In this document: one piece after another, positions 1 to 64,000 of the stretch
Numbering within the stretch: position 1 is the stretch's first letter
How the letters are laid out: every line of letters starts with the position of its first letter
Assembly: GCA_963844885.1 (NCBI GenBank)
Contig: CAWJQA010000001.1
Location: 68,575-132,574 of the forward strand
Direction of reading: 5' to 3'
Source of the DNA: an uncultured Holophagales bacterium
GTDB lineage: Bacteria > Acidobacteriota > Thermoanaerobaculia > Multivoradales > UBA5704
DNA: 64,000 bases
Notes under the pieces: model-generated
Database searches by the model: none
What the model saw: only the letters and a program-made list of their open reading frames with translations
Told to the model about the DNA's origin: nothing
Translations under genes and position numbers: made by a program

Positions 1-1744
1 GGTTCGTCTCGCAGCCGAGGAGAAGAAGGATGGGGTAGGGGCCGTCCGGCTGGCGCCGGACGTGATCGATGCGCACGAGCTCGGACTTGAGGCGGTCGCT
101 CTCGCCGATCTCGAGGATCTCCTCGTCGGGGCTCTGCTCGTGGTGAGGGAGGAGGATGAGGAGCGACGGCGAGGTCGAGCCGACTTCGGACGTCCAGTTC
201 TTCCAGGTGCTCGCCCGGTGCGCAGGGCCGCGCTTTTGGAGAGCTTCGAAAAGGTCGTCCACGGCGGTGGCTTTCACTTCAGAGGCCCGGCCGCTGGCGG
301 CGAGGAGGGATGTCCCCGAGATCGGCAACGGGCTCCTTTCCCGGATGGGCTCGGGTCGCAGGAGAAAGTCGCCGTCCATCCGGTTGTCCTCGATCTGATG
401 GGCGTGGCGCTCGATGATCCGGCTGAGACCCCAAAAGCCGAGGGGGCAGACGTTCTGCCGCCGGTCCACGGAGCAGCCTCCCGGGCACTCCCCCTTCTGG
501 AGCGCCTCGGCCGCGTTGGGGCAGAGCCCGGCGGTGTCCTCCGGCGGATCGAAGCTGTAGAGCAGCTCGATGGGGAAGAACGAGCCGGGCTTGGCCGAGG
601 TGAGGTGGATGCGCCGAGCATCGGCAAGGACAGCCAGCTCGGTGTGATCACGGAGGGTCTCGTGAAGCGAGCCGCCCTTCTGCGCCAGGGTCCGGAGAAG
701 CTCCACCGATCCCGGGCTGTCGAGCTGGGCGTAGCTGTCGGGATCGCTGGCGGCGCTGGAGATCTGCCTGGCGAGAAACCGGGTCAGACCCTCCAGCGGG
801 CCGTCGTCCAGGGCGATGACGGCGGCTTTCCCGCCCGCGGCGGCGGTCAGCCGGGGTATCCCCTCTCCGTCGTGGTTCAGGACGAGGGCGGCATCGAACG
901 CCGTGCGCCCCGAGAGGCCTTCGAGCATGGTTCGAGGCGCCGCGTCGAGGCCGAAGGTCCACGGGCGGCTGCCATCCATGGGCGCTCGCAGGACTCCCGT
1001 CTGAAGCACCCGATTGGCGTGGAGGATGGTGACGCGCGCTGTGATCGATTCCAATCCCTCCGGAACCTCGAACGTGAATCGGACCGGCAGGCTGTTCCCC
1101 TTGGGAGGCAGCCACAGGGTTTCAATCTGAGGCTTGGAACAGACCCGAGGCTCCCAGAAGAGCACGGTGAGCTGATGGCCTTCCGGACCATCCTGCTCCT
1201 GCAGGGGGAAGGGCTCTTCGACGCTCTTCCATTGCCGGTCGGGCACGCCTACCCGGATGGAGGCGGTGTAGGTTCTCTCGTGGTTGGAGAGCTGCGCCTG
1301 GAGGAAACGCATCTGCGGCTGATCGACCTCGATCGCCCCACCGGGCGAGGGGCCCTTGTTGATGTCGATGTCGACCGCATACGAGCCTTGCAAGATCGCG
1401 CGGGCGGAGGCGCCGACCTCGGGCCGTGAGAGCTGTTCCTCCACCCAGGCGCGAGGAAGCGAGGACAGGCCCGCGGGATCGATCTTGATCAGGCGGGCTC
1501 CCCGAATGGGGAGTCCGAGCACCAGGGACCATGCCTCGGCGAGGACACAGGGATCGAAGCGAGCCGCCTGTGCGCTCAGCCGCCAGGCCACGTCGCGTTC
1601 AAGCCGGTCATTGATCTTCGCCGCCAGCCGATCCGCGGGCCAGGACGGCTCGGCTTCGGGAGGCAGCATCCCCGCCGCCGCCAGGGCGCGCGCGAAGTCC
1701 GCGGCGGACAGCTCGCTTCCCCAAGGTCCGAAACGCTTTCGCAT
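1..1744 (-). CDS. CHAT (caspase-like) domain protein, 3' end runs off the window
   Basis: Hand-translated frame from ATG at 1744 (MRKRFGPWGSE...) with no stop seen to the window edge. It ends ...SLLILLPHHEQ...PYPILLLLGCETN, resembling the CHAT His and Cys strands. It is absent from the ORF track because it has no stop; 62..1429(+) is its antisense shadow. Confidence 0.7.
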   Translation of the reverse strand, partial: MRKRFGPWGSELSAADFARALAAAGMLPPEAEPSWPADRLAAKINDRLERDVAWRLSAQAARFDPCVLAEAWSLVLGLPIRGARLIKIDPAGLSSLPRAWVEEQLSRPEVGASARAILQGSYAVDIDINKGPSPGGAIEVDQPQMRFLQAQLSNHERTYTASIRVGVPDRQWKSVEEPFPLQEQDGPEGHQLTVLFWEPRVCSKPQIETLWLPPKGNSLPVRFTFEVPEGLESITARVTILHANRVLQTGVLRAPMDGSRPWTFGLDAAPRTMLEGLSGRTAFDAALVLNHDGEGIPRLTAAAGGKAAVIALDDGPLEGLTRFLARQISSAASDPDSYAQLDSPGSVELLRTLAQKGGSLHETLRDHTELAVLADARRIHLTSAKPGSFFPIELLYSFDPPEDTAGLCPNAAEALQKGECPGGCSVDRRQNVCPLGFWGLSRIIERHAHQIEDNRMDGDFLLRPEPIRERSPLPISGTSLLAASGRASEVKATAVDDLFEALQKRGPAHRASTWKNWTSEVGSTSPSLLILLPHHEQSPDEEILEIGESDRLKSELVRIDHVRRQPDGPYPILLLLGCETN

Positions 1745-1823
1745 CGAAAGATCCCCGATTCCTTCAGGACTCTCGCGACTATATCCCTCGATGTGAGAAA
1801 GACACCCTTTTCGCCCCGTCTGG

Positions 1824-2591
1824 TTAGTAGCCCTCTCGGGTTCGGTCCGTGAGCGCCGAGACCACGGCGTCGACGAGTCCCTGGTCTCCGGGCCGCGCCG
1901 CTTCGGCGGCCGGCTCGATCTCCAGGCGCCGCAGCTCGGCGCTGGTCACCGGTCCGATCGAGGCGGCCCGCAGCTCGGGCCGGCGGCGCTCCCAGTCCGC
2001 TCCGAACAGCCCGATGAAGTGGCGGACGATGCGCGGGCTGGTGAAGGTCACCCAGCCGATGGGGGAGCGGTCGAACAGCTCCGCCGCCCGGCGGGGAGCA
2101 TCCGCGGGCAGCCGTTTGTCATAGGCCACGACCGGCACCGCCTCGGCGCCGGCCCGCACGAGGCCGTCGAGCAGCGCCGGCCGGGCGTCGGACGCCTGCG
2201 GCAGAAGCACCCGCTGCCGCCGGCTCACCTGCGGCCCGAGCTCGGCCACGAGCCCTTCGGCGTCGGCTTTCGAGGCGGTCAGGTGCGGCTCGATCTCCCA
2301 CGCCCGAAGCGCCTCGGCCGTGGCCGGTCCCACCGCCGCCACCCGCAGCCGGTGAGGCATCCCGCCGCCGGTCAACGGAAGGAAGGCCTCGACGGCGTTC
2401 GAGGAGGTGAAGACCACCCAATCGTACAGGGCCAGCTCGGACGCGGCCCGCTCCAGCGGCCGCGGATCGAGCGGCGGAACGATCTCCAGGAGGGGGAGCG
2501 GCTCGGTTTGGAAACCGGCGGCCTCGAAGGCGGAAGCGAGACCTTCGGACTGGTGCTCGGCGCGGGTGATGACGACGCGGGGGGGCGTCAT
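1824..2591 (-). CDS. hemD: Uroporphyrinogen-III synthase
   Basis: RVVITRAEHQ, DWVVFTSSNAV, AVGPATA and VTFTSP motifs; follows hemC with an ATGA overlap. Confidence 0.93.
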   Translation of the reverse strand: MTPPRVVITRAEHQSEGLASAFEAAGFQTEPLPLLEIVPPLDPRPLERAASELALYDWVVFTSSNAVEAFLPLTGGGMPHRLRVAAVGPATAEALRAWEIEPHLTASKADAEGLVAELGPQVSRRQRVLLPQASDARPALLDGLVRAGAEAVPVVAYDKRLPADAPRRAAELFDRSPIGWVTFTSPRIVRHFIGLFGADWERRRPELRAASIGPVTSAELRRLEIEPAAEAARPGDQGLVDAVVSALTDRTREGY

Positions 2592-3493
2592 CTCCTGATC
2601 CGCGCCAGCACCTCGGCCGCTCCGTCCTCCCGCATTGCCCGGACGCACTCGGCGGCGATCTCTTCAGGGTCGGTACCGCTGGCCTCTCCCCGTGCGGCGA
2701 GCGAGCCGTCGGGGGTGGCCAGGAGCGCGGTCAGGCGGAGGCCGTGGCTGTCGGCGCGCGCCCAGGCGGCGAGAGGGAGGGTGCAGTCTCCTCCGAAGGC
2801 GGCCACGACGAGGCGCTCGGCGCGGGCGGCGAGCGCGGTGGGGGGGTGGTCCAGGGCGCGGACCAGCTCCTCGGCCTGGCTGCCGGCGCGGACCTCCAGC
2901 GCCAGGATGCCCTGGCACGGCGCGGGGATCAGGACTTCCGGAGAGATCGGGTGCGCGGGCAGACCGGTCAGGCCCAGGCGGGTCAGGCCGGCCGCGGCGA
3001 GGATCACGCCTCCGGCGTTGCGCTCCCTCCACTTGCGGAGACGGGTGTCGACGTTGCCGCGGATCGGCTCCACCTGAAGGTCCGGCCGGCGGAGGAGGAT
3101 CTGGGCGCGGCGGCGGAGCGCTCCGGTCAGCACCACGGCTCCCTCCGGCAGGCCGTCCAGATCCTCGGCGGCTTCGCTCACCAGGGCGTCGCGCGGGTCG
3201 GCCCGCTCGGGATGGGCGGCCACGACCAGGCCGCCGGGGAGCGAGACCGGGAGATCCTTCATGCTGTGGACCGCGAGGTCCAGCGAGTCGTCGAGCAGAC
3301 CGCTCTCCAGCTCCTGGGTGAAGAGCCCCTTGCCGCCGACCTCGGCGAGATCGCCTTTCACGACATCGCCCGTGGTGACCATCGGGATCAGCTCGACGGT
3401 CAGCCCGGGGTGGCGCTCCTCCAGGGCGCGGGCCATCATCCCGGACTGCGCCAACGCCAGGGCGCTCCGGCGGGTTCCAAGCCTGAGCTTCAT
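2588..3493 (-). CDS. hemC: Hydroxymethylbilane synthase (porphobilinogen deaminase)
   Basis: LGTRRSALALAQ, GGKGLFTQELE, DLAVHSMKDLP, IRGNVDTRL, GGDCTLPLA. Confidence 0.97.
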   Translation of the reverse strand: MKLRLGTRRSALALAQSGMMARALEERHPGLTVELIPMVTTGDVVKGDLAEVGGKGLFTQELESGLLDDSLDLAVHSMKDLPVSLPGGLVVAAHPERADPRDALVSEAAEDLDGLPEGAVVLTGALRRRAQILLRRPDLQVEPIRGNVDTRLRKWRERNAGGVILAAAGLTRLGLTGLPAHPISPEVLIPAPCQGILALEVRAGSQAEELVRALDHPPTALAARAERLVVAAFGGDCTLPLAAWARADSHGLRLTALLATPDGSLAARGEASGTDPEEIAAECVRAMREDGAAEVLARIRR

Positions 3494-3494
3494 G

Positions 3495-4808
3495 TCAGCT
3501 TTTTTCCTCGTCGTCGAGCCGGAACAGCTCCCGGACCAGGTGGAGTCGGGACAGGTCGTGGCCGGCCTCCCCGTTGGCGCCGCGCTGTCCCCGCTGCCCG
3601 CGGATCTGAGTGCTGGGATGGTGGAGGATCTTGCGCACGAGGGCCCGGGTGAGCCGTTCGAGGTCGCCGTGGGTCTCGGGGGGGAAGCGGCTGAGCGCCG
3701 CCTCGACCTCGTGCTGGCGGATCTTCTCGGCCTGCTTCTGGATCTGGGCCACGACCGGCTCGGCCTCCAGGTTGCGGTACCAGGCGCGGAACTGGTTCAG
3801 CTCCTCCTCGACGATCTCCTGGACGTGCGGAACCTCCTCTTTGCGCTTCCGGAGGTTGCGCTGAATCAGATGCTCCAGCGAGTCGATCGTGTGGAGGAAG
3901 AGGTTCTCGATCTTGCCGGCCGAGGGCTCGACGTTGCGCGGCACCCCGAGATCCACCACCAGCAGCGGGCTCGTGGAGCGGGACGCCATGGCCTCTTTGA
4001 GCTGTTTGCGGGTGAGGACCGGCTCCTCGGCGCCGGTCGTCGCCACCACCACCTCGGCCTCGCGCACCGCGGCCATGCGCTCCTCGAAGGGGATGAGGAC
4101 GGCCTGCGGGATCTCCTCCTTGAACTGCTGTGCCCGTTCGGCGCCCCGGTTCGCCACCAGCAGCTCCCGGGCGCCGCGCTCCACCAGGGGGCGGGCCACG
4201 GAGCGGGCGATCTCGCCGGCGCCGATCAGCAGCACCCGGCAGTTCTCCATGCCGCTGAAGATGTTGCGCGCCAGCTCCACGATCGCGTAGCCCAGGGAGA
4301 CGGCGCCGGCCGTGATCGCGGTCTCCTGGCGGGCGCGGGCCCCGGCGACCCCGGCGCTGCGCAGCAGGCGCCGGACCACCGGTCCGCTCGCCCCGATCGT
4401 TTCGGCCAGGGCGGCGGACTGCTTGATCTGGCCCAGGATCTCGGGCTCGCCGAGCACCATCGACTCCAGGCCGCTGGCCACTTCGAGGAGATGGCGGGCG
4501 GCTTCGCCGTTGCGCTTGACGTAGAGCCGGCCGGGCTTTTCCATCTCGGCCACGCGCTTGAGAAACGTCAGCTCCAGGGCGGCCTGGTAGGCCTCATCCT
4601 CGTCGCGGGGCTGGACGTAGATCTCCGTACGGTTGCAGGTCGAAAGCAGGAACGCCTCGGCGATTCCCGGCCGGGCGAGGAGGTGGACGAGGAGATCTTC
4701 ACCCTCGGCGCCGTGGTAGGCCACCTTCTCCCGCAACTCGATGGGAGAGCAGCGGAAGTCGGTGCCGATCAGCAGGAGCGGCGGCTCGGGCGGCTCAGAG
4801 GAAGCCAT
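3495..4808 (-). CDS. hemA: Glutamyl-tRNA reductase
   Basis: LSTCNRTE, SGLESMVLGEPEILGQ, IGAGE, DLGVPRNVE. Confidence 0.97.
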   Translation of the reverse strand: MASSEPPEPPLLLIGTDFRCSPIELREKVAYHGAEGEDLLVHLLARPGIAEAFLLSTCNRTEIYVQPRDEDEAYQAALELTFLKRVAEMEKPGRLYVKRNGEAARHLLEVASGLESMVLGEPEILGQIKQSAALAETIGASGPVVRRLLRSAGVAGARARQETAITAGAVSLGYAIVELARNIFSGMENCRVLLIGAGEIARSVARPLVERGARELLVANRGAERAQQFKEEIPQAVLIPFEERMAAVREAEVVVATTGAEEPVLTRKQLKEAMASRSTSPLLVVDLGVPRNVEPSAGKIENLFLHTIDSLEHLIQRNLRKRKEEVPHVQEIVEEELNQFRAWYRNLEAEPVVAQIQKQAEKIRQHEVEAALSRFPPETHGDLERLTRALVRKILHHPSTQIRGQRGQRGANGEAGHDLSRLHLVRELFRLDDEEKS

Positions 4809-5619
4809 GGAAGTCCGTGAAGAAGAAGTTGACCGCCATCAGGGAGAAAAGGATCGCACAGAGGCCGGCCAGGCTGGCGATGGCCGTCTGCCGCCCCTTC
4901 CAGCGCCGCAGCCGGCGCAGAGTCAAGGCGACGGCGTAAAGCGTCCAGGTGGCGAAGGTGATGAGGATCTTCGGATCGTGCATCCAGGCGCCGTGGTAGA
5001 GGCGCTGCGCCCAGAACCCGCCGGTGATCACCGCGCCCGTCAGGGTCACGAAGCCCACCGTGAGCGCGCCGATCATCATCCGCTCCAGCACTTCCAGGGG
5101 CGGCAGCTTGCCGAAGAACGTGGAGAAGCGTCCGGACTTGAGGTCGCGGTAGAGCTGGAGGAAGAGGAAGGCATAGGCGGACGCCACCACGAACGCCGCA
5201 TAGCCCAGCAAGGCCAGCGACACGTGGATGCCGAAGAACAGGTCGTGGAAGATCGCCCGGTCCGGCGGGTTCGGCCGGGTCAGGAGCGACGACAGGAGCT
5301 GAAAGAAGAACACCAGCGACACCATCCAGAACCCGGTCGAGCGCTCGCGGCCGTGCCACTCCACGAACACGTACACCACGGCCACCGCGAAGGCGACGAT
5401 CGACAGCGCCTGGGAGACGGTGGCGGCTGGGAACTGCCGGTGATGGACGGCGAGGCCGGCCAGGTAGGCCAGGTGGAGCAGGGCGGTGCCGCGCAGGAGC
5501 GGGGTGGCCGCGCGGTTCGCCGTCGGATGGGCGGCGAAGAAGATGAACCCGTAGCTGATCGCCGCCGCCAGGTAGAGCAGCGGGAGCAGGATGTTGGCGA
5601 CGTCCAGGAAGGTGGTCAA
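4795..5619 (-). CDS. ccsA: Cytochrome c biogenesis protein CcsA/HemX family
   Basis: Multi-pass membrane protein with the GGFWAQRLYHGAWMHDPK tryptophan-rich motif, directly upstream of hemA. Confidence 0.88.
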   Translation of the reverse strand: MTTFLDVANILLPLLYLAAAISYGFIFFAAHPTANRAATPLLRGTALLHLAYLAGLAVHHRQFPAATVSQALSIVAFAVAVVYVFVEWHGRERSTGFWMVSLVFFFQLLSSLLTRPNPPDRAIFHDLFFGIHVSLALLGYAAFVVASAYAFLFLQLYRDLKSGRFSTFFGKLPPLEVLERMMIGALTVGFVTLTGAVITGGFWAQRLYHGAWMHDPKILITFATWTLYAVALTLRRLRRWKGRQTAIASLAGLCAILFSLMAVNFFFTDFHGFL

Positions 5620-5668
5620 ATCAGGGCCTCGGGCTTGACATGGTTCCGCACCGGGATGCTAACACTTC

Positions 5669-5697
5669 TTGCCCGTCCGGAGCGCCTCTGCTACTGT
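5669..5697 (+). promoter_or_regulatory. Putative sigma70 promoter for purA (TTGCCC-N17-TACTGT, extended TG)
   Basis: Hexamers read by eye in the ccsA/purA divergent gap; nearly the same pair (TTGCCA-N17-TACTGT) occurs at 55970-55998. Confidence 0.35.
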
Positions 5698-5728
5698 CCA
5701 GCGGTTTGCGCTGCTGAGGAGCCGACAC

Positions 5729-7060
5729 ATGGCCAATACCATAATTATCGGGATGCAGTGGGGAGACGAAGGCAAGGGGAAGATCGTCGATCTCCTCTGC
5801 CCGGCCTTCGACGCCGTGGTCCGCTACCAGGGAGGCCACAACGCGGGACACACGGTCAAGTTCCGGGACCGCCACTTCTCCCTCCAACTCATCCCGTCGG
5901 GCATCCTTCACGAGGGGATGCTCTGCGTGATGGGCAACGGCATGGTCATCTCCCCGGAGCACTTCCTGAGTGAGCTCGGACGCCTCCACGAGGCCGGGGT
6001 GGACTCCAAGGACCGGCTCTTCGTCGCCCAGCGCGCCACCGTGCTGCTGCCCTGCCATGCGGAGCTCGACCAGGCGCGCGAAGCGGCCCGGGGAGAGGGG
6101 AAGATCGGCACCACCTCCCGCGGCATCGGCCCGGCTTACGAGAGCAAGGTCTCCCGCTACGGCCTGCGCATGTGCGACCTCTTCGCCGACGACCTGGAAG
6201 CCAGGCTCGCCATGCAGCTCGGCAAGATCCAGGCCGAGCTGTCGAGCCTCGGCAACGAGTCCGTGCCCCAGATGGCCGAGTACGCCGACCGCTGCCGCGC
6301 CTGGGGAGAGAGCCTCCGGCCCTTCCTGCGCGACACCGAGCAGCTCCTGAACACCTGGATCGCCGAAGGCAAGAGCCTCCTTTTCGAGGGCGCGCAGGGG
6401 ACTCTGCTGGACGTGGACCACGGCACCTATCCTTTCGTCACCAGCTCCAACTCGACCTCCGGCGGCGCCTGCACGGGCACCGGAGTGCCCCCGAGCCGCA
6501 TCGACGGCGCGATCGGAGTCCTCAAGGCTTATACAACGCGGGTGGGCGGCGGACCCTTCCCGAGCGAGCTCTCCGGCGACGTGGCCGAATTCCTGCGCGG
6601 GCGCGGCAACGAGTACGGCACCGTCACCGGCCGGCCGCGCCGCTGCGGCTGGATGGACACGGTCGTGGCGCGCTATGCCCGCCTGATCAACGGCATCGAC
6701 GTCATCGCCCTGACCAAGCTGGACGTCCTGGACGACTTCGACGAGATCCCGGTCTGCACGGGCTACCGCATCCGCGGCGAGGTGGTCCGCGACTTCCCCT
6801 GCGACCGCAGGAGCCTGGAGAGCGCCGAGCCGATCCTGAAGACCCTCAAAGGCTGGAAGCGTTCGACCGTGGGAGTCCTGGAAGAGCGCGACCTGCCGCG
6901 CGAGGCCCGGGTGTACATCGACTTCCTCCAGGAGGAGGTCGGCGCCCCGATCGCCCTGATCTCCACTGGCCCCCGGCGCGAGGAGACGCTCGTCCCCGAG
7001 CAGCCGGACCTGGCCCGCCTGACCTCCGGCCGCCTGGGACAGGTGCTGGAGCAGCGCTAG
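5729..7060 (+). CDS. purA: Adenylosuccinate synthetase
   Basis: GMQWGDEGKGKIVD, RYQGGHNAGHT, FEGAQG, GTVTGRPRRCGW. Confidence 0.98.
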   Translation: MANTIIIGMQWGDEGKGKIVDLLCPAFDAVVRYQGGHNAGHTVKFRDRHFSLQLIPSGILHEGMLCVMGNGMVISPEHFLSELGRLHEAGVDSKDRLFVAQRATVLLPCHAELDQAREAARGEGKIGTTSRGIGPAYESKVSRYGLRMCDLFADDLEARLAMQLGKIQAELSSLGNESVPQMAEYADRCRAWGESLRPFLRDTEQLLNTWIAEGKSLLFEGAQGTLLDVDHGTYPFVTSSNSTSGGACTGTGVPPSRIDGAIGVLKAYTTRVGGGPFPSELSGDVAEFLRGRGNEYGTVTGRPRRCGWMDTVVARYARLINGIDVIALTKLDVLDDFDEIPVCTGYRIRGEVVRDFPCDRRSLESAEPILKTLKGWKRSTVGVLEERDLPREARVYIDFLQEEVGAPIALISTGPRREETLVPEQPDLARLTSGRLGQVLEQR

Positions 7061-7163
7061 GAGCCTGTCGGGAAACCGCCACGGGTCGGAATCCCGGATA
7101 ACCTCTGCGGGTTGATGTAGGGGCGCAGTCGCTCCTGTACGGCGCCGTGGAATCAGAAGACCC

Positions 7164-8993
7164 ATGTCCCACTCCGAGCCCCTCGTCGAACGCATCCGGG
7201 AGCTGCCCGACCGGCCCGGCATCTACATCTTCAAGGATGTAGACGGGAAGATCCTGTACGTCGGCAAGGCCACGTCGCTACGCAAACGGGCGTCGTCGTA
7301 CCTGACGCGCGACCATGAGCCCCGGCTCGCCGCCATGGTCTCCGAGGCCGTCGATCTGGAGTACGTGGTCACCGACTCGCCGGCCGAGGCGCTGCTGCTC
7401 GAGAACAACTGGATCAAGAGCCGCCGGCCGCGCTACAACATTCTGCTCCGGGACGACAAGACCTACCCCTACGTCAAGCTCACCCTGGAGGACGAATATC
7501 CGCGCATCGCGTTCACCCGCCGCATCCGGAACGACAAGGGGGACTACTTCGGCCCGTTCCTGCCGGGCGGCCTGGCGCGCAAGGCTATCAAGCTGGTGCA
7601 GAAGCTGTTCCAGGTCCGGGTCTGCCGCATCGAGATCGACGGCAGCCTGCCGCGGCCGTGCCTCTACTACGACATGCACCGCTGCCTCGGACCCTGCGCG
7701 GCCGGCCTGACCACCAAGGCGGCCTATGACGACGCGGTCCAGCAGGCGCGGCTGTTCCTCTCGGGGCGCAACGAGCAGCTCGTCCGCCGCCTCAAGAAGG
7801 AGATGTGGGAGGCCTCGGAGGATCTGGACTTCGAGCGCGCCGCGCGGCTGCGCGACACCCTCGGGGAGATCGAGGCCACCAGCCAGCGCCGCAAGCTCTC
7901 CTCGGTCGAGGACGAGGATCTCGACGTCTACGGCGTCCACGTGGCCGGCGGGAACGCGGCCATCGCCGTGCTCATCATGCGCGGCGGCCAGATCCTCGAC
8001 CGCCGCGAGCTGTTCTGGGAGGCGGTGGGCGAGATCTCGCCGGAGCGGCTGCTGTCCGAGGTGCTCCCCCAGGTCTACGACCGCACGACGTTCATCCCCA
8101 AGGAGATCCACCTGCCGCTGCCGATCGACGGCGAGGAGGCTCTCCTCGAATGGCTGTGCGGGAAGAAGGGGGAGAAGGTCTACGTGCGCCTCCCTTCGCG
8201 CGGCCCCAAGGCCGAGCGGGTGGCTCTCGCCATGCACAACGCGGTGTTGGCCCACAAGCGCCGGTTCCGCGGCATCGAGGAGAACCCCGGCGCCGCGGCG
8301 CTCGCCAAGCACCTGGACCTCGACGCGCCGCCGCGCCGGATCGAAGGCTTCGACATCTCCCACTTCCAGGGCGGCGAGACCGTGGCCTCCATGGTGGTCT
8401 GGGAGGAGGGGCGGATGCGCCGCGGCGAGTACCGGAGCTTCAACATCAAGGACCTCACGCAGCCGGACGACTTCGCGTCGATCCACCAGGCGGTCGACCG
8501 GCGCTATCGCCGCAGGCTGGAGGAGATCGGCGAGATGCCCGACCTGATCCTGATCGACGGCGGGCGCGGCCAGCTCAACGCGGCCCTCGACGCCCTCGCC
8601 GGCCTCGGCGTGGAGGAGACGCCGACGGTGTCGCTCGCCAAGCGGGAGGAGGAGATCTACATCCCCGGCCTCCCGGAGCCGCTCCGCCTGGAGCGCAACG
8701 ACGCCGGTCTGCGGCTGCTCCAGGAGATCCGGGACGAATCACACCGCTTCGCGGTCTCGAAGCACCGCGCCCGGCGCTCCGCCCGCACCCTGCGCAGCCG
8801 CCTGGACGACCTGTCCGGCATCGGACCGGGGCGCCGCAAGAAGCTGATCACGCACTTCGGCAGTGCCGAAGGGGTCCGCAACGCCCCGCTGAAAGACCTC
8901 CAGAAGATCCTCGGCAAGATCGTAGGACAGAAGATCTTCCAGCAGCTCCACCCGGCCGGTCCGCCGGACGGGCCTGTATCCACCGACGGTTGA
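7164..8993 (+). CDS. uvrC: Excinuclease ABC subunit C
   Basis: GIY-YIG (PGIYIF...LYVGKA), UVR domain, RIEGFDISH, DLILIDGGRGQL, C-terminal HhH. Confidence 0.97.
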   Translation: MSHSEPLVERIRELPDRPGIYIFKDVDGKILYVGKATSLRKRASSYLTRDHEPRLAAMVSEAVDLEYVVTDSPAEALLLENNWIKSRRPRYNILLRDDKTYPYVKLTLEDEYPRIAFTRRIRNDKGDYFGPFLPGGLARKAIKLVQKLFQVRVCRIEIDGSLPRPCLYYDMHRCLGPCAAGLTTKAAYDDAVQQARLFLSGRNEQLVRRLKKEMWEASEDLDFERAARLRDTLGEIEATSQRRKLSSVEDEDLDVYGVHVAGGNAAIAVLIMRGGQILDRRELFWEAVGEISPERLLSEVLPQVYDRTTFIPKEIHLPLPIDGEEALLEWLCGKKGEKVYVRLPSRGPKAERVALAMHNAVLAHKRRFRGIEENPGAAALAKHLDLDAPPRRIEGFDISHFQGGETVASMVVWEEGRMRRGEYRSFNIKDLTQPDDFASIHQAVDRRYRRRLEEIGEMPDLILIDGGRGQLNAALDALAGLGVEETPTVSLAKREEEIYIPGLPEPLRLERNDAGLRLLQEIRDESHRFAVSKHRARRSARTLRSRLDDLSGIGPGRRKKLITHFGSAEGVRNAPLKDLQKILGKIVGQKIFQQLHPAGPPDGPVSTDG

Positions 8994-9019
8994 TGGTAAG
9001 ATCTTCCCCGATCCGGACC

Positions 9020-9763
9020 ATGGACACGCAACGGGGACTCACGGACGAGGAATACCGGCTCTTCAGCGACCGCGTCGGCCGCGGCCTGAAGGAGCTGCCG
9101 CTCGTCGTCCTGCCCGCGGAGCACCGGGAGCAGGTGGCCGAGATGCTGCGCCAGGTCGGCGACGCGACCTTCTACCATCTGCTCGGCATCGACCCCGGCA
9201 CCGGCATGCGGGAGGTCCACGAGGCGTACGACCGGGTGTCGCGGCTCGTCCATCCCCTCAATGCGCGCCGGCTCGGCCTCGAAGGGCGGGAGGGGGTGCT
9301 CAAGCTGCTGTTCGAGCGCGCCACGCTGGCCTATCTGACCCTGAGCGATACGGACCGGCGGAAGGCCTACGACCGGGCGGTGGGGCCGGCCCGCTGGACG
9401 GCGCTCCGGCTGTCCCAGAAAGCCGGGGTTTCCAAGGACGACGAGGCCCGGCGCTGCCTGGAGCAGGCGCGGAGCCTGGCGGCGGCGGAGCAGTACCACT
9501 CCGCCATCGAGCTGCTCCGGCAGTCCATGGTCTTTTCTCCCACCCCCGAGGCCTGCGGTCTGATGGGGCTGCTCCTTGCCAAGAACCCGCAGTGGCTGAA
9601 CGAGGCGGCCGAGGCGCTGGAGCAGGCCCTGGAGATGGGCTCCACCGACGCCGCCGTCTCCGCGGCGCTCGAAGAGCTGCGGGGGACGGCCAAGAACAGG
9701 CCCGAAGAGAGCGGGAACGGCAAGCCAGGCCAGCCGATCCCCTTCCGCAAGCCGAAGCGCTGA
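9020..9763 (+). CDS. J-domain-like and TPR-like protein
   Basis: FYHLLGI...AYDRVSRLVHP...AYLTLSDTDRRKAYD (HPD motif is HPL here) followed by TPR-like helices; alternative start at 8993. Confidence 0.7.
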   Translation: MDTQRGLTDEEYRLFSDRVGRGLKELPLVVLPAEHREQVAEMLRQVGDATFYHLLGIDPGTGMREVHEAYDRVSRLVHPLNARRLGLEGREGVLKLLFERATLAYLTLSDTDRRKAYDRAVGPARWTALRLSQKAGVSKDDEARRCLEQARSLAAAEQYHSAIELLRQSMVFSPTPEACGLMGLLLAKNPQWLNEAAEALEQALEMGSTDAAVSAALEELRGTAKNRPEESGNGKPGQPIPFRKPKR

Positions 9764-9786
9764 GGCCCTCACCCCACCCGTCGCCT

Positions 9787-9870
9787 ACTGTAGGGGCAAC
9801 CCTTGTGGTTGCCCCCGTGTGGTTGCCCCCGTGGCGCCCAGAGGGCAGGCACAAGGCCTGCCCCTACAGT
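9787..9870. repeat. GTAG-type REP/REPIN-like element
   Basis: ACTGTAGGGGCAACCCTTGTGGTTGCCCC ... AGGGCAGGCACAAGGCCTGCCCCTACAGT: two imperfect palindromes with inverted GTAG ends; related copy at 31801-31854. Confidence 0.7.
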
Positions 9871-9935
9871 TGCGCTGGTGCATGTTGACGGGTCCGGTCA
9901 CGGTTTACCGGGCCCGACTGCGTGGCATCGCCCCG

Positions 9936-10128
9936 CGACGTTGGGGAACGGCTCCCCAACGTCACCGGGCGCTCTGCGCCGGCAGCGCGGGTCCGCGCAT
10001 CGATGGGGAACGTCTCCCCAACGGGAACGGGCGACGTCCGCTTGTGGGGAAGAGCTCCCCAACGCGCCCGGGCGTTGCGCACTGCGGCGGCGGCTCCGGT
10101 CCGCGTTGGGGAAGCGTTCCCCATCGAT
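9936..10128. repeat. Four degenerate palindromic units TGGGGAA-N4-TCCCCA
   Basis: GGGGAA starts at 9943, 10005, 10046 and 10108. Confidence 0.8.
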
Positions 10129-10334
10129 GCTGAACGATCTCACGCTGGCGCGCCGGGGCGTACGGGCGCACCCATGCTGAAGACCCCTCCCCGACCCTCC
10201 CCCGCTTCGCGGGAGAGGGCGCCCCCGCCCTCGCAGGCGGAAATCACCAGAGCCTTTCCAGACCGTAGGCGTCGAGGACGCCGCGGGGGCTATACTCGTC
10301 GCCAGACGACCCGGCTTCTGCTAGGATACCGGAT

Positions 10335-10646
10335 ATGGACGAAAAACGCCCAGGCTACAACCTCAAGGCGCCGGGTGCCTCCGGCGCTTCGGCGCTGCAT
10401 CTGCCGGGGCGCGCCGGCTTTCCGGGGCTCGACGAGCATCTGGTCGCGCCGGAGGTGTCGCGCGACGAGGTCATCAAAGGCCGGCGGGTGGTGGCGCATC
10501 CGGCCTTGGAGGCCCATGGGGACAAGCACGGCGAGCTCGACTTTGTCGTGCGGGGTTCGAGCCGCGTTGGCGGCCTCCGCGGACGAGGTTGCGACGGAGC
10601 CCTGAATCCGGCGCTGAGGCTTTCCAACGTTCCCCGATCGGGATAG
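10335..10646 (+). pseudogene. Truncated Uma2-like (PDDEXK) protein N-terminus
   Basis: LDEHLVAPEVSRDEVIKGRRVVAHPALEAHGDKHGELDFVVR resembles the N-terminal E-x-I-x-G...P...H segment of Uma2-type proteins; the resemblance stops abruptly and the catalytic core is absent. Confidence 0.5.
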
Positions 10647-10649
10647 GAT
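10621..10649 (+). promoter_or_regulatory. Putative rnpB promoter (TTTCCA-N17-TAGGAT)
   Basis: A -10-like hexamer lies about 7 nt before the P1 helix. Confidence 0.35.
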
Positions 10650-10655
10650 ACCCCC

Positions 10656-11072
10656 GCTGGAGAGCTTCAGGCGGTCGCTTCGGGCGTCCTTCGGGACGGC
10701 CCGGAGAGGAAAGTCCGAGCTCCTACGGGCGGCATGCTCGCTAACGGCGAGGCGCGGCGACGCGACGGAAAGTGCAACAGAAAAGATACCGCCGGGTCTC
10801 CATCCCTCGGGAGGGGAATCCGGTAAGGGTGAAATGGTGCGGTAAGAGCGCACCGCTCCGGCGGCGACGGCGGAGGACAGGGAAAACCCCATGCGGAGCA
10901 AGACCAAATAGGGGAACGGTTTGCGGGCTGCCCGTCCCGCCTCCGGGCCTTCGGGTCCGGGGCCGTTTCCGGGTAGGTTGCTGGAGGCCGGCGGCAACGC
11001 CGGTCCCAGAGGAATGACAGCTCACCCGGCTTCGGCCGGGGATACAGAACTCGGCTTATGGAGCTCTCCGGC
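10656..11072 (+). ncRNA. rnpB: RNase P RNA, bacterial type A
   Basis: GAGGAAAGTCCGAGCTC, AGTGCAACAGAAA, GGGTGAAATGGTGCGGTAAGAGCGCACCGC, GGAGCAAGACCAAATAG, ACAGAACTCGGCTTA; P1 pairs GGAGAGCTTCA with TGGAGCTCTCC. Confidence 0.97.
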
Positions 11073-11074
11073 TT

Positions 11075-11971
11075 TTGATCTCCACTCCCACGCTGCCGCC
11101 TCCCTGCGGTCCCGGCGACCGCGTCGGGGTGGCCGCTCTGTCCGGCCCGGTCGATCCCGAGAAGCTCGAAGCGGGCCTCGAATCGCTACGCCGGCTCGGC
11201 TTCGAGCCGGTCCTGGCGGACAACGCCCTCGCTCGCCGCGGCTATCTCGCCGGTTCCGATGAGGAGCGCCTCGCCGGCTTCCATCGCCTCGCCGCCGATC
11301 CGGACATCCGGGCCATCTTTTTCACCCGCGGCGGCTACGGCGTGCCGCGCATCCTCCCGGGGCTCGACTGGGATCTGCTGGCCCGCCATCCCCGCGCCTA
11401 CGTAGGCTATTCCGATTTGACTCCGTTTCTGACCGGGATCGTCCAGCGCCTCGGGCTCGTGGCCTTCCATGGCCCGCTGGTCGGCGGCGAGCTCGCCCGT
11501 GGATTGGAGCCGGAGGAGGAGATTTCGCTGATGGATGCCCTGGCCGGGCTTTACCCGGCCGAGCAGCCGTTCCAGGGTTGGCTGCGAGAAGGTACCTGCG
11601 AGGGGCCGCTCCTGGGCGGCTGCCTGAGCCTGCTCGCCGCCACCGCCGGCACCCCCTGGTTTCCGGACCTGGAAGGCGCCGTGGTGTTCTGGGAGGAGAT
11701 CAATGAGGCGCCGTATCGCGTCGACCGTATGTTGACCCACCTCCGGCTGTCGGGTAATCTGACAGGGATCGCGGGAATGATCGTCGGCCACGTGGGGACC
11801 AACAATGGGATCGACTGGCCGGCTGTCGTCGGCGAGAGCCTTTCGGGGTACTCCTTGCCTTTGGCGTGGGGTCTTCCGGCGGGCCATCTCCCGCGGAACT
11901 GGACTCTTCCCTTGGGGCTTCCGGCCCGCCTCGAAGCCGGCAAGCTCAGGATGGTGATCGGCCTATTATGA
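11075..11971 (+). CDS. ldcA: LD-carboxypeptidase (peptidase S66)
   Basis: TRGGYG, YVGYSDLT, FHGP, FWEEINE, GLPAGH. Confidence 0.93.
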   Translation: MISTPTLPPPCGPGDRVGVAALSGPVDPEKLEAGLESLRRLGFEPVLADNALARRGYLAGSDEERLAGFHRLAADPDIRAIFFTRGGYGVPRILPGLDWDLLARHPRAYVGYSDLTPFLTGIVQRLGLVAFHGPLVGGELARGLEPEEEISLMDALAGLYPAEQPFQGWLREGTCEGPLLGGCLSLLAATAGTPWFPDLEGAVVFWEEINEAPYRVDRMLTHLRLSGNLTGIAGMIVGHVGTNNGIDWPAVVGESLSGYSLPLAWGLPAGHLPRNWTLPLGLPARLEAGKLRMVIGLL

Positions 11972-12798
11972 GTAATGCTCCCGTCTTCAAGACGACCAGC
12001 AACGGTGGTACCGGCGGGGTGGCGCCGGCCCCGGCTCCCGGGAGGAAGACCCCTGCCGGCCTCATCCTGGAGCTGCGGGAAGGGGATTTCATCTTCCGCG
12101 AAGGTGAGCTCGGGACCGAGATGTACATCATCAACGAGGGCAAGGTCGAGATCCTCAGCGGAGCCGGGGGCAGCGAGCAGCTCCTCTCCCTCCTGGAAAA
12201 GGGCGACTTCTTCGGCGAGATGTCGATCCTGGAGGATCTGCCGCGCGGCGCCTCGGCGCGGGCCGCCACGGACGTCAAGCTGCTCCAGATCAACGGCTCG
12301 ACCTTCGACCTGCTCCTGCGGAACAACCCCGAGATCGCCGTGCGCATGATGCGCAAGCTGGCCCGCCGGCTGCGCGATACCGACGATCTCCTGCGCTCGT
12401 CGACCGAGCACCGGGAGGCCGCCGCCGGCGTCTCCCGCGAGATCCCGCGCATGGACGTGCAGGCCCCGGCCGAAGGCGCCGAGCGGTTCATCCACGTCTC
12501 CTCCGGCATGGAGCTTCCGCTCTCGACCGGCCTGGAGACCACCGTCGGGCGCAAGGACGCGGTCACCGGCATCTACCCGGACATCGATCTTTCCCCGCTG
12601 GACCAGCAGCGCTCCATCAGTCGCCGCCACGCCAAGATCTACCGCCGCGGAGCGAAGTTCTTCGTCGGCGAGGAGATCGGCACCATGAACAGCACCTTCG
12701 TCAACGGCACCCGGCTGGAGACCGGCGTGCCGACCGAGATCAAGTCCGGAGACGAGGTGCGCTTCGGCGTGGTCGCGCTCAAGTTCCAGGTGCCATAG
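11968..12798 (+). CDS. cNMP-binding domain plus FHA domain protein
   Basis: IFREGELGTEMYII...GDFFGEMSIL...PRGASARA; FHA motifs VGRKD, ISRRHA, TMNSTFVNG. Confidence 0.88.
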   Translation: MSNAPVFKTTSNGGTGGVAPAPAPGRKTPAGLILELREGDFIFREGELGTEMYIINEGKVEILSGAGGSEQLLSLLEKGDFFGEMSILEDLPRGASARAATDVKLLQINGSTFDLLLRNNPEIAVRMMRKLARRLRDTDDLLRSSTEHREAAAGVSREIPRMDVQAPAEGAERFIHVSSGMELPLSTGLETTVGRKDAVTGIYPDIDLSPLDQQRSISRRHAKIYRRGAKFFVGEEIGTMNSTFVNGTRLETGVPTEIKSGDEVRFGVVALKFQVP

Positions 12799-12800
12799 CC

Positions 12801-14763
<1,963 letters not shown>

Positions 14764-14789
<26 letters not shown>

Positions 14790-16005
14790 CTCCGCTCCGA
14801 CCCCTCTCCGCGTTCTCCTGGTCGCCAACACCCTCCCACCCCGGGACGTTTCCGGTGTCGGGGAACAGGTGCTACAGTTGGCGGCCGGTCTGCGCGAGGC
14901 CGGGTGCGAGGTGGAGGTGCTGGGTCGCGGTCCGGATCAGGTTCGAGGTCCCAAGGTTCTTTTCCCCCTGTTTGCCGTGCCGGCGGTCCGGCGGGCGCTG
15001 CGGCGCTTCCGGCCGCACGTCGTCCAGGTCCATGAGTCGGACGGCGGGCTGGCGGCGCTGCTGGTTCGGAGGCTCGCGCCGCGGCTCGATCCGAAGCCCC
15101 GCCTGGTGGCCCTGCTCCAGGTGAGCTACGTCGAGGAGCGGCGGGCGGTGCGGCCGCTGGTGGCGGGCGGCCGGGTGCTGGGAAGGCCGGGGGGCGTCGA
15201 GCGCCGGTTCCGCTGGCTCAAGGCGCCGCTCCAGATCCTGCTGGGACGGCTCACGGCGCGGGCGGCCGATCTGGTCCTGGCGCCGAGTGCGGCCACCGCC
15301 GCCGAGCTGCGCAGGGATTATTTTGGCGGGACCGGAGTGACTGGAGCGGCGGTGGTCCCGAACGTGACCGGAGGGTTGGAAGTGGGAGGTGGGGGTGACG
15401 CTGAGGATGCTGAGGACGAGGCGCCGGGCTATCTGCTGTTCGTCGGACGGCTCCGGATCCGCAAGGGGGTGGAGGTTCTGCTGGAAGCTCTCCGGCCCGG
15501 GATGCGTTTGCTGATCGCGGGCGACGGCGAGCATCGGGCCGCGCTGGAGCGCAAGGCGGCGGAGCTGGGGCCGGTGGGGATCACCTCCCGGGTCCGCTTC
15601 CTGGGCCGCTGCGGCGCGGGCCGGGTCCGCCGGCTGCTGAACGGCGCCGCGGCCCTGGTCGTGCCCTCCATCTACGAGGGCATGCCGCTGGTGGTCCTGG
15701 AAGCGATGGAGGCTGGAATTCCTGTCGTGGCGAGCCGCGTGAGCGGCATCCCCGAGGTCGTGGAGGACGGTCGCACCGGCTGGCTCGTGCCGCCGGAAGA
15801 CCCCCACGCCCTGGCCGCGGCGCTGAACGAGGTTCTGGAGAGGCCGGAGGAGGCGCGCCGCCGCGGTGAAGAAGGCCGGCGCCGGGTGGACGAGCGCTTC
15901 CGGCCGCGCAACGCGGTGTCAGCTTGGATGCGGGCCGTTGGGCAAATAGGAGACGAAGAGATGGCAGACAACCACACAATCCCTGATCGAGGCGCCCGGC
16001 CATGA
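14764..16005 (+). CDS. Glycosyltransferase family 4
   Basis: LFVGRLRIRKGV, PSIYEGMPLVVLEAMEAGIPVVAS; GTG start inferred. Confidence 0.9.
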
Positions 16006-16490
16006 TGGGCCGCGCCCTTCTGATCGTCGGCGCCATGGCCACCCTCGGCCTGGCGGTGACCGCCGTGTTCGGCTACATGCTCCAGGGACCGGTGGGACCC
16101 GAGATGTCCCGCCACGTCCTGGTGGCGCTGGCCTCCAGCCTCCTCCTGCTCTTCTCCCACTGCTGGATCATGTTCTATCTGATCGGTACCGGGAAGGCGA
16201 TCAAGGAGGCCGTCAACGAGAACAAGCTCGAGCCGGACCTGATCGAGGAAACCAAGCGGTACAAGAACCGCTCCTACCCCTCCCTGATGCTGGCGATGGC
16301 GCTCGTGATGGCCACCTTCATCCTCGGCGGCGGCGCGGCCACCGGCGTGCTGCCGGTCTGGATCCACCACGTCCTCTTCTGGGCGGCGCTCGTGGCGCAG
16401 GGCCGCTCCCTGTGGATCGAAAAGGGCGTGCTCGAAGCCAACGAGCGCCTCATGGCCGATATCGACCGCCGGCTGCTGGCGAGGGCTTGA
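16002..16490 (+). CDS. Hypothetical membrane protein (about 4 TM, with His residues near the helices)
   Basis: Hydrophobic segments, strong codon bias, overlaps the GT4 stop and abuts trpS. Confidence 0.75.
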   Translation: MMGRALLIVGAMATLGLAVTAVFGYMLQGPVGPEMSRHVLVALASSLLLLFSHCWIMFYLIGTGKAIKEAVNENKLEPDLIEETKRYKNRSYPSLMLAMALVMATFILGGGAATGVLPVWIHHVLFWAALVAQGRSLWIEKGVLEANERLMADIDRRLLARA

Positions 16491-16491
16491 G

Positions 16492-17517
16492 ATGGGAGAG
16501 ACCGTGACGGACCAGAAAACCGTGCTCTCGGGCATGCGCTCGACGGGCAAGATCCACCTGGGCAACTACTTCGGGGCGCTCAAGAACTGGATCGACCTCC
16601 AGGACCGCTACCGCTGCCTCTACATGGCCGCCGACTGGCACGCCCTGACCACCGACTACGCCGACACCTCCCAGGTGGCCGACAACACCCTCGAAATGGT
16701 CACCGACTGGATCGCCGCCGGGCTCGACCCGCAACGCTCCGTGATCTTCGTCCAGTCCATGGTGCCCGAGCACGCCGAGCTGCACCTGCTCTTCTCGATG
16801 ATCACCCCGCTCGGCTGGCTGGAGCGGGTGCCGACCTACAAGGAGCAGGTCCAGCAGATCGAGAACAAGGATCTCTCGAACTACGGCTTCCTCGGCTACC
16901 CCGTGCTCCAGACCGTGGACGTCGCCGTCTATCGCGCCCATTTCGTGCCGGTGGGGGAGGACCAGGCGAGCCACCTGGAGCTGGCGCGCGAGATCGTCCG
17001 CCGCTTCAACTCCCTCTACGGCGAGGTCTTCCCCGAACCCAAGGCGCTGTTCACGCCGACCCCGAAAGTGCCCGGGATCGACGGCCGCAAGATGTCCAAG
17101 TCCTACGGCAACGCCATCAACCTCTCCGATCCGCCGGAGGCGGTGCTGGCCAAGTGCAAGCAGATGTTCACCGACCCCGAGCGCGTGATGCGCAAGGACC
17201 CGGGCCGCCCCGACGTCTGCAACCTGTACGAGTTCCACAAGCTGATGTCCCCCACCGACGTCCAGGAGCGGGTCTATCATCAGTGCAAGGCCGCCGAGAT
17301 CGGCTGCGTGGACGACAAGAAACTGCTGGCCGGGATCATCAACGGCTTTCTGGACCCCATCCGCGAGCGGCGGCGGGAGCTGGACCGCGACACCGTCTAC
17401 GACATCCTTCTCGACGGCTCGCGGCGCGCCCGCGAGCACGCCGGGGAGACGATGCAGAAAGTCCGCGAAGCCATGGGAATGGACTACGGCAAGGCCGTGA
17501 GGAAAGCCCGGGGATGA
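16492..17517 (+). CDS. trpS: Tryptophan--tRNA ligase
   Basis: SGMRSTGKIHLGNY, VPVGEDQ, KMSKS. Confidence 0.97.
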   Translation: MGETVTDQKTVLSGMRSTGKIHLGNYFGALKNWIDLQDRYRCLYMAADWHALTTDYADTSQVADNTLEMVTDWIAAGLDPQRSVIFVQSMVPEHAELHLLFSMITPLGWLERVPTYKEQVQQIENKDLSNYGFLGYPVLQTVDVAVYRAHFVPVGEDQASHLELAREIVRRFNSLYGEVFPEPKALFTPTPKVPGIDGRKMSKSYGNAINLSDPPEAVLAKCKQMFTDPERVMRKDPGRPDVCNLYEFHKLMSPTDVQERVYHQCKAAEIGCVDDKKLLAGIINGFLDPIRERRRELDRDTVYDILLDGSRRAREHAGETMQKVREAMGMDYGKAVRKARG

Positions 17518-18377
17518 GCCGTCCGCGCAAGCCGGAAGAGCCGCCCGAAGAGAGTCCGGGCGGGGCCGCGATGGAAGGCGATACCGGGGCGCCGGAAGTC
17601 AGCGCCCTTCTCCCCGACGCCTGGCGCGTCCACCTGCCTGTCTTCGAAGGGCCGCTCGACCTGCTGCTCCACCTGATCAAGATGAACCGGGTGGAGATCA
17701 CCGATATCCCGGTGGCCACGATCTGCGACCAGTTCCACGCCTACCTGCACCTGATGGAAGAGCTGAACCTGGACGTGGCCGGCGAGTACATCTACGAAGC
17801 CGCGCTGCTGATCCATCTGAAGTCCAAGATGCTGCTGCCGCGTCCGCCCAAGGTCGAAGGCGAGCCCGAGGAGGATCCGCGGCAGGAGCTGGTCCAGCGC
17901 CTTCTGGAATACCGCCGGCTCAAGGAGATCGCCCAGTCCTTCGCCGAGGTCGACCGGATGCGCATGGGCATCTGGACCCGCCGGCCGCAGCCGCTGCCGC
18001 AGGCGCCGGAAGACGAGGAGGGAGTGGTCGACCTGGGCGAGGTCTCCCTCTTCGACCTCATGGGAGCGCTGCGCCAGGCGCTGGTCCGCTACGACCGGGA
18101 GCATCCGCCACCGCTCCAGCTCAGCCTGGAAGCCTATTCGGTGCGGGGCCAGTTCGACCGCCTGCTCGGAATCCTCGATGCCGGCCGGCCGTTCGACCTC
18201 GTGGACGACCTGCGCACCCGCTCCTGCCGGTCCGAGGCCATCGCCGCCTTCCTGGCCGTGCTGGAGCTGGCGCGCCTGAACCTGGTGCGCGTCCACCAGA
18301 CGGAGAGCGGCGACATCCTTCTCTACCGCACCACGCGTGAGCTGAGCAGTCTGGATCGGGAGGCGATCTCGGGATGA
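17514..18377 (+). CDS. scpA: Segregation and condensation protein A
   Basis: FEGPLDLLLHLI, EDPRQELVQRLLEY, FLAVLEL. Confidence 0.94.
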   Translation: MSRPRKPEEPPEESPGGAAMEGDTGAPEVSALLPDAWRVHLPVFEGPLDLLLHLIKMNRVEITDIPVATICDQFHAYLHLMEELNLDVAGEYIYEAALLIHLKSKMLLPRPPKVEGEPEEDPRQELVQRLLEYRRLKEIAQSFAEVDRMRMGIWTRRPQPLPQAPEDEEGVVDLGEVSLFDLMGALRQALVRYDREHPPPLQLSLEAYSVRGQFDRLLGILDAGRPFDLVDDLRTRSCRSEAIAAFLAVLELARLNLVRVHQTESGDILLYRTTRELSSLDREAISG

Positions 18378-19147
18378 TCGAGCGTAGTGAGATGGAAGCG
18401 GCCCTGGAGGCGATCCTCTTCGTCTCCTCCGAGCCGGTGCCGCGGACGAAGCTGATGGAGCTGTTCGACGAGGACGACCGCGCCCAGGCCGCCGAGGCGC
18501 TGGAGGCCGTGCTCGCCCGCTACGGCGAAGGCGACGGCCGCGGCGTGCTGGTCGAAGACGTGGCCGGCGGCGTGCGCCTGGCGACCCGGCCCGAGGTGGG
18601 GAGCTGGCTGCGGCGCTTCTTCGACGTGGCCGGCGGCACCAAGCTGTCGATGGCCGCGCTGGAGACCCTGGCGATCATCGCCTACCGGCAGCCCATGACC
18701 GGACCGGAGATCCAGGAGCTGCGCGGCGTCAGCGCCGCGGGCGTCCTCAAGACCCTCCTGGAACGCCGGCTTGTGCGCATCACCGGCCGCAAGGAGGTGG
18801 TGGGCAAGCCGTTCCTCTACGGTACCACCAAGGAGTTCCTGCTCCACTTCGGCCTCAACAGCCTGAAGGATCTGCCGCCGCTCGAAGAGTTCGAGGAGAC
18901 CTTCGGCGCGGTCGGCGGCGGCACCGGGCCCGGCGGCGACTTGAGCCCCTCCACCATGGAGGCCTTCCTGCCGCCCGCCGAGCCCAGCGAAGAGATGATG
19001 GCGGCGATGGCCGCCGAGACCGCGGAGGCCGAGGCGGCCGTGGAAACCGTGGAAACATTCCGGTCTGACGACCGCGAGGAGAGCTTCCTGCGTGAGGTGG
19101 CAGCCCTCGAAGAAGCCAGCGACGGCCATGAGCATGAGCCGGAGTAG
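18374..19147 (+). CDS. scpB: SMC-Scp complex subunit ScpB
   Basis: LEAILF, LSMAALETLAIIAYRQP, GKPFLYGTTKEFLLHFGL; acidic tail. Confidence 0.95.
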   Translation: MIERSEMEAALEAILFVSSEPVPRTKLMELFDEDDRAQAAEALEAVLARYGEGDGRGVLVEDVAGGVRLATRPEVGSWLRRFFDVAGGTKLSMAALETLAIIAYRQPMTGPEIQELRGVSAAGVLKTLLERRLVRITGRKEVVGKPFLYGTTKEFLLHFGLNSLKDLPPLEEFEETFGAVGGGTGPGGDLSPSTMEAFLPPAEPSEEMMAAMAAETAEAEAAVETVETFRSDDREESFLREVAALEEASDGHEHEPE

Positions 19148-19153
19148 AGAGGA

Positions 19154-20074
19154 GTGCGCATGGAAGAACGACTGCAGAAGATCCTGGCCCGGGCGGGTAT
19201 CGCCTCGCGGCGCAAGGTCGAAGAGATGATCGAGCAGGGGCTCGTCACCGTCAACGGCCAGGTAGCCGCGATCGGCGACAAGGCCGACCCCGAGCACGAC
19301 GCCATCAAGGTTGAAGGCCGGCGCATCCAGCCGCACACGGGCGAGCACCACTACCTGCTCCTCAACAAGCCCAAGGGGGTCATGTCCACCCTCTCCGACC
19401 CGGAAGGGCGGCCGACGGTCATCGAGTTCATTCCGCCGGCGCTACGCAAGGCCCTGGTCCCGGTCGGCCGCCTCGACTACTACACCGAAGGCCTGATCCT
19501 GCTCACCGACGACGGCGAGTTCGCCCAGCGCGTCTCGCATCCGCGCTACGGCAGCGTCAAGACCTACGAGGTGAAGGTCAAGGGCCGTCCCGCCGAAACC
19601 GCGCTCGACCGTCTCCGGGCCGGCATCCTGCTCGCCGGCAGGAAGACCGCTCCGGCGACCATCACCGCCCGGCCGTCGCCCGCCGCGCACCACCGCCGCC
19701 GCGACGACGACGAGGGGGGAGAAAATACCTGGTGGGTCGTCCGGCTGACCGAAGGCCGCACGCGCCAGATCCGCGAGATGTTCCAGTACATCGGCCATCC
19801 CGTCCAGAAGCTGCGCCGGGTGTCGATCGGCCCTCTCCGGGACCCCGACCTGCCGCTCGGCTCGGTGCGGGAGCTGACACCGAGAGAGGTCCAGGCGCTC
19901 CTCAAAGTCTCGGCCGAGAAGCGTCCAGCCCGCCCCACGAAGAAGCCGGCGCCCAAGCCGCCCGGCACCCGCGGTCCGGCCGCGAAGAAGCCTGTGGCGA
20001 GGGCGAAGAAGGCGGTCTCCGGCAAAGCCGTGGCGAAAAGGTCGCCGCACCGTCCGGGAAGATCGACCCGATGA
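19154..20074 (+). CDS. rluB: Pseudouridine synthase, RluB/RsuA family
   Basis: ERLQKILARAGIASRR S4 domain, VGRLD, EGRTRQIR. Confidence 0.9.
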   Translation: MRMEERLQKILARAGIASRRKVEEMIEQGLVTVNGQVAAIGDKADPEHDAIKVEGRRIQPHTGEHHYLLLNKPKGVMSTLSDPEGRPTVIEFIPPALRKALVPVGRLDYYTEGLILLTDDGEFAQRVSHPRYGSVKTYEVKVKGRPAETALDRLRAGILLAGRKTAPATITARPSPAAHHRRRDDDEGGENTWWVVRLTEGRTRQIREMFQYIGHPVQKLRRVSIGPLRDPDLPLGSVRELTPREVQALLKVSAEKRPARPTKKPAPKPPGTRGPAAKKPVARAKKAVSGKAVAKRSPHRPGRSTR

Positions 20075-20778
20075 CGGCGCCGCTCAGCCCTGTCAACCCG
20101 CTCAACCCGCTCATCGTCGCGATCGACGGCCCGTCCGGAGTCGGGAAGAGCACCGCGGCCCGCCGGCTGGCCGGCCGGCTCGGCGTCCCCTTCCTGGATA
20201 CCGGAGCCATGTATCGAGCCATCGCCTTGAAGGTTCTGCGCAGCCACGTAAACCCCGCCGACCGCGCCGCGGTCGAGGCGCTCGCCGTGAAGACCGATGT
20301 CGACCTGGAGCGTGAGGACGACGGCCGCTTCGAGGTGCTCCTCGAAGGCGAGCCGGTTGAGCCCTTCATCCGCGCGCCGGAGGTGGGGGAGGCCGCCTCG
20401 ACCATCTCGATCCATCCCGGGGTCCGCCGCCGCCTGGTGGCGCTCCAGCAGGACGCGGCGCGGCACTGGGGAGGAGTGCTGGAGGGCCGGGACATCGGCA
20501 CCAGGGTCTTTCCCGACACTCCGCACAAGTTCTTCCTCGACGCCCGCGTGGACGTCCGGGTCCGCCGCCGCCACGACGAGCTGTTGGCCGCGGGCCGGGA
20601 CCTGCCCTACGACCAGGTGCTCGCCGAGATCGAAAGCCGCGACCACCGCGACAGGACCCGGGAAGACTCGCCGCTGACCTGCGACGAGAGCTACACCCTC
20701 GTGGACACCTCCGACCTGACGATCGATCAGGTGGTGGAGGTTATGGCCGGGGCGATCCAGGTTCGCGAAAGCGTGTAA
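20071..20778 (+). CDS. cmk: Cytidylate kinase
   Basis: AIDGPSGVGKST, LDTGAMYRA, VLEGRDIGT. Confidence 0.95.
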   Translation: MTAPLSPVNPLNPLIVAIDGPSGVGKSTAARRLAGRLGVPFLDTGAMYRAIALKVLRSHVNPADRAAVEALAVKTDVDLEREDDGRFEVLLEGEPVEPFIRAPEVGEAASTISIHPGVRRRLVALQQDAARHWGGVLEGRDIGTRVFPDTPHKFFLDARVDVRVRRRHDELLAAGRDLPYDQVLAEIESRDHRDRTREDSPLTCDESYTLVDTSDLTIDQVVEVMAGAIQVRESV

Positions 20779-20928
20779 GGGGGAGACGCCGAACGGCCTC
20801 GCTGGCCTTCCTGTTCCGCCCAACTCCGTCCGGCAGGCCTTTTGCAAGCTTGGTCATCGGGGGGCTGCCCCTTCGGGGCGCCCTCACGCCACGACTACAA
20901 CGGGTTATCCCGCGAAGGAGGACACATC

Positions 20929-21468
20929 ATGGGTCTCATTCAATTTGCCAAGGATGTCGGAAGGAAGCTGGGGCTCGGAGACGACGACAAGAAGGTGCAG
21001 GGCCAGGCTCCGCAGGCGGCCCCGCACGCTCAGCAGGCACCCACCCCTGAGCAGGTCCGCGAGCTCCAGGACCGCCGCAGGACGGCGGCCCTGACGAAGC
21101 TCGTCCAGGACATGGGGCTCCACGTCGAAGGTCTGGCGGTCCATGTAGCCGGCGACAAGGTCACGCTCACCGGCACTCCCCGCAACCAGGAGGAGAGGGA
21201 GAAGATCGTCCTGCTCGTCGGCAACACCGAGGGCATAGGCAACGTGGACGACCAGATGAAGGTCACCCAGGCGGCTCCCGAGGCCACCTACTACGAGGTC
21301 AAGGCGGGCGACACCCTGTCCAAAATTTCCAAACAGTTCTACGGCGACGCCAATAAGTACAACCAGATCTTCGAGGCGAACAAGCCGATGCTGAAGAGCC
21401 CGGACGAGATCTATCCGGGCCAGAGGCTACGCATCCCCGCCGCCGCCGCCGCCCCCGTCCACGCCTGA
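20929..21468 (+). CDS. BON plus LysM domain protein (Kbp/YgaU family)
   Basis: MGLIQFAKDVGRKL, REKIVLLVGN, YEVKAGDTLSKISKQFYGDANKYNQIFEAN, IYPGQ; AGGAGG SD. Confidence 0.92.
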   Translation: MGLIQFAKDVGRKLGLGDDDKKVQGQAPQAAPHAQQAPTPEQVRELQDRRRTAALTKLVQDMGLHVEGLAVHVAGDKVTLTGTPRNQEEREKIVLLVGNTEGIGNVDDQMKVTQAAPEATYYEVKAGDTLSKISKQFYGDANKYNQIFEANKPMLKSPDEIYPGQRLRIPAAAAAPVHA

Positions 21469-21483
21469 CAACAACCATTCTTC

Positions 21484-21511
21484 CAGGCGGCCGGAGCCTT
21501 TCGGCCGCCTG
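21484..21511 (+). terminator. Hairpin after the BON-LysM gene
   Basis: CAGGCGGCCG/CGGCCGCCTG stem; no U tract. Confidence 0.45.
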
Positions 21512-21554
21512 CCTGGCTCAACGAGCTTTCCCGCGCATACCCGGAGGAGCATCC

Positions 21555-21680
21555 ATGCCCACAGCCGTCTCACCCCAGCAAGTCGCTGCCGCGCTGACCG
21601 AGCTTTGGTCGCCGCTCCACACGGGCGACGTCGTCACGGAGAAGACCCGCACGCTTGCCGAGCAACTGCGGCCGGTATGA
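21555..21680 (+). pseudogene. Internally deleted cupin-family gene (41 aa)
   Basis: GGAGGAG SD then MPTAVSPQQVAAALTELWSP-LHTGDVVTEKTRTLAEQLRPV. It resembles the N- and C-termini of a small cupin family joined without the barrel; ATGA-coupled to the next gene. Confidence 0.55.
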
Positions 21681-22267
21681 GCGCCATGCAACAGGTCGTC
21701 GATTTCATTCTGGAGCTGGACAAGCTCAAGGGCGTGACCCGCAAGACGCGCCCGCTGGGTCTCGACCGGCAGGAGAATTCCGCCGAGCACAGTTGGCAGA
21801 TCGCCCTGCTGGCGGTCTCCCTGGCGCAGTATGCCGAGACGGAGATCGACATCAACCGGGTGATCGCGATGCTGCTGGTTCATGACATCGGCGAGATCGA
21901 TACCGGGGACACCATGGTGTACGTCCAGGACGGCTGGCCGGAGCGCAAGGCGGCCGAGCGGGCGGCGGTGACGCGGATCTTCGGGATGCTGCCGGAGGCG
22001 CAAGGCGCGCAGCTCCTCGCGCTGTGGGAGGAGTTCGAGGACGCGGAAACCCCCGAAGCCCGATTTGCCCACGCCGCGGACCGGGCGATGCCGGTCATGC
22101 TCAACCTGGCCAACGAAGGACAGAGCTGGCTGGAGAACGGCATCAGCCATGAGCGAGTGATAGGCCGCGTCGGTCCGCCGATCAAGGCCGGCTGTCCAGC
22201 CCTGTGGGACTATCTGGAAGCCCGCCTCGAAGCCGAGCGTCAGAAGGGCTGGTTCGGCGCGGAATGA
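21677..22267 (+). CDS. HD-domain phosphohydrolase
   Basis: ENSAEHSW, LLVHDIGEIDTGD, LWEEFE, FAHAADR. Confidence 0.92.
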   Translation: MSAMQQVVDFILELDKLKGVTRKTRPLGLDRQENSAEHSWQIALLAVSLAQYAETEIDINRVIAMLLVHDIGEIDTGDTMVYVQDGWPERKAAERAAVTRIFGMLPEAQGAQLLALWEEFEDAETPEARFAHAADRAMPVMLNLANEGQSWLENGISHERVIGRVGPPIKAGCPALWDYLEARLEAERQKGWFGAE

Positions 22268-22268
22268 G

Positions 22269-22341
22269 ATGGGTTTCCAGGTCGAAGGGTTCGGGGTCCA
22301 GGTGGCCGACGACAAGGTCACGCTCACCGGCACCCCCCGCA
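22269..22341 (+). pseudogene. Diverged fragment of a BON domain
   Basis: MGFQVEGFGVQVADDKVTLTGTPR matches MGLHVEGLAVHVAGDKVTLTGTPR at 21112-21184. Confidence 0.7.
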
Positions 22342-22363
22342 GCCCGGCGGGCCGATCTTATGC

Positions 22364-23020
22364 TCAGGCCTGCCTGCGTGCCGCCGCCCGCCTCGCCGAG
22401 AGAACGGCTTCGACCACCAGCGGCTTCAGCGCCGGCCACAGGTTGTCCCAGGATGGGAACATCCACTGCGCGAACCAGGGTGGTGATTCCGCGAACTTCT
22501 CGTAGACAGGCCGGATGAGGGTCGCGAGCTCCTCGGCGCGCTGCGGCGCCGGAGAGAGGCCGGTGGCCGACGGAGGCGTCGTGGTTGGAGTCGTGGACGG
22601 CGTTGTCGTCGGGGTCGTGGTCGGAGTCGTGGTCGGCGTGGTGCCCGCGTCGGGGTCCGGCTCCTTGCCGGCGAAGATCCGTTGACCTCTCTCCGGCCCC
22701 CATTTGTTGATCAGGTTATAGAGGCGGAGCGTTTCCGCGTCCCAATTGGGGTCGGGGCCGGTGTCCGTGAGCTTTCTCGCCCTCCAGATGTTTGCGCCGC
22801 CCTGGTTCCAGGAATCCTGGACCTCCAGCCAGGTGGGCTCGCGGCCGAGGATGATCCGCAGGGCGGCCTGGTGGTCGGTCTGGTGCATGAAGCCGTGCTG
22901 GCCGAAGTTCTTGCCCCAGCGCTGCTCTCCCAGCTCGACGATGTTCTCGACTCCGCCGAAGTCCTGCTCCCCATAGATCGCCTGTCCGCGCCGGATGAAT
23001 TCTTCCATCGTGATTCTCAT
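22364..23020 (-). CDS. Hypothetical two-domain protein with a (TTTP)n linker
   Basis: AGGAGG upstream, good codon bias, Thr/Pro 12-bp repeats at about 22575-22645. Confidence 0.7.
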   Translation of the reverse strand: MRITMEEFIRRGQAIYGEQDFGGVENIVELGEQRWGKNFGQHGFMHQTDHQAALRIILGREPTWLEVQDSWNQGGANIWRARKLTDTGPDPNWDAETLRLYNLINKWGPERGQRIFAGKEPDPDAGTTPTTTPTTTPTTTPSTTPTTTPPSATGLSPAPQRAEELATLIRPVYEKFAESPPWFAQWMFPSWDNLWPALKPLVVEAVLSARRAAARRQA

Positions 23021-23146
23021 GCGTCGAAGATCCTCCTGGTTGCGAAGATTATAGAGGAAGGCGCGGGGTTATGGCGGGCGGATAGCCTGGCCCCCGCTTT
23101 CGGGACATAATCCAGGCAAACGCAGCAAATGAGGAAGGGAGTTCTT

Positions 23147-23746
23147 ATGTCCTCGATCGTCGACATGTTGTCTTCGCAGCTTGGCCCTGAAACCGTCCAG
23201 ACGGTGAGCCGGCAACTCGGGGTGGACCCGGCCACCGCCCGGCAGGCGATTGCCGCGGCGTTGCCGATGCTGACCGGCGGGCTCGCCCGGAATGCCGCGC
23301 GCCCGGGCGGGGCGGCGGCGATCCATCAGGCGGTGACCCGCGACCACGACGGCAGCCTCCTCGACGACGTGGCGGGATTCCTGGGCCAGGGCCAGACCGG
23401 CATGGGAGCCGCGATTCTCGGCCACGTGTTCGGCGGCAACCAGGGCAACGCCGCGGCCGGGCTCTCACAGGCCACCGGGCTCGACGCCGGCAAGGCGGGC
23501 CAGCTTCTCATGATGCTGGCTCCGCTGGTCATGGCGGCCCTCGGAAAGCACGCCAATCAGCAGGGGCTGGATCCCGGCGGCCTGGCCAGCGTGCTCCAGT
23601 CGTCGCACGCCCAGGCGCAGGCGCAGGCCCCTTCGGGGCTCGGCGGCATCCTGAGCGGCCTGCTCGACCAGGACCACGACGGCAACGTCATGGACGACGT
23701 CGCCCGCCTGGGCGGCGGCCTGCTGGGCGATCTCTTCAAGGGCTGA
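23147..23746 (+). CDS. DUF937-like protein
   Basis: ALPMLTGGLARNA, DHDGSLLDDV, ILGHVFG, LAPLVMAALG, LDQDHDGNVMDD. Confidence 0.85.
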   Translation: MSSIVDMLSSQLGPETVQTVSRQLGVDPATARQAIAAALPMLTGGLARNAARPGGAAAIHQAVTRDHDGSLLDDVAGFLGQGQTGMGAAILGHVFGGNQGNAAAGLSQATGLDAGKAGQLLMMLAPLVMAALGKHANQQGLDPGGLASVLQSSHAQAQAQAPSGLGGILSGLLDQDHDGNVMDDVARLGGGLLGDLFKG

Positions 23747-23798
23747 AAAAGCCGGCCTGGGCGCCGGCCGTGCGGCCGGCACCCAGGGGGTGGATGCA

Positions 23799-26482
23799 TC
23801 AGGGCTGGTAGGTGACCGTGAGCTGCGGCTTGTTGCTCGTGGTCGCGTTCTCACCGGCGTAGAAGCCGATGTAGTCGTAGCCGAGGTCGTCGTTGTCGTC
23901 GAGGGTGAAGGTCAACCGGAGCTGCGTGGTGCCGGTCTTGTTGATCGCCGCGAGACCGGCCGCGTTCAGGTTGCCGGTCGAGGCCGAGCCGTTGGCGGTG
24001 GGATTCGACATCGTGGTGACGCTGGTCGCGGTGGCCGCGGCCTCCCAGTCGGAGAAGGCGAAGGCGGTCGAGCCGCCGAAGCCGCCGGTGACGATGTCGG
24101 CCACGCAGGAGCCGTGAGTGGTGAAGGGGTTGGTGCCGGAGGAGGTGCCGCGCACCAGGCGCAGGGTCGCCGAGGTGATCGTCGCCGTGTCCGGGATCGA
24201 GGACGTGTCGAAGGAGACGAGGCTCTTGTACTGTTCGTCGACGTTGGTGTCGCCGACCCGCAGAGCCGAGGTGGTGTTGTCGGTCGAGTTGCCGCCGCCG
24301 CCGACGTTGGAGGTCTCGCCGACCTCCCAGAGGCGGCCGTCCTCCGCCGCGACCGAGTAGAGGGTCACGGTCACCGGAGGCGGGGGCGCCACGGCGGTCA
24401 CGGTGACCGGGATTTCATTCGAAATCAGGGCCGAGCCGCAGCCGGGCGTGGTCCGCTCCACCAGGAAGTAGCTGCCGGTGGCGGGGAAGTCCGCGCAGTT
24501 GAGCACGTAGCTCGTGCCGGTCGCGCTGGAGATGTTGGTGATGGTGCCGCCCGAGGTGGTGCGGTAGCCCCACTGATGGCTGCTGACGCCGCCGCCGGTG
24601 TCCGTCACCGTGCCGGTGCCGCCGAGGCAGGGGCTGCCGATCGTCGTGCTGCCGGCGACGGCGATCGTGACGTTCGAGAGCGGCGAAGCCATGCTCACGG
24701 TCGCGCTGCCGGCGGCGGGCTGGTTGCACGTGCTGTTCGACACACTGGTCACGGTATAGGTGGTGGTGCTGGTGGGCGACACGGAGCGCGTGGCCGGAGT
24801 GGCGGAGACGCCGCTCTGGACGAAACCGTCCGACCAGGTCAGCGTCCACGGGCCGGTGCCGAGGAGATCGACGGTGAGCGTGGCCGGGCTGCCCGAGCAG
24901 ACGGAAGTCGTCCCCGAGACCTTGCCCGGGATCGCGCAGCCGACGTCGAGCCGGCCGTAGCCGTAGACGTTGTTGGGGACGGCTCCGGCGGCGCTGCCGC
25001 AGGTGGTGCTGGTGAGCGTGATGTGCTTGGCGGACGAGGTGAGGCGGGACTCGATCGCGTCCGGGTTGCCGATGAGCGAGGGGAACGCGGACAGCAGGAG
25101 CGCGACGCCGCCGACCACGTGCGGTCCGGCCATCGAAGTGCCGGAGAGCGAGCTGTAGGTGGTGTCGCTGGTGTTGTAGGACGAGCGGGTGCTGGTGCCG
25201 GGGGCCATGATGTCGGGCTTGATCCGGTTGCTGCCGTCGACCGTCACCGGGCCGCGGCTGCTGAAGCTGGCGATGGTGTCGGCGCCGGTGTTGAGCGCGC
25301 CGGCGCTGAACGACGCGGCGTAGATGGCCGGCGGATCGATGACGGTGCCGCAGGCGGACCCCGCGTTGCCGGCCGAGACCGCCATGAAGATGCCGGCGGC
25401 GCGCTGGTTGTACACCGCGTCAGCAGGATGTTCGGCGTCGGTGCAGCCCTCGCTCGTCGGGCAGCCCCAGGAGTTGTTGATGACGTCGGGGCCTAGCTCG
25501 GGTCGCCCTGGGCTGGTGTTGCCGCCGATCGGGTAGGGCGCGAGGAAGAACTCGCAAGCACTCGATGTAGGTGGCGGGGGTGCCGTCGCCCTGCGTTCAT
25601 GTTGCGGCAGCCGATCCACTCGCGCCCGGCGCCATGCCGATCTGGTTGGCGCCGCCGTCGTCGCCGACCATGGTGCCCATGGTGTGGGTGCCGTGGCCGT
25701 AGTCGTCGCACGGCGTGGGGAGTCGGCGCCGCACGGGCCGCTGCCGGAGTGGATGGCGTCGTGCCAGTTGTAGTTGTGGTCGGCGGTGGCGCCGTTCCAG
25801 CCGCGGTAGTGGTTCTTGAGCGCGGGATGGGTCCAGCGGTAGCCGGTGTCGGCGGCCGCCGACGACCACGCCCTGGCCGGTGTAGCCGAGAGCCCAGACC
25901 GACGGCGCGCGCACGTAGCTGATGCCGGGCTCGACGGACGTGATGGCCTTGCCGGTGAGCACCTCCGGCCACTCGGGATTGAACTCCAGCGGTTCCGCCT
26001 CCTGTGGCTCGGGCAGGGTCTGGCGCATCACGGGGTTGCCGTCGATCCGCTTCACGTCCGGCCGTGCCGCGAGCTTGAACGCCAGGCTGCGGTCGCCTTT
26101 GACCAGGATCGCGTTGACGAGGTAGAACGAGCGGTACTCGACGCCGCGGGCGTCGAGCTCGGCACGGATCGCCTTCTGCGACTCCTCGGCGGTCCGGTAC
26201 AGGGTCTGGTAGACGAACTGGCCCTTGCTCAGCTTGGTCTTGAGCTGCGCGGCGCCCGCGAGGTTCGCCTGCTTCGACATCACGACGAAGAACTCCGCCT
26301 GGGCGCCGCGCGCGGGTGTTCTCGATCACCCAGGGGTGGATCTTCGCCATCACGGCCTGAGCATCTTGCGGGGCTTGCGCCTGCGCACCGGCTCCCGACA
26401 ACAGGACTCCGGCGATCCCGGCGACGATGGCCACCCTCAGCAAGCGTGAGGGCTTCAACCTGGTGAAACGGACAGTTTTCAT
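23799..26482 (-). CDS. Secreted S8 (subtilisin-like) serine protease with Ig-like and C-terminal carbohydrate-binding-like domains; frameshifted in this assembly
   Basis: HGTHTMGT, DVINNSWG, SAGNAG, FSSRGP, KPDIMAPG and SGTSMAGPHV spread over three ORFs (25493..26512, 25597..26283, 23799..25619). Confidence 0.88.
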
Positions 26483-26599
26483 GATACCTCTCCTTTTATG
26501 TATGCATCGCATTCACGGCAGACAGCCTGATGGAGCGAGCTTCACTTAGAAGAGTGCGCGAGAGGGCGTCAAGCGAGCCTTGCGGTATGCTTCGCCCCG

Positions 26600-27380
26600 T
26601 TGAGCACCGCCTTCGACCGCCTCGCGGCAGACTACGACGCCGGATTCACCCGGACCGGCCTCGGAACGCGCCTGCGCCGCGCCGTCTGGAACCGCCTGGA
26701 CGCCGTCTTCTCCCCGGGCGGCCGGGTGCTCGAGCTGGCGTGCGGCACCGGGGAGGACGCCGTCCATCTGGGTGAGCGAGGGGTGAGGGTGGTGGCGACC
26801 GACGCCTCGGCCGAGATGGTCCAGGTGGCCCGTGCCAAAGTGGAGCGCGCCGGGCTCGGTGGGATGGTCGACGTCCGGGCAGCTCGCGTTGGAGGATCTA
26901 GACGAGCTGGACGGGTTGGACGAGCCGCCTTTCGACGGCGTTCTGTCCGACTTCGGCGGCCTCAACTGCGTGGCGGACCTCCCCTCGTTCGGCCGGGCGC
27001 TCGCGGTCCGGATGCGGCCCGGGGCCGTGGCCGTCCTCTGCGTCATGGGTCCCCTGGTGCCGTGGGAGTGGATCTGGTTTCTCGGCCACGGCCAGCCGGG
27101 CAAGGCGTTCCGAAGGCTCCGGCCGGGCGGCGTGGAATGGCGGGGTCTGCGGGTTCGCTATCCCTCCATCCGGACGCTGCGGAAGGCGCTCGCGCCCGCC
27201 TTCCGGCCGCGGCGGGTCGCCGCGCTCGGCGTGCTGCTGCCGCCACCGTATGCGGAGAGCTGGGCGGACCGGCACCCGGATCTGGTCGCCCGTCTCGACG
27301 GCTGGGAAAGGCGCTTGGAGACGGTGTCGCCGCTCCCCTGGCTCGCCGATCACTACCTGATGGAACTGGAGCGGGTTTGA
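26600..27380 (+). CDS. Class I SAM-dependent methyltransferase (one frameshift near 26878)
   Basis: VLELACGTGEDA, ATDASAEM in one frame; FDGVLSDFGGLNC in the next. An extra G in CCGGGCAG explains the shift. Confidence 0.85.
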
Positions 27381-28297
27381 GCGCCTGGGAGCTGGCCTGC
27401 CCGGTCTGCCGGACGACGCTCGGCTCGAGCACCTGTCCTGGCTGCGGCCGGACCTGGCCCCGGATCGACGGGATCTGGCGCTTTCTGCCACCGGAGCGGG
27501 AGACGGTCTACGCGCCGTTCCTCCGCGACTACACCCGCATCCGCCACGCCGAGGGGAGGGGATCGGACGATCCGGAGCATTATCTCCGCCTGCCGGACTG
27601 CGATCCCGAGCATCCGATCGCCTGGCAGTGGAGGATGCGCCGCCGCACCTGGGAGACGTTCCGGTGCCGCGTCCTGCCCCGGCTCGGTCCGAAGATCCTC
27701 GACCTCGGCGCCGGGGTCGGCTGGCTGAGCCGCCATCTGGCCGAGGCCGGCCGGCAGCCCTGCGCCGTGGACGTCAGTGTGGATGATCGCGACGGCCTCG
27801 CCGCCGCCCGCCACTACGAGCCGGACTGGCCCCGCCTCCAGGCCGAGCTCGACCGCCTCCCGCTGGCCGGCGGCCAGGCCGACGCCGCGGTCTACAACGC
27901 CAGCCTGCACTACAGCCCGGACTACGCGGCCACCCTGCGCGAAGCCTTGAGAGTGTTGAAGCCGGGCGGCAGCCTGGTGATCCTGGAGTCGCCGATCTAC
28001 CGCAAGGAGGAGAGCGGCCGACGCATGGTGGCCGAGCGCCACGCCGATTTCGAGCGCCGCTTCGGCACCCGTTCCGACGCCCTGCCCAGCGTGGAATACC
28101 TCACCTGGGACCGGCTCGACACGCTGGCCCGGGAGCTGGGGCTGCGCTGGCGGCAAGTGCCCACCTGGTACGGCTGGCGCTGGGCGCTGCGGCCGTGGGT
28201 GGCGCGGCTCAAGCGCAAGCGCGAGCCGAGCCGGTTTGTGATCCTGGTGGGGGAGAGGATTACAAACTCTCCCGCTGCGGCTCCCGCAGCGGGATGA
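27377..28297 (+). CDS. Class I SAM-dependent methyltransferase with N-terminal Zn ribbon
   Basis: LACPVC...CPGC...IDGIWRFL (Trm112-like), ILDLGAGVGW, YNASLHYS, EALRVLKPGG; TTG start overlaps the previous stop. Confidence 0.85.
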   Translation: MSAWELACPVCRTTLGSSTCPGCGRTWPRIDGIWRFLPPERETVYAPFLRDYTRIRHAEGRGSDDPEHYLRLPDCDPEHPIAWQWRMRRRTWETFRCRVLPRLGPKILDLGAGVGWLSRHLAEAGRQPCAVDVSVDDRDGLAAARHYEPDWPRLQAELDRLPLAGGQADAAVYNASLHYSPDYAATLREALRVLKPGGSLVILESPIYRKEESGRRMVAERHADFERRFGTRSDALPSVEYLTWDRLDTLARELGLRWRQVPTWYGWRWALRPWVARLKRKREPSRFVILVGERITNSPAAAPAAG

Positions 28298-29750
28298 CCT
28301 TCCGCGCCATCTCCAGCTCCCAGGGGTTCTCCCAGCGGCCGGTGGACCAGCGCCAGCCGGCGAGAGCGCGTAGCGCGGCCTTGCCCCAGGCGGGCGTGGA
28401 CCAGTCCTGGGCCGTGGGGAAGCGGCAGGTCAGCACCCTGGCGAAGCCCTGGACCCGGCTGCGGATCTTCGGGGTGAGCCAGGGCGCGTCCTGGTGGCAG
28501 ACGTAGGAGATCCATTGCGGCTCGGTCCACTCTTCGGGCGTGCTGGGCAGCTCCGGGCCTTCCGGGCCGTAGCGTTTCAGGACCGGCAGGCGGTCTCCCG
28601 CCTGGACCCGCGCCGGATCGCGCTGCGGCGTCGGGCTGTAGAAATAGAGGATTGCCTCCGCCGCGGGGTGGATCTTCTTGACCTCCCGCACCAGGCGGAG
28701 CGTCTTCTCGACCTCGCCTTCGGGATCTTCCGGACCGCCGAGGACGAAGGAGAGCTCCGGGATGACTCCGTGCTCGCGGCAGCGGCGGACCATCTCGAAA
28801 GTATGCTCGACGCTCGTCCCCTTCTTCATCCGCTTGAGAACCTCGTCGCTGGCGGCCTCGGCGCCGACGTAGACCATCGCGAGGCCGCTCCGGCGGATCA
28901 GCTCCCAGGTCGAGGCCGAAAACCCGGCCAGCGTGTCGGTGCGGGCGTAGCACCAGAAGCGCAGGCCGGACTTCGCCATCACCTCCAGCGCCGGGATGCT
29001 CGTCTCTTCGCGGTCGAAGAAATTGTGATCGTAAAGCTGCACCGAGTCTGCGCCGTAGCCGCGCAGCGTGGAGAGCGCCGCTTCCAGCCGCGCCTCGCCC
29101 TGGAGCCGGGTCAGACCGTTGAACATCGACACCACGCCGCAGAAGGTGCAGCGGTAGCGGCAGCCGATCGCCGCCTGGTGGACCGCGGTCCGCCTCCCCA
29201 GAAAGCTCGGACGGAGATAGCCGCCCACGTCCCCGGCCCGCTCATAGGGGAAGGGAGGGTACTCGTCCGGCGGCCGGAAGTGGCGCTCGGGGTTGTGGAC
29301 GATCGTCGTGATCGCAGCGGTGTCCTTCCAGGTCAACCCCTGGATCTCTCCGGGAGGCCGGCCGGCCAGCAGCTCCAGGAGCGTGTCCTCGCCCTGGCCG
29401 CGGACCACGAAATCCACATAGGGAGCGTTGACGGCCGCGTCCGGATAGAGGGTCGGGAAGTAGCCGCCCCAGGCGATGGGCACCTCGGGATGCGCGGCGC
29501 GGACGGCGGAGGAGATCGCAATGGCCGGCGCCACCTGCGGCCCCGGCATGACCGTCACCCCGAGCAGAGCGCAGGGTCCTTCGGCGAGGAGCCCCAGGAT
29601 CGTGTCCACAGGATCGGGATCGACGTTGCCGTCCACGATCCAGTACTCGTAGCGGTCCTCCAGCACCGCCCCGAGGGCGAGCAGGGAGAGCGGGAGTCGG
29701 ACGCTCCGGGGGGAGCACATCTTCGGATTGACCAGGATGACGCGCCGCAC
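28260..29750 (-). CDS. Cobalamin-binding radical SAM enzyme
   Basis: WGGYFPT, VVRGQGE, GCRYRCTFC, VYVGAE. Confidence 0.92.
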   Translation of the reverse strand: MRRVILVNPKMCSPRSVRLPLSLLALGAVLEDRYEYWIVDGNVDPDPVDTILGLLAEGPCALLGVTVMPGPQVAPAIAISSAVRAAHPEVPIAWGGYFPTLYPDAAVNAPYVDFVVRGQGEDTLLELLAGRPPGEIQGLTWKDTAAITTIVHNPERHFRPPDEYPPFPYERAGDVGGYLRPSFLGRRTAVHQAAIGCRYRCTFCGVVSMFNGLTRLQGEARLEAALSTLRGYGADSVQLYDHNFFDREETSIPALEVMAKSGLRFWCYARTDTLAGFSASTWELIRRSGLAMVYVGAEAASDEVLKRMKKGTSVEHTFEMVRRCREHGVIPELSFVLGGPEDPEGEVEKTLRLVREVKKIHPAAEAILYFYSPTPQRDPARVQAGDRLPVLKRYGPEGPELPSTPEEWTEPQWISYVCHQDAPWLTPKIRSRVQGFARVLTCRFPTAQDWSTPAWGKAALRALAGWRWSTGRWENPWELEMARKVIPLREPQRESL

Positions 29751-29759
29751 GGCGCCATC

Positions 29760-30317
29760 CTAACCCGTTCCGAGCTGCCGGATCACGGTCCGCAGCTCCT
29801 GCTCCAGGGCCGGCAGGCGCTCGCCGCAGTCCGCGAGCCGGTCTTCCCCCGCCAGAACCTCCAGGTCGCGCGCCTTCTCGGCCAGCCCGGCGGCGCCGAG
29901 GAGACCGGCGCTCCCGACGAGGGCATGGGCGGCGGTCGCCAGGCGAGCCCCGTCGGCCGTGTCCAGAGAGCTCCGGATCGTCTCCAGGGCCTGCTGGCCG
30001 CGGCTGACGAAGGACGCCGTCACCTCTTCCACGATCTTCCTGCCGGAGACCTCCTCCAGGCGCCTGAGAGAGGCGAGCCTGGCCGCGACGTCCTCGCTGC
30101 CGTCGGCCTGTGCCGTGGCCGCCGCGGCCGGAGCGCCGATCCCGAGCCAGCGGTCGAGCGTCCCGGCCAGATCCGCGCTGCGGAAGGGCTTGCTCAGGTA
30201 GTCGTCCATGCCGGCGGCCAGGCACTTCTCCCGGTCTCCGGGCGCATTGAGGGCCGCCGCGCCACTCGCCACGGTCTCACCGCTGTAGCCGAGATCCTGG
30301 AGGAGGGCGAGAGCCAC
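29760..30317 (-). pseudogene. Internally deleted receiver domain fused to an Hpt domain
   Basis: PVNLAVALALLQDLGY...GAAAL joined directly to NAPGDREKCLAAGMDDYLSKPF; Hpt motif AHALVGSAGLLGA. Confidence 0.65.
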
Positions 30318-30685
30318 GGCCAGGTTGACCGGACTTCAGCGCACCCTGGGTGAGCAGGGCGTATGCTACCGCCAGACCTGCCATCTTCGGCAGGTCCGAC
30401 CAGCGATAGGGAAGGGCCGCCGTCGAGACCATCGTATTCCTGGACCGGAAAAGAGGGCCTCATTGTAATGCATGGGCGGCTACTCCTTCCGGACCTCGTA
30501 GATCGTCAAAACCTGAAACGCCGAGCACCTGTTCCCGGGGCCTGCTGAGGGTCGATCTAGCTGGAGTGAGCGAGCCCAGCCTTGACGAAAGGCAGGCCCG
30601 GAGGCAAGCTTCGTCGTGACGAGCACCCTCGAATTCGACGTCCGCGAAAACCGGAGATCTAATGGTTCTGAACCTTGCCAGGAAC

Positions 30686-31399
30686 ATGCACGTGCGCAGA
30701 TCTGTCTGGATTTTGTTTCCGGTCCTCGCCCTGCTCTCCGCGTGCAACCGCGAACCGGAGGCGGTGGCGACGATCGAAAAATACCGTCCCGCCGTGGAAG
30801 TGCGTCTTGCCTCCATCAAGCAGATCGGCCAGAAGCTCAAGACAACGCCGCCGCTCTCCAGCGACGGAGCGGTTCTCGACAGTGGTCCGCTCCAGTTGGG
30901 AGCAGGCATCGACCCACCGCTTCCAACGGACAATGCGATCCTGGAAACGGCGCCGCGCCTCAGCGGCGACCTCGGCGCTGATCCGGGCGACGGCGTCGGC
31001 ACGCGAGACCTGTGGTGGTGCGCCAAGCTGATCGGCGACAAATACTACGCCGAGAGAAGCAGCCCTGGCAACGCCGAGGCGTACCTGGGACATTGTGCCA
31101 ACGCAAAGTATTTGCTGGTCGTGCGCGTTATCGAGAACGTCTATCCGGAAGTGGAGGAAGGCCAGGGAACGTTCCGGCCCGGATCGATGGCGGGCGAAGT
31201 GCGCGTGTTCAACCTGGGATCCGGCAGGGATCTCGGAGGCTTTCGCTTCAGGGCAGAGAACAGCGAGTTGGTGACACACCGCGACGGCCAGGGACGCGAC
31301 TATACCGCGGTCGCCTCTGATCTCGCGTCCCAGGTTCGCAGCCAGATCAGCGCCGGCGTCGCAAAGTACCTGATGACGGCTGAACGCGCATCGGGTTGA
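30686..31399 (+). CDS. Hypothetical lipoprotein
   Basis: Basic N-terminus, hydrophobic stretch and LLSAC lipobox; start uncertain (30662 or 30686). Confidence 0.65.
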   Translation: MHVRRSVWILFPVLALLSACNREPEAVATIEKYRPAVEVRLASIKQIGQKLKTTPPLSSDGAVLDSGPLQLGAGIDPPLPTDNAILETAPRLSGDLGADPGDGVGTRDLWWCAKLIGDKYYAERSSPGNAEAYLGHCANAKYLLVVRVIENVYPEVEEGQGTFRPGSMAGEVRVFNLGSGRDLGGFRFRAENSELVTHRDGQGRDYTAVASDLASQVRSQISAGVAKYLMTAERASG

Positions 31400-31521
31400 A
31401 ACCCTGGCCGAGCGCGTTCGCAAACTGCCCGTGATGCTTATGGCAAGATCTTGACGGAGGAGCCGGACGGCGTGGGACCATGGCGGGAGGAGAGAGCCTC
31501 CCCGTAACGAGAGGAGAGAGC

Positions 31522-31914
31522 ATGGAGGTCTCGAGACGAGCCGAGGTCCCCTACCGGCAACTCTACCCCGACACCGATCCCGAGGCGGAGAGAGTCGAGT
31601 TGAGGCTCTACCGGCAGATGTCGCCTGCGAGAAAGTGGGAGCTGGTCGAAGACGCGATCCAGACCAGCCGGGAGCTTGTTCTGGCCGGGATCCGCTTGCG
31701 CCATCCGAATGTGGGCGAGGAGGAGATCCGGCGGCGTTTCACACGTGCTACAGTTCCTAGTCGTCTGTCACGCTTGAAAAGAAGGATCAATCCCTCCTCT
31801 CAGGGCACCCCTCGTGGGTGCCCTGAGAGGGCGGCCACAAGGGCCGCCCCTACAGAGGAACATGCCATTTCAAGGTTGACACCCTACTCAGGAGGGAACC
31901 ATGCCGGTGCTTGA
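31522..31914 (+). CDS. Small hypothetical protein, 3' end probably disrupted
   Basis: PDTDPEAERVELRLYRQMSPARKWEL...LAGIRLRHPN..EEEIRRR looks like a conserved small helical protein; the tail runs into AT-richer DNA and a REP. Confidence 0.5.
   Translation: MEVSRRAEVPYRQLYPDTDPEAERVELRLYRQMSPARKWELVEDAIQTSRELVLAGIRLRHPNVGEEEIRRRFTRATVPSRLSRLKRRINPSSQGTPRGCPERAATRAAPTEEHAISRLTPYSGGNHAGA
31801..31854. repeat. REP-like double palindrome
   Basis: CAGGGCACCCCTCGTGGGTGCCCTG then AGGGCGGCCACAAGGGCCGCCCCTACA; same family as 9787-9870. Confidence 0.65.
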
Positions 31915-32218
31915 GCTCTATCCGCCTCCTTCGAACAAGTTGGTTGTCGTGAGCGAGTCTCCGACCCGGGACCTGATCGTATCGACAGTGCAGGCGCAGT
32001 CGTGGAAGGACATCACGTTCGTCGTGCTTCGGCTCGACGAGGCGAACCGGTTCGAGATTTCGGGTAGTCTGGAAGAGGGTCTGAGCGCACTCTGCTCGGA
32101 GAACGGCCAGGAACGAGTGTCGGCGACCGGGCCCGCCTCGCTTGGGGAGGCGACGGACCTGCTGCTTTCGTACCTGGCCTCCGACGACCGGTGGCGGACG
32201 AGCATCGGCTGGGAGTGA
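31901..32218 (+). CDS. Hypothetical protein
   Basis: AGGAGGG SD, 105 aa open frame ending WRTSIGWE. Confidence 0.6.
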   Translation: MPVLELYPPPSNKLVVVSESPTRDLIVSTVQAQSWKDITFVVLRLDEANRFEISGSLEEGLSALCSENGQERVSATGPASLGEATDLLLSYLASDDRWRTSIGWE

Positions 32219-32580
32219 GGCGGAAACCGCGGGGCCAGGGCCAAAAAAACAAAAAGGTGTCTGACCCCGTTTGGGGCACAGCGATCGCTTGAGCCACATG
32301 CGGCTCGTCCGGCGCGTCGGGGAAGACCCACTTCACAAATGCCTGGCCCCGGAGGTGTGCGGAACGCCTCCTCCGCACACCTCCGGCCCGGCCCGCCCTC
32401 TCCCCCCATCCGGCGGGCCTTCCAGACACGGGATGGCGGCAGCCTTGGACTCGGTGGCCGCCATCCCTCCAAATTGTCAATGAACCTCGGGGCTCCCGGA
32501 GTGCTACGCCCCAGGAGATCCCGCTACGACAGTTCCTTTTACGGACCAGCCTGCCGATCCGTCGCCCTCTCCGCTGCCGA

Positions 32581-32715
32581 TTCGCCGGAACCTACCCCGC
32601 TAAGGCCGAATCGCCGCGGATAACGCCAGCTTGCGGTGAACAAGGTCGATTCGCCGTGGATAACCTCGAATCGCGGCGGATAACCTTGAATCGGGCCGGG
32701 ACGAAATCCGCGGCG
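32581..32715. repeat. Degenerate 20-bp-period array (TCGCCGTGGATAAC-like)
   Basis: Units start at 32611, 32631, 32651, 32671 and 32691. Confidence 0.7.
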
Positions 32716-32784
32716 AAGGTCGTGGCCTTCATTCATCCTCTTTACGGAAGCAAGTGATCTGGATTGTGCACCTCGGAGACGAGA

Positions 32785-33459
32785 TCAACGCTTCCGGACG
32801 TGATGAATCGTCATGACCTCGTTGCCGAAATCCTTTCGGGCGGCCGGCTCGTGCTTCAGCCCGTTCGACTCAAGCGCCTTCAGCATGCCCGGGGCGTCGC
32901 CGTCCGTCGAGAGGAGGAGGAGGGCGCGACCGCCGTCGGCCAGCGCGCCTGGCAGGCCGGCGGCGAAGCGCTCCATCACGTCCGTGGCACGCCAGGCGAG
33001 GTCGAAGAGCCCCTTCGGCTCGCCGCGGAAGAACGGCGGATTGAAGAGGACGAGGTCGAAGCGCTCGCCCTGGACCGGTTCGAAGAGGTCGCCGTGGCGC
33101 ACGTCGATGCGGCCCTCCAGACGGTTGAGCAGGGCGTTGATCCGGGCGCATCGGACGGCCTCGGGGTTCAGGTCCACCGCCGTCACCTGCCAGCCGCGGC
33201 GGGCGAGGAAGACGGCGCCGACGCCGCTGCCGGTCCCCATGTCCAGCGCCTTGGCATCAGCGGGGGTCGGTTCGGCGAGAGGGGAGGCCGCCACGGTCCG
33301 TGCCAGCAGCTCGCCGCCGCGGAAGACGACCGGGTTGAGCACGTCGGGGACCGAGACGAGCGGCACGCCGTCGATCGTCTCGATCACGGTCCTGCGGATG
33401 CGGGGGAGGAGGAAGGGTCTCTTGAGATAGAGCCAGGCGAAGGCGAGCATTCTCCTCAT
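32785..33459 (-). CDS. HemK/MTQ2-like N-methyltransferase
   Basis: ALDMGTGSG, AVDLNPEA, GDLFEPV, FNPPF. Confidence 0.88.
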   Translation of the reverse strand: MRRMLAFAWLYLKRPFLLPRIRRTVIETIDGVPLVSVPDVLNPVVFRGGELLARTVAASPLAEPTPADAKALDMGTGSGVGAVFLARRGWQVTAVDLNPEAVRCARINALLNRLEGRIDVRHGDLFEPVQGERFDLVLFNPPFFRGEPKGLFDLAWRATDVMERFAAGLPGALADGGRALLLLSTDGDAPGMLKALESNGLKHEPAARKDFGNEVMTIHHVRKR

Positions 33460-34334
33460 AGGGGCCGGCTCCGGACGAACCCCTCGATCCTGTCCGCTCC
33501 CTCGCGCAGCTCGCGCCAGTAGGCGAGGCGGTAGCGGTGGTCGCGGCGCAGGCTCTGGAGGAGGAGAGGGCCGGCGCTGTAGGGGAAGGCATAGCGCGGA
33601 CCGTCCGGGAACAGCCGGTCGTGCAGGCTCTTGAGCACCAGGTTGCCCAGGTAGCCGCGCCAGAAGTAGCGGCTGTGGTGGCACATGCGGATCAGCGCCC
33701 GCCGCCCGAGCCACTCGGCCGAGCGGCGGGAGAGGGTGATGCCACGGAAACGCGCCAGGTCGCCCGTGCGGTAGAGGTGGAGAAGCTCGACCTTCCAGCC
33801 GGCCTCCACGACGGCGCGGGTGGCGAGGTCGCCGGTGTCGTGCCGCACCCAGCGGTCGGGATGGACGGCCGGATCGGGGTTCTCGATGGCCGGGAAGAAG
33901 CCGTCCGGCAGCGACTTCAGGGCCTGCCGGTAGGCCTCCACCTTCATGACGACCGCGAAAGTGCCGTGGCTGGCCGTCTGCTCGCGCGACGCGCAGGAGA
34001 CGGCTCCCACCTCGGGCCGCTCGAGCTCCTCGCGCACGCGCGGCCAGAGATCCGGAGTGATCCAGAACACATCGGTGTCCACGAAGGCCAGATACGGGGT
34101 CTCGACCCGGGCCAGCGCGTCGTTGTAGGCCTCGTGGAACTCGCGCCGGACCCGATTGCGGCGCAGGAGGCGGGCGCCGGGCAGCCAGCGCGGATCGAGC
34201 GCATGCTCGTCCGAGTCCTGGAAGACCTCGATGACCGCCTCGTCCGCCGGAAACGAGCGGCGCACGCAGGCATGCCAGATCCTCGCCAGGTCCGGATAGA
34301 TCGTGGAGGTGAAAACCGTGATCAGCCGGCTCAC
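33456..34334 (-). CDS. DxD-motif, GT-A-like protein (paralog B)
   Basis: YPDLARIW, YLAFVDTDVFW, VGAVS, HDTGD; GTGA-coupled to paralog A; alternative start 34346. Confidence 0.65.
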   Translation of the reverse strand: MSRLITVFTSTIYPDLARIWHACVRRSFPADEAVIEVFQDSDEHALDPRWLPGARLLRRNRVRREFHEAYNDALARVETPYLAFVDTDVFWITPDLWPRVREELERPEVGAVSCASREQTASHGTFAVVMKVEAYRQALKSLPDGFFPAIENPDPAVHPDRWVRHDTGDLATRAVVEAGWKVELLHLYRTGDLARFRGITLSRRSAEWLGRRALIRMCHHSRYFWRGYLGNLVLKSLHDRLFPDGPRYAFPYSAGPLLLQSLRRDHRYRLAYWRELREGADRIEGFVRSRPL

Positions 34335-35287
34335 CGGCGTTTCCATTTGTCCGGCCTCAGCGGCGGCAGTTGGAGGTCGATCCCTTCGAGCGCCGCCAGC
34401 CGGAGGATGGCCCGGTCCGAGCGATCGAAGTACTCTTTCAGCGCCTTCCGGAGAGACGCATTCCGGATCTTGCCCAGCTCCTGGCGGATGCTGTCCACAG
34501 CCGCGCTGCCGCCCAGCGGCCGGCCGTCCGGATCGGGCGCGAACGGTTCTCCGAACATCGCCTGATAAAGAGCTCCGAGGAGAGCGTTGTCGTAGGCGCC
34601 CATGGCGTAGTAGCGCTTGCGGGAGATCAGGGTTTCGAATCCGTGGCCTTCCATCAGGTGGCCGAAGACCTCGCGCGAGGCGCGGATCACCGTGGTGCCG
34701 TGGAAGTCGGCGATGCGCGCCTCGGCCTCGGCGAGATCGGCGTAGATGATCTTCCGGCCGCGCTCCCGCAGCCGCCGGGCGGCGATGTCGCCGGGCTGGC
34801 GGTTGATGGTGTTGCACTCGCTGTCCAGCTCCTCGTAGGCCGGCGCGAAGACCGGGCGCGGCAGGGCGCGGTAGTGCTTGACGCGGCAGAGCAGCGCGTA
34901 GACGCCGGGCTCCTCGGTGCGGCGGAGGAAGGAGACCGCGGCCACGTCCGAGTCGTTGAACCGCGGCAGCCAGGACACCGGCCAGTCGGGATCGATGAAG
35001 AAGAGGTCGGCATCCAGCAGGAAGAGGTAGTCCGCGTCGAAGGCGAGCGCGGCGTCGTAGAACTCCAGAAAATCGCGGACGCCGGGTCCGGGCGCTTCGA
35101 GGACCGCGCCCGGAAACCAGCCGGGGACGAACTCGTCGGCATGGGCATCGCGGAAGATCACGGTCTCCACGTCCAGGCCGGCGTGCTTCAGCGCCGGGAC
35201 GATCCCGAGTGAGACGCCGCGGTACCAGAGCCGCGCGAGGTCGGGATAGCGGTGCGGGCTTGCGATGAGGATTCGAGGTTTGCTCAT
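34331..35287 (-). CDS. DxD-motif, GT-A-like protein (paralog A)
   Basis: YPDLARLW, YLFLLDADLFF, VAAVS, RQPGD. Confidence 0.65.
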   Translation of the reverse strand: MSKPRILIASPHRYPDLARLWYRGVSLGIVPALKHAGLDVETVIFRDAHADEFVPGWFPGAVLEAPGPGVRDFLEFYDAALAFDADYLFLLDADLFFIDPDWPVSWLPRFNDSDVAAVSFLRRTEEPGVYALLCRVKHYRALPRPVFAPAYEELDSECNTINRQPGDIAARRLRERGRKIIYADLAEAEARIADFHGTTVIRASREVFGHLMEGHGFETLISRKRYYAMGAYDNALLGALYQAMFGEPFAPDPDGRPLGGSAAVDSIRQELGKIRNASLRKALKEYFDRSDRAILRLAALEGIDLQLPPLRPDKWKRR

Positions 35288-35304
35288 GGGTTTCTCGGAG
35301 GTGG

Positions 35305-35583
35305 TCAGGGGTGGTCGGTGCGCGGCCGGTAGCGGCCGGTGTGATCGAAGCCGCTCTCCCAGACGCCTCCGGACCAGGTGCCGCCCAGGAAGACACCGCC
35401 CCAGAAGGTGCCGCCGCGGAAGTCGCCCGAGCGGAACACCACGCCCATGAGGGCGCCGGACTCGACGGTGCCGCCGTCCCACTCGCACTCCAGGAGAACG
35501 GCGCCGCGGCAGACCGTGCCGGGGCCGAAGCTCTCCTTGTAGAAGAACTCGCCGGGTCCCAGGATGCGCGGAGCGGTCGTCAT
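35305..35583 (-). CDS. Small Gly/aromatic pentapeptide-repeat protein
   Basis: GDFRG-GTFWG-GVFLG-GTWSG-GVWES; ATGA-coupled to the upstream gene. Confidence 0.7.
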   Translation of the reverse strand: MTTAPRILGPGEFFYKESFGPGTVCRGAVLLECEWDGGTVESGALMGVVFRSGDFRGGTFWGGVFLGGTWSGGVWESGFDHTGRYRPRTDHP

Positions 35584-36356
35584 TCGAGCAGCGTCTCCAG
35601 AAGGTCCAAAGCCTCGTCCAGGTCAGTCCCGAGCCGGAGGCACCATGCGCCGGCTCGCAATAGATCCTCGACATGGTGCGCGTAGTCCGGAAACTCCTCT
35701 TCCGTCCCGGCCGGAGACCGGCGCCAGAGCTCCAGGGCGGCGGCCGGTTGGAGAGGCTCCAGGCGGCTGCCCGCTCCGGGCTGCCGTTCCAGCAGGACGA
35801 CCGGCCCCGGCCTGGCCTCCGTGGCCGTGCTGCCGGGTCGTACCGTGTCGAGGTCGACTTCGAGCTTCATCTTACCAGCGCTTTCGAGGACGGCGGGCCG
35901 GCCGACGAGCTCCGGAAAGAGACGGCCCGCATCGGGCAGCAGGTGGACGTGCCACGGCATGCCGCGCCAGACGCCATTCCGGAGATCGACCCAGACCACG
36001 TCCTCGGCGAGCATCCGGAAGCGGCTGCGGGCTCCCGCGTAGGCCAGGGTGGTCTTGCCGGCGCCGCCCGGTCCGCGCAGGAGGACCGCCCGGCCGTCGC
36101 GCACCAGGGCGGAGCCGTGGACCGCCATCAGGCCGTGGTTCCGGAGCTGGGAGAGAAACCCGTACAGGAGGGCGTGGCTGCGGAAGGCGGCCGGATTTTC
36201 CGATGCGCCATCACCGGAAACGCGGAGGATGACGTCCGGTGTCTCCGTGTCAACCGGCCCGAAACGGCCGAAGGTGTCCTCGGCGATGGCGAGGACGGCC
36301 TCGCTGTCGGTCTCCAGGAGGAGAGTGCGGCCCAGCGGCTGGAAGAGAGCTCTCAC
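35580..36356 (-). CDS. HPr kinase-like P-loop protein
   Basis: VHGSAL...AVLLRGPGGAGKTTL...LAEDVVWV; GTG start overlaps the upstream stop. Confidence 0.78.
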   Translation of the reverse strand: MRALFQPLGRTLLLETDSEAVLAIAEDTFGRFGPVDTETPDVILRVSGDGASENPAAFRSHALLYGFLSQLRNHGLMAVHGSALVRDGRAVLLRGPGGAGKTTLAYAGARSRFRMLAEDVVWVDLRNGVWRGMPWHVHLLPDAGRLFPELVGRPAVLESAGKMKLEVDLDTVRPGSTATEARPGPVVLLERQPGAGSRLEPLQPAAALELWRRSPAGTEEEFPDYAHHVEDLLRAGAWCLRLGTDLDEALDLLETLLE

Positions 36357-36417
36357 CCCCCGGCCCCCTCTCCCGGTCCGCCCGAGTCCCCCTCCCCGGG
36401 AGAGGGGGAGACTTGCA
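36352..36417. repeat. CCCTCACCCC...CTCTCCC-type palindromic element
   Basis: Near-identical to 63314-63380; looser relatives at about 10184-10220, 45725-45762 and 55936-55969. Confidence 0.8.
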
Positions 36418-37336
36418 GTGCGCGGCCGTGCCGCTGCAGGTACATCTGGTAGAAGCCGTGGGTGTGGCACATCTGGAGACCGTCTCCCCGCCGGTCCAGG
36501 GTCTCGGTGGTGGCGATGAAGAGGACGTGCGAGCCGGCTTCGACGACGCTTTCGATCCGTACTTCGCGGACGGTCAGGGCGTCGGCTGGAACTGGAATGC
36601 CTTGGGCGGACGGATGGGTTTTGACGGGGAGGGTGGACCAGTCCACCGTGGCTTCCCGATGGTTATGGCCCAGACCGAAGACGGTCTTCTTCCAGCCCAG
36701 CGGGACGGTGCTGACGGCGAGCCTCCCGGCTTCGGTCATGGAGCGGATCGCCGGGCTGGTGCGGTGGAGGCCGAGGAGGAAGCACGGGGCTCCGGCCTCG
36801 CCGACGAGATCCATGGGGAACAGGTTGCCGCGGCCGTCCTTGTGATGGCTCACCAGGACCACCGGCCTCGGCGCCGCGAAGAGGACGAACTTGGCGAACA
36901 GGTCGGCGGGCGCCATCCTCACGTTGCGCGGGTTGCGGTCCCGCGAGAGCTTCCAGCGCTGGAGATAGTGGGCGTGGAGCCGCGGTGCCGGCAGGCAGCG
37001 GTTGGTGCAGCCTCCGGTCTCGAACAGGCCGATCCGGTAGGGCGCCGCCGCCACCTCCCGCGCGAGGCGGAGGCGGACCAGGCCGATCTCCCGGCCGTCC
37101 TGTTCCTGGACCGAGAGCCACGGCTGAGGACCGGGGTTGATGGGGTCGGGGCCGTGAGCGCCGAGCCGGATCGCGACCTGGAACGGGACCAGCGCGACCA
37201 TGGCGTGATTCGACGAGACGTCCATGGTGCCGTTCAGGAGAATGCGGACCTGCCGCTCGGGCTCGGCGTGGCCGACGCAGACCCAGCCGGGTGTCGCGTC
37301 CGCGCCCAGGATGAGGCGGGCGAGGCTCAAGGCCAC
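36353..37336 (-). CDS. Flavin reductase-like (split barrel) protein with an N-terminal extension
   Basis: PRPVVLVS...GNLFPMDL, AGSHVLFIA; GGAGG SD before GTG at 37336. Confidence 0.7.
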   Translation of the reverse strand: MALSLARLILGADATPGWVCVGHAEPERQVRILLNGTMDVSSNHAMVALVPFQVAIRLGAHGPDPINPGPQPWLSVQEQDGREIGLVRLRLAREVAAAPYRIGLFETGGCTNRCLPAPRLHAHYLQRWKLSRDRNPRNVRMAPADLFAKFVLFAAPRPVVLVSHHKDGRGNLFPMDLVGEAGAPCFLLGLHRTSPAIRSMTEAGRLAVSTVPLGWKKTVFGLGHNHREATVDWSTLPVKTHPSAQGIPVPADALTVREVRIESVVEAGSHVLFIATTETLDRRGDGLQMCHTHGFYQMYLQRHGRALQVSPSPGEGDSGGPGEGAGG

Positions 37337-37465
37337 CCCTCCTCCGCGAGCACGAGCGTCTGCGCCATGGCGGGGTGGAAGGGTAGCACGGGCGAGCTCG
37401 TCCGAAGCCCGCCCTCGTAAAGGCATGCAGCTACCGACGGCCGGATTCGTGTTACCGTCCGGAGA

Positions 37466-38116
37466 ATGAGGCGACCGTTGACGGCACGGGAGGATCTGGC
37501 CTGCAGCATCAGCCACGGGCTGGGGCTGCTCGCGAGCCTTGCGGCGCTGCCGGTGCTGGTTGCCGGTGCGATCGACCGGGGCGATCCGTGGCAGGTGATC
37601 GGCGGCGCCGTGTTCGGCGCCATGCTCGTGCTGCTCTACGCGGCGTCCACGGTCTACCACGCGCTGCCGCCGTCCCGGCACAAGAGCCTGTGGCGGGTGA
37701 TCGACCACTCGGCGATCTACCTGCTCATCGCCGGCACCTACACACCGTTCACCCTGGGTGCGCTGCGCGGGCCGTGGGGATGGGCACTCCTGCTCGCGAT
37801 CTGGGTGCTCGCGGTGGGCGGCATCGTCTTCAAGGCCACGCTCGGGTTCAAGTATCCGAAGACGTCCGCGGCCTTCTACCTGGTGATGGGCTGGCTGGTC
37901 CTCATCGCCATCGAGCCGCTGACGGCGCACGTCGCGCCCGACGGCGTCCGCTGGCTGCTGGCCGGCGGCGTCTGCTACAGCCTGGGCGTGATCTTCTTTG
38001 CCTGGCATCGCCTGCGCTACGCCCATCTGGTCTGGCACCTGTTCGTGATCGGCGGCAGCGTCTGCCACTTCTTCGCGGTGCTGCTCTACTCGGGCTTCCG
38101 GTCTCTCACTCCCTGA
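37466..38116 (+). CDS. Hemolysin III / PAQR family membrane protein
   Basis: SISHG, ASTVYH, DHSAIYLLIAGTYTPF, HLVWHLFV. Confidence 0.93.
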   Translation: MRRPLTAREDLACSISHGLGLLASLAALPVLVAGAIDRGDPWQVIGGAVFGAMLVLLYAASTVYHALPPSRHKSLWRVIDHSAIYLLIAGTYTPFTLGALRGPWGWALLLAIWVLAVGGIVFKATLGFKYPKTSAAFYLVMGWLVLIAIEPLTAHVAPDGVRWLLAGGVCYSLGVIFFAWHRLRYAHLVWHLFVIGGSVCHFFAVLLYSGFRSLTP

Positions 38117-38155
38117 CCCCGCTGGACGACCCGGCTGAGAGAGCGCGCGCGCCGC

Positions 38156-38560
38156 TCACGCCGGAGACCGGTCCGGCATCACGAACACCCGCTTCGCCAG
38201 CGGCGAGCCCAGCGTCTCCTCCCGGTAGTAGCCACCCAGCACCGACGGCTTCCAGGTGAGGAGGTCAGGGTTGCGCTCCGCGAAGACCTCCCAGCTCTCT
38301 TGGGCTTCCCCCTGCGCCATGCGCTCGTGGATCAGGAAGAAGTACGCCCAGGTGATGGTCTCGTGGTACAGCCCGGCATGGCCGTTGCGCGCCGCGAAGC
38401 GCTTCAGGCCTTCCGTGAAGCGCGTCAGGGCACCCAGGACCGGCTCCTCCCGGAGGTACAGCCAGGCCAGGCGGACGTGGTCGCGGTGGTGAAACTCCGT
38501 ATTCGGCAGGCTGCCGTCCTCGAAGCGGCGGATGAGGTCGTCGGGCAGGTTGACTGGCAT
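38156..38560 (-). CDS. Conserved hypothetical protein
   Basis: FHHRDHVRLAW, YHETITWA, YY...L.S..A...FVMPD pattern; good codon bias. Confidence 0.75.
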   Translation of the reverse strand: MPVNLPDDLIRRFEDGSLPNTEFHHRDHVRLAWLYLREEPVLGALTRFTEGLKRFAARNGHAGLYHETITWAYFFLIHERMAQGEAQESWEVFAERNPDLLTWKPSVLGGYYREETLGSPLAKRVFVMPDRSPA

Positions 38561-38573
38561 GTCGGGGTCTCCC

Positions 38574-38613
38574 AAAAGAAAAAGCGAGGGCCGGGGAAAT
38601 CCCCGGCCCTCGC
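38574..38613 (-). terminator. Rho-independent terminator
   Basis: 14-bp stem GCGAGGGCCGGGGA/TCCCCGGCCCTCGC followed by TTTTTCTTTT on the minus strand. Confidence 0.8.
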
Positions 38614-38662
38614 CGTTTCAAGAAACTACCACACCCTGGCCGGCCGAAGCAAGACCGGAGTT

Positions 38663-39040
38663 CTACTCGCCGCCGTCGTCGTCGCCGTAGCCTTCACAGT
38701 CGAGCAGGTCGTCGTCGGTGATGACCCAGTCGTCGTGACCGCCGCAGATATCGACCTCGGGGATGACGCACTCGTCCTCGTCCTCGTCCACCAGCTTGAC
38801 GTCGTAGGTGTCGCAGGGGATCTGCATGAGGGTGAACTTGCCACCGTTGCCGATCGTCTGCTGGCCGAGTTGGTCCGGACCCCAATGGTCCTGGTCGGAC
38901 GGAGACATGAAGAAGTTATGGATCGCGAATTTCGAATTGTTGTGGACTGTGACGTTGGCCTTCTTTTCCGCGTGGACCGCGGTGGCGGACAGACAGGCAA
39001 ACAACATCACCCCAGCCACACAGAGGGCTGCTCTCTTCAT
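38663..39040 (-). CDS. Small secreted acidic beta-sandwich protein
   Basis: Signal peptide (MKRAALC...VHA), VHNNS, WGPDQLG, CDTYDVKLVDEDEDEC. Confidence 0.75.
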   Translation of the reverse strand: MKRAALCVAGVMLFACLSATAVHAEKKANVTVHNNSKFAIHNFFMSPSDQDHWGPDQLGQQTIGNGGKFTLMQIPCDTYDVKLVDEDEDECVIPEVDICGGHDDWVITDDDLLDCEGYGDDDGGE

Positions 39041-39111
39041 GGAAAGGCTCCTTTTTGGCAAAAGCGTTGCGCCGGGGATTCTAGCACAAGCCCGGCGCTG
39101 AAGGGTCCGAT

Positions 39112-40246
39112 CTAGCCCGACTCGCCGCGGAATCGCCGGGCGGCCGCCCAGAGGAGGCCGGTCCCGATCACGAGCAGGGCCAGAAGCTGCGGCCAGAGCG
39201 CCTCGAACCCGGCGCCCTTGAGGAAGACGGCGCGCACGATCTCCAGGTAGTGGCGCAGCGGGTTGACCAGGGTCAGCCACTGGAAGACCGGCGGCATGCT
39301 GGTGACCGGGAACATGAACCCGGAGAGCAGCAGCGACGGCATGAAGACCAGGAAGGTGGTCAGGAAGGCCTCCTGCTGGGTGTTCGAGATCGTCGAGATG
39401 AGCAGGCCCGATGCCCAGCGCCGTAGAGCAGGAAGAGCAGCGCTCGCCAGAAGCAGCAGCAGCGGGCTGCCGCGGAACGGGATGTGGAACCAGAGCAGCG
39501 CCACGCGCGGTGATGAGCACCAGGTCGACCAGCGCGATCAGCGCGAACGGGATGGTCTTGCCGAGCGATCAGCTCGCCGGGGTCGCAGCGGGCTGACCAT
39601 GAGCTGCTCGAGCGTGCCGATCTCGCGCTCGCGCACCACGGCCAGCGCGGTGAGCAGCAGGCAGATCGAGCAGCAGGAGCGCGCCGATGACCGCCGGCAC
39701 GTTGTAGTTGCGGCTGGCGCAGGGCGGGGTTGAACCAGGCGCGCTCGCGCAGGTCGATCGCCGGCGGGCGGCCGTACGCCCGGGCTGCGCCGCAGCGCCG
39801 CAGCTCTGCACGATCCGCTCGGCGTAGCCGCGCGCCACCGTGGCCAGGTTCGAGTTGGTGCCGTCGAACAGCAGCTGCACCGCTGGCGCCCGCCGGGCGG
39901 CGCAGGTCGCGCGCGAAGCCCGGCGGGATCGACCAGCGCCGAGCACGGCGCGGCCGTGGTCGAGGGCGCCGACGAGGTCGCGCCGGCGCGGTCCGAGCGC
40001 CCGACGACGCGGAAGTAGCCGGAGGCGGTCGAAGGCGTCGACCAGCTCGCGCGAGGCCTGCGGTCCGGTCGTGGTCGACGACGAGGGTCGGCGCGTGTGC
40101 GCACGTCGGTCGAGACGGCGTAGCCGAAGACCAGGAGCTGGATGATCGGCGCGACGAAGATCATGCGCGCCATGCGCGGGTCGCGGAAGATCTGGCGCAG
40201 CTCCTTGCGCACCATCCCGCCGATGCGCTCGCAGCGCCGCGTGCAT
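39112..40246 (-). CDS. ABC-2 permease (YbhR-like), many frameshifts
   Basis: RKELRQIFRDPR, VREREIGTLEQLMVSP, LLSGFMFP, NPLRHY in changing frames. Confidence 0.8.
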
Positions 40247-41395
40247 CATCGCCAGCTCCTTGCGGAACGCGCGCACGGCGAGCGCCGAGGCCGAGCGACC
40301 GCGAAGGCGATCATCAGCAGCGCCCTGCGCGCACAGCACCTCGACGCCCACGCCCTTGAGGAAGATGCCGCGCGTCACGACCAGGAAGTAGCGCGCCGGG
40401 ATCAGATAGCGTCACGCACCCGCAGCGGCGCGCGGCATGATCTCGATGGCGAACATGAAGCCCGAGAGCAGGAAGGCCGGCAGGAAGGTGGCGATCATGC
40501 GCGATCTGCGTGGCGAGGAGCTGGGACGGGCGACGGCCGAGATGAAGATGCCGAGGCCCAGCGCCGCCGGTGAGGAAGAGGAACGAGAGCACGCAGCAGC
40601 AGCAGCGCGCTGCCGCGGAACGGCACGTCGAAGAGCGAGACGCCCAGGACCGAGGTGACCGCCACGTCGACGAGGCCGATGGCGAGGTAGGGGAGGAGCT
40701 TGCCGAGCACGACCTCGAGCGGCGTCACCGGCGTGGCGGCGAGCTGCTCCATGGTGCCGCGCTCCCACTCGCGCGCGATGGTGAGCGAGGTGAGCATGGC
40801 GGCGATGATCATCATGATCACCGCCACCAGGCCGGGGACGATCATGTTGCGGCTCGCCAGCTCCTCGTTGTACCAGACCCGCGACTCGTGCGACCGGAGC
40901 GGCGGACGGCGCCGCCGCCGTGCAGCAGCACGCGCTGGCGAAGGTGCTGCACGATCGCCTGCGGCGTAGGCGAGCGCGATGGTGGCGGTGTTGGCGTCGC
41001 TGCCGTCGACGCAGCGACCTGCACGCGGCGGCGGTGCGGCCGGCGCCGAGGTCGGCGCGCGAAGCCCGGCGGGATGACCAGCACCAGGCGCGCGCGTCGC
41101 TGCGGTCGAACAGCGGCGCCGATCTCGCGCGGGCCGCGTCGAGCCGCGCGACGAGCGTGAAGTAGCCGGAGGCGCGTGAAGGCGTCGAGCAGCTCGCGGC
41201 TCGCGCGCGGTGCGGTCCTGGTCGACGCACGGCGATGCGCGATGTCGCGCACGTCCCAGGTGATGGCGTAGCCGAAGAGGACCAGCAGCAGCACGCGGCA
41301 GCAGCGAAGGCGAGGATCAGGCTGCGCGGGTCGCGCCGCAGCTGGAGCAACTCCTTGCGCGCCATGGCCCGAGCAGGCGGGTGCGGACGGCTCAT
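40246..41395 (-). CDS. ABC-2 permease (YbhS-like), many frameshifts
   Basis: RKELLQLRRDPRS, LTIAREWERGTMEQL, GKLLPY, LLSGFMF. Confidence 0.8.
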
Positions 41396-42390
41396 GCGCT
41401 CAGTCGCTCCGGCGCGCCGCCGGCCTCGGCTGCACGCAGGGCGATGAAGACGTCCTCGAGCGACGGCGCGATCGCGCTCGATCGTGTCGCAGCGCATGCC
41501 GCGCCCGGCCAGCCGCCGCTCGAGCCGCGCGGCGCCGCGCCGCGGCCGCGCTCGGCGGCGACCGTGACGTGCACGGCGCGGCCGAACAGGCCGGCCGCGC
41601 AGCACGCCCGGCGCGCCGTCGCAGCGCCTCGACCGCGCGCGGGACCGGCGTCGGTCGCGCAGCTCGAGGAGCGGCTCGCGCACGCCGGCGCGCAGCCGCG
41701 CCGGCGTGTCGAGCGCGATCAGCCGGCCGCGGTTCATCAGCGCCAGCCGGTGGCAGTACTCGGCCTCCTCCATGTAGTGGGTGCTGACGAAGACCGTGGT
41801 GCCGCCGTCGGCGAGCGTGTAGATGAGGTCCCAGAACGCGCGCCGCGAGATCGGGTCGACGCCCGAGGTCGGCTCGTCGAGGAAGAGGATCGGCGGCTCG
41901 TGCAGCACGGCGCAGCCGAGCGCCAGCCGCTGCTTCCAGCCGAGCGACAGCTCGCCGCGTCAGCCGCGCGCCGCTGCTCGGCGAGGCCGGCCATCGCGAG
42001 CACCCAGTCGCGGCGCGCCGGCGCGCTCGCGCGCGCGGCACGCCGTAGAGGCCGGCGAAGAAGGCGATGTTCTCCTCGACGCGTGAGGTCGCCGTAGAGC
42101 GAGAAGAGCTGCGACATGTAGCCGATGCGGCGCTTGATCGCCTCGCGTCTCGCGTGTGCATGTCGAAGCCGGCGACCGTGCCGCTGCCCGCGGTCGGCGC
42201 GCAGCAGGCCGACAGCATCGGATGGTGGTCGTCTTGCCGGCGCCGTTGGGGCCGAGGAAGCCGAAGACCTCGCCGCGGCGCGACCGCGAAGCGACACGCG
42301 GTCGACGGCGATGAAGTCGCCGAAGCGGCGGGTGAGGTCGCGGACCTCGACCGCGGTCCGGCGGCGCCGGCAGCGGCGCGCGGCGCTCAC
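41392..42390 (-). CDS. ABC transporter ATP-binding protein, frameshifted
   Basis: GFLGPNGAGKTTTI, LFLDEPTSGVDP, STHYMEEAE. Confidence 0.8.
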
Positions 42391-43370
42391 GTCGCCGCCG
42401 TGCCGCCTCGCCGCCCGGCTCGGCGACGCGGTCGATGAAGACGTCCTCGAGCGAGGGCTCGAGCGGCGCTCGCTTCGATGCCGCGACGCCCGGCGGCGCG
42501 CAGCGCCGCCGTCGACGCGCGGCCGGCGCGCCGCGCGGCGTCGTCGACGGTGACGTGCAGCCGGTCGCCGAACACCGCGGCCCGCGCGCACGCCCGGCAG
42601 GCTGCGATCGCGACGTCGCGCGCCGCGCGCGCGCCGGTCGACGCGCACGCCGAGCAGCGCGCCGCGGCAGGCCGCGCTGCAGCGCGCCGGGCGTGTCGAG
42701 CGCCAGCAGCCGCGCCGCTGGTGCAGCAGCGCCAGGCGGTCGAAGCGCTCGGCCTCGTCCAGGTAGGCGGTGCTGACGACCGCGGTGACGCCGCGCGCCA
42801 CCATCTCGTGCACGATGAGCCAGAGGTCGCGGCGCGAGACCGGGTCGACGCCGAAGGTCGGCTCGTCGAGCAGCAGCACTCGCGGCTCGTGGACGAGCGC
42901 GCACGAGAGCCCGAGCTTCTGCTTCATGCCGCCCGAGAGCTGGCCGGCCAGCCGGTCCTGGAACGGCCCGAGGTTCGAGAAGCGGAAGAGCCGCTCGAGC
43001 CGCGCCGGCCGCTCGGCCGGCGGGCACCTCGGTAGAGGTCGGCGTAGAAGTCGAGGTTCTCCGCGCACCGTGAGGTCGGCGTAGAGGCCGAAGCGCTGCG
43101 ACATGTAGGCGAGGTCGGTGCTTGACCGCGCTCGGGGTCGCGCGCCACGCTGAGACGCCGCCGATCGATCGCGTCGCCGGCGCTCGGGCGCAGCACGCCG
43201 GCCAGCATGCGCAGCGTCGTCGTCTTGCCGGCGCCGTCGGGGCCGACCAGCCCGAACAGCTCGCCGGGCGCGACCGTCGAAGTCGAGCCCGTCCACCGCG
43301 GTCAGCTCGCCGAAGCGGCGGCGTCGAGCCCGCGCACCTCGACGCGGCGGCGCGCGGCGCCGGTCGCTCT
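42387..43370 (-). CDS. ABC transporter ATP-binding protein, frameshifted
   Basis: [30 protein letters not shown]; start approximate. Confidence 0.8.
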
Positions 43371-44374
43371 CGCGCGCTCCTCCAGCCGCACGTCGGCCGG
43401 CAGGCCCGGCTTGAGCTCGTGCCCGGGTCGCCGGTGACGCGCACCTTGACCGCGTAGACCAGCTTCACCCGCTCCTCGGTGGTCTGCACGTTCTTGGGCG
43501 TGAACTCGGCCTCGCTGGCGATGAACGACACCTCGCCGGCGTAGCTGCTGGCCCGGGAAGGTGTCGGAGGTGATCGCGCGCCGGCTGGCCGAGCGCACCG
43601 CGCCGACGCGCGGTTCTCGGGCACGTAGATGCGCACCCAGCGGTCGTCGCGGTTCATCAGCGTGAGCACCGGCGAGCCGGCGGCGACGATCTCGCCCGGC
43701 TCGCGGTGGCGCACGGTGACGACGCCGGCGAACGGCGCGCGTGAGCACCATGTTGGCGAGCGTGGCGTCGAGCGTCGCGCACCGCGGCCTCGGCCTGCGG
43801 CGAGCTGCGGCGCGCGCGGCGGCGATGCGCTCGCGGCGCGGGCCCGGTTCGAGCAGCGCGAGCTGCTCGGCCGCCTGGTCGCGCTGGCTGCGCGGCGAGT
43901 CGACGGCGAGGGCTGCGCCTTGTCGAGCGCCTCGCGCGCCACGGCGCCGCCTGCGAGCAGCGGCGCGCGCGCTCGAAGTCGCGCTCGGCGTCGGCGCACG
44001 CGCTCGTCGGCGGCGGCGAGCGCGGCGCGCGCCTGCGCGATCTCCTCGCGCCGCGAGCCCGCTCGAGCTCGGCGAGCGCGGCGCGCGCCGCCTGCGACCT
44101 GGGCGAGCGGCCTGGCGTGCCGGCGGGCGTCGAGCTCGGTGCGGTCGAGCCGCGCCAGCTCCGGGCCCGCGGCGACCCGGTCGCCCTCCTGCGGCGACGA
44201 TCGCGTCGATGCGGCCCGGGACCTGGAAGCCGAGCTGGGCGTCGGTCGCCTCGACCGTGCCGGAGGCGACGAGGCCGTCGGCCTCGGCGCGGGCGTGCGA
44301 GGACGAAGCGCCAGAGGGCGAAGCCGCCCGAGGGCGAGGAGCACGACGACGGGGACGATGCGCTTCGGGCTCAT
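43365..44374 (-). CDS. HlyD/YbhG-family membrane fusion protein, frameshifted
   Basis: ASGTVEAT, WVRIYVPE, IASEAEFTPKNVQTTEERVKLVYAVKV, LKPGLPAD; end approximate. Confidence 0.82.
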
Positions 44375-45765
44375 GGGGCGGTCTCCAGGGTGCGGCGGAG
44401 CCAGTCGGGGGTGAGCTCGCCGGCGGCGCGGGCGAGCTCGACGCGGGCGAGCAGCGGCGGCGTGCGCGCGCCTCGGCGAGGCTGGCGCGGGTCGCGAGCC
44501 AGCTCGGCCTCGGCGGCGAGGTAGTCGATCTGCGTGCCGGAGCCGACCTCGAGCAGGAGCTTCTGCATGCGCGCCACCTCGGCGAGGCGCTCGACGGCCA
44601 TCGTGAGGCTGGCGATGCGCGCCTCGGCCTCCTCCTCGGCGGCGGCGGCGCGATCCACGTCCTCGCGCACCTGCACCTCGGCGGCCCGCACCTGCTCCTG
44701 AGCGGCACGGACGCCGGCTTCGGCGCGGGCGATCCGGCGCCGGGTGACGCCGCCGTCGAACAGCGGCACCGTGAGCTGAAGCGCCACGTTCCACTCGCCG
44801 GTGAAATCGCCCTGCGACGACGTCCACTCATTGTAATTGCCCACGGCCCGGAGGTCCGGCCGCAGGATGCTCCGCGCCAGCGCGACGCCGGCCTCGGCCG
44901 TGGCGACCTGCGAGCGCGCCTGGGCCACCGCCGGGCTCGCCTCGATTCCGGCCGCCGCCAGCTCCTCCCGGGACAGCGATCGATCGCCGACCTCGGCCGG
45001 CGCGAGTCGCGAGACGCGGGTCTCGTCGACCGGGATGTCGAGGAGGCGCGCCAGCTCGCGCTCGGAATTGTCGATGGCGGCGGTGAGCCGCACGCGGTCG
45101 GCCTCGGCGTTGGCGAGAGCGGCCTCGGCGCGGAGGATCTCCACCTTCGCGGCGCGGCCCACGTCGAACCGCTGGCGGACGCGTGACAGCTCGGCCCGCA
45201 GCGCGTCCAGCCGGTGATCGTGCGCCGCGAGCACCTGGCTCTGTCCCAGGACGGTGAGGTACGCCGCCGCCACCCGCCGGGCGAGAAGCTGCTCGACCGA
45301 GGAGACCGCGGCGCCGGCGCCTTCCACCTGGGAGCCGGCGGAGCGCACCTGGGCGTCGATGCCGCCGTTGTCGAGCAGCGTGTAGCTCACCGAGAGCGTG
45401 GCCTGCCCGAGCGTCTCGTCGAACTCGGGGAACAGGCCGGGGCTGAAGCCGTGGATGGGTGTGACCACCATGGGCTCCTGGTACTGGGTGGCCGAGCCGG
45501 TGAGCCGCCCCTTGGGCTTGCGGGAAGCCCGAGCTTCGCCGAGAGCCTCCTCGGCCTCGGCCTGGCGAGCCCGCGCCGCCTCCACCGCCGGGAACCGGGC
45601 CAAAGCGCGCTCCACCGCCTCGGGCAGGGTGAGCGCCGTGGCCGCTCTCCCGGGAGAAAGGACCGCAAGGACAACAAGGACGGCAAGGACAAAAAAGCGC
45701 CTCGACCAGGCCGGGTGGGAGGCGCCCTCTCCCCGCGCAGCGGGGGAGGGAAGGGGAGGGGGCAC
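44371..45765 (-). CDS. TolC-family outer membrane efflux protein
   Basis: Signal peptide, LTLPEAVERAL, LQLTVPLFDGG, helical repeats; start uncertain. Confidence 0.88.
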   Translation of the reverse strand: MPPPLPSPAARGEGASHPAWSRRFFVLAVLVVLAVLSPGRAATALTLPEAVERALARFPAVEAARARQAEAEEALGEARASRKPKGRLTGSATQYQEPMVVTPIHGFSPGLFPEFDETLGQATLSVSYTLLDNGGIDAQVRSAGSQVEGAGAAVSSVEQLLARRVAAAYLTVLGQSQVLAAHDHRLDALRAELSRVRQRFDVGRAAKVEILRAEAALANAEADRVRLTAAIDNSERELARLLDIPVDETRVSRLAPAEVGDRSLSREELAAAGIEASPAVAQARSQVATAEAGVALARSILRPDLRAVGNYNEWTSSQGDFTGEWNVALQLTVPLFDGGVTRRRIARAEAGVRAAQEQVRAAEVQVREDVDRAAAAEEEAEARIASLTMAVERLAEVARMQKLLLEVGSGTQIDYLAAEAELARDPRQPRRGARTPPLLARVELARAAGELTPDWLRRTLETAP

Positions 45766-45797
45766 TCATCAACGCTCCTCCTCGGGCGATTGCTGGG

Positions 45798-46304
45798 CTA
45801 AGCTCGTGGCCTGCGGGTGTACAGCGCTTCGTGGAACGCCTTGCCTTCGCGCGCAAGCTGGATCTCGCCGTCGGCGAGCATCCGGCGAAGCACGTCTGAA
45901 GCCGTCCGCGGACCGACGGGCCGGCGCAGGCGGTCCGGGAAAAGGCGGTTGACCTCCGCGGCCAGGGAGGTCGGGCCGAAAGGCTCTGGGAAAGAAGGAC
46001 TCAGGACGACCTGCCGCAGCAGCCGGCTGATCATGAGACGGCCCGAAGGCGATATTGTCTCGTCGGCGGCAGGTGCGGCGCCGGACTGGACCGGGATCGA
46101 CTGCGCCAGCTCGACCGCCGCCGGCACGGCTGTCTTGAAGGCCTCCAGGCTGTGAAGCACCTTCTTCAGCTCGGCCGCATGGGACACCCGTTGCTCGCCG
46201 TGCTCGGATTCCTTCTGCGCGTGGAAGGCCTCCCGTTCGCGATGGAACGCCGCGCGCTTCTCCAGGTTCGCCATCACCTCCGCCACCGAAAGCTTCGAGG
46301 CCAT
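45798..46304 (-). CDS. Coiled-coil plus putative winged-helix DNA-binding protein
   Basis: AAGGGAG SD; N-terminal charged heptads; C-terminal FGPTSLAAEVNRLF...RTASDVLRRMLADGEIQLAREG...ALY wHTH-like pattern. Confidence 0.65.
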   Translation of the reverse strand: MASKLSVAEVMANLEKRAAFHREREAFHAQKESEHGEQRVSHAAELKKVLHSLEAFKTAVPAAVELAQSIPVQSGAAPAADETISPSGRLMISRLLRQVVLSPSFPEPFGPTSLAAEVNRLFPDRLRRPVGPRTASDVLRRMLADGEIQLAREGKAFHEALYTRRPRA

Positions 46305-46526
46305 GCCAATGTCTCCCTTGAGATGACAAGCGCGGACCAGACTTTGCCGCGAGTTACGACAGTCCGCGACCCCGTTGGTTCAGGTTGCGGTGAAAATCCT
46401 CGCGGCTCAGGATAGCATGCGGAGCCGCGTCAGGTCTCCGCGGGCCGCGCCGGCGGGAGCCCAGGTTGCGGTGAACGAGCTCTCCATCGCCCCGCATCTT
46501 GTTGAGGCGCCGTGGATAAGGCCACG

Positions 46527-46852
46527 TTGCGGCAAAGTCGGGTGACATTGCGGCGGAGGAGTTGGAGTTGCGGCAAAGTCGGGTGACGTTGCGGTGGAGG
46601 AGTTGGAGTTGCGGCAAAGTCAGGTGACGTTGCGGTGGAGGAGTCGGAATTGCGGCAAAGTCAGGTGACGTTGCGGTGAAGGAGTTGGAGTTGCGGCAAA
46701 GTCAGGTGACGTTGCGGTGGAGGAGTCGGAGTTGCGGCAAAGTCAGGTGACGTTGCGGTGGAGGAGTCGGAGTTGCGGCAAAGTCAGGTGACGTTGCGGT
46801 GGAGGAGTTGGAGTTGCGGCAAAGTCAGGTGACGTTGCGGTGGAGGAGTTGA
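46527..46852. repeat. Tandem array of 8 x 41 bp (21+20 bp subunits, each starting TTGCGG)
   Basis: Unit TTGCGGCAAAGTCAGGTGACG-TTGCGGTGGAGGAGTTGGAG starts at 46527, 46568, 46609, 46650, 46691, 46732, 46773 and 46814. Confidence 0.97.
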
Positions 46853-46921
46853 CACGGAGACCTCGTACCGTTATCCACCGCAACTCGGCGCCATCGACGG
46901 GCTACGCGCGATGGGCGTGTC

Positions 46922-48175
46922 TCATTCATACTTGCGGAGTGCGAGCACGGCGTTCAATCCGCCGAATGCGAAAGAGTTGGAAAGTGCAACATCAACTCGT
47001 TGTTTGCGAGCGACATTGGCGACGATATCGAGGTCAATCTCGGGGTCGGCAGTGAGGTAGCCGGCCGTGGGCGGGACAATATCTTCCCGAACGGTCATGA
47101 CGCTGGCGACAAGCTCCAGAGCGCCAGCAGCGCCCAAGGCGTGCCCATGCATCGATTTGGTCGATGAAACAGCCAGTTGCTCGGTGTGGCTCCCGAAGAA
47201 GCGTCTGAGGGCCGTAGCCTCAGTCGCATCATTCACCTTGGTGCCCGTCCCATGGGCATTGATGTAGTCCACGTCCTCAGGATTGATACCGCTGTCCCGG
47301 ACGGCGCTTGCCAGGGCTCGCACCAGCCCATCGACTTGCGGTCGAACGAAGTCGGTTGCATCTGAGGAGGTTCCAAAACCGAGAAGCTCTGCGTAGATGT
47401 GGGCGCCCCGTGAGCGCGCCGAGGAAAGGCTCTCCAGAACAAGGATCGCTGCTCCTTCCCCGAGTACCAGCCCGTCCCGCTCGCGGCAGAAGGGTCGGCA
47501 CCCCGTCGCAGAGAGGACTCGCATCTCCTGCCAGGCGCGATAGAGGCTATACGAGGGAAGCATCTCGCTGCCTCCCGCAAGCGCAACAGGCACCGCGCCA
47601 CTGCGGACCATGTTGAAAGCCTGGCCTATGGCATGATTGGCCGAAGAGCATGCGCTCGTCACGGAGAAGGCGGGTCCACGAAGCCCATACGCCATGGTGA
47701 CGAGGCTGACAGCCGAATTCGTCATCGACTGGATGATCGTCAGCGGGTGGGGCCGAAGATCGCGGTAGACGCGAAGGGTCCCAGTATTCCTGGCTGCATC
47801 GCCCCCGACTGCAGTTCCCAGGACGACGGCGGTCTGCTCACTGTGCTCTTGGAGAAAAGCCTCGCCCGCATCTTGGATCGCCTCCTGTGCGGCTACGAGC
47901 GCGAACTGAGCAAAGCGGTCCAGCAGAGGAACGCGGAGGCTGGCCCTGCCCTTGGGAGGCTGAAAGTCGCGAACCTCGGCAGCGAGCCACTGAAACGGTT
48001 CCCCGTTCTCACCGGCAGGCCATTCCTCGGTATCGCGGGAGACAAGCTGGATTCCGGACCTGCCCTGCCGAAGAGCCTCCCAGAAGGCGGCAGAACCCTG
48101 GCCGATCGGAGAGACGACGCCGACGCCCGTGATGGCCACCCGAGTTCTAGGGTTCATGAACGCGCTCTGAGCCAT
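46922..48175 (-). CDS. Beta-ketoacyl-ACP synthase (FabF/NodE-like)
   Basis: TSACSSANHAIG, NAHGTGT, STKSMHGHALG, SNSFAFGG. Confidence 0.93.
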   Translation of the reverse strand: MAQSAFMNPRTRVAITGVGVVSPIGQGSAAFWEALRQGRSGIQLVSRDTEEWPAGENGEPFQWLAAEVRDFQPPKGRASLRVPLLDRFAQFALVAAQEAIQDAGEAFLQEHSEQTAVVLGTAVGGDAARNTGTLRVYRDLRPHPLTIIQSMTNSAVSLVTMAYGLRGPAFSVTSACSSANHAIGQAFNMVRSGAVPVALAGGSEMLPSYSLYRAWQEMRVLSATGCRPFCRERDGLVLGEGAAILVLESLSSARSRGAHIYAELLGFGTSSDATDFVRPQVDGLVRALASAVRDSGINPEDVDYINAHGTGTKVNDATEATALRRFFGSHTEQLAVSSTKSMHGHALGAAGALELVASVMTVREDIVPPTAGYLTADPEIDLDIVANVARKQRVDVALSNSFAFGGLNAVLALRKYE

Positions 48176-48441
48176 CAACTCGCTTCGAGAGCGCCTCTCC
48201 GGGCTCTGAGCATCCCCACGATCAGGTCCCGCGCGTCGGCGATGGTTCGCAGCTCCACGAGGCTGTTGTCGGCAATCGAGATGCTCCACCGGTTCTCGAT
48301 CTGGTAAATGACCGAAACGAGCTCGATGGAAAGGATCCCTAGCTCCGCAAACGTGATCTCCGGAGTGAGGATAACGGGCACCTCTTCGCCCTGCACGTTC
48401 CGGATCGCCTCATAGAGCCCGTTCTCGACTTCTTCGTCCAC
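48175..48441 (-). CDS. Acyl carrier protein
   Basis: FAELGILSIELVSVIYQIENRWSISI...LRTIAD; GGAGG SD; stop overlaps the KAS start. Confidence 0.8.
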   Translation of the reverse strand: MDEEVENGLYEAIRNVQGEEVPVILTPEITFAELGILSIELVSVIYQIENRWSISIADNSLVELRTIADARDLIVGMLRARRGALEAS

Positions 48442-48617
48442 CAGTTGCCTCCGTGACTGCGAGGGGGCGACATCGCGCCTCCTCCCGTGACGTCTTGGAA
48501 GCATAGCGTAGAATGTCCAGCAGGTCGCCCCGATTGTGGCCGCCGCCCGCCGAAAGACGGCAGTCGGCCCGTGAACCGGCGTTTTCTGGCGATCCGACAG
48601 CCCTCAAGGAGGTAATT

Positions 48618-48746
48618 ATGTCTCCATCTCAGGGTAGCTGTTTCCTCGTGGTCTTGTCCCCTTGGCGTCTTCGTGCTACTAGTAGCACCTCGACTCCTTG
48701 CTGGAATGAACTGGGAGGGAGTTTTACTCAGAGATCAAACGGATGA
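48618..48746 (+). CDS. Putative 42-aa small ORF
   Basis: AAGGAGGT SD at 48606-48613; stop overlaps the ATG of the next gene (ATGA). Confidence 0.4.
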   Translation: MSPSQGSCFLVVLSPWRLRATSSTSTPCWNELGGSFTQRSNG

Positions 48747-49456
48747 TCATGAAATCGGCAACGACCGTTGCCCCGTGGAGCGAGCTCCTGAATTCGTATG
48801 GGGTCAAGTGGGGGCAAACGGAGCTCAATCCTGCCGACCGCAAGCTGGTGGTCGTCCTGGGCAATGCCTATGGGCTCATGAAGTACCAGGAGCCCCTCGC
48901 CAGGAGCCTGTCTTCCGAGGGCGTGAACGCCTTGTGGTCCTCGGCTCCAGGCCAGGAAGGGGCGCGAGGAGTCTTCGGCCTGGAGGGCGGCGTGGTGTTT
49001 CTGCGGGAGCTCGCGCAGGTGGCGCTGGACGAGGATTGGGAGTTGGCTCTACTTTGCCACTGCGCCAGCTCGCTTGGTGCTGTGGAGTTCCTCAATCGGT
49101 TCACTCCGCGAAATGTGCGATGCCTGATCTCCTATGGCCCGCTCCTCAAATTGCCGGCTCTTCGCGAGCGTGCGCTTAGTCAACTCGCGATCGCCGGAGT
49201 CAGCACAGCCATCGGCGAAGAGACATGGCGACTCGACTTTTCAGCCATGCTCGCTTCGTTGCGCTATCCTGCCCTTATTGCCCACAGCCTCGATGTGACG
49301 AATGCTCGCAGGGCAACTGCTGAACAGATCAACGCCTTGGAGAAGTGCCCCTGCGTCAGGAAGACCGTCATTATGGAAGAAGGCTATGATGAGAAAGTCG
49401 AGAATATTCAGCACGCTTTGCCTTACTATCTGGACTTTCTTCGTGAGTACCTGTGA
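48743..49456 (+). CDS. Alpha/beta-hydrolase-like protein
   Basis: LALLCHCASSLGA elbow-like motif, CLISYGP, YPALIAHSLD. Confidence 0.55.
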   Translation: MIMKSATTVAPWSELLNSYGVKWGQTELNPADRKLVVVLGNAYGLMKYQEPLARSLSSEGVNALWSSAPGQEGARGVFGLEGGVVFLRELAQVALDEDWELALLCHCASSLGAVEFLNRFTPRNVRCLISYGPLLKLPALRERALSQLAIAGVSTAIGEETWRLDFSAMLASLRYPALIAHSLDVTNARRATAEQINALEKCPCVRKTVIMEEGYDEKVENIQHALPYYLDFLREYL

Positions 49457-50538
49457 TGAAGAAGTTTGCGTTTTGGGGTTTGGTGCTAACAGCCGTTGCG
49501 GTGGTTGTTTTTCTCTTCGCTGTCCTCAATATAACGCAACTAGTTGATTTGTCAAGGCGTTTTTTCGCACTTGCAATTTGGTTCTGCGTCCTCTCCCTTC
49601 TATCCCTCCTGACGCTCAATCATCTGGTCAATAAGTTCGACCAGAAAAAGCTGAGTCTTTCGCACCTCCTTCTGGGGGGAATGTTGGAACTGGCTATCTT
49701 AGTTTTCTTGGTCGTCGCATTCATTTTGACATTGAATGGCGTGCCTGCCTCTGTGGACGTCCTTGTAGGGACCGCTCCCGCTGCTAGCAATTTCTTAGGC
49801 TTCCTGGCAACTGTTTTTACTCTCTGGGCGGCAGCATCATCAGCGTTTATCCTATTTGCACAGGTCCATCATGAGGAGCTTTCTCAAGCGTTGCGTCGAG
49901 TAAACAATCAGTCTGAGGTTCTGGAAGAGGTAAGGCTTTGGACGGAGAATCCAAACGTCGAACGGGTAGCCTTCTTTGGGGCGTTCTCGGCAATTCCTGG
50001 GTTCTGGGAAGAGCCTATCTCAGAGGCGTACACGTTGATTCATAATCATATCTTCGAGGGAAATAAACCTCCATTTTCATTGATTGGACCCGATGCTAAT
50101 TCCGTTCGTTCGCTTGCAAGCTCTCTCGCGGCGCCGGAACAGAAAAAGCGACTCAAAGAGATGATTAAATGGAGCGAACCTGCTCGCCAACTCTACTCCT
50201 CAACCGAATCAGATACTGCGGATGCCATCAATAAAATTGTTGAAAAATATCAAGAGCTTTGCAACAATCTGGGAGGGATAGTCAAGGTAGCTTCTAATCC
50301 TTGGGAAACTTCTGCTATTACATTTGCGGTCGCACATGATAAATACTCGAACCCAATTGCAGCGATTTTCTTTGGCTCTCCTATTCCAAGCGATGGACTT
50401 TCACCAGGGGAAAAAATTAATATTTTCCGAAAACCGCTTGTTTATATGAGCCGCCGCGAAGAGATTGGGTCATTGCTGATCAATTTGGAGCACGTGATCG
50501 ACGAGAATCTCGCGAACCAGAAAAGGGGAGTGGCGTGA
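49453..50538 (+). CDS. Hypothetical protein with 4 N-terminal TM helices and a soluble C-terminal domain
   Basis: Long open frame in markedly AT-richer DNA; overlaps both neighbours. Confidence 0.7.
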   Translation: MMKKFAFWGLVLTAVAVVVFLFAVLNITQLVDLSRRFFALAIWFCVLSLLSLLTLNHLVNKFDQKKLSLSHLLLGGMLELAILVFLVVAFILTLNGVPASVDVLVGTAPAASNFLGFLATVFTLWAAASSAFILFAQVHHEELSQALRRVNNQSEVLEEVRLWTENPNVERVAFFGAFSAIPGFWEEPISEAYTLIHNHIFEGNKPPFSLIGPDANSVRSLASSLAAPEQKKRLKEMIKWSEPARQLYSSTESDTADAINKIVEKYQELCNNLGGIVKVASNPWETSAITFAVAHDKYSNPIAAIFFGSPIPSDGLSPGEKINIFRKPLVYMSRREEIGSLLINLEHVIDENLANQKRGVA

Positions 50539-51119
50539 ATGTAATTATCCAAGCTCAAAACCGCTGGCGTCAGAGGGATTTCCTGTTCGTGGGCCTGCTG
50601 GCGGCGACGGTGTTCGCGGTTGCCTTCGTTCTAGGAGCCGGGATCATTGCCGCGACGGGAATTCCAGCCACGGGAGGCCTTGGAAACATCTTCGCCGCCG
50701 TGTTCCTCCTGGTCCTCGGATATCAGATCTGTCCCCGGCCCTTTATGGGGACGCTGACTCTGGCGCTGATGTTCGCGATCGCTCTGCCGACCACGATCGG
50801 TGGCCCAATCGGGCCTTTCAAGATCGTCAACGGCATCGTCATCGGGCTCGCCTTCGACCTGGCGGCCTGGATTGGGAGGCGGAGCGCCGCATCCCAGGTC
50901 ATTGGCGCTGCCATTGCCTCTGTGTTGAGTCTCTGGGGAGTTTATGTGGGTCTGGTCATGCTTGGCCTTCCCGGTGCTGAGCGCCTGCAGCCGCTTCTGC
51001 TTCCTCTCTCGGGAGTCCAGGCGCTCCTGGGAGCTGTCGGTGCCTGGCTGGCGCTAGCTCTTTTCCGGAAGCGACTGTCCAAGTGGCCCGCGGTGAAGCG
51101 ATTCCAGCAATCAGGATAA
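50535..51119 (+). CDS. ECF transporter S-component-like membrane protein
   Basis: 194 aa, about 6 hydrophobic helices, directly upstream of a double ATPase. Confidence 0.65.
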   Translation: MNVIIQAQNRWRQRDFLFVGLLAATVFAVAFVLGAGIIAATGIPATGGLGNIFAAVFLLVLGYQICPRPFMGTLTLALMFAIALPTTIGGPIGPFKIVNGIVIGLAFDLAAWIGRRSAASQVIGAAIASVLSLWGVYVGLVMLGLPGAERLQPLLLPLSGVQALLGAVGAWLALALFRKRLSKWPAVKRFQQSG

Positions 51120-51122
51120 AAT

Positions 51123-52421
51123 TTGTCGCTCCTGATCACGGACCTGAGCGTGTTCTACGCCGGCAGCGCCGAGCCCGCGCTGGCCGATTTCACTCAGAGA
51201 TTCGAGGAGGCTGGTATCACCGGCCTCGTCGGTCCCAACGGCTCCGGGAAGAGCGCGCTTGCCTTTGTGCTGGCAGGCTTGCTGCCGCGCGTCCTGGGAG
51301 GATCCTGGACGGGTGAGATTCTCTGCCAGGAGCGGGCCCTTGCGGCGAGGGGCTGGCCGCCTCCCGTCACCGCGGCCTACACCTCTCAAGACGATGCGAG
51401 CCATGCTCTGCTCGGGATCGTTGAGGATATTCTTGACAGCCTTCCCTCGGATCTGAAATCTCTGGCACGTGACCTTCCACTCCCGGATGCGCGCACCGAG
51501 GTGAAGCACCTTTCGACCGGCCAACGCCATGCCATTGACTGGCTTCTTTGCCAGAGCCGGCGGCCGACGATCATCATCCTGGACGAAGGGCTCAGCTCCA
51601 TGGATGCGATCACAGCGAGGGCGTTGATCGCCGGTAGCCGTTTCCTGGATGGCAACGATCTGCGGTTCATGTTTCTGATCGATCAGGATGTCCATCGCGT
51701 CAGCCAATACGTCGATACTTGTGTCTTTCTGCCGGCGAGGGCCAGGGTGGTGGAAGACGACCAGGAGGATCTCGGCGTACTCCTGGGCCTGGAAGGCCGT
51801 GTCAGCCCACCACAGGCCGGCCTTGGACCGATGCCGATCAAGGCTTGGTGGGCGGACGGACCGGGGACAGGGTTTCATTTGGGAGATTTCGAGCTTCGAG
51901 CTGGGGATTGTGTTCAGCTAGCGGGGCGCATCGGGTCTGGCAAAAGCACACTCCTCAAGGCGATGTCCGGCTATCCAGGCCCGAAGGGGAACCCAGGAGC
52001 GAAGTCCGTCCGGACGCTGTTCAGCCCGGTTTATTTTGGTGTCGGCGATCATTTCGTCGTGGCCGAGGCCACGATCGAAGAAAGCCTGGCGCTGGTGTAC
52101 GGGAAGGAGAAGGCGCGGTTGCTGTGGCCTGGCCTGGCGAGCTACCTGCCTGGGAAAAGTCTGGATTCGGACCCGGGAACGCTGAGCTTCGGCCAGCGGC
52201 GGCTCCTAGCCCTCGTCGTCATCTTCGGAGCGGCGAAGAGCGCCCTGGCGCTGGACGAGCCTGACAAGGGATTGGACTTCCGCGCCCAGGAGCTTCTGAT
52301 CCGTTTGATTTCGTCATTCCTTCGTGCAGGAGGAACCATCCTTCTGTCGTCACATAACGCTGGATTCGTTGACCGTCTCGGGAAGGTCGTTTCCGACCTG
52401 CGGACGTTGTCCATCTCCTAA
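51123..52421 (+). CDS. Double ABC ATPase (ECF A-A fusion type)
   Basis: GPNGSGKS, LSTGQ, ILDE; GRIGSGKS, LSFGQRR, ALDEP, LSSH. Confidence 0.85.
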   Translation: MSLLITDLSVFYAGSAEPALADFTQRFEEAGITGLVGPNGSGKSALAFVLAGLLPRVLGGSWTGEILCQERALAARGWPPPVTAAYTSQDDASHALLGIVEDILDSLPSDLKSLARDLPLPDARTEVKHLSTGQRHAIDWLLCQSRRPTIIILDEGLSSMDAITARALIAGSRFLDGNDLRFMFLIDQDVHRVSQYVDTCVFLPARARVVEDDQEDLGVLLGLEGRVSPPQAGLGPMPIKAWWADGPGTGFHLGDFELRAGDCVQLAGRIGSGKSTLLKAMSGYPGPKGNPGAKSVRTLFSPVYFGVGDHFVVAEATIEESLALVYGKEKARLLWPGLASYLPGKSLDSDPGTLSFGQRRLLALVVIFGAAKSALALDEPDKGLDFRAQELLIRLISSFLRAGGTILLSSHNAGFVDRLGKVVSDLRTLSIS

Positions 52422-52427
52422 CCGAGC

Positions 52428-53069
52428 TTGTCCATGAGAGTCGGAGGTATCCTCGCAGCTACGTGGCTGTTCATAATATGGGGGATCTTGATTTTTTCGG
52501 ACAGCTTGTCTCTTGTCTCCGCAGGCTTGGTCATCTTGACCTGCTTGATTCATCCGCGCAAGCTCTGGCGTTCCAGGATTCTCTGGCTGAGCACGGGCCT
52601 GCTCCTGGTTCTCGCTTGGCTCTTCGCGCTGTTGGCGGGTGTCGAAGATATCCATTGGAAGCCGTACATCTCCACCTTCGCGGTGGTGTTGGCGCCCCTT
52701 GCTGTGGGCTCCTATGTGGACGGCTTCTGGATCTGCGGCTGGCTGACGAAGGCGAAGGTGCCAGGTAATCTGATTCTCGCGATTGCGGCCGCTCTTGGCG
52801 CGATTGATCTGATCCTCGACGACGTCCGGGCTCTTGCCTACCAGCGCCGCCGTATGCCGGGGCGGGGATTGGCGGCGGTGACTGGCGTTCTCGCCGCAAG
52901 TTTTTCAGTTCTCTTGGACCATGCCGTCAGCATCGAAATTGCCTACGAGATGGTGGATATCGCCGCGGTGTTTCGGCGATGGCGAGGACGGCCCTTCCGC
53001 ACTCAGGAGTGGATGTTCGGTGCCCAGCTCTTAGTTCTCCTGGTGATTGCCATGCTGAGCCTGGAATAG
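52428..53069 (+). CDS. Divergent ECF T-component-like membrane protein
   Basis: Hydrophobic N-terminal half, amphipathic helices and a terminal TM; position after the ATPase. Confidence 0.55.
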   Translation: MSMRVGGILAATWLFIIWGILIFSDSLSLVSAGLVILTCLIHPRKLWRSRILWLSTGLLLVLAWLFALLAGVEDIHWKPYISTFAVVLAPLAVGSYVDGFWICGWLTKAKVPGNLILAIAAALGAIDLILDDVRALAYQRRRMPGRGLAAVTGVLAASFSVLLDHAVSIEIAYEMVDIAAVFRRWRGRPFRTQEWMFGAQLLVLLVIAMLSLE

Positions 53070-53102
53070 TTGCTCAGGAGAGATCCCCAATCGGCGCAGA
53101 CC

Positions 53103-53189
53103 GAAGCCGTGGATGGGCGTGACCACCACAGGCTCCTGATACTGGGTGGCCGAGCGGGTGAGCCGTCCCCGGGGCTTGTGGGAAGCCCG
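53103..53189 (-). pseudogene. 87-bp diverged copy of a tolC-gene segment
   Basis: Aligns without gaps to 45445-45531 (about 9 mismatches by hand); encodes SATQYQEPVVVTPIHGF. Confidence 0.85.
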
Positions 53190-53349
53190 CGGAGGCGGCC
53201 TGAGGATATCCGGCGCGCGGGCTGAGTCAAGAGGCCGGTCCGCTGGAACCAGAGAAGGCATGCCATTTGCAGATCATTCGCGGAGTCGGTCATTCCGCTT
53301 CGAATGGCTATCTGCAACCTCGACAGAGAGTCCAAGGAGGAGGTCCAAC

Positions 53350-55875
53350 ATGATTTGGAAAAGCGCGCGACTCTTGGCCGTGTCCTCGGCCGTTCTCTTT
53401 CTCTTCGCCTCAGGGGCATTCGGCCAGGAGTCGGCCGGTGTGGTGGCGAGCTTCAGCGGCACGTTGTCGAACGCCGCTCAGGAAGACCGCATCGCCTTCG
53501 AGGTCGATGCCGACCAGTTCGAGCTGAACGCCGATGGGGGCGTCGATTTCGTCTTCCTCATGAGCAGTGTGAGCACCGCGGAGAGCCCGGTCGATCCGGG
53601 ACTCCTCTCCGTCGAGCCCGACGGCAGCGGCTCCGTCCAGCACAGCACGCGCAGGCCGGATACCGCCAACTCCACGGCCAGCATCGTCCTGGCCACGCTG
53701 ACCCCGGGCAAGTACGAGATCGTCGTGCGCGGCGAGCACAAGACCACCGGCCCGTACCGGCTCGACGTTCTCCTCGCGGGCGACGCGAACACCGACTTCA
53801 AGGTCGACACCGAGGATACCCAGCTCATCGCGCAGCTCAACGCCAAGAAGAAGAACGACCCCGAATACTCGCCGTACGCCGACGTCGACCGCAACGGTGT
53901 GATCAACGGCGGTGACCGGCAGCGGGCCGAGGCGAACCTCGGGGCCCTGGCCGTCCCGCCGGAGGCCGACAACCCGCTCGATCAGAGCCTGCCTGCCGGC
54001 GCGCTGGCGCTGGTGGGCGCCGCGCCCGACACGTTCGTCAGCCGGACCGGCGGCCTGCGCTTCAGCCTTGCCGGCGCCGAATTCGATGCCACGCCGGCCG
54101 ATGTTACGCTGACCATCAACGGCGTGAACGTACCGGCCGGGAGCCTCGTCATCGAGCCCCATCTCCTCACCGCGAACGTGACGCTGGCCGACGGCCGCAA
54201 CACGATCTTCTTCAAGGCGTACGACACGATCGGGAGACCCCTTTATTACAACGCGACGCTGTGGGCCGGCAGCGCGACCCTGCAGGTCAACCTGCTGAAC
54301 CCGAACGGCACCGCGTTCACCCAGCAGGCGAACGTCGTGGCGGCGCTGAGCGACGATCCGTCGGTCGCGGCGCAGGGGATCACGTCCACCGGCAGCATCA
54401 CCTTCACCAACGTTCCCGCCCGTACGATCCTCGTCAAGGCGAAGGGCGCCGGCAACGAGATCGGCACGGCCGGCGTGGTCGGCACGCAAGGCGTCGTGTC
54501 GATCAAGATGATCGGCTTCAACGCGCCGAGCCCCATCGACAACAACGACATCAGCCTCGGCACCGACGGCTGGGTGATCGCGCCCGGCTCCCCGGTCTCG
54601 GTCATCCCGCACAAGGAGATCATCCCGGGTTTTCTCACGGGCGGCTCCATGGTGTCCGGGAGCTCCGTGACGACGAGCGCGATCGTCGACCAGGACATCA
54701 TGCTCGGCACGTCGGGCCTGGGTGAACGTTCGGTCTCCCGCACCTTCACCACCTCGCAAGGCACCACGGCGGTGAAGATCCGCTACCGCTTCATCACCAG
54801 CGAGGTCCCGGGCGGCTATTTCGGCAGCCAGTTCAACGACTACTTTCGCGTCTCCCTGCGCAGCCAGGCCGGCGGTGGGGCGGTCAGCGAAACCAACAGC
54901 ATGAACGGCCTCGGGCTCGCCGCGTTCAACTACGCGACCGGCGAGACGAACTGGCGCGAGGTCACCCTCCCCGTCGACACCGCGGGCGACACCATCCAGG
55001 CCGACGCCGCCGTGGCGAACGTCGGGGACGGCCTCTTCCAGTCGCAGGTCGTCATCGACTTCGTCCAGGAGATCAAGGACCAGGTCCGGCCGGCGCTCGC
55101 CTGGAACAACACCCAGGGCGGCTTGAACCTCACCTGGGAGGTGCTCGACCAGGCGCTGGAAAACGACGTCACCATCAACGTCTACTTCGCGAACGGCACG
55201 GGCTACGCCAACCGCCTCGGGGCCGCGGTGTTCAGCCACGTCGTCCCGGCCGGCACCGCGCCCGGCGCGGGCGGACCGGTCCACATCCCGGGAACGGATC
55301 TGGCCGGCGACCCGGCCGGCACCACGCACCTCATCGCCGCGAGCAGTGAATCGCAGGTCGGCGCCTTGGCCGACGTGCGGATCACCTTCGGCCCGAATGC
55401 GAACGCGGGGGCGGTCTCCGCGGGGATGACCGACATCGTGAAGGACGGTCTCCGCGCCGCGGGAGCTTCGACCGGAACGATCACCAGTACGCTGCGGTCG
55501 CCTGCCGACCAGGCCCGGGCGATGTTCAACAACGCGCTGAACACCGGCGCGCAGGCTCAGTTGGCCCTCTACGGCGCGGCCGGCGACGCGGTCATCCAGG
55601 TCTACATCCAACAGACGGCCGGATTGACGCCCGCCCAGATCGCCGCGAACGCCGCGACGATCCGCGCGGCGATGGAAGCCGAGATCATCGCTCAGGGGCC
55701 GGAGAACGTCTCCCGTCACTGCGGAGATCCCGCCGTGCGCACCGTCGTCGACGTCTCGTACAACTCGTTCAACGGCAACAACCGGCCGCTCTTCAGAACC
55801 GCCGTGGCGGGGCGCGTGTCGCGTCTCATCGACGAGCCGAACAACAACTGCTTCCACCTGGAGCTGGTCAATTAG
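53350..55875 (+). CDS. Large secreted modular protein (dockerin-like, beta-sandwich domains, C-terminal M15-like peptidase)
   Basis: Signal peptide; GDANTDFKVD...ADVDRNGVINGGD; RFITSEVPGGYFGSQFNDYF; ITSTLRSPADQA...SRHC...VVD...CFHLE. Confidence 0.75.
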   Translation: MIWKSARLLAVSSAVLFLFASGAFGQESAGVVASFSGTLSNAAQEDRIAFEVDADQFELNADGGVDFVFLMSSVSTAESPVDPGLLSVEPDGSGSVQHSTRRPDTANSTASIVLATLTPGKYEIVVRGEHKTTGPYRLDVLLAGDANTDFKVDTEDTQLIAQLNAKKKNDPEYSPYADVDRNGVINGGDRQRAEANLGALAVPPEADNPLDQSLPAGALALVGAAPDTFVSRTGGLRFSLAGAEFDATPADVTLTINGVNVPAGSLVIEPHLLTANVTLADGRNTIFFKAYDTIGRPLYYNATLWAGSATLQVNLLNPNGTAFTQQANVVAALSDDPSVAAQGITSTGSITFTNVPARTILVKAKGAGNEIGTAGVVGTQGVVSIKMIGFNAPSPIDNNDISLGTDGWVIAPGSPVSVIPHKEIIPGFLTGGSMVSGSSVTTSAIVDQDIMLGTSGLGERSVSRTFTTSQGTTAVKIRYRFITSEVPGGYFGSQFNDYFRVSLRSQAGGGAVSETNSMNGLGLAAFNYATGETNWREVTLPVDTAGDTIQADAAVANVGDGLFQSQVVIDFVQEIKDQVRPALAWNNTQGGLNLTWEVLDQALENDVTINVYFANGTGYANRLGAAVFSHVVPAGTAPGAGGPVHIPGTDLAGDPAGTTHLIAASSESQVGALADVRITFGPNANAGAVSAGMTDIVKDGLRAAGASTGTITSTLRSPADQARAMFNNALNTGAQAQLALYGAAGDAVIQVYIQQTAGLTPAQIAANAATIRAAMEAEIIAQGPENVSRHCGDPAVRTVVDVSYNSFNGNNRPLFRTAVAGRVSRLIDEPNNNCFHLELVN

Positions 55876-55880
55876 CCTGC

Positions 55881-55915
55881 CGTCCGCCCCGCGCGCCGGC
55901 CGCGCGGGGCGGACG
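55881..55915 (+). terminator. Strong hairpin after the modular protein gene
   Basis: 15-bp stem CGTCCGCCCCGCGCG/CGCGCGGGGCGGACG; no U tract. Confidence 0.55.
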
Positions 55916-56051
55916 CTCATCCACGCCGGCTGCGGCCCCCCCCTCTCCCAGGGTGAGGGGTGAGGGGGCTTGCCAGCCGTTGCCGTTTTATATACTGTTG
56001 AACAGCCAAGACGTTCCGACAGCCGTGCAGAGTCTGAAAAGGAGAGCTCTG

Positions 56052-57653
56052 ATGCGTGTAGGAGTCCTGGAGATCCTGACCGATTCCGTGTCCCAGTCCT
56101 GGATCGAGCGGGAGTACGACGGCCGCTTCCGCCGGCAGTACGCGAGCATCACGCCGCAAGCCGTGTCGGTCTGGTGTCGGCAGCTCGGGCACGAGGTCCA
56201 CTACGCGACCTACTACGGCCAGAGCCCGCCCGACACCCTCCTTCCGGACGAGCTCGACGCCGTCTTCCTGGCGACCTACACGCAGGCGAGCGCCCTCGCT
56301 TACGCCCTGGCGCGCCTCTACCGCCGCCGCGGCGCGCTCACCGTCCTCGGTGGACCGCACGCCACGTCGTTCCCCACCGACAGCCTGCGCTTCTTCGATC
56401 TCGTGGTCCACGACTGCGACAAGAACCTGATCGATAGCATTCTGAAAGGCCACTTCGAGCCCGGCAGCGTGGTCACCAGCGGCCACCTCCTGGAGGAGAT
56501 CCCGGGCATCCAAGAGCGGATGCCGGAGATCCAGAAAGCGTGCTTCTCGGGAAAGCCTTCGCCGATCCGCAACGTCAGCCTGTTGACCAGCCTGGGATGC
56601 CCCTACCGCTGTGATTTCTGCGTCGACTGGAAGAACGACTACGTGATGATGCCGCGGGACCGCCTGCTGGCCGACCTGCGCTACGTGTCCGAGCATCTGC
56701 CGGGGATGCTCATCGGTTTTCACGACCCGAACTTCGGGGTCAGGTTCGACGAGATGCTCGACCTGATGGAAGAAATCCCCGCGGGTCGCCGCAACCCCTA
56801 CGCCATGGAGAGCTCGCTGTCGAACCTGCGCGGACCCCGGCTGCGGCGGCTGCGGGAGACGAACTGCGTCTATGTGGCGCCCGGAGTCGAATCGTGGGCC
56901 GACTACTCGAACAAGTCCGGCGTCGGCCGCGACGTGGGGGAGAAAAAGCTGGAGGACGTCGTCGAGCACTTCGAGGAGATGCACCTCCACGTGCCCGGCC
57001 TGCAGGCGAACTTCATCTTCGGCACGGACGGCGACAAGGGCGAGGAGCCCGTGGAGATGACGCGGGAATTCATCCACCGCCTGCCTTTCGTCTGGCCGAC
57101 GCTCAACATCCCGGTCCCGTTCGGAGGGACACCTCTCTATGACCGCCTGCTGGCCGAGGACCGCATTCTCGAAGACACCCCGTTCGCCTTCTACTATATG
57201 CCCTACATCGCGATCCGGCCGCTCCACTACGATCCGCTGAGCTACTACGGCCTGCTGATCCAGCTCTTCCGCACGGTGGTTTCGACGCGGCTCCTGCTGC
57301 GGCGCGTGGCCAGCGCGCGGACCCCGGGCCTGCGGGCCATGCATGTCCTCCGCACCCTGGCCATGCGCTGCGAGCTGGCCAGCCTGCGGACCATCCGCTC
57401 CAGGATTGCCCGCGACGCCGATCTGCGCGCTTGGCTGGAAGGGCGTTCGCGAACGCTTCCCACGCTCTACCGCGAAGCGCTGAGAGCGCGGCTGGGCCGC
57501 TTTGGCGAGCTCCTGAGCGAGGACGATCTGCGGCCCCGGCTCGAACGGCCCGGCGCGGCGGCGGTGGCCTCTCCGCCGCCGAAGCTGGTGCCTCTCGGCG
57601 GCCGACAGGCGGCGGCAGGGCTGGTTCCGAACCAGGCTTACGGCAGCTCGTAG
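56052..57653 (+). CDS. Cobalamin-binding radical SAM enzyme
   Basis: VLGGPHA, GCPYRCDFC, APGVES, ANFIFG, PFGGTPLY. Confidence 0.9.
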   Translation: MRVGVLEILTDSVSQSWIEREYDGRFRRQYASITPQAVSVWCRQLGHEVHYATYYGQSPPDTLLPDELDAVFLATYTQASALAYALARLYRRRGALTVLGGPHATSFPTDSLRFFDLVVHDCDKNLIDSILKGHFEPGSVVTSGHLLEEIPGIQERMPEIQKACFSGKPSPIRNVSLLTSLGCPYRCDFCVDWKNDYVMMPRDRLLADLRYVSEHLPGMLIGFHDPNFGVRFDEMLDLMEEIPAGRRNPYAMESSLSNLRGPRLRRLRETNCVYVAPGVESWADYSNKSGVGRDVGEKKLEDVVEHFEEMHLHVPGLQANFIFGTDGDKGEEPVEMTREFIHRLPFVWPTLNIPVPFGGTPLYDRLLAEDRILEDTPFAFYYMPYIAIRPLHYDPLSYYGLLIQLFRTVVSTRLLLRRVASARTPGLRAMHVLRTLAMRCELASLRTIRSRIARDADLRAWLEGRSRTLPTLYREALRARLGRFGELLSEDDLRPRLERPGAAAVASPPPKLVPLGGRQAAAGLVPNQAYGSS

Positions 57654-57955
57654 ACCTGCTTTTCCGGGTCCGGGTTCTGGCGGAACAGGATGATGACGTG
57701 GCCGATGCGGCCCGCCACGTCCGCGCGTAGCGACTCGGCGAGGCGCTCGGCGATGGCGTCCTTCTCCTCGCGCGGGGCCACGGCCTGGACCTTGATCAGC
57801 TCATGGACGCCGAGCGCCTCGTCGACCTGCCGGAGCGCGGACTCGGAGAGCCCCTGCTTGCCGATCTGCACGATCGGCTTCAGGGAGTGGGCCTGGCCGC
57901 GGAGCCACTTGCGCTGGGCGCTGGTGAGGTTGGGGGTGCTCGGTGTCTTTGGCAT
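57638..57955 (-). CDS. yhbY: RNA-binding protein YhbY (CRM domain)
   Basis: LTSAQRKWLRGQAHSLKPIVQIGKQG, HELIKV, IGHVIILFR. Confidence 0.93.
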   Translation of the reverse strand: MPKTPSTPNLTSAQRKWLRGQAHSLKPIVQIGKQGLSESALRQVDEALGVHELIKVQAVAPREEKDAIAERLAESLRADVAGRIGHVIILFRQNPDPEKQVYELP

Positions 57956-57995
57956 CAGCCGGAACTTACCACACCGGCGGTATACTCCTCCCACC

Positions 57996-58445
57996 ATGTC
58001 CGACGACCGCAAATACCGGCAGCGGGGCTACCAGGATTCAGGCGGCAGCCCGGACCGTTCGCGGGCCCCGCAGGGACCGCCGCGGGAGAAGAAGGAAGGT
58101 CCGCGCGGCCGCGGCCTGGGTGCGCCGTCCGAGACCGTCTTCCGCTGCGCGCGGTGCGGCGAAAAGCGGCCTGTCCTCGACGAGGTTCCGGCCATCCCCG
58201 TCGATACCGCCTGCGCCAAGTGTGGCAACGACCTCCACACCTGCTCCAACTGCGTTCACTTCGACACCTCGGCGCGCTGGGAGTGCCGGAAGCACGAGGA
58301 GATCCCGGCGCGGGTGGCGAAGAAGAGCACCCGCAACGAGTGCCCGCTCTTCACCCCGAAGTCCGCCCAGGAATTCGAGAGGGATTCCGGGAAGCCCTCC
58401 CCGGGCGACGCGCGCTCCGCCTTCGACGCGCTGTTCAAGCTCTAG
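57996..58445 (+). CDS. Cys-rich (Zn-finger) hypothetical protein
   Basis: CARC, CAKCGNDLHTCSNCVHFD, EC...NEC; ends ARSAFDALFKL. Confidence 0.75.
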   Translation: MSDDRKYRQRGYQDSGGSPDRSRAPQGPPREKKEGPRGRGLGAPSETVFRCARCGEKRPVLDEVPAIPVDTACAKCGNDLHTCSNCVHFDTSARWECRKHEEIPARVAKKSTRNECPLFTPKSAQEFERDSGKPSPGDARSAFDALFKL

Positions 58446-58461
58446 GAGCGCAGCATAGCGA

Positions 58462-58502
58462 AACGAGGCGGCACCCGCGCGGGTGCCGCCTCGTTCATTT
58501 TT
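58462..58502 (+). terminator. Terminator between convergent genes
   Basis: 16-bp stem AACGAGGCGGCACCCG/CGGGTGCCGCCTCGTT followed by CATTTTT. Confidence 0.75.
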
Positions 58503-58519
58503 CAAGGATACGGAGCGGC

Positions 58520-60169
58520 TTACGGCTCCTGGACGGGCGCCGTCCAGATCTCTTCCTTGGCGTTGTTGCGCCGGTCGGTCCAGGAGGGGAGGAATTTGCC
58601 GGCGTAGGCCGAGAGGCTGTTGTAATCGCCGTACTGGTTGCCGGAGTCGGCGCCGGCGATGGTCTCGTCGGTCATGCCGGTGGTCACCTTGGCCGCGGCG
58701 CTCCAGGTCAGGCCGCCGTCGGTGGAGGACTGGAAGAAGACGTCGGTCTTCTTGCGGCCCGGGTCGTTGACGGTGTCGTAGTACATCACGCCGATGCGGC
58801 CGGTGGTCTCGTCGACCACGAACCACTGGTTGAACTGGTCGTTGTTGGAGGCCTGATTGTTGACCTTGATCGGTGCGGACCAGGTGGTGCCGCCGTTGGT
58901 GGAACGCGAGAACCAGACGCGGGTCTTGCAGGTGGAGGCGACGTTCGAGCCCGGCTCGTTGGCGGCGGCGGTGCAGCCGGTCTCGCCGGAGAGGTCGACC
59001 CAGGTGGCGTAGACGTTGCTGCCGTAGGCGCCGCCCGAAACGTAGATCAGGGCGCGGCGGTTGTTGAACGACGGAACGCCGATGTCATAGCCGTCGTAGG
59101 TGGTGGCGATGACGACGCCGGCGCCCCAGCTCGTGCCGCCGTTGGTGGACTTGGAGACGACGATGCGGCGGTTGGTCGTGGTCGGCCAGAAGGCGAAGGC
59201 GTTGCCGGCGGCGTCGGTGCGCACGTCGCAGCCGATGGCGGTGCCGGAGGATTCGGCGCCGCTGACCTGGATCGGGGAGCCCCAGCCGGCCGCGGTGCGG
59301 CGGTTGACGTAGAGCGGGTTGCCGTTGTGCCAGCAGACGTAGATCGTGTCCTTGTAGGGGGACGTGGCGCTGTGGTCGGCCCACATGATCTGTTTGTCGG
59401 TGGCCTTCTGGGTGCCCGAGAACGTGTTGTCGTACGTCCAGGTGGCGCCGTTGTTGGTGGACAGATAGGCGCGCATCTTGAGGGTGTTGCCCTTGATGCC
59501 GATGGTGGTGGACCAGGCGGTGCCGTTGGAGGTCCAGTCGACGGTCGGGTCGGAGTGGTAGGCGTCGGTGCTGAACAGCGGCAGGAAGGATTGGCCCCAG
59601 GTGACGCCGCCGTCGCTGGAGTAGGACTGGGCCTGTTGGCCGCTGGCGGAGATGTTGTTGGAGGCACCGATGACCAGGTTCGGGTTCCAGTAGTTGATGC
59701 GGATGTCGGACTCGCTGCGCGGGCTGGTCTGGGCGCCCGAGGTGCGGACGTTGGTGCCGACGGTGGTGTCGCCGGTGATCACGCCCATTCCGTCTTCATC
59801 TCGCTCCGGCGCCGTGGCGACGTCGGCCTCGGTGGGCCGCAGCTCCTGGTGGCTCAGCATCCACTCATGGACTTCGTGGAGGACACGCGGATAGCCCTTG
59901 GTGGGATCCTGGCGCGAGAACGTGAGCTCGGGGTGGCCCTTGCGGAACCAGACGCGGAGCCAGAGCGGTACCGGGATGGTGTCGTTGGCCTCCTCGGGAA
60001 ACAGCATGCCGAAGTCCTGGTTTTCATAGACCAGGGATTCCAGGGCGGTCCCCGGGCGGATGTGGTCCTTGCTGAGCTGCTTGTCGAGCGCGGGCCAGGC
60101 ATGGGGTTGGACGGCGAAGGCCGCTGACGCCAACAAGGCCATCAGGGCGAACAGAGTCAGCTTGCGCAT
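58520..60169 (-). CDS. Secreted Asp-box (BNR) beta-propeller, sialidase-like protein
   Basis: Five S-x-[DN]-x-G-x-[TS]-W boxes, GDY motif, signal peptide. Confidence 0.85.
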   Translation of the reverse strand: MRKLTLFALMALLASAAFAVQPHAWPALDKQLSKDHIRPGTALESLVYENQDFGMLFPEEANDTIPVPLWLRVWFRKGHPELTFSRQDPTKGYPRVLHEVHEWMLSHQELRPTEADVATAPERDEDGMGVITGDTTVGTNVRTSGAQTSPRSESDIRINYWNPNLVIGASNNISASGQQAQSYSSDGGVTWGQSFLPLFSTDAYHSDPTVDWTSNGTAWSTTIGIKGNTLKMRAYLSTNNGATWTYDNTFSGTQKATDKQIMWADHSATSPYKDTIYVCWHNGNPLYVNRRTAAGWGSPIQVSGAESSGTAIGCDVRTDAAGNAFAFWPTTTNRRIVVSKSTNGGTSWGAGVVIATTYDGYDIGVPSFNNRRALIYVSGGAYGSNVYATWVDLSGETGCTAAANEPGSNVASTCKTRVWFSRSTNGGTTWSAPIKVNNQASNNDQFNQWFVVDETTGRIGVMYYDTVNDPGRKKTDVFFQSSTDGGLTWSAAAKVTTGMTDETIAGADSGNQYGDYNSLSAYAGKFLPSWTDRRNNAKEEIWTAPVQEP

Positions 60170-60337
60170 GCGATTCCTCCTGGATTCGATGAAACGTGAA
60201 CAGAGCTGCGGACGAAATGTCCGAGGTTCTACCTATAGGAGTGTGCGCCGGCCGCGAAAGCGCGCCTCGCGCTCGCGCGGTCACTGTGGCCGCTGGTCAA
60301 GCCCAACGCGCCGTCTCGATACCCGGTAGAGGGGGGA

Positions 60338-61270
60338 TCAATCCACGTAGCCGTCCCGGGTCCGGGCTCGGCTCCTGCCATCCTGGACGCCGTCCCGGAC
60401 CCGGACCTCGATCTTGTGCCAGGAGCCGTCATTCCGGTCCTTCGTGGGCTGGAAGCCGAGCACGTACTGCTCCCGCAGCTCGCGCAGGATGCGCTGGAGC
60501 GCGGCGCCCACCTGGCCGACGTCCGGGATGACCTCCACCCGGCCGCCGCTTTCCGTGACGACCGTTTCCAACAGGGCGAGTTGCTCGCCGTGCCCTTTGC
60601 GGTCGCGCCAGGACGACGAGCGCTCGATCCGGCCCCGGGTCTCATCCTGGAGCCGGATCCAGTAGATCAGCGCCTGGCCACGGCGGGCGGCCCAGCGTAC
60701 GTCTTCCATCCCGAGTGTGCTTTCGATGTCCACGCCGTCGCTCAGCAGCACCACGACCTTGCGGCCGAGGCGCCCCTCCAGCTCTTTGAGCGCCACATAA
60801 AGGTGATCGTTGATCGCCGAGCCGCCTCGCGCTTCGACCCCCGAGACCGGCGCCAGCAGCGTGGCCGCGTCGTTGGAAAACGGTGTGCGCATCAACAGCT
60901 CGTCTGAAAAGAGCATCACCGAGACCTCGTCCTGCGGCAGCACCCGGGAGATGAAGGCGCGCGCGCCGTCGGCAGCCGTGCGCAGGCGGTCTCCCTCCAT
61001 GCTTGCGCTGGCGTCGAGGAGCAGCACCGCCGAGAGCGCCAGGTCGCCGCGGGCGAAGGTGGAGACGGCCTGGGGCTCGCCGTCGTCCAGGATCTCGAAG
61101 TCCGCCGCGGTGAGGTCGAGCACCGGCGCGCCGGCTCCCCGCGTCACGGTCACGTAGAGCTGCTGCAACTCGACGTTGATGACCTCGTCCACGTGGATCT
61201 CCGCCTCGGCCGGAGGAGGAGGCTGGATCTGGAGGAGGAGCGGGAGAAGCAGGGCCGGCAGCAGCATCAA
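60338..61270 (-). CDS. VWA-domain protein (acidobacterial VWFA type)
   Basis: DLTAADFEILDDG, LLLDASASM, VVLLSDGVD, ELREQYVLGF, WHKIEVRV...RTRDGY. Confidence 0.9.
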   Translation of the reverse strand: MMLLPALLLPLLLQIQPPPPAEAEIHVDEVINVELQQLYVTVTRGAGAPVLDLTAADFEILDDGEPQAVSTFARGDLALSAVLLLDASASMEGDRLRTAADGARAFISRVLPQDEVSVMLFSDELLMRTPFSNDAATLLAPVSGVEARGGSAINDHLYVALKELEGRLGRKVVVLLSDGVDIESTLGMEDVRWAARRGQALIYWIRLQDETRGRIERSSSWRDRKGHGEQLALLETVVTESGGRVEVIPDVGQVGAALQRILRELREQYVLGFQPTKDRNDGSWHKIEVRVRDGVQDGRSRARTRDGYVD

Positions 61271-63318
61271 CGTGTTTTTCCGGAGAAATCATCCAGCGCC
61301 CTGGAGAGCGCCGCGAGGCGGAGGATCGACTGCTGGGTGAGCGACCGGCGGGCCTCTTCCAGGGCCGCGGCCGGCCACTGGCCATAGCGGTGGCGCGGCG
61401 AGCCGCCGGCCTCTTTGCCCTTGGATACCGGGCGCAGCCGGTCTACGATCTCCCGCGCGGTTGTGGCCGACCCTTGGCGGTCGAGCAGATAGGCGAGCTG
61501 CACCGCGAGCTGCGGCTCTCCGGGAAGCCGGGCCACAGCCTGCTTGAGGAGCGCCACGGCGTCGGCCGGCCGCTGGTTGTGGAGATGGATGCGGACCATC
61601 TCCTGATACGCGATGGTGCGGACCCAATCCGGGCCGGGCTCGGAGATCAGGGTCTGGAACGCCTGCCGGGCTTCGGCGGTCCTGCCGACCCGGTCGAGAT
61701 TCACGCTCAACCGCAGACGCGCCTCGAAGCTCTCCGGGTGGGCCCGGGCCACCCCCTCCAGAACCTTTACGGCCTCGGGATAGTCGCCGTCGCGCTCGTA
61801 GCTCGCGGCGAGGAACAGGCCCGCGGCCTCGCCGCGGCTGTCGAGCGTCAGCGCCCGGCCGAGCAGCTCGCGGCCGGCGCCCTGGACCCCCGAGGCGAGG
61901 AGGTCCGCCGCCAGGCTGAGCAGGGCCTGGGCCGCGACCGCGGCGGAGCCTCCCCGGCCGGCGTAGACCGCGATCAGATCGGCCGAGGTGCGGCGGGCGT
62001 TCTCGGCGAGGAGGTAGTCCCGGCCGTCGCGCAGCTTGCGGTAGAGCTCGGCGTGCAGGACGGTCAAGGGGAGGAGCGCTTCGGGATCGGACTTGCCGAG
62101 GCGCTTCGCGGTCTCCAGCTCCACCTCGCGGAGGGCGTCCGCTTCCTGCGGGGATTGGCGGTAGAGGCCGGTCTCGACCTCCGCGAGGCGGTCCACCACC
62201 TGCGCGATCGGCGTGCCCGAGACGAGGGAGCGGACGGCTTCCTCGTACCCTTGCCGGGCGAGGCGCTCGATCTCCGCGTTTCTCTGGCGTCTCTTGCCCT
62301 GAACTTCCGGCACGGCGGCCGGTGCGGGAGCCGCCTCGCCGCCGAGCCGCCGGAGCTGCGCCCAGAGGAGGTCGTGGTCCGGCGCGCCCTCGCCCAGATA
62401 AAGAACGGTCAGCTCGGGCGTCTCCGGCCCGTCCTTGAAGGCGACGGCGGCGCGGTACCGGCCGGTCTCCAGCTTCGGCAGGTCGACGTCCACGGTCAGG
62501 CGCTCCAGGGCGGAGCCCGAAGCCGGAATCCTTTCGATCACGCGGTTGATCACCCGGCAGGGAATCTCCTGCACCGTCTTGCCGAATTCGGTGCGGATGC
62601 GGAGCGTGACCGCCGTGTCGAGGGCCGGCAGACCGCGCCCCAGCACCGCGATCCGACGCGTGCGGCCGGCGGCCAGGAGCGGCAGGGAGGAGGGGAGGCC
62701 CCAGCCTTCGTCCACGAGCAGGGGAGCCAGCTCGGACTCGAGAGAGTCGATCCCTTGCCGCGCCAGAACCCAGCGGCTCCGGGGATCGCTGAACAGGGGT
62801 TGAAGGAGGAGCGGTCCGGTGACCGGTGGTACGGTCACCGGCAGGACGAGCAGGCTGTAGCGCAGCGTGTCCGGGTCTACGACCAGCACCCGGACCGAGC
62901 CCGCGCCGGCCGGCATCGAGACCGACCCCACGAACTTGACGCCGCCGTCGAGCACCGCCTCGCCCCACTGCGCGAGGTCGAACGCGAGTCCCTGCGCCAG
63001 GAAGTCGACGACCGCGCCGTCGGTGCCCATCGCATAGGCATAGATTTCGATCCGCTGCCTCTCGACGCTCCGGCCCGCGAGCAGGCCGTTGCCCTCGATC
63101 TCCACGAAGAGCGGCACGGCGAAGCGGCCGTCCGCCGTCTTTCCCCCGGCGGGCACGGCGAGCGCCGCGACCGGGAGGCCGCCGCCTTCCTTGCCGGTGG
63201 TCAGAAGCGTGGCGATGGGACCCTGAAGGCCGCGCAGCGGCCGGGCCTGGAGCCGGAAATCGAGGCGCTCCTGGGCGGCCAGGGGGAGGGCGGCGAGGAG
63301 AAGAAGGAGAGCCCTCAC
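61267..63318 (-). CDS. Secreted protein with C-terminal TPR repeats
   Basis: Signal peptide VRALLLLLAALPLAAQ, beta-rich middle, TPR-like helices; GTG start inferred (alternative ATG at 63381). Confidence 0.75.
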   Translation of the reverse strand: MRALLLLLAALPLAAQERLDFRLQARPLRGLQGPIATLLTTGKEGGGLPVAALAVPAGGKTADGRFAVPLFVEIEGNGLLAGRSVERQRIEIYAYAMGTDGAVVDFLAQGLAFDLAQWGEAVLDGGVKFVGSVSMPAGAGSVRVLVVDPDTLRYSLLVLPVTVPPVTGPLLLQPLFSDPRSRWVLARQGIDSLESELAPLLVDEGWGLPSSLPLLAAGRTRRIAVLGRGLPALDTAVTLRIRTEFGKTVQEIPCRVINRVIERIPASGSALERLTVDVDLPKLETGRYRAAVAFKDGPETPELTVLYLGEGAPDHDLLWAQLRRLGGEAAPAPAAVPEVQGKRRQRNAEIERLARQGYEEAVRSLVSGTPIAQVVDRLAEVETGLYRQSPQEADALREVELETAKRLGKSDPEALLPLTVLHAELYRKLRDGRDYLLAENARRTSADLIAVYAGRGGSAAVAAQALLSLAADLLASGVQGAGRELLGRALTLDSRGEAAGLFLAASYERDGDYPEAVKVLEGVARAHPESFEARLRLSVNLDRVGRTAEARQAFQTLISEPGPDWVRTIAYQEMVRIHLHNQRPADAVALLKQAVARLPGEPQLAVQLAYLLDRQGSATTAREIVDRLRPVSKGKEAGGSPRHRYGQWPAAALEEARRSLTQQSILRLAALSRALDDFSGKTR

Positions 63319-63472
63319 CCCCCGGCCCCCTCTCCCGGTCCGCCCGAGTCCACCCGCCCCGGGCGAGGGGGAGACTTGCATCGTGTTTTCTTGTGTTTTG
63401 GGTGTGCGGGGGCGCCCCTCGCCCGGGGCGGGTGGACTCGGGTGGACCGGGAGAGGGGTCGGGGGTGAGGGC
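63314..63472. repeat. Inverted pair of CCCTCACCCC-type palindromic elements
   Basis: 63314-63380 and an inverted relative at about 63415-63472, separated by a T-rich spacer. Confidence 0.8.
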
Positions 63473-63475
63473 CGG

Positions 63476-64000
63476 CTAACCACTCTTCTTCCCCTTCTTC
63501 CCCTCTTCCTTCACCACCAGGTCCACGCTTATCGCCGACTCCACGGCCGCCACGTCGTCGCGCACGGCCACGGCCACGCGCCAGGTTCCGGGGCGGACCC
63601 GGAGGCTCGCCTGGTAGACGCCGGTCTGTCCCATGGCCTCCACCATCTTCGCGTTGGCGATGTGGACCGGCGCCTCCATCTTGCCGCCGGAGGAGAGGCC
63701 GCCGCCGGCGTCCTGGGTGAGCAGGAAGATCGAGAGGTGGCCCTCGTGCTCGATCCCCTTCGGGAGGAGCATGAGCCGGGCGAGCGGGATCTTGATCGAG
63801 ACGGGCACCGAGTAGCTGCCGTCGCGCTCCCGCGTCCCGGTCCCCAGCTCGACGCCGAGATCGAGCGGGTTCTCGGTCATTCCGAGAAGCAGAGCCGAGG
63901 CGGCGCGGTCCTGCGTGCGCTGGTCCGCGGTGCGGGCGCGGTAGCCGGCGGCGGCCTGGACGCGCGCTCCCGGCCGCCGGACCCGAACGTCCAGCGAGTG
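63476..64000 (-). CDS. C-terminal part of a probable VWA-family protein (start outside the window)
   Basis: H.LDVRVRRPGARVQAAAGYRAR...ENPLDL...RVAVAVRD. Confidence 0.7.
   Translation of the reverse strand, partial: HSLDVRVRRPGARVQAAAGYRARTADQRTQDRAASALLLGMTENPLDLGVELGTGTRERDGSYSVPVSIKIPLARLMLLPKGIEHEGHLSIFLLTQDAGGGLSSGGKMEAPVHIANAKMVEAMGQTGVYQASLRVRPGTWRVAVAVRDDVAAVESAISVDLVVKEEGKKGKKSG

Follow-up and report, generated by a model that had tools for sequence, protein, structure and literature searches.

The 64,000-nucleotide stretch of DNA analysed here (the window) carries a gene for a 168-aa protein beside an array of short cores spaced about two helical turns apart. Across the family of this protein, the link between gene and array is real, directional (upstream only) and specific to about two helical turns. 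The explanation we favor, and consider probable, is that a dimeric winged-helix protein binds its own phased array, regulates its own gene, and coats like arrays. An earlier note on the window, made from its letters alone, had proposed a protein-plus-array module, and both the comparative evidence and the predicted fold support that proposal.

A 168-aa protein gene adjoins a row of phased cores

The locus comprises the following features.

45798-46304, minus strand: ORF of the 168-aa protein, with its ATG at 46304
46313-46318, minus strand: Shine-Dalgarno-like AGGGAG, 8 nt before the ATG, as read from the sequence (putative)
46378-46394, minus strand: proximal core site TTCACCGCAACCTGAAC with an exact GTTGCGG (core 46384-46390), a probable operator just after the putative transcription start
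46409-46417, minus strand: extended -10-like element TGCTATCCT, a putative promoter; TGnTAnnnT stands at the same relative place in orthologues
46465-46471, plus strand: isolated in-phase core GTTGCGG (exact match), with the array 61 bp away on one side and the proximal core 81 bp away on the other
46526-46851, plus strand: homogenised array of 8 x 41 bp, holding 16 cores (Tandem Repeats Finder and motif counts)
46871-46884, minus strand: inverted core TTATCCACCGCAAC at the far-side end of the array (core 46878-46884; read from the sequence and matched exactly)

Tandem Repeats Finder reported the main array with a period of 41, 8.0 copies, 96% matches, and a score of 589. Its 41-bp unit consists of sub-unit A, GTTGCGGCAAAGTCAGGTGAC (21 bp), and sub-unit B, GTTGCGGTGGAGGAGTYGGA (20 bp). 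The sixteen TTGCGG cores alternating at 21 and 20 bp that had been described were recovered, the count including two ATTGCGG variants read from the sequence. The 12-mer GTTGCGGYRRAG occurs 14 times in the window, always within the array; 100 shuffles gave an expectation of 0.07. For GTTGCGG the count in the window is 33 against an expected 12.7, and 17 of these occurrences lie at 46384-46884. The copies on the gene side, which the earlier note called degenerate, turn out to be exact, GTTGCGG standing once at 46384 and once at 46465; the spacings of these two cores, 81 bp and 61 bp, correspond to 4 and 3 units and keep them in phase with the array. The inverted copy reported on the far side was located at 46871-46884, and a near-identical TATCCACCGCAACTCG comes after the array at G000:C6:726731 (G000 is the label for the window's own genome). 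In total, 19 cores lie within 46384-46884. The array is unusual in its 96% homogenisation, which points to a recent expansion of the A+B dimer.

The gene turns its 5' end towards the array, as had been stated, with the ORF starting 80 bp from the closest core and transcription running away from the array. A ketoacyl-synthase gene ends at 46922, beyond the array, and an outer-membrane efflux gene comes after the 168-aa gene. The neighbours scanned against Pfam comprised the outer-membrane efflux protein, the ketoacyl synthase, an acyl carrier protein, and two ORFs with no Pfam match; Rep, integrase, and ParA-like genes are missing from these scanned neighbours. Judged from translations outside the Pfam scan, ORFs further downstream look like a membrane-fusion protein and ABC transporter ATPases. 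GC content is 0.71-0.81 left of 46000, 0.59-0.63 right of 46500, and 0.44-0.49 at 49500-50500, and this drop across the array makes "island edge" a fair label. The array stretch itself has a GC content of 0.59 with GC-rich cores and borders the lower-GC stretch, which bears on the preference of H-NS-like proteins for AT-rich, horizontally acquired DNA. The locus sits on a 219-kb contig amid chromosomal genes. A search of Rfam with 45000-48000 gave zero matches at E<=1. Among sequencing runs, the best contained 0.13 of the sampled words, and none of the matches listed was an RNA run. All details of the earlier description of the locus that were checked proved correct.

Periodic DNA lies upstream of the gene across the protein family

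Tandem Repeats Finder, applied to 34 family loci, found arrays of period 20-21 (or 40-42) 5' of most genes. We then scored periodicity as self-similarity at fixed lags in 100-bp windows, with a cut-off of >=0.5, for three regions at each gene: 450 bp upstream, 450 bp downstream, and another 450 bp lying further out on the upstream side. For the first set of loci from relatives (32 assessable), periodic DNA was found upstream of 21/32 genes, downstream of 0/32, and far upstream of 0/29. A second set of 51 loci was reduced by 4 partial matches, 2 loci short of upstream DNA, and 6 already present in the first set; in these metagenome-assembled genomes, 19/39 upstream, 0/37 downstream, and 0/38 far-upstream regions were periodic. 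The lags were widened to 19-22 and 39-42 because arrays with a 19-bp period had escaped the first scoring. With these lags, the pooled counts were 48/71 upstream, 3/69 downstream, and 0/67 far upstream, and at the control lags of 15-18/33-36 or 24-27/47-50, 0/71 upstream regions reached 0.5. The remaining 23 of the 71 family loci fall below the cut-off, two of them holding scattered cores. The homologue comparison that the earlier note had called for therefore shows adjacent DNA of about 20-21-bp periodicity, on the upstream side only.

Core and phase are kept across genera, and the core differs by protein clade

The six closest orthologues, at 58-67% identity by BLASTP, come from at least three genera (g1, g4, g5). 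The six orthologous loci (G000, G010, G005, G006, G013, and G014) carry 10-18 CCGCAA(C) cores, the GTTGCGG motif read on the other strand, at 20/21-bp spacing, and the cores extend to within about 20-90 bp of the start codon. TTCA or TTTG usually precedes the core, and the spacers are unrelated from genome to genome. With core and phase kept and spacers diverged, selection apparently acts on the core and the phase. Flanking genes are common to the window and G006 only, which indicates that the gene keeps its array, as one unit, while the surroundings change. Moreover, orthologues in two further genomes (G058 and G073) again directly adjoin CCGCAAC arrays. The GGA-rich B unit was also considered as a CsrA sponge, a reading that was dropped because GGA is not kept in the orthologues' spacers.

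We compared cores with protein clades on a tree of 34 family members. Proteins with RTASDVLRRM recognition helices go with CCGCAAC cores and those with GQ[VI]SVVLRRL with GCCGCGA cores, while two proteins with R[AT]VS..LR.M adjoin GCCGCAG cores and two with GQISVLLRRL adjoin GCTGAGA cores. The paralogues in G000 have the cores CGTCGCAG (paralogue at C6:595254), CGCAGAG, CGCAAAGT (C7:368157), and GTTGCAG (C10:373302). The motif co-variation that had been proposed as a check is thus present, in that the core differs by protein clade. The match is consistent with a recognition code, and it is weaker evidence than it looks because relatives inherit protein and motif together by descent.

Models predict an antiparallel coiled-coil dimer whose subunits end in a winged helix

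The model of the 168-aa protein divides it into three parts.

Residues 7-67: long N-terminal helix
Residues 68-85: disordered linker
Residues 86-165: C-terminal winged helix

A Pfam scan of the protein at E<=0.1 returned 0 families, with the Rok (PF23159/PF26513), H-NS, MvaT, and Lsr2 models included, and NCBIfam gave no family and a chance match only (E 0.11). Homologues are numerous: 244 were found at E<=1e-3 in a collection of 5.8 billion proteins, with 55-87% identity for the 119 listed (the window's own protein excluded). Those of the listed homologues that carry a source name are called hypothetical proteins of Thermoanaerobaculia or Acidobacteriota, and the named records found all belong to Thermoanaerobaculia, Holophagales, or Acidobacteriota metagenome-assembled genomes. 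One homologue (P0103) bears the source name "DNA-binding protein H-NS", an automatic label. When 1.84 billion cluster representatives were searched with a 28-member profile, 411 matched at E<=1e-3; the best 150 of these 411 are nearly all 160-185 aa long. In a search of 40 relatives, the family was present in 19/24 genomes of the window's own bacterial family, with 1-12 copies each, and in 0/16 genomes from eleven other families of the same order.

AlphaFold2, run from the alignment, gave a mean pLDDT of 80, rising to 87-93 over most of the C-terminal domain, where it places helices at 86-101, 111-121, and 132-144 and strands at 148-152 and 161-164. In a VIA-align comparison with 48,161 chains, the best match was the FurB DNA-binding domain (2o03_A; Z 9.4, rmsd 3.0 Å over 75 residues); the next rows were Fur, PadR-like, Z-alpha, cullin WHB, and IclR winged helices over model residues 82-168, and nearly all of the best 50 rows were winged-helix domains. 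Foldseek gave no match to the PDB at E<=0.001. Its top rows were winged helices, though at E>=2.3e-3, and TubR stood among the weak rows (rank 35, E 0.045). The winged helix claimed from the sequence is thereby upheld for the C-terminal fold by the AlphaFold2 model, Foldseek, and VIA-align. In the ESM Atlas, the clusters above 0.9 were Acidobacteriota proteins with no function name; HARE-HTH (0.86) and Rok-like (0.83) clusters are leads only.

Prediction with two copies of the protein gave a score of 0.55 against 0.00 for the best control, a mark reached by 20/30 proteins solved as one-chain pairs and by 1/23 solved as single chains. Contact agreement between the dimer runs was at least 58%, and the partner pLDDT was at least 75. 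The predicted interface covers residues 7-60 in antiparallel arrangement, with residue 31 facing 31 and 18 facing 46. These predictions support an antiparallel coiled-coil dimer. Taken with the models, the family would appear to be an undescribed one of small sequence-specific DNA-binding proteins of soil Acidobacteria.

A putative promoter lies between the cores

The pattern TGnTAnnnT is followed by a core 15-20 nt on at 17/28 loci of the CCGCAAC orthogroup, often as TTCACCGCAACCTGG. When the cores were fixed and the rest was shuffled (500 trials), the arrangement appeared at a mean of 0.6 loci and a maximum of 4. The orthologues also have G-rich purine stretches at the Shine-Dalgarno position. 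The element at 46409-46417 is therefore the probable promoter of the gene, an assignment that we infer from pattern and position since a consensus scan for sigma-70 promoters and terminators gave 0 sites in 45700-47000. A core just past the transcription start, together with an upstream row of cores, points to the arrangement of an autorepressed promoter. Among the functions that the earlier note had offered, autoregulation gains from this promoter-like element between cores. Three observations weaken the partition-like role: an NTPase partner was not found, neighbouring genes are not conserved between loci, and arrays stand at many separate sites on the chromosome. As for DNA wrapping, the geometry of the cores would suit one-face coating or wrapping of the array.

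Arrays of two-turn period are dispersed through the genome

From the window alone, the earlier note had no means of telling that the array has counterparts elsewhere. The array sequence matches 21 places in the same genome, and at least 9 of those elsewhere are arrays with 7-23 exact cores, 20/21 alternation, and unrelated flanks. Several of these 9 arrays start <50 bp after a stop codon, and none of the 9 is near any of the five G000 paralogues (6 family genes in total). The unit pattern has 98 matches in G000. Among 40 relatives, two congeners have 4 and 1 matches and the remaining 38 have 0. Of the 997 rows in the whole-genome Tandem Repeats Finder output, the dominant periods are 20 (117 rows), 21 (207 rows), and multiples of these. 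After merging, 328 arrays of ~20-21 bp occupy 66,692 bp, or 0.94% of 7.08 Mb.

Core families in G000 were derived from in-phase 7-mer counts. They include CTGCAAC (159 in-phase pairs at 18 loci), GAGCCTC (148 at 26 loci), CCGCAAC (103 at 11 loci), CGCAAAG (85 at 23 loci), and CTGCGAC (65 at 17 loci), with further families besides, and four of these families share their core with the upstream arrays of G000 paralogues. Grouping the arrays by single-linkage clustering of k-mers placed 128 of them in one family and was rejected as too coarse. Two clusters of array-flanking ORFs (clusters 0 and 3, at 25 and 13 arrays) were set aside as proteins; their low third-position GC indicates that they are probably non-coding repeats. 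Reading TTATCCACC as a DnaA box was likewise dropped, as the motif occurs in only two arrays.

Triple in-phase CCGCAAC cores were found in 17/81 genomes of the bacterial family (8/10 in g1, 7/30 in g5, and 1/3 in g3). The backward-read control gave at most 1 match per genome, except for G010 with 11, presumably from another array family. Two gene-less arrays were followed in congeners: the orthologue of the C18:178039 gene has a downstream array in 0/9, and that of the C20:213438 gene has a downstream GTTGCGG array in 0/8, with other 21-bp arrays in 3/8. Gene-less arrays thus turn over fast, and both of the examined arrays are species-specific. By crude gene calls, 68 arrays lie between convergent, 94 between tandem, and 37 between divergent genes; for all intergenic gaps of at least 150 bp, the corresponding numbers are 486, 994, and 516.

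Arrays of period 19-22 and multiples were also counted in 400-kb samples. G000 has 23 and G005 has 20, the latter with 12 family genes. G016 has 27, yet one family gene, and G031, which belongs to another family of the order and has no family gene, has 6 short arrays. The two-turn array habit is a trait of the bacterial family, and the winged-helix proteins can account for part of it only. Since array density does not track the number of family genes, as in G016, most arrays must depend on other factors. A second small helical protein family (about 110-130 aa, motif HYGxRSEKLxEFG, no Pfam family) occupies 37 places in G000, and 21/37 lie within 600 bp of an array. The arrays adjoining it belong mostly to other motif classes, namely CGATAGG, CTAAGTTAGC, GAGCCTCTCG, and GGAGGGAACG.

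Proposed mechanism and alternative explanations

In the mechanism that we consider probable, the C-terminal winged helix would read the core (T)T(C/T)(A/G)CCGCAAC. The 19 cores at 46384-46884, being two helical turns apart, would place the bound domains all on one face of the DNA, where neighbouring dimers could touch and coat the array cooperatively. The coat would occlude or block the gene's own promoter, and this negative feedback would set the protein level. The same protein would be expected to coat the dispersed arrays with this core as well. Gene-less arrays might serve as boundaries, roadblocks at gene ends, or bridges, or might be mere passengers. The observations beneath this mechanism are the array and its phase, their conservation beside orthologues, the differing cores of the protein clades, the winged-helix fold, and the dimer prediction; what we infer are the 168-aa protein as binder, the cooperativity, the repression, and any role of gene-less arrays. 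It is suggestive that the modelled antiparallel helix of ~54 residues would measure ~80 Å, comparable to the core spacing of 68-71 Å. The fit of the dimer to direct repeats rests on the flexible linker of 18 residues. A symmetric antiparallel dimer suits inverted repeats more naturally than direct ones.

The arrays might be operators for another factor that controls this gene family, for example the second small protein family or an unknown regulator, with the 168-aa protein binding something else. Such a factor would explain why G000 has 328 arrays, which are far more diverse, against 6 family genes, why G016 with its one family gene has 27 arrays per 400 kb, and why the second family is found within 600 bp of an array at 21/37 places. 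We nevertheless regard it as unlikely, given that the core follows the clade of the adjacent winged-helix protein, that the 168-aa protein has a DNA-binding fold in the model, and that the arrays by the second family carry other classes of motif. A neutral or selfish origin, with MIRU-like minisatellites arising by slippage, spreading by recombination, and lying next to the gene without function, strikes us as quite improbable. Gene-linked arrays keep core and phase across genera with diverged spacers, which slippage alone would not give, they occur upstream only, and they contain a conserved promoter-plus-core arrangement. This origin might apply to the gene-less arrays by themselves. It has in its favor that units at 21 places have unrelated flanks, the GTTGCGG array is at the orthologous site in 0/9 and 0/8 congeners for the two examined, and arrays favor gene 3' ends (68 convergent, 94 tandem, 37 divergent). 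The 96% likeness of the 41-bp units would also fit, as a sign of recent homogenisation.

A centromere-like partition module, in which the protein would be an adaptor pairing arrays for segregation, seems very doubtful. Tandem direct repeats upstream of a binder gene are typical of parC, tubC, and sopC, and TubR appears among the weak Foldseek rows (rank 35, E 0.045), but ParA-, ParM-, or TubZ-like genes were not found among the scanned window neighbours, the six orthologous loci have no conserved neighbour, the 219-kb contig gives a chromosomal gene setting, and eleven arrays of one core per genome are unlike a centromere. It is equally hard to credit that the array works as RNA, be it a transcribed leader or a sponge with repeated motifs. 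Both strands fold better than shuffles (z -5.5 and -7.2), and the proximal core would lie within the 5' leader if the proposed promoter is right. The predicted pairs, however, are 4-bp stems between units, as expected of any such tandem repeat, Rfam has no match at E<=1, the orthologues keep the 7-11-nt core only and not the spacers, and the proposed promoter has most of the array on its upstream side.

Relation to known systems

Direct-repeat arrays beside the gene of the protein that coats them, with autoregulation through the array, are known from the plasmid centromere systems ParR-parC, TubR-tubC, and SopB-sopC (twelve 43-bp units), and TubR is a winged-helix protein. The locus resembles these systems in that a direct-repeat array adjoins the protein's own gene. 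It differs in that no partner NTPase was found, the site is chromosomal, many arrays are dispersed, and genomes hold up to 12 paralogues. Iterons are direct repeats of ~20 bp to which winged-helix domains bind, and the initiator represses its own gene. Rep initiators have two winged-helix domains in about 250-350 aa, whereas here there is one winged helix in 168 aa; iterons number 3-7 units with origin features, in contrast to the 10-23 units with no origin features seen here. Intergenic tandem arrays at multiple loci, with alternating unit types and variability between relatives, are represented by MIRU in mycobacteria and BIME arrays in enterobacteria. Minisatellites likewise show the same tandem unit at many loci and vary between relatives, but here the period is fixed at two turns, a short core is kept, and a binder gene is linked to one array per type.

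Rok and sRok of Bacillus consist of an N-terminal coiled-coil oligomerisation helix followed by a linker and then a C-terminal winged helix (PMC6936261). The 168-aa protein, with its predicted dimer, has the same domain order as these Rok/H-NS-like proteins. Rok favors AT-rich DNA and is not known to have a tandem array of sites, in contrast to the GC-rich cores in strict two-turn phase described here; moreover, each paralogue here has its own core, and the sequence does not match the Rok models. BldC of Streptomyces is a small protein that forms cooperative head-to-tail multimers of variable length on direct repeats (PMC5859096). Its fold is MerR-like without a coiled coil, and long homogenised arrays or dispersed satellites are not reported for BldC. 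An account of such arrays or of this protein family did not appear in full-text searches, whose coverage stops short of subscription journals and preprint supplements.

If the protein binds the array, its family would be a new one among bacterial proteins of architectural or regulatory role, with a readable code that links the recognition helix to a 7-9-bp core and with natural paralogue-core pairs on which to test it. Binding would also give a function to hundreds of two-turn arrays (0.94% of the genome), a seemingly unreported trait, and would provide a bacterial model of co-evolving tandem-repeat DNA and binding proteins. A broader and more tentative idea, possible though we would not presume it, is that the bacterial family runs a system of satellite DNA and satellite-binding proteins. 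The paralogues would each specify an array family, core and specificity would co-diversify, the gene-linked array would tie the protein level to the protein's own sites, and the dispersed, fast-turning-over arrays, with the others about 1% of the chromosome, would be coated architectural elements at gene ends, serving as boundaries, roadblocks, or bridges. The further small protein family may specify arrays likewise. This would be a prokaryotic counterpart of the co-evolution of eukaryotic satellites with their binding proteins. Orthogonal protein-array pairs might also provide parts for synthetic DNA scaffolding.

Two-turn arrays in G000 and its relatives

Tandem arrays with a period of 20-21 bp, or multiples of it, number 328 after merging in the window's own genome (G000, whose contigs carry C-numbers) and together cover 66.7 kb, which is 0.94% of its length. 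They comprise many motif families, the most frequent unit being GGGGAGTCGACTCTGCAACT. Examples are:
C11:266221-266839, 20-21-bp-period array
C12:48007-48581, 20-21-bp-period array
C18:519114-519603, 20-21-bp-period array

Sixteen loci of G000 carry 41-bp arrays of a class separate from the direct-core arrays: each unit forms an inverted repeat on its own (AAATCTCAGGGG...CCCCTGAGATTT). Examples are:
C12:872805-873096, 41-bp inverted-repeat-unit array
C11:139616-139906, 41-bp inverted-repeat-unit array

In the relative G005, a 1-kb array at L158:1392-2424 (G005:C3:3081392-3082424) repeats the 21-bp unit CCGGATGACTTGGGCAGCTGC 49 times, and a further 14-copy array lies 1.3 kb from it. The pattern of three phased CCGCAAC cores (the reverse-strand reading of GTTGCGG), read backward as a control, gave 11 matches in the whole genome of another relative, G010, which implies that G010 has an unrelated array family with the core CAACGCC and the same spacing.

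Array turnover at an intergenic site

The GTTGCGG array at C20:215817-216350, in the intergenic site 3' of the C20:213438 gene, is present in G000 only when compared with eight congeners, three of which (loci L133, L134, and L136) carry different 21-bp arrays after the orthologous gene. These differences suggest that the site is a preferred place for array birth or replacement.

Sequence elements near arrays

About 25 arrays of G000, belonging to several motif types, have at 0-400 bp a flanking stretch that resembles those beside the other arrays and is low in third-position GC. Such stretches probably represent a non-coding element that is conserved and goes along with arrays. Examples are:
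C11:336484-336964, array flank
C6:396355-396764, array flank

Directly downstream of the 168-aa gene in the window lies a near-palindromic G/C-rich element (GGCGCCCTCTCCCCGCG...CGGGGGAGGGA...; 45720-45765), and a similar copy at C20 ~31640-31700 adjoins the array at C20:31737.

Second small-protein family

At 37 places G000 encodes small helical proteins (~110-130 aa) of a second family, which share the motif HYGxRSEKLxEFGxxPxR. An array, mostly of other motif classes, lies within 600 bp at 21 of these places. No Pfam family scored above the cut-off; one member gave a sub-threshold match to the H-NS N-terminal domain (E 0.0037). Examples are:
C15:3686-4072 (-), second-family gene
C12:529322-529708 (+), second-family gene
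C9:160618-160953 (-), second-family gene

Low-GC stretch in the window

Positions 48743-50538 of the window have a low GC content (0.44-0.56) and hold two ORFs (237 aa and 361 aa) without any Pfam match. This stretch, which adjoins genes for a ketoacyl-synthase and an acyl-carrier-protein, looks like an acquired island.
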